From positions 3,596,001-3,660,000 of the forward strand of contig OZ024753.1 in the NCBI GenBank assembly GCA_964016885.1: DNA of 64,000 nucleotides, given 5' to 3'. The stretch's first letter is position 1. Every line of letters begins with the position of its first letter. Origin of the DNA: Eledone cirrhosa. Lineage: Eukaryota. Below are positions 1 to 64,000 of this stretch, piece after piece. The notes below the pieces were generated by a model. It saw only the letters and a list, made by a program, of their open reading frames with translations, had not been told where the DNA came from and did not search any database. A program made the translations under genes and the position numbers.

Positions 1-666
1 CCGCACTTTTATCAAATCCTACTCTGACACTACTAGAAAAGCTCCTTAGTTCCATAATACTGATACAACATTCAATTTGTTAATCTCATTTCAGCCGTAA
101 TTGAGATGTCGAAAGATGAAAGGGATTCATGAACTTATAATCCAATAGTTAATTTCAAACATAGTGCAAATAGGACAGCGTTATCTAATATGTTTCTTTC
201 CTTCCTTTAATCTGTATAGCGTATTTTCAATGCATTTGGCAGGGATATTTACGATGTTGAGTACGATGCACACATTTTTTTGCTATTTAGATGTTACACA
301 ACGTTGCTGTTCATATATATATATAATGTGCTATTGGATTTCGCTTAGTTCAGGTTACAAAAGCCGGTTAACACCTTACTTGACAAAACATCACTTCAGC
401 CATTCCACCATTTTATATTTGATATAAATTGGATACTAAAATATATAAATACATATATCGCTTATCTGTGTTAATCCTATTTTTAACTTTGTAACTTCTC
501 CAAGGATTACAGATCACAAAAATATCAAAGGACGACAACCCTACGATCGACCTACTGAAGTAAACATCTAGTGTCAACCATAACTAGACCTAGACGCTGA
601 AACACTCCTCGTTATGGGCTACTCTAATTCAGAAATAGGGAAACCGAAAACGATATCTCATATACC

Positions 667-720
<54 letters not shown>

Positions 721-753
721 TGTGGGGGGGGGGGGTCTGCTTCGTAGAATCAA

Positions 754-849
754 GACGTATCTGAGGAACTTGCGATTTTCAGAGTCAGGTTCGATCATCA
801 CCTCGATTGTGCCTCGAGCTGGTCGGCAGAGAAACGATTGTAATATATC
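754..849 (+). ncRNA. Type I hammerhead ribozyme-like motif with long helix II (family A), degenerate
   Basis: gacgtat-CTGAGGA(761-767)-~63 nt helix II region-GAAA(831-834)-cgattg-TA-atatatc; helix I imperfect; AATAAA at 851; homologous to 34850-34919. Confidence 0.6.
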
Positions 850-970
850 CAATAAATTCCATTCGTCGCAACACTGATTCTCTTTTTTTCTGTGATATCA
901 TACTCTGCTCTATGAGAGCATCGAGTGCGCATACGGCCTACCGCATACGGACGCTTTAAGCATCCAACAC

Positions 971-1004
<34 letters not shown>

Positions 1005-1009
<5 letters not shown>

Positions 1010-1330
1010 AAATACAGTTAAATAAAAGTCAAATGATTAAAATTTAGCTTCGTTTATTACTGCTATATATATTTCAGTGACAGCCATCTTTGGCTGTGAC
1101 CTCTTCAGGCACTTTGAATTAGTATGGTATAGACAAGTACATATGTTGTTGAGGTGTATAATATTGTCAATACTCTGATATGCCCAGTTCCTTGTTGGGT
1201 TGTTATTTCACTGAGGAACTGGAGTCATATCTCACTACTCCGGAGTAACCAAACCAACCTGCGCACTTCGTCGAGTGCTCCAGCCTGCATACTGAGGTGT
1301 TGGTATACAACCAACTTAAACTCAAAATCT
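1005..1330 (-). mobile_element. Non-autonomous Penelope-like element (family B) with minimal HHR at 1059-1113, in (TA)n
   Basis: Minus strand tgc-CTGAAGA-ggtcacagcca-aaga-tggctgtcact-GAAA-tatata-TA-gcagt-AATAAA; second copy at 43866-44233; flanked by TA repeats. Confidence 0.7.
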
Positions 1331-1344
1331 CTCTATATATATAT

Positions 1345-1431
1345 ATAAATCAGGAAAGAAGGTTGACGTGGTTTGCTATACAAAAAAGGTTTTTTAATAG
1401 CAAACCATGTCAACCTTCTTTCCTGATTTAT
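1345..1431. repeat. Inverted repeat (hairpin, ~35-bp arms) next to a TA tract
   Basis: aaatcaggaaagaaggttgacgtggtttgctat ... atagcaaaccatgtcaaccttctttcctgattt. Confidence 0.85.
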
Positions 1432-1598
1432 TATTACTTCAAGTGTTTACAACATAGGAATTACAGCATACCCGCAGCATCACTATGAAAACGCCTTGTT
1501 GAGTCAAATCAAGCCAAGCATTGATATCATCCACTACCTGGAATACCATAACTGGACTTTACCTAAGTGGACTGCATTTAACTATTATTTGTTACCCC

Positions 1599-1632
<34 letters not shown>

Positions 1633-2389
1633 GCAGTTATTTTACAACTCCCAGATGAGGGGAAATGGTATTTCAAAATTAGGTATATTGGTGCAACTAT
1701 TGTTCTGTTGCTATATAATTCAAAGCTCTACAACTCTCGTTCTATTAAAATTAAATCATAAGCCGTACTTAAATTTGTACGTAGAATGAAAGTCGTAATG
1801 GAGAAGAATTAGTTAGTGCTGCTTACCTCGCTTTCTGAAATATGATGCATTACAACTAGTTAAGTTTGCTTAGCAATTACGAGGCTTGAAGTTCATCCCC
1901 ACTGTATGATATATTGGGCAAATACCTTTTACAATAGCGTTGGCTAAAAGCAAGTCCTTGCGAAACAAACTCGATAGTCAGAAACCGGAGTGAGTTTTGT
2001 CTGGCAATTAAGTATTCCGCCTTCTCACAATTACATGAAAGATATCTATTTTTATAGAGTACTAAGCTTCCTATGCGCTAATTCAGAGAGTAGTTAAGCT
2101 AGTTGACAAAACAACTGAATACACCATGTAGACCCGATTAAGATCTATTTAAATTTTGACGCATATTAACTTGTTGAATGTCACACGTCATCTCTGATAA
2201 TTTCATCTTTCGAACCACCAATATGTGACACTGAAAACATGAACACAGTGATATTAATGGCTGACACGTTTGTACATTTAACTTAGATGACTAAGTTGTT
2301 CGTTAGAGTTTTCCTAATGAAATATATTGTATGTGAATTCATTGCCACAAATAATAACTCCTGACAACATCAATGACACCGCCATTATT

Positions 2390-2548
2390 GATTGGCAGTA
2401 TCGGTAGAGGGTCGGGCGCCATGCTTAGCAGCATAGAGTTACGGCCATTTAGGGTCTAAGATCGAATCCCGTCGGGGTCGATAAAATAAAGTACCAGTAA
2501 TGCACTGGGATAATTACTGGCCTTGTGCCAAAAGTAGAAACAATTATT
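2390..2548 (+). mobile_element. tRNA-derived SINE family 1, internally deleted copy
   Basis: A-box-like TGGCAGTATCGG; central GGGGTCGATAAAATAAAGTACCAG; tail CCTTGTGCCAAAAGTAGAAACAATTATT shared with ~15 copies in the window. Confidence 0.85.
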
Positions 2549-3083
2549 AATACAAATACCACCACCACAACCACTATAAACATTACCCTAACCGTCATCA
2601 TTAGCACCAGAAAACAACACCACCAGCACCACATTAAAATCACTATAAATGCCAACACACCACCATTGTAACAACTATCTTCCACCATCAACACCATCAG
2701 CATCGCTGACACCATTCTTCGGTCTACCATGTTATCTGTGATCTTATTTTTAGTTGTTTTTCCACCTCGACCCACATCTCATCTGTGATGTCTGTCTTTT
2801 TATCTCTGTCTACATTCCACTACATATATACTTTTCCCTGTCTGTCTGTCGAGATGTCTGCCTACTGTCACTCTCGCCTTCATATCATCTATTTTTCAAC
2901 TTCTTTCTCTTTCTTTATCTCTCACTCTCTATCTGTCTTTAAATATAAATAAATATACACACACACACACACACATACACATATATAGATATGGCAGTGC
3001 CCTAGCATGGCCTTAGCCTGTCGGCTGGAACACGCAGTAGAATATAACACACACACACACACACACATACATAAATATATATA

Positions 3084-3254
3084 ACGAAGGAAATGTGGTA
3101 AGGAACCAGGTGGACCATAACGCACCAAATTACTCAATACTTAGGGTAGTAGAGTGGGTAATAGGAACGAGTAGGACCCGACGGCTAATTCTGGACTCAG
3201 TCCAGGATTAGCCGTCGAAACGGCTTGAGCTCAGCCGTCGGGGTCCTATTCATT

Positions 3255-3258
<4 letters not shown>
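3084..3258. mobile_element. Fold-back Penelope-like element (family C) with HHR skeleton lacking CUGANGA
   Basis: Left part is the reverse complement of the family 3' end; helix II hairpin, GAAA(3217-3220), cggct/agccg helix III, GTC, ggggtcc; homologues at 13462, 30761, 51650, 51845. Confidence 0.7.
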
Positions 3259-3318
<60 letters not shown>

Positions 3319-3370
3319 TAATAAGAAAATGTGACGTAGTTTCAGATGTTAAAGTCCGTTACTGATTATA

Positions 3371-3444
3371 CCATGATACATATTTCAATGACTACAGTGG
3401 CTACACGATTCCGTGTACCCAGTGCGGTGACCTCATCAATATGG
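3371..3444 (-). ncRNA. Degenerate type I HHR motif
   Basis: Minus strand ccat(a)-TTGATGA-ggtcaccgcactgg...ccactgtagtcatt-GAAA-tatgta-TC-atgg; helix II start resembles family B. Confidence 0.5.
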
Positions 3445-3959
3445 CTCTATATTTCAACAAACATATCTGGTGCTCTATTTCCTAGTCTATTTTTCTGTTA
3501 ACACTCGTCTGCCTATATGTCTACCTGTGTCACCATGTGTCTCTATTATTTATATATGCACATTTGTAACTGTAACTCATATGTTTATAGTAAGCTTTGA
3601 TGCCAACCTGACTCTCTCTCTCACTCGTTTTGTATCTATCTATCATACATATATAAATATACATGCATACAGACACACGCAGCGTAAGCATAACATATTT
3701 CCATTTTTGTTTGATAGATGTCATTTTGTTACTGAAAATTACTACTAGTTCCTTTAGAAGGGAAAATGTAAATCATGTTCAGAAAATCTGTTATCTTGAA
3801 ATTTGTAATTTAAAACAATGAAAAAAGTATACTTTCAAATAATATCCGAGATATGGTATTTTATAATCAGGGAAAGATATTATACTCACCCAGTTTATAT
3901 AATTATATATTATATTATGTTTGTATAATATACAATCTAATGTATAATGCATGTATTCC

Positions 3960-4027
<68 letters not shown>

Positions 4028-4060
4028 GCACATATTATATTATATATATATATATACATG

Positions 4061-4097
<37 letters not shown>

Positions 4098-4108
4098 ACA
4101 TATATATA

Positions 4109-4164
<56 letters not shown>

Positions 4165-4401
4165 GTTAAAAGAATAGAGGCGTACACACACAAGTTGTTA
4201 TATATTGGTAAACGGAATAGAAAATGCTGACAAATTGTTCACAGTGAAAAATAGTTTAATTAGGAATAAGTGAGAATTAGTATTGGTTAGTATTCAGTTT
4301 TGGTTTTAAGTTTTACCGGTTGGGCATTTCTAAATGCTTTTCAAAAATAATTTTGAGATAGAGCGTCCGTAATGTTTGATCTGATCTGGATCATATATAT
4401 A

Positions 4402-4712
4402 TATAAACGTTTGTATATGTATAATAAAGCCAAAACAATGCAGGTATGGACATAGAATAAAGAATGCAAATGCAAAAGATATTGTTGACAATTAGTCTTT
4501 TACCTTAGATTTATTTAAATGTCCTTAATTTTCGAGATAATATCTCTTCTTCGGAGGGAAGTAAAGCGGTTAAACCAGTGTTCTAAATAGCTTGCCGAAG
4601 AAGAGATATCTCGAAAATTAAGGACATTTAAATAAATCTAAGGTAAAAGACTAATTGTCAACAATATATTTTGCATTGTTTTAGCTTTATTATACATATA
4701 CAAACGTTTATA
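4402..4712. mobile_element. Fold-back Penelope-like element with two inverted minimal HHR-like motifs (4521-4558 minus, 4595-4625 plus)
   Basis: ~120-bp inverted arms; CCGAAGA-agagata(tta)tctc-GAAA-at-TA-aggac, followed by AATAAA; TA flank. Confidence 0.65.
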
Positions 4713-4991
4713 CCTTATTACACAATGCTTCAAGTGAACTATAACCTCCTCCATATATATATATATGTATGTATCTATGTGTGTCTGTTGTTTGTGTGTG
4801 TGTGTGATATGGTTGATGAAGATGGAGACTGTGAGAGACATCAATAAAAATGATGCCAAGAGAACTGTTTGAAGAATGTTGATGAGGCTCCCGAGAAATG
4901 ACACAAAATCCGGCGGTGATTTTGTCGTAATTTCATTGAAGGCCAATGCATTCCATGATGCGAAGTAACTATAAGAATATACGTGTATGTA

Positions 4992-5090
4992 CAGAGTGTA
5001 CCCAAAAATGTATACATACTTTGCTTACCTGTACTGGCAATATTTATTAGAATGGTGTTGAATTGTGTATACATTTTTTGGTACACCCTA
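4992..5090. mobile_element. Tc1/mariner-type MITE (~99 bp)
   Basis: TA-cagagtgtacccaaaaatgtatac ... gtatacattttttggtacacccta-TA; ~25-bp imperfect TIRs. Confidence 0.7.
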
Positions 5091-5117
5091 TATATATATA
5101 TATATATACATATATAT

Positions 5118-5160
<43 letters not shown>

Positions 5161-5357
5161 TATATATATATATATACACACACACATATATATATATATA
5201 TACACACACATATATATATATACATATATATATATACATATATATATATACACATATATACATATATATATATATACACACACATATACATATATATATA
5301 TACATATATATATATGTACTAAGAGTGAGAAATGAAATTTCGTTTCATTTTTCCGTT

Positions 5358-5405
<48 letters not shown>

Positions 5406-5406
5406 C

Positions 5407-5505
<99 letters not shown>

Positions 5506-6040
5506 GTTCAAGATAAGTAAAAATAAGTAAAAGACAAAGAATGGGTTATATATGAATATACGCAGAGAAACAGAGAGAGAGAGAGAGAGAGTGAGAGAGG
5601 GAGAGAGAGAGAGGGGGGGGAAGAGACATACAGACATATATGCTTCCCCAGACTGTCTCTCTCACTGCTTGTTGACCGAATTTCTAAGACATTACCCATC
5701 TGTGCACCTATGATTACCCCCTCTCCCTCACTTTCTCTCAATCTGCACGTACGATCTCTCTCTCTCTGTCTGTGTCTATGTTTACATCTCTGTGTCTCTC
5801 TTTCTCCATCTCCATCATCATCATCATGCTTATCATCATCATGCTTATCATCATCATCATCATCATGCTTATCATCATCATCATCATCATGCTTATCATC
5901 ATCATCATCATTACCACTACACTCGTCAACATCAAACAAGAGAATATATTTACCACCACCACCACCAAACGTTCACTAAATACCAGCACAACAACAACAA
6001 CAACAACAGTAATCCTCAACATTATGAATATCATCAGCAG

Positions 6041-6235
6041 GGTGGTGGATTGGCAGTGTCGGTAGAGGGTCGGACGCCATGCTTTGACGTATAGAGTTAC
6101 GGCCCTTGCCATTCTGAGTTCAAATCCCGCCGAGGTTAACTTTGCCTTTCATCCTTACGGGGGTCGATAAAATAAAGTACCAGTAATACACTGGGGTAAT
6201 TCCTGGCCTTGTGCCAAAAAGTCGAAACAATTATT
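6041..6235 (+). mobile_element. tRNA-derived SINE family 1, full length
   Basis: A box TGGCAGTGTCGG, B box GTTCAAATCCC, central GCCTTTCATCCTTACGGGGGTCGATAAAATAAAGTACCAG (resembles the Meta-type central domain, from recall), ATT tail. Confidence 0.9.
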
Positions 6236-6298
6236 ATGGTTGTTGTTGTTATCGTTATTGTGGTCATCATCATCATCATAACCGCTATCGTCATTGCG

Positions 6299-6461
6299 AG
6301 TCGGACGCCATGCTTTTCACTAGAGTTACGTCCCTTTACGGACTGAGTTCAAATCCCGCCCGGGTTAACGTTGCCTTTCATCCTTAGGGGGTCGATACAA
6401 TAAAGTACCAGTAATACACTGGGATAATTGCTGGCCTTGTGCCAAAAAGTAGAAACAATTA
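6299..6461 (+). mobile_element. SINE family 1, 5'-truncated
   Basis: B box, central domain and tail match 6041-6235. Confidence 0.85.
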
Positions 6462-6984
6462 TGAATATAATCACCATCGCCATCACCACCACTATATTCC
6501 ATCTCCCCCTACTCCTCATCATCATCATCGTCGTCATCATCGTTGCTGTCTTTATAACGAAGTCCACAATACCCAGCAACATCCATGGCCACCGTCAGCA
6601 TTACAACAACAACAACAGAAACAACAAGAACGATGACAACAACTCAACCAGCAACATTCTGCACCACCACTAACAGTAGCAGCGCCCCCCACCTCCAAAA
6701 CCACTTCCACCCCCACATCTCCCATTACCACCACTACCACCATCAAAGCCATCACCACCCACCACCACTGTCATCATCATCATCATCATCATCATCATCG
6801 GCACTGTCTCTGTCAATATTGTTTTTCTCCAGAATCACACACTTCTATACTGTCTTCTGATTCATCCATTCTCAGAAATATTCCCACATTCTTCTTTTCA
6901 TTCTCTCCAATCCTCCACACTCCACCCAACGAAATTTTCCTTCTCTGCTTTTATCTCTCTCATGCCACCGTCTTCCATCAACCC

Positions 6985-7303
6985 ACTTCTCTATATCTCT
7001 ATCTGTCTACTTCTCTACATCTCTATCTGTCTACTTCTCTACATATCTATCTGTCTACTTCTCTATATCTCTATCTATCTACTTCTCTACATCTCTATCT
7101 ATCTACTTCTCTACATCTCTATCTGTCTACTTCTCTACATCTCTATCTATCTACTTCTCTACATCTCTATCTATCTACTTCTCTATATCTCTATCTGTCT
7201 ACTTCTCTACATCTCTATCTGTCTACTTCTCTACATCTCTATCTGTCTACTTCTCTACATCTCTATCTGTCTACTTCTCTACATCTCTATCTGTCTACTT
7301 CTT
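6985..7303. repeat. 24-bp minisatellite (ctacttctctacatctctatctgt), ~13 copies
   Basis: Direct tandem units; explains the LLYISIC ORF. Confidence 0.9.
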
Positions 7304-7539
7304 TAGGTCTTTGCCTCTCGCTTTGCTCTATCTGCCATTCCTGCTCTATCTCTGTATTATTCTCCAGCTCTCTGCTTGTCTCTCCTACGCGTCCACTCCC
7401 TTTTTATCAAATGTCGGTTGTCATTTTAAGAACGACCATATCCTTTAAAGAAATCACAGTTGTCAGAACAATAACACTAAAAAGGAACAGAGAAAGAAAA
7501 CAACACAAAACGCCAACAATATCAACAATAATACTAATA

Positions 7540-8420
7540 ACAAAAATATTTAAGATAACCACAGCAACAGTAACAATGGCAACAACAATAACGGGAACTA
7601 ACAACAGCAGCAATAGTAACAATAGCAACGGTAACAGTAACAACATCAGCAGTAACAGTAACAACATCAGCAGTAACAGTAACAACAGCAATAGTAACAA
7701 TGGCAACAACAATAACGGGAAATTTAACAACAGCAGGAGTAGGAACAAGAACAGCAATAATAACAGAAACAACAGCAACAGTAACAACATCAGCAGCAAC
7801 AGTAACAGCATTAGCAGCAGCAACACAAAACAACAGTAACATCATCAGCAGCAATAACAATAACAACAACAACAACAGTAACAGTAACAGCATCAGCAGC
7901 AGTAACAGTAACAACAGCAACAGTAACAGCATTAACAATAACAACAGTAACAACAACAACAACAGCAGTAGTAACAACAACAACAACAACAGTAACAACA
8001 ACAACAGCAGTAGTAACAGCATTAGCAGCAGCAACAATAACAGCATTAACAATAACAACAGTAACAACAACAACAACAGCAGTAGTAACAACAACAACAA
8101 CAATAACAGTAACAACAACAACAACAACAACAACAACAGTAACAACAACAACAGTAACAACAACAACAGTAACAACAACAACAACAACAACAACAGTAAC
8201 AATAAAAACAGAACAGTAACAACAACAATACTATTGCCAAGAACAGTAACGGCAGCAACAACGATAACAACAAGTGTTTTAGTAACAACAACAGTAACAG
8301 TAACAACGACAGTAACAGTAACAACAACAGTAACAGTAACAACGACAGTAACAGTAACAACGACAGTAACAGTAACAACGACAGTAACAACAACAACAAC
8401 AACAACAATAGCAAGAGTAA
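7540..8420. repeat. Compound (AAC/AGC/AGT)n microsatellite
   Basis: Trinucleotide runs producing poly-N/S/T/L pseudo-ORFs. Confidence 0.9.
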
Positions 8421-8629
8421 CATCAAGAGGTGAATCACCACAATTATCGCCATGGCGGTAAGACCATTGTAGTCAATAGCGACACGAATAAAGTCAGTAG
8501 AAACAACAAACGCTAGGAATAACAACAACAACAACAACAGCAGCTACATATATCAGAAGAAGAAGAAGAAGAACAAATACATCAGCCAGAAAAATAAGAA
8601 TGACTACAGCAACAACAACAACAGTTACA

Positions 8630-9011
8630 TACGAGGGCAATCCCAAAAGTAAGGTCTCCAAAGCGGTGGGGACGCAGAGAAACTGTTCGTACGGCTGTTG
8701 GCAACACTGTTGTGATTGGCGATTACTTCACTCCCAAACAAGTGTGCTCAATCTTGGCTTGGCAGCCGTTAAGAATGGAGATCCCGTTGAACGCTACCGC
8801 AGCCAAGTGAGAATGTCGCGCAGTTATTATATACGAGGGCAATCCCAAAAGTAAGGTCTCCTTCCGAGGAAAACATGGGTAAAGATCGGCGGATCACTCT
8901 GGATGTTCTCTGCATTTTGGTTGCTGAGGTTTCCCGAAGAACCATCCACAGGATTTTAACGGAAAAGTTGCAATATCGGAAGGAGACCTTACTTTTGGGA
9001 TTGTCCTCGTA
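8630..9011 (+). mobile_element. Mariner-derived MITE with three TIR copies and a transposase HTH remnant
   Basis: TIR TACGAGGGCAATCCCAAAAGTAAGGTCTCC at 8630 and again at 8832, inverted at 8982-9011; remnant DRRITLDVLCILVAEVSRRTIHRILTEKLQYRK resembles the mariner HTH. Confidence 0.85.
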
Positions 9012-9372
9012 TATAAGAACAACAACAACAACAACTACAACATCAGCCAGAGAGTTAAGAACGACTACAACAACAACAAAGATAACAACGACTGCCAGAA
9101 CAACAACAACAACAACGACAACAACAATTACACCAATGTCAAAACATTAAACACCTCTCAAGATTTAACCCCCCCCCCCCTCCAATAAATAAAACAAATA
9201 AAAAAAGATTTAAAGAGAAGAAATATTTGTAAAATGAAAAAAAAACAAACTATGAAATAAAGAAAACTTTGAAACAATATTAAGTGAAAAACATATGAAA
9301 TACTAATATGAACACACAGACACACACATATACACATACACACACATACATACACACATAAGCCGACTCATA

Positions 9373-9430
<58 letters not shown>

Positions 9431-9713
9431 CACATAGATACATGGAAAGAGAGAGAGAGATATACACACACATACATATATAGATTCAAACATACATTGA
9501 TACATACACACTCACATAGACAAATGCATACACACATAGACTCATTCAGAGAGAGACACGCACATACACACAATGATACACATATAAACACACATATACA
9601 CACATGGCGAGACAATACGCACGCATATATACATACATTCAGAGGGCACATACATACGTATAAACACAAACGGTTATAGAAATACTTATATGTACTTCAG
9701 ATATTCTCACACA

Positions 9714-9782
<69 letters not shown>

Positions 9783-10301
9783 GTATATATATATGAGGAT
9801 ATATACACAAACACACTTAAATACATACATACATATATACACACACACCTATGTATATATATATATATGAGGATATATACACAAACACTTAAATACATAC
9901 ATACATATATACACACACACACACATATATATTTATATATATATATACAGACGAGAGTACGCAAACTAAGAACAATAAGTGTATAAACAAAAAAAAAAAC
10001 AAAAAACGAATACCACTATCTACTCTCACATACACGCACGTCTGTACATTCAGATAAATACATTCCGACGCATGCGCACATTAAACTAATAAAAAGAAAA
10101 GTATAAAAAATATTTGTTTCCGGTGTCCTGTTGCACTGCAGTACCCGGTTTGGCAATATCTTCTTCGTCAAACACATATTTACACACATATATACATATA
10201 CATACATATGCATACATACATACATACACATATATATATATATATATATACATAAATCAGATGCGTTTGTATATATATATACATACATACATACGCGTTT
10301 G

Positions 10302-10333
<32 letters not shown>

Positions 10334-10541
10334 CACATATGTATATATATGCAGGTCTAAGTATATATATATATATACATGAATTCTCACATACATACTG
10401 TAACCAATTATTTCTTATTACTTACTGCTTCGTCGGTCTTGGTTTGAGGGCTTTCGTATGAATGTTTGTGTAAACTGCGTGTAACACACTCATGTGTATG
10501 TGTATATGTATGTATATACACACACACACACATATATAATT

Positions 10542-10578
<37 letters not shown>

Positions 10579-10632
10579 TATACACACATATATATATGTA
10601 TACATATATATTTATATACATATATATACACA

Positions 10633-10664
<32 letters not shown>

Positions 10665-10701
10665 CACATATATATACACATACACACACATATATATATA
10701 T

Positions 10702-10762
<61 letters not shown>

Positions 10763-11141
10763 CATATATACATATATATATATATATTTACATCTACATA
10801 TATAAATACATTTACATATACATATATAAATATATTTACATATACATATATATATTTACATATACATACATGTATTCTTATATATATATATATATATATA
10901 TATATGCGTGTAAATATGTGTGCACCTAAATGTGAAAGTATCTCTTTAGTATGAATGTGTATGCCTGCTTTGGTGTATGTGAGTATGTAAGTTTGTTTCT
11001 TTGAACATATTTTTAATCGTTTTATTTTTTTCGCCATTTTCCTTCTTGTTGTTTCGTTTATCATTCATATAACAATATTACCTGTCTTCTCACCTTTCTT
11101 ACGTATATCTATTTATCTATCTGTGTGTCTGTATATATATA

Positions 11142-11172
<31 letters not shown>

Positions 11173-11189
11173 GTGTGTGTATATAACAT

Positions 11190-11408
11190 TCGATGATGTT
11201 GACAAGTTCTCCTTTTCGGCTAGTGTTTTCGATGGACAGAGAGTGGGATTAGTCGAGTGCAAGGCCTTTCCCCACTTAGAAAACCTTCAAAGCACAGGCA
11301 TTGGTTGTTCAGGATCTGTTACAGGTTCGTGTGGCTGGCCGTAGCCTAAAGGCTACAATTTTCTGTAATCTGACAAGCGATTGCAATACTCTTAGCAGAG
11401 TTCGCAGC

Positions 11409-11411
<3 letters not shown>
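11190..11411 (+). mobile_element. Partial copy of the RTE-like non-autonomous element
   Basis: gatgttgacaagttctcc...gagagtggga...gcacaggcattg...gcagccac matches 24910-25230. Confidence 0.55.
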
Positions 11412-11457
<46 letters not shown>

Positions 11458-11524
11458 CATATATATACACACAGAGATATCTACGGTAAGTTGATATGTA
11501 TAGATGTACGGTAAGTTGTTATAT

Positions 11525-11580
<56 letters not shown>

Positions 11581-11902
11581 CCATGTATTGATCTATCTTT
11601 ATATCTATCTATCTATCAATCTAACATGTGTCTTCCTATCTCTCCTTTCTACATTTCTCTATCTTTCATTTTTCAACAGCCTTATTTTTACTGATGTTAT
11701 TCTTTCGTTTCATAAGCTCTCACTCTTCATTATACATTTCATTGATTTCATTCTCTCTTCGCCTCTCTTCCACTCAGCATCTTGCCTCCTTTTCATCGCC
11801 ATCTATCTCTCTATCAATCAGATATTTAATCTTTCGTCCTCTCTTGCACATTAGCTATATACTGACATGCATATATTCTTATATACATGAACACTAACAG
11901 AA

Positions 11903-11933
<31 letters not shown>

Positions 11934-12412
11934 CACATTATTCACACTGTCGCACAGATATATATATATATATATATACATATTTACGCATGCACGTGCA
12001 CACAGACTCAAACATCATATATATATATATATATATATACAGTTCCCTTTTTTTATTTCCCTCATAATGATTCGTCATTCTGTCATTCTTTTTCATCTTG
12101 TCTGTCGACAAACTCACATAATATATTACTACATATATGCATAGAATTACGAGCACAAGCCATTAATGGACCAGTAAATACATATCAAACATTACATGAG
12201 TCTATTATCTAGTACATAGACATACACATATATAGACGTATGAAAAAACCAACAACAACAGAATAACATCAAGATAGTTAACGAAATTGAATAGAGTCAT
12301 GAAATACAACTCCCTATCAAATGTGCATTCGATAATCCGGTTCATTGCGAAAGTTGTACCTTTGTACATGAAAGGAAAACTACAGACCATAGACGAAATA
12401 CATTACAATAAA

Positions 12413-12556
12413 ATAATTGTTTCTACTTTTGGCACAAGGCCAGCAATTATCCCAGTGTATTACTGGTACTTTATGTTATCGACCCCGTAAGGATGAAAGC
12501 CAAAGTTAACCTAAGGATTTGAGCATGGCGTCCGACCCTCTACCGATACTGCCAAT
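12413..12556 (-). mobile_element. SINE family 1 (internal deletion)
   Basis: Reverse complement of the family head, central domain and tail. Confidence 0.85.
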
Positions 12557-13050
12557 GTACATCAATATAAAATAATGGCTTTGTGTTCCAACAGGTTTAT
12601 AATATTTCACTTTGAATGTTATATTCACGTAATCTACGAGAAAATCTAGGGCATGAAAAGCCAAAACCGAAGACATTTATCACAACATTCTTAACTGTAA
12701 ATGTATTTTCTCAATATACGGTATTATATTGTAACCAATGCAATCTAGTGAAATATAGAAATGTAGCAACAAATAAATGCGAATCTACTGACACCTACTG
12801 GAGGATAGCAGAAAGTAATAGCAAAAGAAGCACAAAACAAACCATAAGAAAACAAAAAACACAACAGCATCTAAATTAAAACAATCGATTTACTTTTTTG
12901 CGAGAAAATGAAATTAGAAAATACCTTGTTATGGATGTTATTTGCCCCCGAAATATCAAATAGCAGAGTTAACGAGACATCATTAGAACATTGATTATAG
13001 CCAAATTACACTTGGAGTTCTATAACCCTTATCATACACTCTACTCTAAA

Positions 13051-13240
13051 GGGCGGTGGATTGGCAGTATCGGTAGAGGGTCGGGCGCCATGCTTTCCAG
13101 CATAGTTACGTCCCTTTACGATCTGACTTCAAATCCCGCCGAGGTTGACTTTGCCTTTCATCCTTACGGGGTCGATAAAATAAAATACCAGTAATGCACT
13201 GGGTATTTGCTGGCCTTGTGCCTAGTAGAAACAATTATTA
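13051..13240 (+). mobile_element. SINE family 1, full length
   Basis: A/B boxes, central domain, tail. Confidence 0.9.
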
Positions 13241-13424
13241 TACACTCTACTAAGGTGATGGGATATGTATGAACCACCCTAGATAATAAAATCACTGAAC
13301 TAGGATATCTTTCGGAAAAGTTTGATAGCACATACATGTATACATACAGACAGACATGAATATATATATATATATACAGAGAGACAGACATGAATATATA
13401 TATATATATATACAGACAGATATG

Positions 13425-13456
<32 letters not shown>

Positions 13457-13461
13457 ACAAA

Positions 13462-13637
13462 AATAGTGTGGTAGGAAACCAAGTGGACCATAACGCACCA
13501 GAGTACTCGATACTTAAGGTAGTAGAGTAGGTAATAGGAAATGAGTCAAGACCCCGACGGCTGAGAACCGGTTTTCGACAATTTGGATCTAGCTGTCGAA
13601 ACAGCCGGAGCTCAGCTGTCGGGGTCCTGACTCTTTT

Positions 13638-13641
<4 letters not shown>
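13462..13641. mobile_element. Fold-back element family C
   Basis: Same inverted arrangement as 3084-3258; gctgtcGAAAcagccggagctcagctGTCggggtcc; TA flanks. Confidence 0.7.
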
Positions 13642-13672
<31 letters not shown>

Positions 13673-14516
13673 TGAAATTTCAGTTGGAAACAGAAAAGGT
13701 CATAGAAATGAAAAGTGCTCTATGTAAGTATCAGAGCAAAATTTAATGTATAAAATCAATACAATATAATTACCTCATTACCAGAGGTTTCCCGAATGAG
13801 GCGAATACGAAATAAACGACTTCATTCGTTCGTCAGACGAGGCAATATAAAACATGGGCAAATACTTAGAAAAACACATCAAGAAAATCAAAAAAATATA
13901 TAGATAAATGAAATAGAAATTGAAATATATAAAAATCTATCAAGAAAAATAGTTAGGTGTGTGTATGTGTATGTATATACGCTCATAGATGTGCATATAT
14001 GTATATGTGCACGTGTAAATGTATGGTTAGAAAGTGTGCGTAATTATAAAAATTTAGGGCATTCATACATTATATACATTAATATATGCACAGGTACATA
14101 GACACATACACGCATACATACACACACAAATACATACACACATACACGTCTAACTAGTTGTTGTGTCTTGATTCTTCATTGGTGACCATCTTGTTTTCTA
14201 CGAGAGAGAAATGAATTAAAAAGAAAAGAACATACATATATTCACCAATCGTACAACACCTAACGCTATGTTTTTTATCTGTATAATAGTGTCACACTAT
14301 TTTCTCATTCTTTAGCGAACAATCTTACTGAAATTGTTGATGCCTTTATACTCATATTTTTTTCTATATTCATGGGTTTAAGTGTTGTCATATTTATCTT
14401 CTTGTTTTATTTCCTGTCTTGTATTTCTTTGAAAATATTTCTTTCGTTGTCTGCGCAATGATTATTCGGTTTTTCTTCCAACCAATTTATAACGTCAGTG
14501 TATATACATTCATATA

Positions 14517-14550
<34 letters not shown>

Positions 14551-14692
14551 CTTTCATACATACATGCATACACATAGATACATAAATAGATAAATATATG
14601 GATACATACACGTAATTACATATATACATATATCTATACATGCATACACACTTACATTCATACATTCATGTATACATACATACGCACACACA

Positions 14693-14777
<85 letters not shown>

Positions 14778-14779
<2 letters not shown>

Positions 14780-14906
14780 TTATTAAAATAACAGATTAAA
14801 GTTTAAGCAAAGAATCGCTGTATTTGCTCTACGGTTCTTATATATTTGATATATATTTATCCTTATCGAGCCTTCTTTGGTTTTTAGTCTTCAAATTTAT
14901 TATTAT

Positions 14907-14912
<6 letters not shown>
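14778..14912. mobile_element. Shortened copy of the fold-back family at 48783-49030
   Basis: atttattaaaataacagattaaagtttaagcaaagaatcgctg joined to tatttgctctacggttcttat...; (CA)n and (TA)n flanks. Confidence 0.65.
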
Positions 14913-14942
<30 letters not shown>

Positions 14943-15069
14943 TAATACAGAGATATCATAGATAGATGGATAATAAATAGATAGATAAATAGCTAGATAG
15001 ATAGGTGCATAGATAAATAGATAGGTAAATGTGTTTAATGTCTGTGTGTCTGTATGATTATTGTGGTCA

Positions 15070-15470
15070 TACGAGGGTAATCCCAAAAGCAAGTTCTCCA
15101 AACCGGTGGGGACGCAGAGAAACTGTTCGTACGGCTGTTGGCAACACTGTTGTGATTGGTGCTTCCTTCACTCCCAAACAAGCATGCGCGCGCTTCGCTG
15201 GGATGCTCAATCTTGGCTTGGCAGCCGTTGAGAATGGAGCTCCCATTGAACGCTACCGCAGCCAAGTGAGAATGTCGCGCAGTTATTATATACGAGGGCA
15301 ATCCCAAAAGTAAGGTCTCCTTCCGAGGAAAACATGCGTGAAGATCGGCGGATCACTCTGGATGTTCTCTGCATTTTGGTTCCTGAGGTTTCCCGAAGCA
15401 CCATCCACAGGATTTTAATGGAACAGTTGCAATATGGGAAGGAGGCATTACTTTTGGCATTGCTCTCGTA
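15070..15470 (+). mobile_element. Mariner-derived three-TIR MITE, second copy
   Basis: Collinear with 8630-9011, including the internal TIR at 15291. Confidence 0.85.
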
Positions 15471-18400
15471 TATATACTAATGGATTGGACACATCACTGC
15501 CAGTTAAACCATTAGTAATGTTGATATACAAAATGTAAAATGTAAAACGATTGAATAAGTGCCAGATGGAAATAAGTACTAGTGGTGCTAGAACGTAGCC
15601 CACAATCATGACCATATGAGAATATATGAAGTTATTAAAAAACTCATCTTGAGGCTTATCTCTCATTCTCAAACAATGCAATACGCGCGCCTCGGTCTTC
15701 ATTTCAATCTTTCAAACTTGTTGATTATCAGCATGTCTTTTCATTCTGTGTAAAGTTTTCCGTTTTCTTTCTATTCCTACTCTCGGCTATCTTTTCATTT
15801 CCACTTCTCTCTCCCAAACAACCTCTATTCTCTCTGTCATTCTATCTTCCAATGAAAAAATAATCTCCGAAACATGAAACCTCTTTTCCTATTTTATCAT
15901 GAGTTAAGATACTATATATCATCGTTATATTGTTCTCATATGTTAGCTTTTTCATTTTGTTGAATATTTTTGTATATAAAATAATTCATAAGTCTATTAT
16001 TGTTTTGCTTTCCTTAAAATCACAGATCGTGATTTGAATGAATTTGTTCAACGAAACAGGAAGTGATATCGTTCATTGAAGTACTAAAACTATGAAGATT
16101 TTAATCTGGTACTTTTTAGAAGTTTATTATCCACAATATCTACCTTAATATTGTTGTATTTGGGCAATGATAATGCCAATGTTTATCGTAGTAGAATTTA
16201 ATCTCAGAGGGAATAAATGTTGAAATGGATATTACTCTGTATTATATATTACATTCAATCTCATCATTGCATGATATAAAGACATTGGAGTGCTATTCAT
16301 TACGAGCATAAATGTATTATTTCTAATAATACAACTGTCTGCAATACGCACATCAAGCTTAATATATATTTTCTCATTTTGGGTCAAAATCAAACATATG
16401 TTGATAAGATGCACAAAAACCAGCCGAATTATCCACACACAAATTTGGAACTTATTTTAGCGAATTCTTATGAAGGAGATGCGAATGTGAAAAGGAAGAT
16501 TTATAACGTATTTAGGAAGTTTATTTACATTTCACAATTATTACCTGAGACACACACTATCTATATTGTATACCTTTCAAATCATAAATTGTCATTTTTA
16601 TAATTTCCTTTAAAGCATTAAGGGAAATGAAATGGTTTTGATGATGATTTGAGACCATATTGTAAGCTCGGAATTCAGTAAGCTTATCTTGTCTTAATTA
16701 CAAATCTCGCAACACGGAATAATGTTATCACGAAAATATCTCAGACTCCCAAACTAGATTATCCATCACAATAACTTAAGTATTTGATATTTCGAAAGAT
16801 ATTGTTTCCTTGGATTCAACATCAATAATTGCTGCTCTGACAGAAACAAAATGTTGGCGATGACATTAACTTGATTACTTGTTGTTCTCTGAACATGAGA
16901 ATAGGCATTTACGTGTAGGCGATAACGCTGGTTTTATCCAATAATATGGCGGTACTCATTATCATCAATAATATTTTCTCTTCAACAAGATGACAACCAT
17001 ACTAATACGAATAACATACAACTTCATGTTGCCTAATCGTCACGTATCTCATAGGAATAACAAGGAAATCAGCGTCAAAAGAGATCATACGAATAGGACT
17101 AAAAGGAAAGAATGTAAGTGTTTGCTCGATTTACTAAGCGTAGTAGCCAAATATCACACTTCTCACTGTTTTGTAAATGGGAGAAGAAGTATACAGATAA
17201 TGTAATTTTATATACATTTAGGATTCGAGAGTAATGGTTAGAACGTTTTATTTATAGGGCTGCTCAATTAGGTTTGGCTTGAGCTAAGTAACAATAAAAA
17301 AAGAACGTCTTTTGGGACCAACAAGGATAGCTTATAAATTAATGGCGAGAAAATAACTCAACCGTCACGAACAATAAGAGTAAGAACAAAAGTAAAAACA
17401 GCAGCAAAAACAACAACAGCAACAAGATCATAGAAGTACTTTTACTGATATGATGTTCCTGAGAGGTCCCGCTAATTTATAGCCACAAGATTCATATTTC
17501 AAATTCAGCCACATCTATATAGTCCTCGCCTATTTCTGTTTTCTTTTCTATTCCGATGAAGAACTTTCATCTGAGAAACCATAACGCTCTTATTGTGTTC
17601 TTTATACGTTAAACCCATATACTATTATTTCAATGTAACTCTCTCTCTCTCTCTTGACAGAAATCGACGAGACTTTAATCAATTCTCAGGCCTAGCTAGA
17701 GTGACAGAAAGCAACAAATCTTTAAGAAATTCTCAGGCCTGTCCAGAGTGACAGGCCTGTCCAGAAAGCCACAAAGGTGACCAGTTGAACTAAAGATACG
17801 TTCTGGAGTGAAATGTAAGAAAGACAAACTAATTGGACAAAATATTGGGTTTCTACTGCTTTTTGACGCGGAAATTTCCAAAGGCAAAGTTCCCTTCGGA
17901 AAATTGTGAGCACGGAGCATAGAGAGTTGAAAGGAATACCACCAGGTATTTCATCCGAGGCTTAATTAATTCTGCAAATTCGATGCTTTCATTGAAGCAT
18001 AATAGACATATAAATGACTCGGAAATGTCCATAGGCAAGTTTCCTTCATAGAGTAGAGAGCTGGGAAGATTACCACGAGGAATTCTATAAGAAGAACTAT
18101 TGATTCTGATAATTCATTGAAACATAATAGACTTATAAATGGGTGTACATATCTATTATATATGTATATATGTACGTATATTGCGTACGTAGGGATGTAC
18201 GTATGAATATGCGTATGAATATACGTATGAATGTACGTATATTGCGTATGTAGGGATGTACGTATGTTATATAAGCATATATGATTGCAACCATATATTC
18301 ATGTATGTATGTATTATATATAAGTATTATGGATTTGGTATGTAGGTATCTATGTACGCATGCATATGTGTTTGCATGGATGGTTTAATATATACATATA

Positions 18401-19018
18401 TATGTACGTATTTATGTGATTATATATATTTAAATATGTATTTTAAATGTATGTTATGTACTGTGTGACTTCTGTCGGATTTAAATATATTAAAATAAAT
18501 TGTGTAATGTGTGCGTGAGACCGTATGTATATGTGCATTGGTGTTTGTCTGAGCATTTGTGTGACGGTATCAATGTAATCCGAAAATCTATGTATTGTAG
18601 ATAGATGAATCTTTGGTATTTCCTATATTTGATTGTCCTCGTGTATATATATATATATATATATATATTATTGCAATTGTCGTCTATGGTTGTAACACTG
18701 TGTTATTATAATGTTGTTTTCCTGATACTTCTGTCTGTTAAATAATCTTATGAATTTCACTGATGATAATGTGAATGTACTTCCCACACTCAGACAGAGA
18801 CACACACAGAAATACACATACGTATACAGACACCCACGCACAGTATGCATATGCTTTTCAATATATGTTTGTAGTACATTTCTATGTAATTAATGTCTCT
18901 TCCTTTTAGCGAATTAATCATTCTAATCTTGATATTTACATTATCATTGATATTGAGGACACTCATCAAATTCTTTTTATTTGAAAGAATATTTCTCATT
19001 AGATCTGCGTGTCTTTTA

Positions 19019-19145
19019 GAAGAAGCAGAAGAAGAAGAAGAAGAAGAAGAAGAAGAAGAAGAAGAAGAAGAAGAAGAAGAAGAAGAAGAAGAAGAAGAAG
19101 AAGAAGAAGAAGAAGAAGAAGAAGAATAATAATAATAAGAAGAAG
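19019..19145. repeat. (GAA)n microsatellite
   Basis: Long gaa run giving poly-E/poly-S pseudo-ORFs. Confidence 0.95.
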
Positions 19146-19541
19146 ACTCTAGCATAAGTTATAGCTACTCTTGATGGAGAGAGGATGATACGTGTTGGCT
19201 TAGTCTCAATTTCTGGCTATTGATTAAAGGCCTTTCCAAATAAGGAGTAATAAACTATACAAAAGTCATCAGCACTAAAAAAGATAAAAACTATAGAAGT
19301 ATTACAAACCTTAATCTATAAACTGTCGTGAAACATAATGAAGTAAATTTTGAAATCAAATATACTAATAATAAAACGAATAAAAAAAAAGAGATAAAAA
19401 TCATATTTATTGTTGCAATTGCACTAAATTAAATGATTGCACTAAATTATTGTTGAAATTATATAGTTGTTAAAAAAGGTATGAAGACAATTAGAGAATA
19501 TTGAGTACCATTCTAGTTGAGGTGAGAGCTACGGACACTTT

Positions 19542-19573
<32 letters not shown>

Positions 19574-19661
19574 CACACACACACATGTATGTGTATGTGT
19601 AAGCGTTTAAATGCAATGCATATACATGCACCCGATAAAAACACACATATTTATATATAAT

Positions 19662-19878
19662 GATGGTTTCTGATTTCGGCACAAGACCAGCAAGTTTGGG
19701 GGAGGAGAAAGTCGATTAAATCGACCCCAGTTCGTTACTGGTACGTTATTTTATCCACCCAGTGAGAATGAAAGGCAAACCTAACCTCAACGGGATTAAA
19801 ACACAAAACATAAAGAGCCATAACTAAATATTGAAAATCATTTTGTCCGACGCTCTACTGATTCTGCCGGTCCACCGT
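19662..19878 (-). mobile_element. Older, longer subfamily of SINE family 1
   Basis: Same central domain plus extra gtcgatttaatcgactttctcctccccc segment; related copy at 26843-27008. Confidence 0.75.
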
Positions 19879-20623
19879 GCAGGAGCGAATTATTAATCTT
19901 AAAATTAACACTCTTCTTGGTATGGATACAGACTACAATGAAATACTAAACGAAAAATTATACATCGGCAGCCGCACCGATATTGGCATTCAGCACAAAC
20001 TAATGAACGAATAGTATCGAAACGTTACTCACAATACACTATATATATATGTATGCACATATATATATATATATGCATACACTCTACATATGTATATGTA
20101 TAAATATATATATATGTATATATACACACACTCTAGATATGTATATGTGTATATATATATATATATATACAATATATAAACTATATTTATATATATATAT
20201 ATATATGTATGTGTACAATGTAAATATATACATCCATTCATATATGGACAACACACATATATATATCTACGCGCAGATACAGATGTATAATAACGTATGG
20301 CTATTAGAATTTATGGCAGAAGGTGGTCAAAAAATAATATTGAATATATGAGAAAGACAATAGACTGAGATATGATTTGAAGTGCATATTATTGTATTTA
20401 TATTGTTATACAATAGTATGAGGAATCAGTAAAGTCCACACATAATGTTCGGAAATATGCCAGTTTTATTGTAGTTTAATATAATCCACACATCACAAGT
20501 TTTATCACATATTGAATTTTCTCCTATCATTTAGATATTAAAATAACTATTTTACATACACACGTTTCTGCATGTGAGTATTTGTGTCTGTTTGTCTGTG
20601 GTATGGTTACGCATGTAAATATA

Positions 20624-20678
<55 letters not shown>

Positions 20679-20749
20679 CGTTTCTGAATTTGTTTAGCAA
20701 GATTCTTATTGGCAACATGACCCTCCCAAAGTATGACAATATATATATA

Positions 20750-21870
<1,121 letters not shown>

Positions 21871-22540
21871 GTGTGCATTATGTTCACAGGTAATTGTATT
21901 CAGAAGCACGCATTTAATAAACACCGCATTTAAATAAATAAATATAGATTAAATATTAGTATGTAACGACATTAATATCCATTAGAATACATGTTAGCAA
22001 ATTGTTTTTCGAAATATCATTATTCTATTTCGCTCATATTGCTCTTTACAGGGTAAAGCTAGCACTTGCACACGCACCACCATTTGGAAATGCATAAATT
22101 TAGACACTTTTCAATTTAACTGCAATATCATGTTTACCACTGTACATTATCAAATGATCACTCACCAAATCATAAGCCATACATAATAACCAGGTTTAAA
22201 AAATTCCAATACAGCGCCTCTACCTTAATCTTAGGAGATACGGGTCCATCCATCCATCCATACACACATTCTTGCATATATATATATAATCAACTAAACA
22301 GTCCTTTCCTTTTTGGAAAAAACATTGCCACGTTATCAAGCTCCATAGAGAAGACTTACAATTTGAATATATTATAGCAGATGAGTGTATTGACTGAGTC
22401 ATACTCCTTAAATTCAGAACGTAATAAATATTGAGCGCTTTGAAGAAATGAAAGTATTTACGTAGACGTTTGTTGCTAGTGACGGTGTCTTTATGGACAA
22501 ACCTAGGAAGTTTTGACAAACTTACGAAGTTTTTACAAAT

Positions 22541-22584
22541 CTCCTGAAGTTGGATGATAAATCCGAAATATACGGACCAATAAA
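22541..22584 (+). ncRNA. Degenerate minimal HHR-like motif
   Basis: CTGAAGT-tggat-gataa-atcc-GAAA-ta-TA-cgga then AATAAA; A9 mutated and helix I poor. Confidence 0.4.
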
Positions 22585-22733
22585 TCTATTGCCAGGTAAC
22601 ATCATATGTGATTTTCATTTTATTTGAAATTTCTTTTTATATTTCTTTTCCTTTTTATCCTCTTTTTTTTTTTACTTCTACCTGACTTTTCTGCCCATAC
22701 GTTTATCCATCTGCATTGTACAAGCTGAACATT

Positions 22734-22800
<67 letters not shown>

Positions 22801-23041
22801 ACGCACGCATATATATGTATATGTGTATCTATGTATGTACGGATGTAAGTAATATGTTGAGCTAGGTGACTTGGCATGAGCTTGTTAAGAAAATAACAGT
22901 GGATATATGATTGAAAGAGCTGATAGTACAATGATCTTATTTTCAATACATTACTATTACTAGGTTGCATAAAAAAATACTGCTGAATGAATATGTATGA
23001 ATATATAGAATTATCCACACACACACATGAACGTGTGTTTT

Positions 23042-23095
<54 letters not shown>

Positions 23096-23221
23096 CATAC
23101 ATATACACACACATATATACACAAACGAAAAGACGAAACATTTATTCACGCATATTAAAACACTACTGCGTAAGCACATGTTCACAGCTGTCTATGTAAA
23201 TAAAATAAAATATACATACAT

Positions 23222-23255
<34 letters not shown>

Positions 23256-23312
23256 GTTTGTGTGTGTGTGTGCGTGTATGCGTAAGTATATACATTTATC
23301 TGTCTGTGTGAA

Positions 23313-23368
<56 letters not shown>

Positions 23369-23681
23369 TTCACACAGACAGATAAATATATATAGTTACA
23401 CACACATTATCATATATACGGTGGTCATACTTCAAACGTATAAAATTTCCATTAACACATAAGTAATATGTGGATAGCAAGATATTTTCACTATACAATT
23501 ATTGATATTTTCGCTATAGGAACATGAAGAAAACGATAAGAATAAGTAGCGGACAGAGAATAAATTACTATATATATATATATATATATATGCATAATTA
23601 TATGTATATTATTATGTGCATATACATGTATTTATATATATATATATATATGCATAATTATATGTATATTATTATGTGCAT

Positions 23682-23726
<45 letters not shown>

Positions 23727-23751
23727 ATATATGTATGTACATATATACATA

Positions 23752-23795
<44 letters not shown>

Positions 23796-24092
23796 CATAT
23801 ATATTTTTATGTATATATGTACATATATATATATGAGTGCGTGCGTGTGCGTGTGTATGCGCGTGTGTGTATGTGTATGTGTGTATGTGTGTGTCGACCA
23901 GCCTGTGTAACTGAATTCATATATAAACGTTGCAACAGCGACATAGAGATTGTCACGACATAATTATATTAATATATTATATACACTACATACAGTACAT
24001 ACATACATACACACACACACACATATATATATATATGATTATTATTATTTTATATGGAAGTGAGATATGTAAAACTCTGGGACGCACACACA

Positions 24093-24128
<36 letters not shown>

Positions 24129-24507
24129 TGTGTGTGTGTGTATTCAAACAGATATACACATATACGTTAATACATACATCTATTCATACATATACATACA
24201 TGAATATGAGTTGAAGAATTGAAAGTATGCATCGCATAGAGTAACCTTTGGTTAGATCTCTCCCATAAATACAGACAAACATGAAACGAGTGGTCATTGT
24301 GGCAATGGATTTTCTAATAGCAACACACTGTCGACTAAAGACCCCCTTTGATCACGATTGACAATGGGATTTGCACCTAGAATCTTTCCATCCGAGACAC
24401 AAATCTGAGCACAGTTGTTTGTGGTGAACCAACTGTGATCCAGGCATACCTGTCTACTCTTTTCATGCCACCATTGTTGTGCAATGAAAAAACAATGTCC
24501 GATACAG

Positions 24508-24543
<36 letters not shown>

Positions 24544-24621
24544 TGTGTGTATGTCTGTTTGTGTGTCTGCCTGTGTGTCTGTGTCTGTCTGTGTGATTGT
24601 ATATAACTATGTATATATACA

Positions 24622-25230
24622 TGTCAGGTCACCAGTTGGTGCTACTGATAACATGTATCCCAGTACAACCTGTCTCATGGTCGGGTCATTGGCGACTAAA
24701 CTGGCAACCCCACCAAGGTTTCTTGGTCAGGAGGGTGACTTTGGACATCCTGCAGGACTAAAAACAAAACCTGACAAAGGGCAAAGGAGCTCTTAAGAGT
24801 CAATGGCCATCCAAAATCACCGGGAGAGATGACCCCTTAGCCTTTGTCAAGGCAGAATTCTAGGAGAAGGAAAACTCTGATATAACACCTGCAACCCTGA
24901 TGGTATCCAATGATGTTGACTTGTTCTTCTTTTTGGTAAATATCATCTTGGTTAAGAGAGTGGGACTGGCTTTGTGCAGTGCCTTTGCTCACTATAAAAG
25001 CTTGACGGCACAGGCATTGCTTTGTATCTGGAGATCTCTCTACACTTGTCGTCACATGGTATCATGGGCCCAGCACTATGTGTCAATAATTGTCACAAGT
25101 GTAGTGTTTGTACCAGAGTTTCAAGTCGCTGTCTGGACTAAACAGTCACACTTGTTCAGCGCATCGGTAGGGGTTCTCCTACATGGATATAAAGTAGTGG
25201 CCGTACTCGAAAACGAGTTGGCAGCCACCA
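24622..25230 (+). mobile_element. RTE-like non-autonomous retroelement (~600 bp)
   Basis: Reverse-complement homologue at 53343-53950; CTAGGAGAAGGAAAACTCTG resembles RTE-clade 5' UTRs (from recall); no intact ORF. Confidence 0.55.
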
Positions 25231-25830
25231 TATATACATACATACATATCATGGAATTGTTTTTCTTCTCTAATATGGCCACTTTGCAAACATGATATTG
25301 TAACTAAAATCCGACGCCCAATGGATTTATCGGATAATAACCATTGATCTCAGTTATATAACACTGTTCCGTTTTAATCTCTTATGTCTTATACTGGATT
25401 CAATCGTAGTACATTGGCCAGGCTGTGGCACAGCTGTCAGTGCTTTTTGTCTGTCAGATTGAACTCAACTCATTTTTCAATGATTATATTCCTTATCGTG
25501 ACTATTTTTCGTGCTTGACGTTAGGAGACACAACTCAACACACCAATTCACATACGTAAATACACACACACACACACACACGTATGCAATACACAAATAT
25601 AAATATAATTATTTTTAATGGTGTGAAATCTCAGGAGTTACTGATGTACCTACAATTGCGTGTGAAAACACTTTTCAAATGGAATTCAAAATATTCTGAA
25701 ATGTGTATTTATAGGTTTGGAAATGAAAATCGATAATACATATACGAGCATTCACGGTACTATCACGTGATAGTATTGCGTAAGTTTGAACATTTACAGA
25801 TATAATTTGGTATATCTGTGTAGTGAAAAG

Positions 25831-25863
<33 letters not shown>

Positions 25864-25915
25864 GTACACACACACACATAATACATATGTCAGTATGTGT
25901 ATGTATGTATATAAT

Positions 25916-25962
<47 letters not shown>

Positions 25963-26662
25963 GTATGTTTATAGAATAGTGTATCCTATCATATGTTTTT
26001 ATATGCATATTCCAAAAGACAAACTCATACTCACACATGCATATTCACATGAGGGTGCGTGAGACATATATTTCATAATTCACACAAACATACATCCAAT
26101 TTGAAAACAATAAAATAAATAAATAAATAAATAAATAAATAAATGAAAAAATAAATAATATACGCTAGAACACACGGACAAATCTGAAAAGTACCATAAC
26201 TGATAAAATATAAGGCAGGTAAAAGATGGGGAGACTCCAAAAAGCAATATATCACAGTGCTGCCAGTACGTTTTTAAAATGTCAGAGAGCGCTGTTTCAA
26301 GAACTGTTAATCTTTCATCAATTACACTCACCCAAGCCGTCCTCTATATATATAAACATATGCTGAATCTGCTTAATTGTATAGACACGTTGTTTGAAAT
26401 TTTTATACAGTTTAACTGGAAATGCCTTTGCCATTATGTCCACGTGGAGCAGCCGAATCACCGCTCAGTCCTAGGTGTAGACTGTCACCCTCTTTCCTTC
26501 CCCCTTTCTTTGGCTAGTAGTCTTTGCCCTGCCCCTCCTTTTCCTCTCATTTATGGCATTTATAGTCCTTTCCAATACTGCTGTCTTATTCTGTATACTT
26601 ATTTGTAATGTTATTTATTTGACTGGAGTATGAACTTATCCGTATTAAGTTAATAAGTGATA

Positions 26663-26815
26663 TAGAGGGTCGGACGCCATGCTTTGACGCATAGAGTTAC
26701 GGCCCTTGCCATTCTGAGTTCAAATCCCGCCGAGGTTAACTTTGCCTTTCATCCTTACGGGGTCGATAACATAAAGTACCAGTAATGCCTTGTGCCGAAA
26801 GTAGAAACAATTATT
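26663..26815 (+). mobile_element. SINE family 1
   Basis: Near-identical to 6063-6235. Confidence 0.9.
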
Positions 26816-26842
26816 TGTTTTTCTTTACTTTGTTTCTATTAA

Positions 26843-27008
26843 TAATGGTTTCTGATTTAGGCACAACGCAATTGTGGGGGAGGAGAAAGTCGATTAAATC
26901 GATCCTCCCTGTATAGATGAAAGACAAAGCTAACCTCGGCGGGATTTGAATTCAGAGCATAAAGGGACGTAACTATATGCCACAAATCATGGCGTACGAA
27001 GCTCTATC
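26843..27008 (-). mobile_element. Older SINE family 1 subfamily
   Basis: Matches 19662-19878; tail-to-tail with the preceding copy. Confidence 0.75.
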
Positions 27009-27102
27009 AGACGTAATTTTAAATGCAGTGATAATGATGGCCACATAATTTGCTTCGGTATCATCGAAGATATTTCTCTCTCTCCCCTCTTTGCTCCCTC
27101 TT

Positions 27103-27133
<31 letters not shown>

Positions 27134-29469
27134 TGTACACTCTCTCTATATATAGCTCCATATTGTTTTATTTTGTAATCGTTTGGCATAACCCTAAGAG
27201 GATTTTCAAAGTCTTTTGCTTAATTTATCAATTATCTGAGCTTAGGTAGTCTATTTCAGGCTCTTTAGGGTATTCAATCGTATCAATTAGCATCATGCAG
27301 TTAAAGAAAAAAAGTAATTGTGTGAAGCAAAAACTAATGTTATGTGTAATATACTTCGTTTCTCGCATTTTATATATTTAATCAGCAATAACGGTATTTT
27401 TAGTAACATTTTCATCGTTGCGTTTATAATAACATACCTTGTCTATGCATTTCGATTAATTTTGAAAATATTCAAGAATTTTGAAGAATTCAGAAAAGTA
27501 ACTGACATTTTCATTACGTGTGATCTTACGGTCTCAATTAACATTATGTTGTTACATAAAACAATGATGCAAGGTTTTAATTTAGATATAAAACATCTGA
27601 ATTTAAAATGGTTCTATCAAAGAAACAGAGTCGGCCACGGATAGCTAACTAACAAATTGATTATATAAATAAATTACACAAATAAAATAAGGCAAAAATT
27701 ACATAATCATCTGTAATTTGACTTGTTAATTCATTGGAATATTAAGAATATATTGAATAAATTTCAATCTGAAGTTTAGTATAATGTATTTTCAATTAAT
27801 CATAAGATAGCATTCCGAATCCCTTTGTACATAGAAAATGAAACAAATGTTAAGTATATGTTTCTTATCGCCAGCTTTAGATGATGATTTGTAAAGAAAA
27901 AACAAAACAAATGAAAGGAAAATCATTATGTATTTAACCGAAGTTCGCCTAAATTGCAAATGCATTTAACCGATCAAATTAAGGTAGATTTGATGTCAAA
28001 TGGATCCGTGTTTTGAAACGTGATGCAATTATTCGCTATACAATTTAATCGGATCGGATGTACACACGCACACAAACACACGAACACATTGAGACACACA
28101 TAAACTGGAACATACAGACACACAGATACACACACACACACAAATTCTATCTCTCTCACTCACACAATCACATACTCTCCCACATGCATACAAAAACTCA
28201 CGTTTACCGACACACATATGTCTGTACACGTAACTTGGGTATTCTAATCTTGGAAAGGCAAAGCTTAGATGAAGAAAAAATATATTATTGACTCGAGGTA
28301 ATTGCTACAGGGACTAGTTTTCACCCAAGCACATTATTTTTATTTAATACTTTCACTGAATTCTGTTTATCAATTATTAGGTTTACTATCAATAAAACGT
28401 TCTGTAGAAGAATTTAATCTCGGGAGATTTTCTTGGAATTTTCCAGGAGATGTCTGCTTCAGCATATATCGTAGCGGTACTATTTCATTTTGTCTGACTC
28501 TTGTCGCCATTGAAATGACAATGTAATGTAAGCTCATAAAAGCGAATCATAATATGCGAGTAATAAGAATGCTAAGATGAGCAGACAATTAACAAGTAAC
28601 AGCTATGATATACCACAAAGAGCGGTAACATGATTGAAATAACATGCCGGCAAAAATTCCTTAATATCTTACTGGTATATGTGCAAATATATGTAGGATG
28701 AAGAAACATTATGATACACAAAATCCTTGGTTTTTAAAGGAATCACATTCTCCCCATTAGTTTGAATTCATAGCCGAAGTTACATAATGATCGGAAATAT
28801 ATAAGCGCATGGGTATCATTTTTCGTAACGCAGTTTCAATTCAAAGACATATTTCTCTCTATCTATCTTTATAGTTCACTTCCTCTCACACTTCCTCTGT
28901 ATATATATACATATATATACATATATATATATATATGTTTCTGTGTGTGTGATTATATCTATATAGAGAGAGATGTGTGTGTGTAAGTGTGTATAAGTGT
29001 GTGCGTATATATGTGTGAGTGTATATATGCAAGGATTCTATCCTTCACATAATCACATAGAGAAACACACATACATGAATGAATATAGACGGACGGATGG
29101 AATAATTTTTCATAATATTATTCTATTTTTTAATTTCCGGATCTATTACAGCAATTGATAAGGAAATGCGAGAATTAAAGAAAGAAACGTGTAAAACATG
29201 TCTGCAAGAGTTTATGATTAATATACACAAGATACGCATACAGTCGTGTACTGAATACACCCATAGACCCACAAGCACACACACGTATATATGTCTACAT
29301 GCACATATGCATGCATACATACAGAGAGACAGAAACTACATCCCACACAACCATATATATATATATATATTTATATATATGTATATATGTATATGTATAT
29401 ATATGTATATATATATATATGTTTGTATATATGTATGTATATATGTATATGTATATATATATATGCATG

Positions 29470-29502
<33 letters not shown>

Positions 29503-29507
29503 GCATG

Positions 29508-29551
<44 letters not shown>

Positions 29552-29553
29552 TG

Positions 29554-29584
<31 letters not shown>

Positions 29585-29597
29585 GTTTGTATATATG

Positions 29598-29666
<69 letters not shown>

Positions 29667-29839
29667 ATACATATCTGTATATGTATATATTTATATATAT
29701 ATATATATATATACATATCTGTATATGTATGTATATATATACATATCTGTATATCTATGTATATATATACATATCTGTATATCTATGTATATATATACAT
29801 ATCTGTATATCTATGTATATATATACATATCTGTATATC

Positions 29840-29876
<37 letters not shown>

Positions 29877-29879
29877 CTG

Positions 29880-29924
<45 letters not shown>

Positions 29925-29937
29925 CTGTATATGTATA

Positions 29938-29971
<34 letters not shown>

Positions 29972-30192
29972 GCTGACACCTGTAAAATGACTGATAAATA
30001 CATTGATACTGTCTCATAGATTTCCACATATAAAAAAGTTATAAAAGAAAGAGAAAATTAAAAATAAAACAAAACAAGTAAATGATAAATAAATAAATGT
30101 TAAAAGTAAACGAAGAGCAGACGACACTGACATATTGTGTTGATAATTGCTGTCTTTATCTTTGTGAAAGAAAAAAAACAATGTGTGTATTC

Positions 30193-30293
30193 AGTTACCT
30201 GCTCAGTTGATGTCTACATATCTTGTGGAAATCATTTGATAGACAAAATAAGCACTTACCTGAAAAAGAGAAAGAAAAAATTCATACATTAGC
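30193..30293 (-). promoter_or_regulatory. Candidate recursive splice site with 61-nt RS-type exon (30259-30199)
   Basis: Minus strand gCTAAT branch motif, ttttttctttctctttttCAG|GTAAGT, and a second donor CAG|GTAACT 61 nt downstream. Confidence 0.6.
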
Positions 30294-30505
30294 ATGCTAT
30301 TTTTTTATCGCATATATAATATGCATTTAAGTATAAACAGACACACATAGATTTAACGTATTTCAAATACAGAAGGAAGTAACATTTTATTCATCTGTAC
30401 TGAATTCCTCAGCATCATTAAACAAACAAAAAAAAAAAGCAATAATTTACGAACTGCATGTCCGAACATCTCTCAATTTCTAAAACGTAAAAACACACAC
30501 ACACA

Positions 30506-30545
<40 letters not shown>

Positions 30546-30613
30546 TTGAAAAGAGAGAGAGTGAAAAAATAGAGAGACACAAATTATATACTTATATGCA
30601 TAGAAACGTGTAT

Positions 30614-30650
<37 letters not shown>

Positions 30651-30723
30651 AATATTGAAAAGAGAGAGAGTGAAAAATAGAGAGACACAAATTATATACT
30701 TATATGCACAGAAACGTGTATAT

Positions 30724-30760
<37 letters not shown>

Positions 30761-30875
30761 ACCAAGGAAATGTGGTAAGGAACCAGGTGGACCATAACGC
30801 ACCAAAGTACTCAATACTTAGGGTATTGAGTACTTTGGTGCGTTATGGTCTTACTGGTTCCTATTACCCACTCTA

Positions 30876-30882
<7 letters not shown>
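30761..30882. mobile_element. Fold-back element family C (distal 3'-end hairpin)
   Basis: gaccataacgcaccaaagtactcaatac / gtattgagtactttggtgcgttatggtc inverted pair; TA flanks. Confidence 0.7.
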
Positions 30883-30967
<85 letters not shown>

Positions 30968-31264
30968 TCGAATGGTTCAACATCATATAGTTGGCAGACA
31001 ATGCAATAGACCTCAACACCAGCAACAACAATCAAAGCAACAACATCCTAATTACTGTCTCTGACACAACACAATTCTCGTATCTTCTTCTTTATACTAC
31101 TATTATTACTACTTGACACAAAATCGGAATATTCACTGTAAACAAATAAAGACCACATATAATTAATGATAGAAATTATAACATTTTATAAAATAATAAA
31201 TTAAAAACTAACTTAGACTTCCAACTGTGATACATGGATTTGTCTTAATGTAACTAACATTGAA

Positions 31265-31457
31265 ATAATTGTTTCTACTTTTGGCACAAGGCCAGCAATT
31301 ATTCCAGTGTATTACTGATATTTTATTTTATCGACCCCGTAAGGATGAAAGGCAAAGTTAACCTCGGCGAGATTTGAACTCAGATCATAAAGGGCCGCAA
31401 CTCTGTGCTGCAAAGCATGGCGTCCGACCTTCTACCGATACTGCAAATCTATCGCCC
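31265..31457 (-). mobile_element. SINE family 1, full length
   Basis: Reverse complement of head, B box, central domain and tail. Confidence 0.9.
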
Positions 31458-31805
31458 TAACATTGAAATAATGGTGAGCCACAGATAGAGCACAAAATCT
31501 GATGATAGAATTAAAGGAAGGTAACAACTAATTCACATTAGTTCAGAAATAAAAAACGGAGGAAACAAAATATGACCAGAAAGAAAAGAAGGCAGAGAGA
31601 AGAAGACACATTTGTAATTGAGAAGGTTACAGAATATGTGACGAAAGAACATTGTATATAATAACTAATAATAGCGCTGAAGTGAAAATCAAACAATACT
31701 TGGAAATTTTGCCAATATTTCCAATGAAAACATCTCCAAATATCATAATATTTTTCAACACACGATTTCACATAAAGAATGTTGCAAAACAAATACATAC
31801 ACATA

Positions 31806-31849
<44 letters not shown>

Positions 31850-32045
31850 CGCCGACATATTTTTCTCATAGACATTAAGCTAAAAGCTCTTCTCTATATC
31901 TGACACCACCACAGAGATATATGTGCCAAAATAGGGATACAGAGTGGGTAGAGGGAATACGAAATGGAGAGATATGAAACATGTGTGAAAGAGAGAGAGA
32001 GAGAGAGACAGGGAGAGAGAGACATAGAGAGATGGACAGGGAGAA

Positions 32046-32076
<31 letters not shown>

Positions 32077-32461
32077 CTTGTATGTGTGTGTGTGTGTGAA
32101 AGGGGAGGGAAGCGAAATTTGATCGAAATACCAGGAGAGTCAGTCAAGTACAGTTGTGTAACATATGAATGTCTATAGATGCTGTTCTTGATAATGGCGG
32201 CCCTCTTGTGAACACCTAGTTCTATTGAATGTAGCCTTAGGGGTGGCAATTGTTGCTATTGTTGTTGTTTGTGTTGCTGTTGATGGCGGTGGTGGTAATG
32301 GTGTGATGTTAGTGCTGTTATATTGGTTGTTGGGTAACAGTGGACAGATATATCGATCGACATACACAGAGAGAAAAAGAAAGATTAATACACACAGACA
32401 CACACACACATATATATATATATATATGAAACTTTCTTTAGTACTATATATATATGTGTGC

Positions 32462-32505
<44 letters not shown>

Positions 32506-32647
32506 TGTGAGAAAAACCACAGACCCTCCATCTCAACTCACCTTTTGAAAAGCAGAAGAACTGCGAAACCGGTAAAGGAACCAAATAAATATATACATTT
32601 TAAAAAAAGATAAGACTTCAGTTGCATTTTCGATTTCATCTCTTTTT

Positions 32648-32688
<41 letters not shown>

Positions 32689-32757
32689 TATGAAGAGAGA
32701 AGAAACATTTAGATATAATTAGTAATAAAATGTATCATACCTAAACTGCTCCTAAAT

Positions 32758-32845
32758 TCCTCGACTACGTACTTTCGTGGCATAAACAAAAACAATATAT
32801 CAAAGATATAGAGTCCCTGCGAGGTCTGCCGACTTATCAAGAGGA
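32758..32845 (-). ncRNA. Type I HHR (U3-A8 variant), inverted copy
   Basis: Reverse complement of the 33900-33989 motif. Confidence 0.7.
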
Positions 32846-33306
32846 TACCTCATTTTACTAGTCTCAAGAACGCGTCTACACGACGTGAGAAAGAATCCCA
32901 AAAGGCGGAGGGGGAGATAGTCACGCGATATAACGGTCGAGAAACAGAGCTAAGCCTCCTATAACCTCGAAGAAAATACCACGGAGGCGGAGGGGGTATT
33001 TATATCGAGGCCGCAGAAGAGTTGGTGAAGAAGGCGAGAAGTATGGGTAATGGAAGCCTTCCAGCTGTCCCCACAGATCAAAGATTGCTCGACCAGAGGG
33101 AGTTATTAACAATATATTTAGAAACACACAGATACATGCGGACACACACATATATACATGAATGCATCCGTGGTATTTTCTTCGAGGTTATAGGAGGCTT
33201 AGCTCTGTTTCTCGACCGTTATATCGCGTGACTATCTCCCCCTCCGCCTTTTGGGATTCTTTCTCACGTCGTGTAGACGCGTTCTTGAGACTAGTAAAAT
33301 GAGGTA

Positions 33307-33396
33307 TCCTCTTGATAAGTCGGCAGACCTCGCAGGGACTCTATATCTTTATGATATATTGTTTTTCTTTATGCCACGAAACTACGTAGTCGAGGA
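33307..33396 (+). ncRNA. Type I HHR, U3-A8 variant, palindromic helix III
   Basis: tcctc-TTGATAA-gt(c)ggca...tgccac-GAA-ACTACGTAGT-C-gagga; helix I TCCTC/GAGGA; predicted GUC cleavage after 33391. Confidence 0.8.
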
Positions 33397-33899
33397 ATTT
33401 AGGAGCAGTTTAGGTATGATACATTTTATTACTAATTATATCTAAATGTTTCTTCTCGCTTCATAATGTATTTCTAACTCTGATACTGGTTCAGTCTAGT
33501 TCAACTGAATTGGTCTGTCCCAGTCATTCATTGAGCAACATCGGTGAAGTTGGCACCCTTAACTCGCAGTTGGGTGCGGATGCATTCATGTATATATGTG
33601 TGTGTCCGCATGTATCTGTGTGTTTCTAAATATATTGTTAATAACTCCCTCTGGTCGAGCAATCTTTGAACTGTGGGGACAGCTGGAAGGCTTCCATTAC
33701 CCATACTTCTCGCCTTCTTCACCACCTTCTGCGGCCTCGATATAAATACCCCCTCCGCCTCCGTGGTATTTTCTTCGAGGTTATAGGAGGCTTAGCTCTG
33801 TTTCTCGACCGTTATATCGCGTGACTATCTCCCCCTCCGCCTTTTGGGATTCTTTCTCACGTCGTGTAGACGCGTTCTTGAGACTAGTAAAATGAGGTA

Positions 33900-33989
33900 T
33901 CCTCTTGATAAGTCGGCAGACCTCGCAGGGACTCTATATCTTTATGATATATTGTTTTTGTTTATGCCACGAAAGTACGTAGTCGAGGA
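33900..33989 (+). ncRNA. Type I HHR, U3-A8 variant, second tandem copy
   Basis: As 33307-33396, but helix III reads AGTACGTAGT (one mismatch). Confidence 0.7.
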
Positions 33990-34219
33990 ATTTAGGAGCA
34001 GTTTAGGTATGATACATTTTATTACTAATTATATCTAAATGTTTCTTCTCTCTTCATAATATATTTCTAACTCTGATACTGGTTCAGTCTAGTTCAACTG
34101 AATTGGTCTGTCCCAGTCATTCATTGAGCAACATCGGTGAAGTTGGCACCCTTAACTCGCAGTTGGGTGCGGATGCATTCATGTATATATGTGTGTGTCC
34201 GCATGTATCTGTGTGTTTC

Positions 34220-34283
<64 letters not shown>

Positions 34284-34641
34284 GGGATGGGGCGCGTCCC
34301 TGTGTGTGTGCATGCGTAAATTACGATAGAGAAGTGGTGAAGAGTGAGAAATACGGTAGAACAATTCGGATGAGGTGATATTATGTCGACAATTAGTTGA
34401 CACATCCGCCCTCAAATAGCTTTGGAAATCGCAGAATTTCAAACAATGGATAGGCCACTAATAGAATATACTAATTGAAGTTATGGACATTTAAGAAGAA
34501 GCAATATTGAAGTAAATCTTGTCTAGAAAGCGAATAGTTGAACGCAACCTGCTACATTACTATTCAGCGAAGTATGAAGGATCGTTTTGTCTATTGGGAT
34601 AATATGAATTAATCCAAGATATAATCTCACTGGGTTACATC

Positions 34642-34689
<48 letters not shown>

Positions 34690-34693
<4 letters not shown>

Positions 34694-34971
34694 GGTAGTA
34701 GAAGTGCAAATGAATTGCGTCCACGGGTGGTATGCGAAGATAGGCACTCGATGCACATGGGCAGCAGGGGAGTAATAATAATATTAATAGGGAACAAAGA
34801 ATCAGTATTGCGGCATTAACGTATTGGGCGTGCGTCTACATGTGGAAACACATTTCTGAGGAGCTTCCGATTCCAGAATCAGGTTCGAAAATTAATCTGA
34901 GGAAACATATGTAATATGTAATTAAATATATAAATGATGCAATACTGATACTTTGATTCCTTTTAATATTA
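34690..34971 (+). mobile_element. Fold-back family A element with HHR at 34850-34919
   Basis: acattt-CTGAGGA-...-GAAA-catatg-TA-atatgt; 34779-34818 inverted to 34932-34971; left arm matches the 900-960 region in reverse. Confidence 0.65.
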
Positions 34972-35038
34972 TATATATATATATGGCGTAGGACAGAACA
35001 AAGAAGAGGCACAAAAACAAAGAAGAAAAGAATCCCCA

Positions 35039-35081
35039 GTCACTGAAGAGGTCACAGAGTGTGTGACGAAAGAACTATGAC
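35039..35081 (+). ncRNA. Minimal type I HHR (43 nt)
   Basis: gtca-CTGAAGA-g-gtcaca-gagtg-tgtgac-GAAA-gaac-TA-tgac, inside TA-flanked insert 34985-35225; decayed homologue at ~31614-31655. Confidence 0.8.
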
Positions 35082-35219
35082 AATATATAAACAACTATCT
35101 GGTTGTGGAACCAACCAACCAGCCAGAAATTTATAAATTTATAAATTTATTATAATAAATTGAAGTGAAAGCAACTGGTGCGTGTGTTTCTTATTGGCAA
35201 CATGACCCTCCCAAAGTAT

Positions 35220-35260
<41 letters not shown>

Positions 35261-35780
35261 AATATGTATGTATGTATACATGGTTAACAGAAGATCTATT
35301 ATGGCCAGAAAAAAAGAAAACTATATATATATACAGTAGCTTACAAAGTATGTGAAGAACTAATACAGGCGGAAAAAGGGGTTCTCAGCAGCCGCTATGA
35401 AAAATGGAAAATGAACGCTTCAAAAATTGGAAAGTTTGAAATTCGCTACGTTTGTTTATATTTTCAAAGCTGTAGGTTCATCCCCTTAATTCAGGTGCGA
35501 TGTTGGCAGATGTCTTTTAGTAAAATGATTAGTACACTCAGCTGGTATCTGAGAAATAGGGGGGTTGATCCTTTGTAGAGATTTACCAACTTCTTTTACC
35601 CTCTGTTCGGTTTATAATCTATACTATAAGCTACTTATAACAACAGACTCTATTTACAACTATATATATATATAAACAGAAATAACAAAACAATCGGTAC
35701 AGTATATGGAAGTGATATATTAGGTTAACCCGAACTTCCACCAGGAAATCTTTCGTATCATTGAAATTGTCTTTGCTTCT

Positions 35781-35846
<66 letters not shown>

Positions 35847-35928
35847 TTATAGTACGTTATTCCGGGTTGAATCGGAGGTAATCACAGTAAGTAAGGTACT
35901 CAATACATTGCAGAGTATAAAAGTTTAA

Positions 35929-36058
35929 ATATAGATGAGATTCTACAGGACTAGAACTGTTTCATTCTTTAGAAATCATCACGAATCTCAGAATCTGAGA
36001 TTCCTGATGATTTCTAAAGAATGAAACAGTTCTAGTCCTGTAGAATCTCATCTATATT
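35929..36058. mobile_element. Head-to-head inverted pair of HHR motifs
   Basis: Plus 35996-36050: tgagattc-CTGATGA-tttctaaagaat-GAAA-cag-ttctagtc-ctg-TA-gaatctca; minus copy 35936-35990 with core GTGATGA. Confidence 0.8.
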
Positions 36059-36706
36059 AAAACGTATATACATTATATACATACATGCATATTATATTAT
36101 ATATATATATATATATATATAGGGAATTATTGTAATTTAAGAGAGAAGGAGTAGGCGGAGAAGTATTAGGATAGTTAGGGAGGTAAGGACCAGGAAATTT
36201 AAAGGGGATGGAGAGAGAGAGTAATGGAAATAGAGAAATAATTGAAAGTGAAAGTAAAATATACAATGTAAATCTTGAAGAATGTAGGTTTCAAAACAGA
36301 GACGGAGAGATTTATGGCCATCGATTGGCGGTTGCGTTAATTGACTTCACTTATGTCATTAATACCGTTCTGAAAGACATGAAAGCTTCCCTATACATTG
36401 GAGGTATTGTTTGTAATTTTCTTCCTCAGTTAGATGAAATCAATTTATAGACTTGAGCATAAAGACAATAAGAGAATTAGAGTGGGAGGGTCAAATAGGG
36501 GAGGGAGAGAGAGAGACAGACAGATATATATATATATATATAGAGAGAGAGAGCACATTTTCAAGTGAAAGATAGAGGGTTGCTGAGAGAGAATAAATAC
36601 GCTATCAGCAACACAATTTAAATACAAGCTGGAGACTATTGTATACAATTATAACAATAACAATAACAACAGTATCGGCAATAATAGTAATAATAATAAT
36701 AATAAC

Positions 36707-37437
36707 TATCTACAACATGTTCCACAAAAGGAGTGATGTCGATAGACTCTACTTAAGGAGATCTGAAGGTGAAAGAGGTCTATCAGCATAGAGGACTGTG
36801 TTCAGATGGAGAGAAAAAAAACCTACACTAATACGTGACTGATAGTAGGGAGCCAATGCTCAGAATTGTACTGAAGGAGAGGACAATAGACCAGGAGATG
36901 TCCAAGGAGGAAATAACAACAAGGAGAAAGAGCAACCTTCATGAAAAATCCCTTCATAGTACCTTCTTTGAGAAAACTGAATTTAGAGATATACAGACAT
37001 GGAACTGGTTGAAAAGAGGAGACCTTAAAAAGGCTACAGAAGGAATGCTAATGGCTGCGCAAGAGCAGGCCCTCAGAACGAAGTGGCTGAAACACCATAT
37101 TTACAAGGAGGAGGCTAGCCCACTGTGTAGGTTCTGTGGAGAGAGAGAGGAGACTGTGGCTCACATTGGATCCGAGTGGAAACATCTAGCCCAGACTCAC
37201 TATAAGGGCTGGAGACATGATGTGATGGGCAGGGTGATCCACTGGCACCTATGCAAAGTAAACAATTTACCAGATTCTGAGAAGTGGTATGAGCATAAGC
37301 CAGAGTCGGTGATAGAAAACGATCAGGTGAAAGTGCTGTGGGATTTTAGGATACAGACGGACAAGAAACTGGAACACAATAGACTTGACCTGGTGGTTTT
37401 GGACAAGGAAAAAAGATTGGCCTGATTGTGGATGTAG
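36707..37437 (+). pseudogene. 5'-truncated R4/Dong-like (RLE-type) non-LTR retrotransposon fragment
   Basis: HKRSDVDRLYLRRSEGERGL upstream; CRFC...H zinc knuckle, RHD motif, LWDFRIQTD and HNRLDLVV leading into the REL endonuclease; frameshifted; follows a (TAA)n tract. Confidence 0.85.
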
Positions 37438-37550
37438 TTCAAATCCCGCCGAGGATGTAGTTCAAATCATCCTTACGGGGTCGATAAAATAAAGTACCAG
37501 TAATGCACTGGATAATTGCTGGCCTTGTGCCAAAAGAAGACACAATTATA
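37437..37550 (+). mobile_element. SINE family 1 fragment fused to the LINE fragment
   Basis: gttcaaatcccgccgagg, local duplication atgtagttcaaatc, central domain and tail. Confidence 0.8.
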
Positions 37551-38534
37551 TTTTACGGACTACAGAAGGATGAAAGTCAAATTTTACCTCAGCGGAGATT
37601 TGGAATTATAACGTAAAGAGACAATGGGTAAATCGAGAAAACCCCCATCACCTTCAGGGGTTATCAGAAATTGCTCATGTAGGCAAAGTTCAAACAACTA
37701 CATGACATTTCTTGTCACCCCAACGATCACCACCCATTATTTGTGTGCCAAAAATCTTACAAAGTTCAATGGTCAACATTATCACCATTTTCTTTCCTCT
37801 TGTTAGCCATGCTGTTTCGCCAAATATATTGTCGCTGTAGCTTATAGTCAAAATGCCTATAAGATGTTACCCCAGCATGACCACAGTCAATGACAGAAAA
37901 CGGCAAAGATTTGTTTTTTAAATACAAAAGAATATACAGCTGCACATATTCTCAGCCGTCTTCCATTTCTGTCAATTCATCAGATTGTCAAGATTTAAAC
38001 AAAGGACCTAAGACAACCTAGCTAATTAACATTTTACATAATGGGCGCTAATTTTTTTAATGAAGAGAGCCAAAAATTATTAATTAATTAAAAATTACAC
38101 CTTTAGTGAGAACTCATTATTTTAATGACTAAGTCTCCTTGGTAAAGGTGTTGGGGAAACCCCCACCAAAATTTAAATTAATTAAATACAAAATGCAACC
38201 TATCTTCACAGTAACATGACAACCACGGGTGAATATGTTTCGGTAGCATGACACTTCATTAGATAAATATACTGTAATCGTTATTTATTTCTTTTCTTAA
38301 AACCATCCTAATAATAATTTTCACTTGTGCCCAAGATGACCGATATTGAGGTGATGGTTCTCATGAAAGTATGATCGGTTGAAAAACGACAAACATTCTG
38401 ACTGTACATTATTATTCATCACTAGTATGAAGACATAAATGAAGACACGTAAAATAATAATAATAATAATAATAATAATTGTTTCTACTTTAGGCACAAG
38501 GCCAGCAATTAGCCAGTACATTACTGGTACTTTA

Positions 38535-39247
38535 TAATAATAATAATAATAATAATAATGATTTCATTTATTAGCCACAAGGGCCGACATGTAGGGGACA
38601 ATAGAAAAACAGGGACAGTGGGGGATTTACCATAAGGTCGAGTAAAAGTGCACGATGGCAACACTAATTTAATAATGAAGACATAAAAATATAAAATAAA
38701 CTATGCATAAATATAACAAAATAAATTCCCCAATAGGAGATCGGAGAACCAGTCTGGCATATTTACGTAAAGCTCGTAGGGCAGGCCATCCAAACCGGGT
38801 GACTTGCGCCTCATGCAGCCGACAAGGGCGTCCTGAATTTCGGCTGAAGTAATCGGCCTTTCGCAGCGCTCAGCGTTGACCGTCGAGATGCGCTGCAAGC
38901 CGTCAAGGTAGGGACTGAAATCCGCTACTCTCTCTGACTCGCCACTCTCCCCGAACAACCGACCCAAGTGCTGGCGAAAGGCCTCACACATCCACTTGGA
39001 ATCGCTTATCTCGTGTCCGTCTCGGTCCGCCAAAGACCGAATTGTGGATTTATTACCACGCTGCGCCTCCGCCACGCGGACCCATCGAACAGCTTTGGTT
39101 CCCTCGTTTCTCAGCGCACGCGCCTTAGCTGTGACAATGCAACCTTCGTGTTTGGCATTGAAGAAATGGTCTAATGCCATTCTCGCCACTAGCACGTCAG
39201 TTGCAATTCCACCACAAATAGCTCCGTCTAATAATAATAATAATAAT
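38535..39247 (-). pseudogene. L1/Tx1-like LINE fragment (ORF2 linker to RT start) joined to its probable 3' end
   Basis: PITSAEIQDAL...RRKSPGLDGLPYELY motif; then AATAAA and an (ATT)n tail on the minus strand; (TAA)n on both sides. Confidence 0.75.
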
Positions 39248-39395
39248 CTGACGTAAATATAGCACTGATGTAATTAATATTTGGTTTAACGTTTAAAACT
39301 AAGAATAAGAGAAAATTTTTATAATGTACACAATATACACACGCAATCGTACCCATATACATACAGCCATACATATATATATGTGTTCGTGTATG

Positions 39396-39461
<66 letters not shown>

Positions 39462-40929
39462 ACGAACGAGATTATTATCAGTTTCTGATATATAAAGATG
39501 AAAGGCAGAATCAGACAGAAACATTGAAAAGGATTTTCGATCTGTACTCAGAGTACAGAAACAAATAATTAAAATGAAAACAGCGAAGAAATAACAAATA
39601 AAAATAAAATAACTATTAGCCATTTAATACATTAACTTTGTAATCAATAATCTATACTTTTAATGTAATCAATTTAATGGTGACAATAGAGAAAGAGGGG
39701 AATAGTGAGAGACAACGTGAGAGGGGGGAAATGAAGTGAGTGAACGAGTTGTTACTCACCAGCGTAAAAAGCACTCATGACAAGGCTATATTTATCAAAG
39801 ATTGAAGTCAGAAAAATACTTCTGTAATGATTAAAAATATATCTATAAATTCGCCATTGTTGACTGTCAGTCGGATATAACAGAGTTACTGACTACATTG
39901 TAAATGTTTAGATTTTAACTGTTGATGTATAGTAGACATGTTAGAACAATGTTGTCTATTTTAGTTAGGTATATAGTGGGCTATATAAAGGATAATGGTA
40001 TGGGAGAATTATTGTTGTATACGAACATGACATAGTGTTTTAATTTATAAGGCCGATAGGGTGAGTTTGTAAGTAAACAAACATTTGATAGAGAGAGTTT
40101 GTTAGATTAGATAAAAGATTTAGACAAATAGTTAAGAGTCGTTCATATGTATAGACATATAATAGAATGTGTGTGAGTAGAGAAAAGTGATGGAAGGAAT
40201 GTGTATATAAAGATAGATTGTTGAGAAAGTGTGTGTGTGAGCATAGGTTTATGATGAAGATATGTGTATATCAACATATAAGTGATAGATACATGATTGT
40301 AGACATGATAGAGAAGGAGTCTGAGTTAGACAGATAATAGAGAGGATGTGTGTTTATAGATATAATAAACACATGATTGAAATGTAAGTGTGAAAATAGA
40401 CAAACTTTGGTTAGAGAGAATGAGTGAACACAGTCAGACAAAAACTCAATGGCTGAGTCAATAGTGATAGTATAGTCAGGCATATGAGATAAAGGATTAG
40501 TTAGTAAATAAAGCTTTATGTTAGTATGTAGAGAGAGGTACATGGAACAGCGGAAGAGCTACCAGAGCGAGTTATGTGTTAGTATAGCGAAGTAGATAAT
40601 GGATAGATTGAATGTATTACTAATGAGACCCATATAGGTGAATATAGAGAACCATAGAGGAAGATGATATGGTGTTAGTAGAGAGAGTTGTATGATAGAA
40701 TAGAGAGGTACAGGTGTTAGAGGATTAGTTAGTGGTGGGTTGAGCTACATGGGAGTGAGTTAGAAGAGAAAGATATATGTTAGTATAGAGTGGTAGATGA
40801 GATAGCGGGTGACGTAGTATAGAGAGCTATGTTATAGTAAAGAGAGCTAGATGAATGAGAGTTAGTAGTGGAGATCTTATGTTTGTATAGAGAAGTAGAT
40901 ATAAGATAGTGAGTGAGTTAGTAGATATA

Positions 40930-40981
<52 letters not shown>

Positions 40982-41909
40982 GGGACGTAGATGAAAGTGA
41001 GCATATACGTGTATAGAAGCGAGCAGAATTTTATCTAAATAAAAAAATTAAAAGAAACAAATAAAGAAAATGTAAATCATCCAGCATTTTGTTGTTTCAA
41101 TGCTTGCTGATGAAAATATCTTCTGGAATGAACGACGAATATTTTTATAGCACAAATACATAGAAGTATCAAAGATAACAAGAAAACGGAAAGAAAGCCC
41201 AGAATAGCAGACACCAGGGTTAGGAAATACAAAGGGACAAATGCTGCAACTGAAGACATACAAATTCTAAGAGAATGTTAAAAATACTATTTTATGCTTT
41301 AACAAATATATATATAGACATATATTCATACATTCAGACCAACACACACATATATATATATATTGTTATTATTATTATTCAATACATGTAAATCCGAATG
41401 TCAATCTTAAAATATATTCATGTCGAAAAATGGGTGGTCTAACAATACTGTGTCTTGGTAAAGATTTGTATGTTCTGGTTTCATAAGTTTATCAACCATT
41501 TTTACCAATACTGAGAGAGAGAGAGAGCCGGTTTCTAACATAGACACAAGTCTCTTTCATTGGAAATAATTCGTTGACCTCTGGTTCAACACTGACAAAG
41601 GAACGATTAACTAGTTTCAAGCTTATTAGCTATCGTCAGCACCGTATACCGTCTTGTCAGATAATTGAACGTTTGGAAGTATATACTTTCCTAATGCATA
41701 TTAACGGCTGAGCAGCCTAATTTGCATGTCGAGTGAGTTAGTCGGCTGGGCGTACCAAAAACGATAAATGGAAAAGAATGAAATAAAATTTCATATCTCA
41801 CTCTTAGTAGGGCTGATACTTAAATATAAGTATGTATACGTACATACATATATGTATACAGACGTACAGTAGTATGTATATATATATATACATACATGCA
41901 CACATATAC

Positions 41910-42128
41910 TGTATATATGTACGTATGGTTTACCGAACATTTATTATAATATTCTGTTTGTTTGTAAACAAACAGCCCGAATTAAGCCGTACAGTGTTCG
42001 GCTTTGTCAGTGTTGAACAAAAGGGCAACGATGGTTGCTGAACACTGTACGGCTTAATACGGGCGGTTTGTTTACAAACAAACCGAACATTATAATAAAT
42101 GTTCGGTAAACCCATACGTACATATATA
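41910..42128. repeat. Fold-back insert with ~90-bp arms
   Basis: gtacgtatggtttaccgaacatttattataat...cagtgttc / gaacactg...attataataaatgttcggtaaacccatacgtac. Confidence 0.85.
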
Positions 42129-42132
42129 TACA

Positions 42133-42172
<40 letters not shown>

Positions 42173-42666
42173 CATGAGAAGAAAGAAGAATACTGCGTGC
42201 TTTGCACATGGGTTACATATGATAAATATAGTCCTTCGTCAGTGATTTTCCAACCATCATTGGTATTTCATCGCATTAAAAATCAGATACCTCAGGTTGG
42301 TGCGAGCAATAACTAAAAAAAGTTATTGGGACCAGAATTCGCGTAAGGCGAGGGGGACAAGTAAACAACATAGAAGGATAAAAGCAAACCGAAGATAGGA
42401 AAATAAACAAGCAACATGGTTGTCCAGTCAGCATAAGCAACATGGTTGTCCGGTCAGCATAAGCTGGGTGGATTTCATGAGCGAGAGAAGTACAGACCGT
42501 GTTGATGTGTGTGAGATAAAGGATTAGTTAGTAAATAAAGCATTATGTTAGTAAGCAGAGACCCACACAAGCCAAACGGGAGGAAGTGAGAAGGGGAGAA
42601 ACAGAAAGTGAGTGAGTGGAAGTGTGAGGAAGAGGTCAGTCGAGAGAAAGTGTAACTGACAGAGGG

Positions 42667-42721
<55 letters not shown>

Positions 42722-42810
42722 ATGTATATATATATACATACTACTGTACGTCTGTATACATATATGTATGTACGTATACATAATTCTATCTATCTATCTA
42801 TCTATCTAGC

Positions 42811-42853
<43 letters not shown>

Positions 42854-43261
42854 ACGCATCACCGGAATTGGAGACATCGTGATAAGCCGATTCCATTGCA
42901 AATTGTTGAGTATAATTTTCGGCAAAAATGAAATAAGAGAGAGAGATCAAGAGAGGGGAGAAGAACATAAACGGTGAGGAAGACAAAGAGAGTCTCGAAG
43001 TAGAAAATGTATTACTACTACCACTACCACCATCACCACTACTACCACCACCACCACTACTACATGATAACGATCATGACGCGAACTAAATTAAAAAATT
43101 AAAGAATAATGCAATCAACGAAGTCATGAATAATAAATAACAGAACTCTAGATCATGATACCAGGAAGAAGTGTAAAGTGAAATAGATAAGTATAGTATG
43201 CCCATACTAATTTACATAGAGATTCATCCATATCATTACATCAATACGCATGCTCATATAT

Positions 43262-43302
<41 letters not shown>

Positions 43303-43551
43303 TATACATATATATATATACATATATATATATACATATATATATACACACATATATATATACACATATATATATACACATATATATATATATATATACA
43401 TATATATATACACACATATATATATATATACATATATATATACACATATATATATATATATACATATATATATACACATATATATATATATATACACATA
43501 TATACATACATATATATATATATACACATATATACATATATATATATATAC

Positions 43552-43586
<35 letters not shown>

Positions 43587-43812
43587 CACATACATATATA
43601 CACATACATATATACACATACATATATACACATACATATATACACATACATATATATACATACATATATACATATATATATATACATATATACATATATA
43701 TACATATATACATATATATACATATATACATATATATACATACATATATATACATATATACATATATATACATACATATATACATATATATATATATGTA
43801 CATATACATTTA

Positions 43813-43865
<53 letters not shown>

Positions 43866-44228
43866 ATAAAATAAAATAAAATAAATAAGTCAAATGTTTA
43901 AAATTTGGCTTCGTTTATTACTGCTATATATATTTCGGTGACAGCCATCTTTGGCTGTGACCTCTTCAGGCAGTCCTAATTAGTGTGGTATAGACAAGTA
44001 CACATGTTGAGGTGTTTAACTTTGTCCATACTCTGATATTCCCAGTTTTTGGTTGAGTTGTTATTTAACTGAGAAACTGTAATCATATAAACGAAGCCAA
44101 ATTTTAAACATTTGACTTATTTATTTTATTTTATTTTACATTACTCCGGAGTAACCAAACCAACCTGCACCCTTCGTCGAGTGCTCCAATCTGCATTCTA
44201 GGGTGTTAGTATACAATCAATATATACT

Positions 44229-44233
<5 letters not shown>
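43866..44233 (-). mobile_element. Family B element with intact minimal HHR (43920-43974) and internal inverted 3'-end copy
   Basis: Minus strand actgc-CTGAAGA-ggtcacagcca-aaga-tggctgtcacc-GAAA-tatata-TA-gcagt-AATAAA; 44087-44139 is the reverse complement of 43866-43917. Confidence 0.8.
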
Positions 44234-44285
<52 letters not shown>

Positions 44286-45049
44286 AGCCGTCACGCTGTC
44301 AATGCTCTTTGTATATATATATATATATATATATATTTGCAGATGTGCGTTTGTGTTGCTGATTTTTCAACAGGAGTTCTTTACGATATCTGTTGATCCT
44401 AGAACTACAAACAAGCAGTTACCTCTCTCGCTATGAAAGAAAATTCAGGGCAGCTGGATTTGTGATTGACCTATTAGAACGACATGAAACTAAAGGCGCT
44501 ATTTTTTGAAAATGTTGATTTTAGAAAAATATATATAAATATAAACCAAACTAAAAATCCAGCAGATCTAAATGATAAGAACGGCATCAGTAAAATCAAC
44601 AACAAAATAGGAAATAATCCATAGATTACAATAGAACCATCTGCAAATGCGCAAACATTGTATATAATGGAATGCTATATGTGTATATGCCTAAGCGCAT
44701 ATGCTGAAACCGACAGGCATATATTAACGGCGTAATGTTTGATTCAAGGAATCTAAACAATTCTTTCTTCATATAATATTAATGATTCCGATTCTGCAAT
44801 AATCTGTTTAAAAATGATATTTCACCATCTTTCAAGTTATTTGTATTATTCAACATTATATGTCATCTTCAGAATTTGTAGAAAATACATTTTTAATGAA
44901 ATAATCACTTTTGTTGAGATGATTATCTCTATTTTTTTTTAAATATTTTTTTTTATGAATTGTGAATGATTTCAAATTCGCACACAGCCGCTTCTCTGTC
45001 ATTATCTCTTGGTATAGCTGTATATGTGTGTGCGCGCGTGTGTGTATAT

Positions 45050-47583
<2,534 letters not shown>

Positions 47584-47718
47584 TGTAGATAAATCTACCA
47601 AGAGTTTACGGTAGTGTCCAATCCGTATGAAGAACTCAATGTATTCCGGATATCATGGAAAGAAGAGATGTAATGAAAATCCACTTTCGGTGAAAGATAA
47701 ACGGTATACAGAGTCAAG

Positions 47719-48072
47719 ATAAAATATTAAAACAAATAATGAACAAACAATTCCTTATATTAAACAAAAAAAGTTCACTATTTAACGATCGTTTCTAGGG
47801 TATATATGTGTTATAATTGGTATGCATATTTAACAGATCTATGTACAAAATTATACAAAATTATACAAATTATTTCTGAAGACGGCGTATATATGAGTTA
47901 GGTATGTATATTTAATCTTGATAATTTGTATAATTTTGTATAATTTTGTACATAGATCTGTTAAATATGCATACCAATTATAACACATATATACCCTAGA
48001 AACGATCGTTAAATAGTGAACTTTTTTTGTTTAATATAAGGAATTGTTTGTTCATTATTTGTTTTAATATTT

Positions 48073-48075
<3 letters not shown>
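47719..48075 (+). mobile_element. Fold-back element with HHR (47869-48017) having a ~115-nt helix II
   Basis: attattt-CTGAAGA-cggcgtatatatg...catatatacccta-GAAA-cgatcg-TT-aaatagt; 47719-47873 is an inverted copy of the 3' part. Confidence 0.75.
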
Positions 48076-48104
<29 letters not shown>

Positions 48105-48226
48105 AATATATATATGTATATATAAATATATATATATATATAAATATATATAAATATATATATATATATAAATATATATAAATATATATATATATATAAA
48201 TATAATATATATATATAAATATATAT

Positions 48227-48258
<32 letters not shown>

Positions 48259-48273
48259 AATATATATAAATAT

Positions 48274-48402
<129 letters not shown>

Positions 48403-48434
48403 AATATATATAATATATATATATAAATATATAT

Positions 48435-48527
<93 letters not shown>

Positions 48528-48782
48528 GTGTGAATGTAAATGCTTTGTTAACAATATAAATATTTTCTGACAATATCTATAAAGGCATCTCCGGATTGCG
48601 GACATTACCAAATGTTATTTATGCTCCATATGTGTCTTAGTAAAAAATAACCAGTCTTTTATTATAGTTTAGAAGAATAAAGCAGGTGGCAGATTATATC
48701 ACTTTACAAGCTTGTTCCAGGTCAAAGCCCTCGTGTGAATATTTCACACGCAAAATAGATTTTCTAATATATATATATATAT

Positions 48783-49026
48783 ATTTATTAAAATAACAGA
48801 TTAAAGTTTAAGCAAAGAATCGCTGCTTTCACCCTTAACGGGAACTTCTGAAACTCCCCTTTCAGAAAATCCTGTTAAGGGTGAAAGCACCGATTCTTTG
48901 CTTAAAATTTAATCTGTGATTTTAATAAATATTTGCTTTACGGTTCTTATATATTAATATACATTTATTCTTATCGAGCCCTCTTTGGATTTTAGTCTTC
49001 AAATTTATTATTATTACTATTATTAT

Positions 49027-49030
<4 letters not shown>
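48783..49030. mobile_element. Fold-back insert in (TA)n
   Basis: ~60-bp inverted arms (atttattaaaataacagattaaa...cccttaac / gttaaggg...ttttaataaat) plus tail; homologue at 14778. Confidence 0.75.
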
Positions 49031-49075
<45 letters not shown>

Positions 49076-49326
49076 TAATAATAATACTTACGTATACAAC
49101 ATAAATATAATTGTAAATAAGATGAGGGTAATATTGTTTATTACCCGATTACCAGTAAGAAAATTAGCTTAATGTAAAATATCAGCTATACTACAGAGCA
49201 TTTTTCTGAATGTTCTAATGATTAGCAATTTATTTGTTTTAACATTGTATATGCTCCGATGATCCCAGTCCAATGTTTGCAAGAAACGATCGTTAGCAAT
49301 TAACAAAATTTGATTGTTATCTATGT

Positions 49327-49359
<33 letters not shown>

Positions 49360-49362
<3 letters not shown>

Positions 49363-49761
49363 AATATCTTTAAGTCGTTTGGAAGCCTCGACAATGCAAA
49401 TGGATAAATCTCCGGGTAATAAGATCCGGTGGTGGAGAGAGAGATGTAAGTGGGTGTACGTTGAGATGCATGGTGTGTATAAGATGTGTAGAACAATGAA
49501 GGAAAGAGTATAAAGGATAAAATAAAAATAACAACACGAGAGAGAGTTACCTTGGGAAATCTCTCCCTTGGTAACTCTCTCTCGTGTTGTTATTTTTATC
49601 TTATCCTTTATACTCTTTCCTTCATTCTTCTACACATCTTATACACACCACGCATCTCAACGTACACCCACTTACACCTCTCTCTCCACCACCGGTTCTT
49701 GTTACCCGGAGATTTATCCATTTGCATTGTCGAGGCTTCCAAACGACTTAAAGATATTTAC
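49360..49761. repeat. Long fold-back, ~190-bp arms, next to (TA)n
   Basis: gtaaatatctttaagtcgtttggaagcc...gagttacc / ggtaactc...ggcttccaaacgacttaaagatatttac. Confidence 0.9.
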
Positions 49762-51617
49762 TTATTATTCCACAATGTTTCAAGCAAACTTCAATACTCT
49801 CTCATATATATATATATATATCATAATAGCTGTAAATCGAAAGCACTCAATGGTTCGAAAGTTAAGACAATTAGGTATAGAATAACCGCAACAGTTATAA
49901 GGTATGACACCAACAAAACTAACTGAAGGCACTAGCCATGCATATAACACCACGAAGATAGATACAGAAAGATTATGTTTGTGAATTTGAAGGAGGTGTC
50001 AACGATGTTTCACTATGAAATATGATATCATAAATTAGACACATAAACACTTAAGACGGAAACATTTTGTACTCGACTGCTTGCTTCTCTACATATGTTT
50101 CTCTCTCTCTAGGGCTTACATGCCCAATTTATGAGATATTATGTTCATAGTCAAACAACGCTGATGCTTCTTTCGAATTCTCAAACTTCCTATCGCTCAA
50201 CGATTCTAAAAATTAATTATATATGCATATATATATTAATTATATATATATTAATTATACATGCATATATATATTTATATATATATATATATACATGTAT
50301 ATGTATGTGTATGTGTGTGAGTGTGTGTGTGTATGTGTGCGTCTAGGCGTGTGATTCTTTATTTGTATGTATGTATATGCGCACAGACTATGTCTATTAT
50401 AATTAATAGTCAAGACCTCCTCAATTGACTGCGTCATTTTGTCTACATAATTGTAGCTTGCAAGTGTTTGCATAATTATACTACGGTATTCTTGTTTCAA
50501 ACCTGTTATAGAAAAGCGTATATACTGTGCACTTTGCTAGACAATTTTCTGAATAGCATCTACAATTTGTCTGAAAGCGTTAGTTGAAGTAGCTTCGTTT
50601 TGTGAATGATTCAACGAAAATGAAAACCAAACAACATTACAATTATGTCTGATGGAGCGAATTCTAAATGTCATGTGACAACAAATGAAATTTGACCCCA
50701 TCTTCAAGCTAGAATATATTTGCCGTCGGCTGCTACCAAGGAACAAAAATTGCTATTGCTGATTAACCATTTATGGTGTGGTTGGTTCGGCAAAGAAGGA
50801 GATTTGTTGTTCGGAATGAACGGGGGTATTGTATGTGTATTGATAGCAATAAGTGACATTCGTTGCAAAAAGTATGTTTTAAAACTTAACCCTTAACGTG
50901 GATATATTTAATGAAAAGTAGATTTTATGCGCCATTTTATTGTTAGATCAGAATATAGACTTTTTGCTTTCGGCTTTAACGTTCAAAACATTATTTTTTC
51001 TCTCTAAATCTTATGGAAAATCGATAGAGGAAATGACAGGCTTATAAGCTTATTTTCTTTCATTCTTTTATTTTTTACCATGAGGTAATAAATTCTGTTT
51101 ACCTAACACAATACAAGAAACAATAATATCATCATGGCAGGCACACTAACCAATCAAAATATTGAAGCAAGGGTTTGTATGATATAGGAAACAATATATA
51201 AGCATCAGTAAACACAACAAAAACAAACAGTGACCTATGTATTAGTAAAAGAAAGAAGTGTGTATTTGGAGCTGAAGAGATTGTCCTTTAGGACCAGTTT
51301 GTAAAATTATTTCAAATCGCAGCTGATTTGATTTTATCGATTAATTTGAAAAGCCTGACCATTAAAACTTTCATTTCTCAACGGCATAAAAATAATATTC
51401 TCCATCTCTGTCGTACGAAGTTAATTTTCCATCGACTTTCGGTACTGGCAATGTTAGAAATCCAAAGGAAGAGGATAGGAACCAGACAGATTAGGTAAGT
51501 ATTTCAAGGACCTTTGTAATAATTTCAGTATATATATAAACATACATGCACACATGCGCACGCACACACACATACGCGCGCACACACGCACACATATGTG
51601 TATGTCTATGCATATAT

Positions 51618-51649
<32 letters not shown>

Positions 51650-51650
<1 letters not shown>

Positions 51651-51984
51651 GAAAAGAGTCACGACCCCGATGGCTGAGCTCCGGCCGAGATTCAGATCTA
51701 GCTGTAGAAACGGTCTGAACTCAGCCATTGGGGTCCTGGCTCTTTTCATATTACCCACTCTACTACTCTTATTGAGTACTTTGTTGTGGCATGGTCCACT
51801 TGGTATCTTACCAAACCATGTTTGTTATAAATATACATATATATGAAAACATTCAGGACCCTGATGGCTGAGCTCCAGCCGTTTCGACAGCTATATCCGA
51901 ACTAATATTACCCATTATACTGCCCCAGGTATCGAGTACTCTGGTGAGTAATAGTCTAACTGATTTTGTACCACCTCCAATCTG
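51650..51984. mobile_element. Two adjacent family C fold-back copies (51650-51828, 51845-51984)
   Basis: gaccccgatggctgagctc..., GAAAcgg...cagcc..ggggtcc, tattacccactctactac tail. Confidence 0.65.
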
Positions 51985-52187
51985 ATATATATATATATAT
52001 CAGAGTGTGTTCAAAATTTTGTATTTGAAACATTCAAATATTAACTGGTTCAGCAATATACATACATAGACACACACACACACATATATACGTATGTATG
52101 TATAATCATACGTACATACATATAGAAAGAATGTGTTTCTCTCAACAGTTTCCATCTACTACGTTTAATATATTGTTAGTTGATTCT

Positions 52188-52334
52188 GGAGCATAGAGTT
52201 ATGACCCTGTACGTTCTGAATTCAAATCCCACCGAAGTTAACTTTGCCTTTCATCCTTACGAGATCGACAAAATAAAGTACCAGCAATGCACTGGGGTCA
52301 TTGCAAGCCTTGTGTCAAAAGTAGAAACAATTAT
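52188..52334 (+). mobile_element. SINE family 1, 5'-truncated
   Basis: B box, central domain, tail. Confidence 0.85.
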
Positions 52335-52486
52335 ATATATATATTGTTATATACACTGTTCTACCTTCTATTATTCCTTTGCACTCGTATAAATACAAAA
52401 CATTACTTTCATACCTTCCGGTTGTTATTCGATAATTACCCATATTATTGTGCGTGCAGCTGGGTATTGCTACACCATTATAAGTT

Positions 52487-52680
52487 GGGCGGTGGATTGT
52501 CAATATCGGTAGAGGATCGGACGCCAAGCCATGCAGCAAAGTGTTACAGCCCCTATTGGACTGAGTTCAAATCTCGCCCTGGTTAACTTTGCCTTTCATC
52601 CTTACTGGGTCGATAAAATAACGTACCAGTAATACACTGGCATAATTACTGTCCTTGTGCCAAAAGTAGAAACAATTATT
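52487..52680 (+). mobile_element. SINE family 1, full length
   Basis: Head, B box, central domain, tail. Confidence 0.85.
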
Positions 52681-53030
52681 AGTTGATCTACAAGATGCAG
52701 CTCAATGTGAATAAACTTGATATGATGCACTTGAGAAGTAAAGCTTAGACACATTTGTGTCCAGGGTTAAACAGTAAGTGGGTGAAATGTAATATATGCA
52801 ACAAAGCTGAATGATAACTGACTATCGCATATGACCAGGATTTGGTCTCCCCCAGTTTCCCTTTGAAAATGTGATGCCTCTTTATCATGGTATTTCATAA
52901 TGATGAAAGCATGGCAGGATCAGCCATCTTGGTTACTCAGATAACCATGGGAAATCGGATAGGAGATACATACATACACATATAAATATATGGATGTATG
53001 TCTGCACGTGTTTATACACACACACACACG

Positions 53031-53071
<41 letters not shown>

Positions 53072-53342
53072 GATATAAACATACATACACACATAAAACA
53101 TATAGACATACACAAATACACGTGTGCATGCATGAATATTTTCTTACATACATACATATACATATGTATACCGAATTGTGCAAGGGTGTGCAAGTTTTAA
53201 TACAAAAATACATGTACAAATTCATAGATACCTACGTACCTAAATACACATGCCCATGTGTACATATATACGTATGTACATACATTGTTGCATACATACA
53301 TCCATATTTTGATAAATACATGCACATATGTACATACACTCA

Positions 53343-53950
53343 TGATGGCTGCCCCCTCGTTATCGAGTATGGCCATTGCACGTTATACCATTATTAATTA
53401 ATTCTATCGTGCAATGCCTGTGCGTGTGGATATTTTTTTAAGTGAGGAAAGACTGTGCACTGAGCCAATCCCACTCTCTGAGTGACAGTAGCTATAACCC
53501 GATAAGAAGAAAAGATCAACACATCATCGGTAACTACTGAGTCACAGGTTTTATATCGGAGTTAACCCAGTTTCCTGAGTTGCCTTCTCCTAGAAGAATG
53601 CCCTGAGAAAGGCTAGGGGTCCTTCACTCCCAGTGGTTTAACCGCGCGATCGGATGTCCAGCCCGACTATTTCTATGTCCCCGCGCATATACACACACAT
53701 GCACCCATGTATATACACATACACATGTACATGTGTATATACATATTTACACACTTTTGGATGGCCGTTGGCTCTTAAGAGTTCTTCCGCCCTTTGTTAG
53801 GTTTTAATTTTAATCCTGCAGGGTGTCCAAAATCACCCTCCTCACCAAGTAAACTGGGTGGGGTTGCCGGTTTAGTCGCCGACGACCCAACCATGCGATA
53901 TGTTGTACTGGGTTTCATGTTACCAGTAGCACTCAAGAGTGACCCGACAT
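53343..53950 (-). mobile_element. RTE-like non-autonomous element, second copy (interrupted by a CA-rich tract)
   Basis: Reverse complement matches 24622-25230 at both ends. Confidence 0.6.
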
Positions 53951-54061
53951 ATGTATGTACTTACATTGTATGTACATACATTGCTGCATGCATACATATT
54001 TTGATAAATACATGCATATATATCTACACACATACATACATTCATACATGTACATAAACAT

Positions 54062-54343
54062 ACATATAAAGTCTGTCTTAAGCCAGAAGGCCCATTTGGT
54101 CGATGTTTATCCCGGTTTCATGGCGGGAAGCGACTAAGAGTACAATACTCCCCTCTGGACAGGACGCCAGTCCATCACAGGGTTAAACCTCCAGTTGTTG
54201 CTGGTACTCATATTCAGCTGAGTATACTGGAGCAACGTGAAATGAAGTGTTTTGCTCAAGAACACAACTCGCAGCCCAGGAATCGAGCCCACGACATTAT
54301 GATCGTAAGTCCAACACTCTTATCACTAGGCCACGTGCCTCCA
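54062..54343 (-). mobile_element. tRNA-derived SINE family 2
   Basis: Minus strand A box TGGCCTAGTGA, B-box-like GGCTCGATTCC, then TGTGTTCTTGAGCAAAACACTT and ACTGGCGTCCTGTCCAG segments resembling CORE/V-type SINE bodies (from recall). Confidence 0.8.
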
Positions 54344-54887
54344 CCACATAAACATACATACATTCATATACACACATACATACGTGCCTCCACCACATAA
54401 ACATACATACATACATTCATATACACACATATATACGTGCCTCCACCACATAAACATACATACATACATTCATATACACACATATATACGTACATTCATA
54501 GATACATATACACACATATATACGTGCCTCCACCACATAAACATACATACATACATTCATATACACACATATATACGTACATTCATAGATACAAGCATAT
54601 CCCTGATTGTCTGTGTGTACATTCGGCCGATACTTATCACCTTATGACGAGGGTTTTGGTAAGGAGACGAAACCGTTATAAATTTATGGTTTATAAATCA
54701 GTGACTGCTGCAAAGCTGTCTTGCTATATATGATAAGATTTCTCATGACAGCAACCAATTAGCCTTTATTCACTGTCTTCATCTGTTACATATAATCCTG
54801 CTTAACAGTGAACTAAAATGTTCGTATTATATCAGCGAGAGAGAGAGAGAGGGGTAGAGAGATAGGGAGATAGATAGATAGAGAGAT

Positions 54888-54934
<47 letters not shown>

Positions 54935-55031
54935 TAGAATGAGGGAGAACACGAGTGGTAGATTGGGAAATGGAGTTAAATAGAGGCATGAGGAAGAGTG
55001 AAAGAGTGAGAAGAAATGATAGAAAGCGAGA

Positions 55032-55062
<31 letters not shown>

Positions 55063-55165
55063 CGGGAGAGCGAACTAAAGTATAAAGTAATAGATTGCAG
55101 ATAGGATAGTTTGTGAGGAAGTGAGAAACTCATCCTCTGTCTATGAATGTAAGTATGTATGTGTA

Positions 55166-55206
<41 letters not shown>

Positions 55207-58200
55207 CGTGTGTGAGAGGAGACACATATAGATAGATAGATAGATAGATAGAGAGAGAGATGTATAGGGTGGGGAATAAGCGAATAATTAGAAATAAAAT
55301 GGCGGAATATGACAAGCGTATGAAGGGGAATGTGTATGTGTGTAATGGAACGAGTGCACGAGAGAAAAAGAGAGATTGAGTAATATAGAGTAAAAGAGAG
55401 AGAGATATAGAGACGGTGTGAGATAGAGAGCGAGAGAGAGGGGGAGAGAAGGGGATGGACATAGGGCAAGGGAGAGGGGATGGACAGAGAAGGAGAGAGA
55501 GTTAGAGAGGGGAGAAAGTGGAAAAGACAAGAGTGTAAAATTGCAAAATATATGGAATAAATGCTAGTAATATATGTAGGGAAACATAGAAGTGTGATGA
55601 GCTTTATTTGAGATATAGGCGGCCGAAGAATATAATATAGGAGATATTATAGGAAGGGTGGGTTTTATTGGCCATTGAAAGAATCTACATTAGCGTTGAT
55701 AGTGAGGGTTGTGGAGAGGGTGGGGAGTTATATGTGGCAGTATGTGTGATAGATGTAGAATAAGAGATAAACAGAACAGAGAAGGGAGAGAGAGAGAGAG
55801 AGCAGGGGGGAGAGAGAGAGCGGGGGGGGGAGAAGCGTGGGTGTCACTAGGAAAGAAAGGAACATATATATATATATATATATGTGTGTGTAGATATACA
55901 CATACAACATATCCATGCTATGTATATATATGTGTGTGTGTATATATATATGCGTGTGCGTGGGGGCTCTATGTATATACGTTCATGAGAGAGAAAGAGA
56001 GAGAGGGAGAGAGTGTGTGTGGGAAAGTGTGTGGATGCGCGTGTGAAGAGGAAATGAGAGATAGGATGAGTAATGGAAATTGAAAGGAGAAATAAAAGAG
56101 CGATTGAAAGAAATAGATTAAGAGTGATAGATAGGAAATCAATGTGTGTGTATGTGTAGAAGGGGTGTGTGTATGTATGTGTGGAAGTGAGGGAGAGAAA
56201 GGGGGTGAAAGAGAGAGAGAGAGAAAGTGATCGATCATAGGATATTTATGTTGTTTTCATCTGAGCCGTGAAATTATTTCCAGAAACGCAATCATCATTC
56301 TGAATGAGAAAAACGAAAGAAAGAGCGGGTGAGCAAGATCGAGAGAGAGAGAGAGCAGAGAGAGAGCAGAGAGAGAGCAGAGAGAGAGAGAGAGAGCAGA
56401 GAGGGAACATTAGAGGGAGAGAGGGAGAGAGGGAGAGAGAGAAAGCAAAAGTGAAGAAGATAGAGAAAGAGAGTGAGCGAGATAAAAGAGATCGGATGAA
56501 TTGATATTGAAATCCCAGAAACCAATAATACGAAGAAGACGAGAAAGAAGATAGGCAGAAACAGCATCCTCATATCCGATTTTGCTATCACAATAAAATT
56601 TAAATACTCGGAAAACTTAACATGTCTGTCTAATTTTGAGGATGGATTGATGAAAGTACAATGGAAATATATCTGATGAAATCACAAGATCAAGTCAGAA
56701 ATTCTTTCCATCAAATATGAAATAACGTCCTTTGTTAACATTGCTGGTTTGAGGAATTTTTCTATTTGCATTCAACTCCATCTTGCTTTTGACTTTAAAT
56801 TTAATTTCTGTTACGGGTTTCAACAAATCGAACCAAACGATGTTAGGTCGCTTCATAATTTGTGTCTGTAAAATTTAGCTAAATGTAAAATATAAAATTC
56901 TAGTCTATTACATATATTATGAAGGATATTCCCAATTGAAAACTAAGTATTCAACACTAAGGCGTCATTTCCGCTGGTGTTTAACAACCTAATTCTGTCT
57001 CTCTTTGCTTCATGTTAGATACGTTTTTCTAAACTCGTTTTCTACTCTTCAACCGCAGAATTTCGTAGGTCGTCCAGATCTTTACTTTCTAGTTAATGTA
57101 CATAATAAAACTACATTTAGTATTTCACCTTGCTGCATGACCTAACAACCTTAGCCACCGTACTATTTAATGGGCCGCATATCGATACATTGTTGGTAAG
57201 AAGATGCAGCATATTTTCTTTAAAAAATACATTGTGGAAGCATTGATCATATTTCTGTTTCTTTTCACCAGGCGCCATTCAAAGTGCTACTTTAGTGTAC
57301 CATTAATATTGGTGTTATAGAGTTCAGTAGAAAGTTTAACTAACATGCTGGAAGTTCAGAGAAGATGTTAATAAAGTGTAAGAGTAAGGTTTTTACTACA
57401 TCTTCCTTTGTATTGCACATTTATAGTAGCATTTTAGGAAAATCGACAGTCTTTCATTTATACAACTATGTTGCCTTGGGATCTCAAATACTGTTGGCAT
57501 CCTAGGCATGTCGTTTTAGCATATGGCGTATTTATACTCGACAGAGTACATACCTCTGCAGCTTTGACCAATTCTGATTTCTTCTAGAGATGATTGAGAG
57601 ATAGCGAGAAAGAGAGAGCAAATGAGTTTCAATAATTATAAAGAGTGTCATAAGAATAATCTAACCAAGTACTGGACGGCTATTTTATTTTTAAATCTCG
57701 AAAATATGGAAGCCAATGTCGACCTCTAAATATTTGAACTCAGAACATTGAAAACCGAAATAAATACAGCAAAGCATTCAATTCAACGCTTTAATAAGTC
57801 TGTCAATCCATTGCCATAATATAAAATTTATAGTCAGATCAATTCAGTATATGTTTTTCCCTATAAATAGTGATTTTCGTTTTGTTTTAAATATATGCGG
57901 AACGCAATACCTGACATTGTTTAGCGATATTTTACTAGATATGTGGTGAATATAGAAGCTATATTCGATAATGTATTGAGAAACTATGGATTTAACGATT
58001 CTCATCAAGCTCAGTTGTGCAGATAAATCGAGCGTTCCCCGTACAAGGTCAAACGAAAGATAATTATATGTTCCGGAAAATTCGGGTTCTGATAGCTCCA
58101 CTGAACAACCTCGTCTTGTCACTGCCACATAGGGCAATAAAATGGCCTGTTAGATTAGTATTTCTGATTATGCATCTAACCACGATATTACACACGAATA

Positions 58201-58822
58201 CATATAGTAAAATATAAAAAAATTGACTTGGGTAAATTGTTACTGAACCTCAAGTAGTCACATTGAAATGGTAACCACTGAAGCAAAGCTCTCGTTAATA
58301 CACTTCGTTACTGTCAGCTTCATATGTGTTTCGAATTCGCCTCCTAAATGTCACTAACGAGTAGGCAGTGAATATACAGAGGTTTTGGGGTATAGAACAA
58401 AACATTTTTGTATTTGTTAACATTCTCAACGTTATGAGTTCCGATACCGCCAAACGTTTCCTTTGCCTTTCATCCTTCCACTCACGATTAAATGAAGTAC
58501 CAGTCAAGGTCAGTTAAATGAAGTACCAGTCAAGGTCAGTGGATCGATGGAATTATTAGAGCATTGAAAGAGATGCTTTGTAGAATCACTTTTGGCTTTA
58601 CTAAGTTCTGAGTTTCAAGCCAGCCATAGTATACTTGGGTAATATACACAAGGACCTATTTGATTAAACATCACCACATGGACCTTCGTTGTATTTTGTG
58701 GTGGTCACTCTGGTTTCTATCATGCAAGCCGGATCTCTGAAAAGTTTGATATTATTGATTTCCTTCCTGACTAACCAATAAAAACGGATAGGCAGGCATT
58801 TCGACCTACCCACGAAGAGTTA

Positions 58823-59024
58823 TACGAGGGTCGTCTAAAACGTACATAGGCTGACTATGAAGGACTGATGACATAGCTTTGAAATCATGCATGTATTAAT
58901 TTCGACTCTTCTTATTAATAACTGCATTGTTTGTTTCCAGAGACTCTGTTGAAAAATAAACCTTATTTAGTCATTCCTTGCGAGCATGTTGGTCAGCGTG
59001 GGAACTTTACAGCCAAATCTCGCA
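58823..59024. mobile_element. Decayed mariner-type MITE
   Basis: TAcgagggtcgtctaaaacgtacataggctgac ... gtcagcgtgggaactttacagccaaatctcgca; imperfect TIRs. Confidence 0.55.
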
Positions 59025-59712
59025 TTCCCACTATAATAATACTCCAATACTATTAGAGCAAAAAAATAACTCACACTCCAGCCACACAGCTCTGTCGGAA
59101 TTGTCATAATTTCAACTGAACTTATGAACATCTACAAACATTTTTTTTTATTAATGATTACTGAAGATCAAGATAATTTAAACCAAGGTTATTTGTGACT
59201 GAACATAAAAACAATATATTATGCAGAATTAATTAATGGTATTTAATTAAAATCATTTACATTCTAAGGTCAAATCCGGCTGGAGCCAATTTAACCATTT
59301 ATTCCTTCCGGTGTCTATAAACTGTATGCCAGTAATATATTGGGTTTGATGGCAATAAGACTTTCCCGCCCACCTCTACAAACATTGGTCCAGTGTCTAG
59401 CCATCACACGAAAAACAAAAGAAGTAAATAACAGCAGGCGAGGCAATGTAAATAGCAATTTCTAATCAACAACAACAACAATAAAAATAAGTCACAAGAA
59501 TGAGATTAATAATAACAACAACAAGAAATGAAGAAGTCTGACGATATAAATAAAATCGATTCATCTCCACTTGTTCCATTTTACAGGAAACTAAGGTCAA
59601 AGAGGCGAAAATAGAAAGTAAACAACTGCTAAAACGACGACACCAGCCTGCATACACACACAGAGAAAGACCCAGGCGCGTACACAAGTAAACACAGACG
59701 CAACATAAATAA

Positions 59713-59749
<37 letters not shown>

Positions 59750-59785
59750 TATGTGTGTATATATATATATATACATATGTGTGTA

Positions 59786-59822
<37 letters not shown>

Positions 59823-60417
59823 TCATTTAGATATTTCTGGCGAACAGTATATGGAAGGGGAAAAATAATACATAGATCAATTTAACTGAACATTTTATCG
59901 ATTACAGAAGCTTGATAATATTTATATCCATAGAAGAGTGTATATATATATATATATAAAATGTATGTTATATGTGAGATATATTGTTTATCCACATATA
60001 TGCGTGTGGCTACAATAACAAACGCCCCCATTGTCACTCACCGACACACATGCTCTCACCATTATATTGACAGTATTATTTAAAATAATTGTTTTCAATC
60101 TTTGTTCTTCCACCGATTGCAATCTGAAATGTTTATTCATAATGAATACACACATATATATATATGCATATATATATATATATGTATATATATATACGCA
60201 TATTTATATACATATATATATGCATATGTATATGTATATGAATATGTGTATACATATATATATATGTATATAAATGTGTGTATACATGTGTATACATGTA
60301 TATAAATGTGTGTATACATGTGTATACATGTATATAAATGTGTGTATACATGTGTATACATGTATATGTATGTAAATATGTGTATACATATATATATATA
60401 TATATATAAATATAAAT

Positions 60418-60496
<79 letters not shown>

Positions 60497-60926
60497 TATA
60501 TGTATGAGGGGCGTGCATACATGCATTCATATCAAAATGCATGTGTGCATTTGACTGGTGGGATACTACAGACTCAACTGGCAATAGCCTTCGGAATTGA
60601 CTAGTAATAAACTTAAATCTTTTGTCCTCTGAGACAAATACAGTGACTCCTGCTGGCAAAGAATGACTAACCTTACGACACCCCGTATACAAATCTCTAT
60701 CCAGTTTCGGTCAGTTTCATTCACAAACCTTTTAGAGAGAAACTTTCCTACATTATATCAAACATCTTTCAACATTGAGTTTCTATTAAACATATTTCAT
60801 TCATATCCAAATCATTTGGAAAAAGATTCTAGATTGTGCCGGAAGGAAAATCAACTTGTGTATGATGATGATGATGATGATGGTATTGATGATGATGATG
60901 ATGATGATGGTATTGATGATGATGAT

Positions 60927-61116
60927 AATAATTGTTTCTACTTTGGGCACAAGGCCAGCAATTATCCAGGGTATTACTGGTACTTTATTTTATCGACCCC
61001 ATAAGGATGAAAGGCAAAGTTAACCTCGGCGGGATTTAAACGCAGATCATAAAGGGCCGTAACTCTTTGCTGCTAAGCATGGCGTCCGACTCTCTACCGA
61101 TACTGTCAATCCACCG
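60927..61116 (-). mobile_element. SINE family 1, full length, in a (GAT)n tract
   Basis: Reverse complement of the family consensus. Confidence 0.9.
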
Positions 61117-61700
61117 GTTATGAATATGATGAATATTATTATGATGAATATAATGATGGTGATGAAAAAGGATGATGATGATCATCATCATCATCCATAC
61201 TATATACTATAACCACTACCCCGAACACCATCAGGGACTAGCCACAGCATACGTTTTAAAGGATGGAATATTCACATATATGCGCGCTAACGAACTTGAA
61301 ATAATTAGTAGTAGCATTTCCCCTGTGATTCAGTACTGATATAACGAAACTAATGTCTCTTATCTATAAAGTATATCTGTAAGATTATTATATGCGAACC
61401 AATAGCATCTCAATATCTTGTATAAAAGCGTCACTAATGATGGATCAAAGATTAAGAAATACTAATACTGAAGTAGCTGTTATTCTATTACATTGTAAAA
61501 TTCTCATAGGCCGAACATGTACGTTTATAATACGTCAATGTAATGTATATGCCCCCGTACAGGCCTCCATACTCAATCACGCTGTGTCAGTGCTAAAACA
61601 AGTCCATAAAATAAACTACCAGTAATGCATTGGGGTCTATTTAATCGACTTTCCTCTCCACTTCAAATTGCTGGCCATGTGCCTCAATTAGAAACAGGTA

Positions 61701-62084
61701 TTATTATTATTATTATTATTATTCTTTGAGTCTCGGTCATTGATATTATTTAACTGGAAAGTTTGTTGAAATGAATATCAAGCCACTACCTGCAGCCTCA
61801 GATATTCAGGACGTATCGGAGGGTTCTTGCTGTTCCCAGCAAGCATTACTTTTGAAGCGTTCCAAAAAGCGTGGCGGGGCCAATTTTCTTTAACCATCCC
61901 TGGAAACTTTTTGAGATAGTACCTAGTGTCCCTATGACAATCGGGACCACTTTGACCTCATGGCAGTTCCAAATCCTTTTTACCTCCCACTTTAAGGTAT
62001 CGGTTAATTTTCTCCCTCTCCTTCTCTTGCACTCTCGTGTCGAATGGGCAGGCCACATCCTCCATCAGGCACGATCTTTTTTCT

Positions 62085-62113
<29 letters not shown>
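61701..62113 (-). pseudogene. 3' end of an R4/Dong-like LINE in (TAA)n
   Basis: Minus strand CLMEDVACPFDTRVQEKEREKINRY..WEVKRIWNCHEVKVVPIVIGTLG..LQK*CLLGTARTLR, short 3' UTR, (AAT)n at both ends. Confidence 0.85.
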
Positions 62114-62115
<2 letters not shown>

Positions 62116-63728
62116 ATAAATACTACTATGTTGTATTGTTATATCTTTATGTTACAAATAAATCTATATATTCTGAAACCCATATTTTCGAATAACCTAT
62201 CGACCAGCATCTTCAGAAATCTGTCATGTAGGACTAAATAATTACATAATTAGAAATATAAGTCGATGTGGTGAATGGGAGTATTTGGCGGAGGAATAGG
62301 AATGTAATGTGGTTCGTGTGGTTCTTGTCTATCTCTGTAGCCATGTCCGGCATTTTTTGCTATCACAATAAATCAGACAATCTGACTCTCCTCATTCTTT
62401 GAAGAAAAGTGTTGTTTAAAATTGTATAACACTGAGCATGTCAAGCCCATCTTAATATCGGTCAGTACCTTCCTCATATTATCACTAATTACTATTTTCT
62501 TCCAGAAATAGGTCAGAAGAAATTAAATGTGCTCGGCAACAGGCAGGTTCTGATCCTAGTTACTATGGCGCTCATCAGATATATTCGATATATTTGTATT
62601 GAACAGAAATATCATAATGTTAGGTCAGAATGTGATTTAAGAATTCTCCAAAGGTATTTTAGTCAAGAGTTATGACAGCTACAACCGCGATTATGCTTTC
62701 CATGTTTGAAGATTCGTTGAATTGACAATGCACAACACGATATGTATTATAGAAGTTGGAGAATCGACATTAAACTCATCCCTCACACGAAACTGAAATA
62801 ATTATGTTGTCTGTGAGAAGTACAGAACAATTTGTCACCTTCAAAATTGATATGATCAAAACTACAATCATGTACCAGAGCTCTATATACACACATCTAT
62901 GTCCCTTCCTTTCATAACAGAGATGTAGAGAAAAGAAAGATGTCGACGTTTAGATAATATATTTATCCCAATAGGGATTATTGAATATAATGGAGTGAAC
63001 GAAAGATAATTATGAAATCTTTCTTTAAGCATAGCGAAATTAAATCATTTAGAATTATAGCTTCAGAATCTCAGTTTCCAAATTATAGTTACATTTATTA
63101 TATAACTGACGAAAAATGGATGAGATAAAAGAACATCGAAAATAACGTTTTACATACATCTTTAGTGGTGTACTGATATTCTTAACTAAACTTCTAACTT
63201 ACGTCTACTTTGTAACCCGTAGTAGAAGTTAAGGCAATACTCTTAAAATTGTTAGTATATGAGACCTAATTCTTTGTGATATTAATTATGGCTTGTTAAT
63301 TTCAAATAATGGTGAAGTCAAATTTGGATTGCCTTCATTCGGTGTCCATTACTAAAATATGAATCTTAGGCAGTGGACTGGTGGAAGCATTAGTGCATTG
63401 GATGACATGCTTAATTGTATAAATGCTGATTCTTCTCGTTCTGAGATGAATTCGTGTTACATAGTATACATAAAACATGCAAAGGTTTGATCCCACCATA
63501 TGCTATTTTCGTGGATACAAATGCATCAGCTGTTGCGAAAATTTTAAGTCGTTAATTTAATAACAACTTCCAAATCGCCTGGGCTGTTTTGGATGGCCAG
63601 GAAAGTGTAATGTACACCATTCTCCTTTCCTGACTAAATGATAATAGATGGAATTTATTTAAATAACAAAGTTAGAAAAACGACTACTTTTACAGTATCA
63701 CAACTACTTCTATTTTCTAGCATGATCC

Positions 63729-63913
63729 AGTGGCAATATCGGTAGAGGGTCGGGTGCCATGCTTTGAAGCATAGAGTTACCTCCCCTTATGATCTGAGTT
63801 CAAATCTCGCCGAGGTTAACTTTGCCTTTCATCCTTACGGGCTCGATAAAATAAAGTACCAGTAATGCACTGGGATAATTGCTGGCCTGGTGCCAAAAGT
63901 AGAAACAATTATT
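63729..63913 (+). mobile_element. SINE family 1, full length
   Basis: A/B boxes, central domain, tail. Confidence 0.9.
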
Positions 63914-63921
63914 ACAGTGAA

Positions 63922-64000
63922 AGCGGTGGATTGGCAATATCGGTAGAGGGTCAGACGACATGCTTTGACGCATAGAGTTACGGCCCTTGCCATTCCGAGT
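63922..64000 (+). mobile_element. SINE family 1, 5' part (cut by window end)
   Basis: gcggtggattggcaatatcggtagaggg... directly after the preceding copy. Confidence 0.85.

Follow-up and report, generated by a model that had tools for sequence, protein, structure and literature searches.

In this family, the two arms of an insertion that meet head to head almost always end at two different fixed sites of the repeat unit, one arm at site A and the other at site B. This A+B rule at head-to-head joints is the new point of our analysis, and its value lies in the rule taken together with arms of several units that carry a single haplotype. The element was found in the window, by which we mean the whole 64,000-nucleotide stretch of DNA that was analysed, and it is almost certainly a retrozyme, or non-autonomous Penelope-like element (PLE). 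It is a new retrozyme family, of a kind and with a U3-A8 hammerhead core that are already known and ordinary. We consider it fairly probable that the insertion is a copy of a non-LTR retrozyme and that the protein of a Neptune-type PLE likely moved it in trans, through two-site priming from a likely circular RNA. The sequence-only reading had proposed a young, retrozyme-like element at this place, and this was borne out, U3-A8 being conserved; it did not notice the link to PLEs, the preference for TA tracts or the rule of A and B ends, which is the informative part.

The ~1.8 direct units and the ~480-bp inverted copy joined at TCCG, which had been read from the letters, were confirmed, both arms and their overlap being present. 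The features of the locus are the following.

32683..33170, minus strand: inverted arm, 488 bp, unit 414-593 plus 1-308
32683: 3' end of the inverted arm, at unit site A (~308), adjoining (TA)n
33167..34228, plus strand: direct arm, 1,062 bp, 1.79 units
34228: 3' end of the direct arm, at unit site B (~472-473), adjoining (TA)n
33167..33170, no strand: arm overlap TCCG, the head-to-head joint of both arms
32650..32685, no strand: left (TA)n target tract
34223..34280, no strand: right (TA)n target tract
33392..33463, plus strand: predicted hairpin 5' of site A and close to it, unit 229-300, with a second copy at 33985-34056
34156..34222, plus strand: predicted hairpin 5' of site B and close to it, unit 400-466
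33741..33748, plus strand: TATA box TATAAATA, of doubtful promoter role
32503..32655, plus strand: separate neighbouring insertion, a 3' piece of a Neptune-type PLE pLTR

The repeats of the direct arm are spaced by 593 nt and are 98.9% identical across 472 bp. The unit length of 593 nt given earlier is thus right for this locus, but it reflects a local 2-bp deletion, the units of the family being mostly 591 or 595 bp. The box that had been pointed out at 33741 is present but broken in 54 of 183 segments, so it is not conserved and was rejected as a promoter. Neither an RT, nor another long ORF, nor an LTR was found in the unit, whose longest ATG frame has 76 aa; an RT plus GIY-YIG ORF is likewise absent from it, and when the window was searched by tblastn with the PLE protein, nothing matched. 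The earlier statement that there is no ORF holds for long frames, but both young subfamilies have an ATG frame of 75-76 aa (unit 433-663, window 33596 onward). This frame was rejected as a gene since it is not conserved, being frameshifted in the window and absent from the one older copy examined. The window has other motifs that resemble minimal hammerheads and whose core is the ordinary C3-G8 one, at 35039 (plus strand), 43973 (minus strand) and ~31593-31650 (plus strand), all near TA tracts, and the one at ~31593 is a decayed relative of that at 35039.

Three copies of the ribozyme lie in the insertion.

33307..33396, plus strand: type I hammerhead 1, with a U3-A8 core, a long helix II and the palindrome of the family in helix III, predicted cut after 33391
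33900..33989, plus strand: type I hammerhead 2, with the rare G in helix III, cleavage predicted after 33984
32758..32845, minus strand: type I hammerhead 3, in the inverted arm, G variant as in hammerhead 2, predicted cut after 32763

All three have helix I TCCTC/GAGGA, the core UUGAUAA with its U3-A8 pair, and a helix II with G10.1-C11.1. Across 182 copies from 77 loci, U3 was kept in every one and A8 in 181, and the pair was kept in 39/39 and 27/27 copies of older subfamilies; this agrees with the earlier view that U3-A8 is not a product of decay. The Rfam scan returned 52 matches at E<=5, hammerhead families being absent among them, so standard models miss the U3-A8 motif, as had been anticipated. 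Helix III is ACUACGUAGU in the copy at 33307 and the other two copies carry the G, just as previously described. The comparison of C and G across copies that had been suggested was carried out, and it showed that the perfect palindrome is the state of the family, found in 180 of the 182 copies (the two exceptions, with G, belong to this window) and in 6,916 matches genome-wide vs 12 for the G form. The helix-III G is a defect of this locus. No source locus was found for the G variant, the remaining 10 matches being lone copies.

By comparison with the older subfamilies, changes in the core were few, 1/45 vs 91/540 elsewhere and 3/45 vs 131/534 (p about 0.005), and nearly all the changes in stems leave the pairing of the hammerhead strand intact, most of them being one-sided changes to G-U. 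Since helices I and III are nearly invariant, no two-sided covariation was found in them. In the fold predictions, the MFE structure of a typical dimer was the active dimeric hammerhead (-62.5 vs 2 x -24.4 kcal/mol), which supports, for the typical copy, the earlier idea that tandem hammerheads pair through the palindrome. The circular monomer was predicted to be strongly self-paired, with an MFE of -184.2 and z = -6.2 against 40 shuffles. When 800 nt were folded, the probability of the intermolecular helix III was 0.98 in the typical dimer vs ~0.1 in the dimer of the window (33250-34050); active-form helix I was absent from these equilibrium folds in the typical dimer and the window dimer alike. 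The same idea had made this very locus a source of 593-nt monomers, a role for which it is predicted to be badly suited: because the G breaks the 15.2-16.2 pair at one dimer site and helix III falls to ~0.1, the locus is probably a poor monomer source. The lack of helix I in these folds was counted against our model, as was the behaviour of Xenopus retrozyme dimers, 8/9 of which did not cleave in vitro (10.64898/2026.07.22.740005).

The family is a several-thousand-copy, non-coding, dispersed repeat. In the 3.0-Gb assembly that contains the window, exact 26-nt patterns gave 7,758 matches for unit 274-299, 6,916 for the sequence spanning the cut and 5,866 for the 5' half of the ribozyme, and controls gave 0. 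The loci fetched, to which the L numbers refer, were all 57 listed in the first 62 Mb of C1 and 49 more, picked for their similarity, their length or their having the G variant. Of the 57 consecutive C1 loci, 55 had (TA)n on both sides and the other 2 on one side only. Every tandem unit holds a type I hammerhead, and the ends are TA-joined sites, not LTRs. Two older subfamilies, ~80% identical, retain the hammerhead core. The unit is present in the sequencing runs of 3 studies, and was also seen in runs X4 and X6, labelled organisms B and C; among the matches listed there were no RNA runs containing it.

The 3' ends of the arms fall at two sites of the unit, ~308 (A) or ~473 (B), each of them an AU-rich stretch after a predicted hairpin, and the spacing from A to B, which is the tail, is 165 nt. 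In the hairpin of site B, altered pairs remain paired in 7/8 and 11/12 cases in the older subfamilies. Taking the 62 head-to-head joints together, 53 (at 52 loci) were A+B, one was A/A, none was B/B, and 8 were complex or could not be assigned. The consecutive set had 30 joints, of which 26, from 25 distinct loci, were A+B and none joined two ends of the same kind, for which a fair coin gives 0.5^25, or ~3e-8, for 25 loci. Single arms (n=51) ended 25 times at A, 21 at B and 5 elsewhere, and genome-wide the plus strand had 1,375 A-ended and 1,112 B-ended copies, the counts on the reverse strand being inflated by overlapping matches. Scored by eye, with duplicates dropped, the older subfamily had 13 A+B loci, 2 of them with shortened B ends, and 2 others; the oldest had 14 A+B, 1 B/B and 1 other; and an unrelated 320-bp tandem family with U3-A8 had A+B in 19/20. 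These three samples were drawn with queries favouring one end type, so that a single kind of exception is visible in each. When all families were pooled, there were ~118 A+B loci vs 2 clear exceptions, L007 (A/A) and L231 (B/B). In L007, the sole A/A joint, the two arms are not identical, having one variant site between them; (TA)n is missing on the right, and the locus is flanked by a duplication of ~12 bp.

The 320-bp family (L238-L262; L130 ~3330-3640, minus strand) is a second family of tandem retrozymes, with U3-A8, a 12-nt palindromic helix III and a tail of ~30 nt; the A+B rule holds in it too. Its similarity to the unit was not above that of shuffles. Other families of hammerheads with a long helix II were seen at L077 1-700 (minus strand), L090 ~258 (plus strand) and L220 ~747 (plus strand), of which L077 appears tandem.

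Both arms of one insertion agree at 740/745 polymorphic sites vs 70.5% when permuted (max 80%), and the lengths of the arms are uncorrelated (rho -0.13). At the 62 joints, the arms overlap by at least 2 bases in 30 and by 0-1 base in 12, and are separated by a gap in 20, some of the gaps being alignment edges. At the joint of L069 (4706-4764) there are ~five copies of an 11-nt word derived from the unit, which suggests RT slippage at the junction. In 47 loci with at least three-fold internal cover, 84 variants were in all units (7 of them private to the locus), 115 in a single unit and 10 in part of the units. This all-or-one pattern and the 13-unit arrays, almost uniform in L088, are what copying by rolling round a monomer would give. 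Variants of the partial class, which include the G of the window, confined to the first-made unit of both arms, misfit a pure monomer circle; these 10 suggest that a minority of cases involved a multimer as template, fold-back or conversion at a later time. The 5' ends of the arms cluster directly 3' of the cut (14/124 in unit 229-250, p 2e-4) and equally at unit 394-415 (14/124), both windows having been picked post hoc, so structure-induced stops explain the cluster at the cut as well as cleavage does. A linear cleaved monomer was rejected as the main template, the matches passing from 7,758 to 6,916 and 5,866 without a cliff at the cut.

We regard twin priming on one RNA as probable, and we lean towards the circle as its main template. 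It is possible to conceive the same priming by a PLE on an uncleaved linear multimer transcript, the hammerhead being largely an idle passenger. The copy number that does not drop at the cut site and the 10 partial variants, the window G among them, are in line with such a template, as are the hammerhead mutants that, in the available text of PMC11167929, had no effect on the insertion of an anole PLE in vitro. However, the 7 locus-private variants shared by all units require a monomer bottleneck, the 13-unit arrays are almost uniform, the hammerhead core is conserved, and joints between ends of the same kind are rare even though A and B would each be present several times on a multimer; we find it unlikely that this was the template. 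Single priming followed by fold-back or self-priming, in which the second arm is copied from the first cDNA, agrees with the palindromic joints of L066, L073 and L063 and with the geometry and common G of the window, and self-priming has been proposed for PLE inversions (PMC3846280, in the part available). Nevertheless, the arms cannot nest in 14/52 loci, the 38 in which nesting is feasible equal the 37 expected for independent lengths, and the stop of the second arm at the other site is left unexplained. As a general route it is refuted by the 14 loci that cannot nest and seems quite improbable, although a minority of loci may have arisen in this way.

Copying at the DNA level, without RNA or RT, could have come about by circular DNA, by repair of breaks at TA tracts or by two insertions meeting. 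TA tracts are fragile, recombination can enlarge tandem arrays, and both end sites are TA-like. Against this, on the hammerhead strand the arms have their 3' ends facing outwards, G-U pairs are retained by substitutions on that strand only, the arms of an insertion have one haplotype, and the A+B rule is also found in an element that encodes an RT, which makes this route very improbable. The sequence-only reading had itself named a single-copy unit or an assembly chimera as what would overturn it. The contigs of four runs, none of which crosses the whole stretch, would suit such an artefact, but it is scarcely credible in view of the thousands of copies, spread over many contigs, that are built alike and yet have differing joints, and of the unit being found in the runs of the 3 studies.

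Matches to GIY-YIG are plentiful in the genome, and a young family of Neptune type was found, having an RT, a CxxxxCxxC linker and, at its C terminus, GIY-YIG; the motif used for Neptune was an RT, a CX2-5CxxC linker and GIY-YIG at the C terminus, as given in the available text of PMC8557442. Judged by domains and linker alone, the candidate partner would be classed as a Neptune, and it may be a Nematis. Its copy in L143 has an open stretch of 938 residues and is broken upstream of that stretch. The pLTR carries a U3-A8 hammerhead, with 6,512 matches; the targets are TA, and there are two 3' ends (A' and B') 68 nt apart. Inverted copies of this element, scored by eye, were A'+B' in 20/22 and other in 2. 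Since the same rule holds in an element with RT and GIY-YIG, it was counted toward twin priming of PLE type. The piece at 32503..32655 has its own U3-A8 hammerhead at about 32541 and ends at site A', in the TA tract that it has in common with the retrozyme. Many of the short pLTR pieces begin near one base, ~70 nt upstream of the cut site, and they are often arranged as tiny head-to-head pairs. The distance from the cut to A is ~80 nt in both the retrozyme unit and this PLE. The unit aligned to the candidate pLTR with a score of 83 vs 93 ± 7 for shuffled sequences, and in 40 PLE loci no similarity to the unit was found among the matches listed. The genome also has several further families of PLEs in which this linker is found. 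That this particular family is the partner is a tentative assignment, slightly short of an even chance.

In the two-site priming that we propose, cleavage of dimers would release monomers, which would be ligated to circles. A Penelope-like (Neptune-type) RT-endonuclease would cut (TA)n, and both DNA ends would prime reverse transcription at the fixed sites A and B of one RNA, likely circular. Each DNA end would take one AU-rich site behind a hairpin and, as a monomer has one A and one B, the second end would get the site left over. The two cDNAs would run for independent lengths, up to ~7 units, and would be joined head to head, often via microhomology. Reading through the ribozyme site is observed, insertions crossing the cut position. 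We give even chances to a broader proposal, by which Penelope-type retrotransposition would be obligate twin priming, a dimer of the PLE protein holding one RNA at two fixed starts, each start serving one end of a double-strand cut; on a retrozyme circle, two RTs would then roll at once around that one circle.

The origin of PLE tails, tandems and inversions, and the way in which retrozyme circles re-enter the genome, are open questions in the available texts of PMC8557442, PMC11167929 and PMC7229834. The family yields a sharp prediction, namely that each event has one A end and one B end from one RNA, and the 165-nt spacing of the sites, with the marked haplotypes, makes the model easily testable in the existing PLE in vitro assay. 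If obligate twin priming is true, a single step would account for the tail of PLEs, for the inversion with its arms head to head and for the tandems. The family would in that case provide the first record, in a genome, of a circular RNA made by a ribozyme undergoing two-ended rolling-circle reverse transcription.

In L1 twin priming, both ends of the target prime cDNAs that meet head to head by microhomology, the second primer landing at variable internal sites and the arms having no overlap; in our family neither site varies, and the arms have sequence in common. Like our element, the MRC1-type Chlamys of Chlamydomonas are non-autonomous PLEs with multicopy head-to-tail insertions, but, in the available text of PMC8557442, Chlamys elements have a 3' end similar to that of their partner and no canonical hammerheads, whereas here no similarity to a partner was found in the one pLTR recovered. 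The U3-A8 pair is not new, since PLE hammerheads with it, and their folding as dimers, were already described for Schistosoma Cercyon (PMC4209133, in the part available). The unit has the U3-A8, the G10.1-C11.1 pair and the palindromic helix III that define minimal hammerheads of PLEs, and it shares a short helix I with those of Cercyon type; unlike the minimal ones as described there, it is a tandem non-coding element, is highly uniform rather than variable, and has a helix II domain of ~60 nt.

Retrozyme circles and the hypothesis of their mobilisation by PLEs are described by Cervera and De la Pena 2020 (PMC7229834) and Li et al. 2026 (10.64898/2026.07.22.740005). As far as the available texts go, metazoan non-LTR retrozymes have, as here, tandem units that are non-coding and contain one type I hammerhead apiece, a GC content under 50%, a self-paired monomer, co-occurrence with PLEs and a proposed reverse transcription of circles. 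The unit of 595 bp exceeds the 150-450 bp of PMC7229834 and is within the 51-972 bp of 10.64898/2026.07.22.740005. The U3-A8 core, the long helix II, the 10-nt palindrome and the strict (TA)n targets set our family apart from them, and the same texts make no mention of head-to-head arms with two fixed ends. No account of twin priming in PLEs or of inverted retrozymes was found in the open-access texts covered, so an earlier statement may exist; the papers examined for an earlier description did not mention hammerheads.

PLEs are described with an inverted pLTR and an optional tail on one end (PMC3846280, PMC8557442), and in the anole Poseidon PAc PLE two internal RT starts bound the tail, both strands are cut and a dimer is predicted (PMC11167929). 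In the available text of these three papers the tail is called optional, and the use of both starts by one event is unstated. The start sites of the anole PLE show no strand preference in vitro (PMC11167929), which was counted against the twin-priming model. The anatomy of PLE insertions is found here in the partial tandem, the inverted 5' copy, the tail on one end and the microsatellite target. By comparison with EN+ Penelope-like elements, as these sources present them, our family shares the partial tandems, the inverted 5'-truncated copy, the one-end tail, the microsatellite targets and the two RT starts, and differs in that the ORF is absent, the tail has 165 nt (theirs 30-40) and both arms may be several units long.
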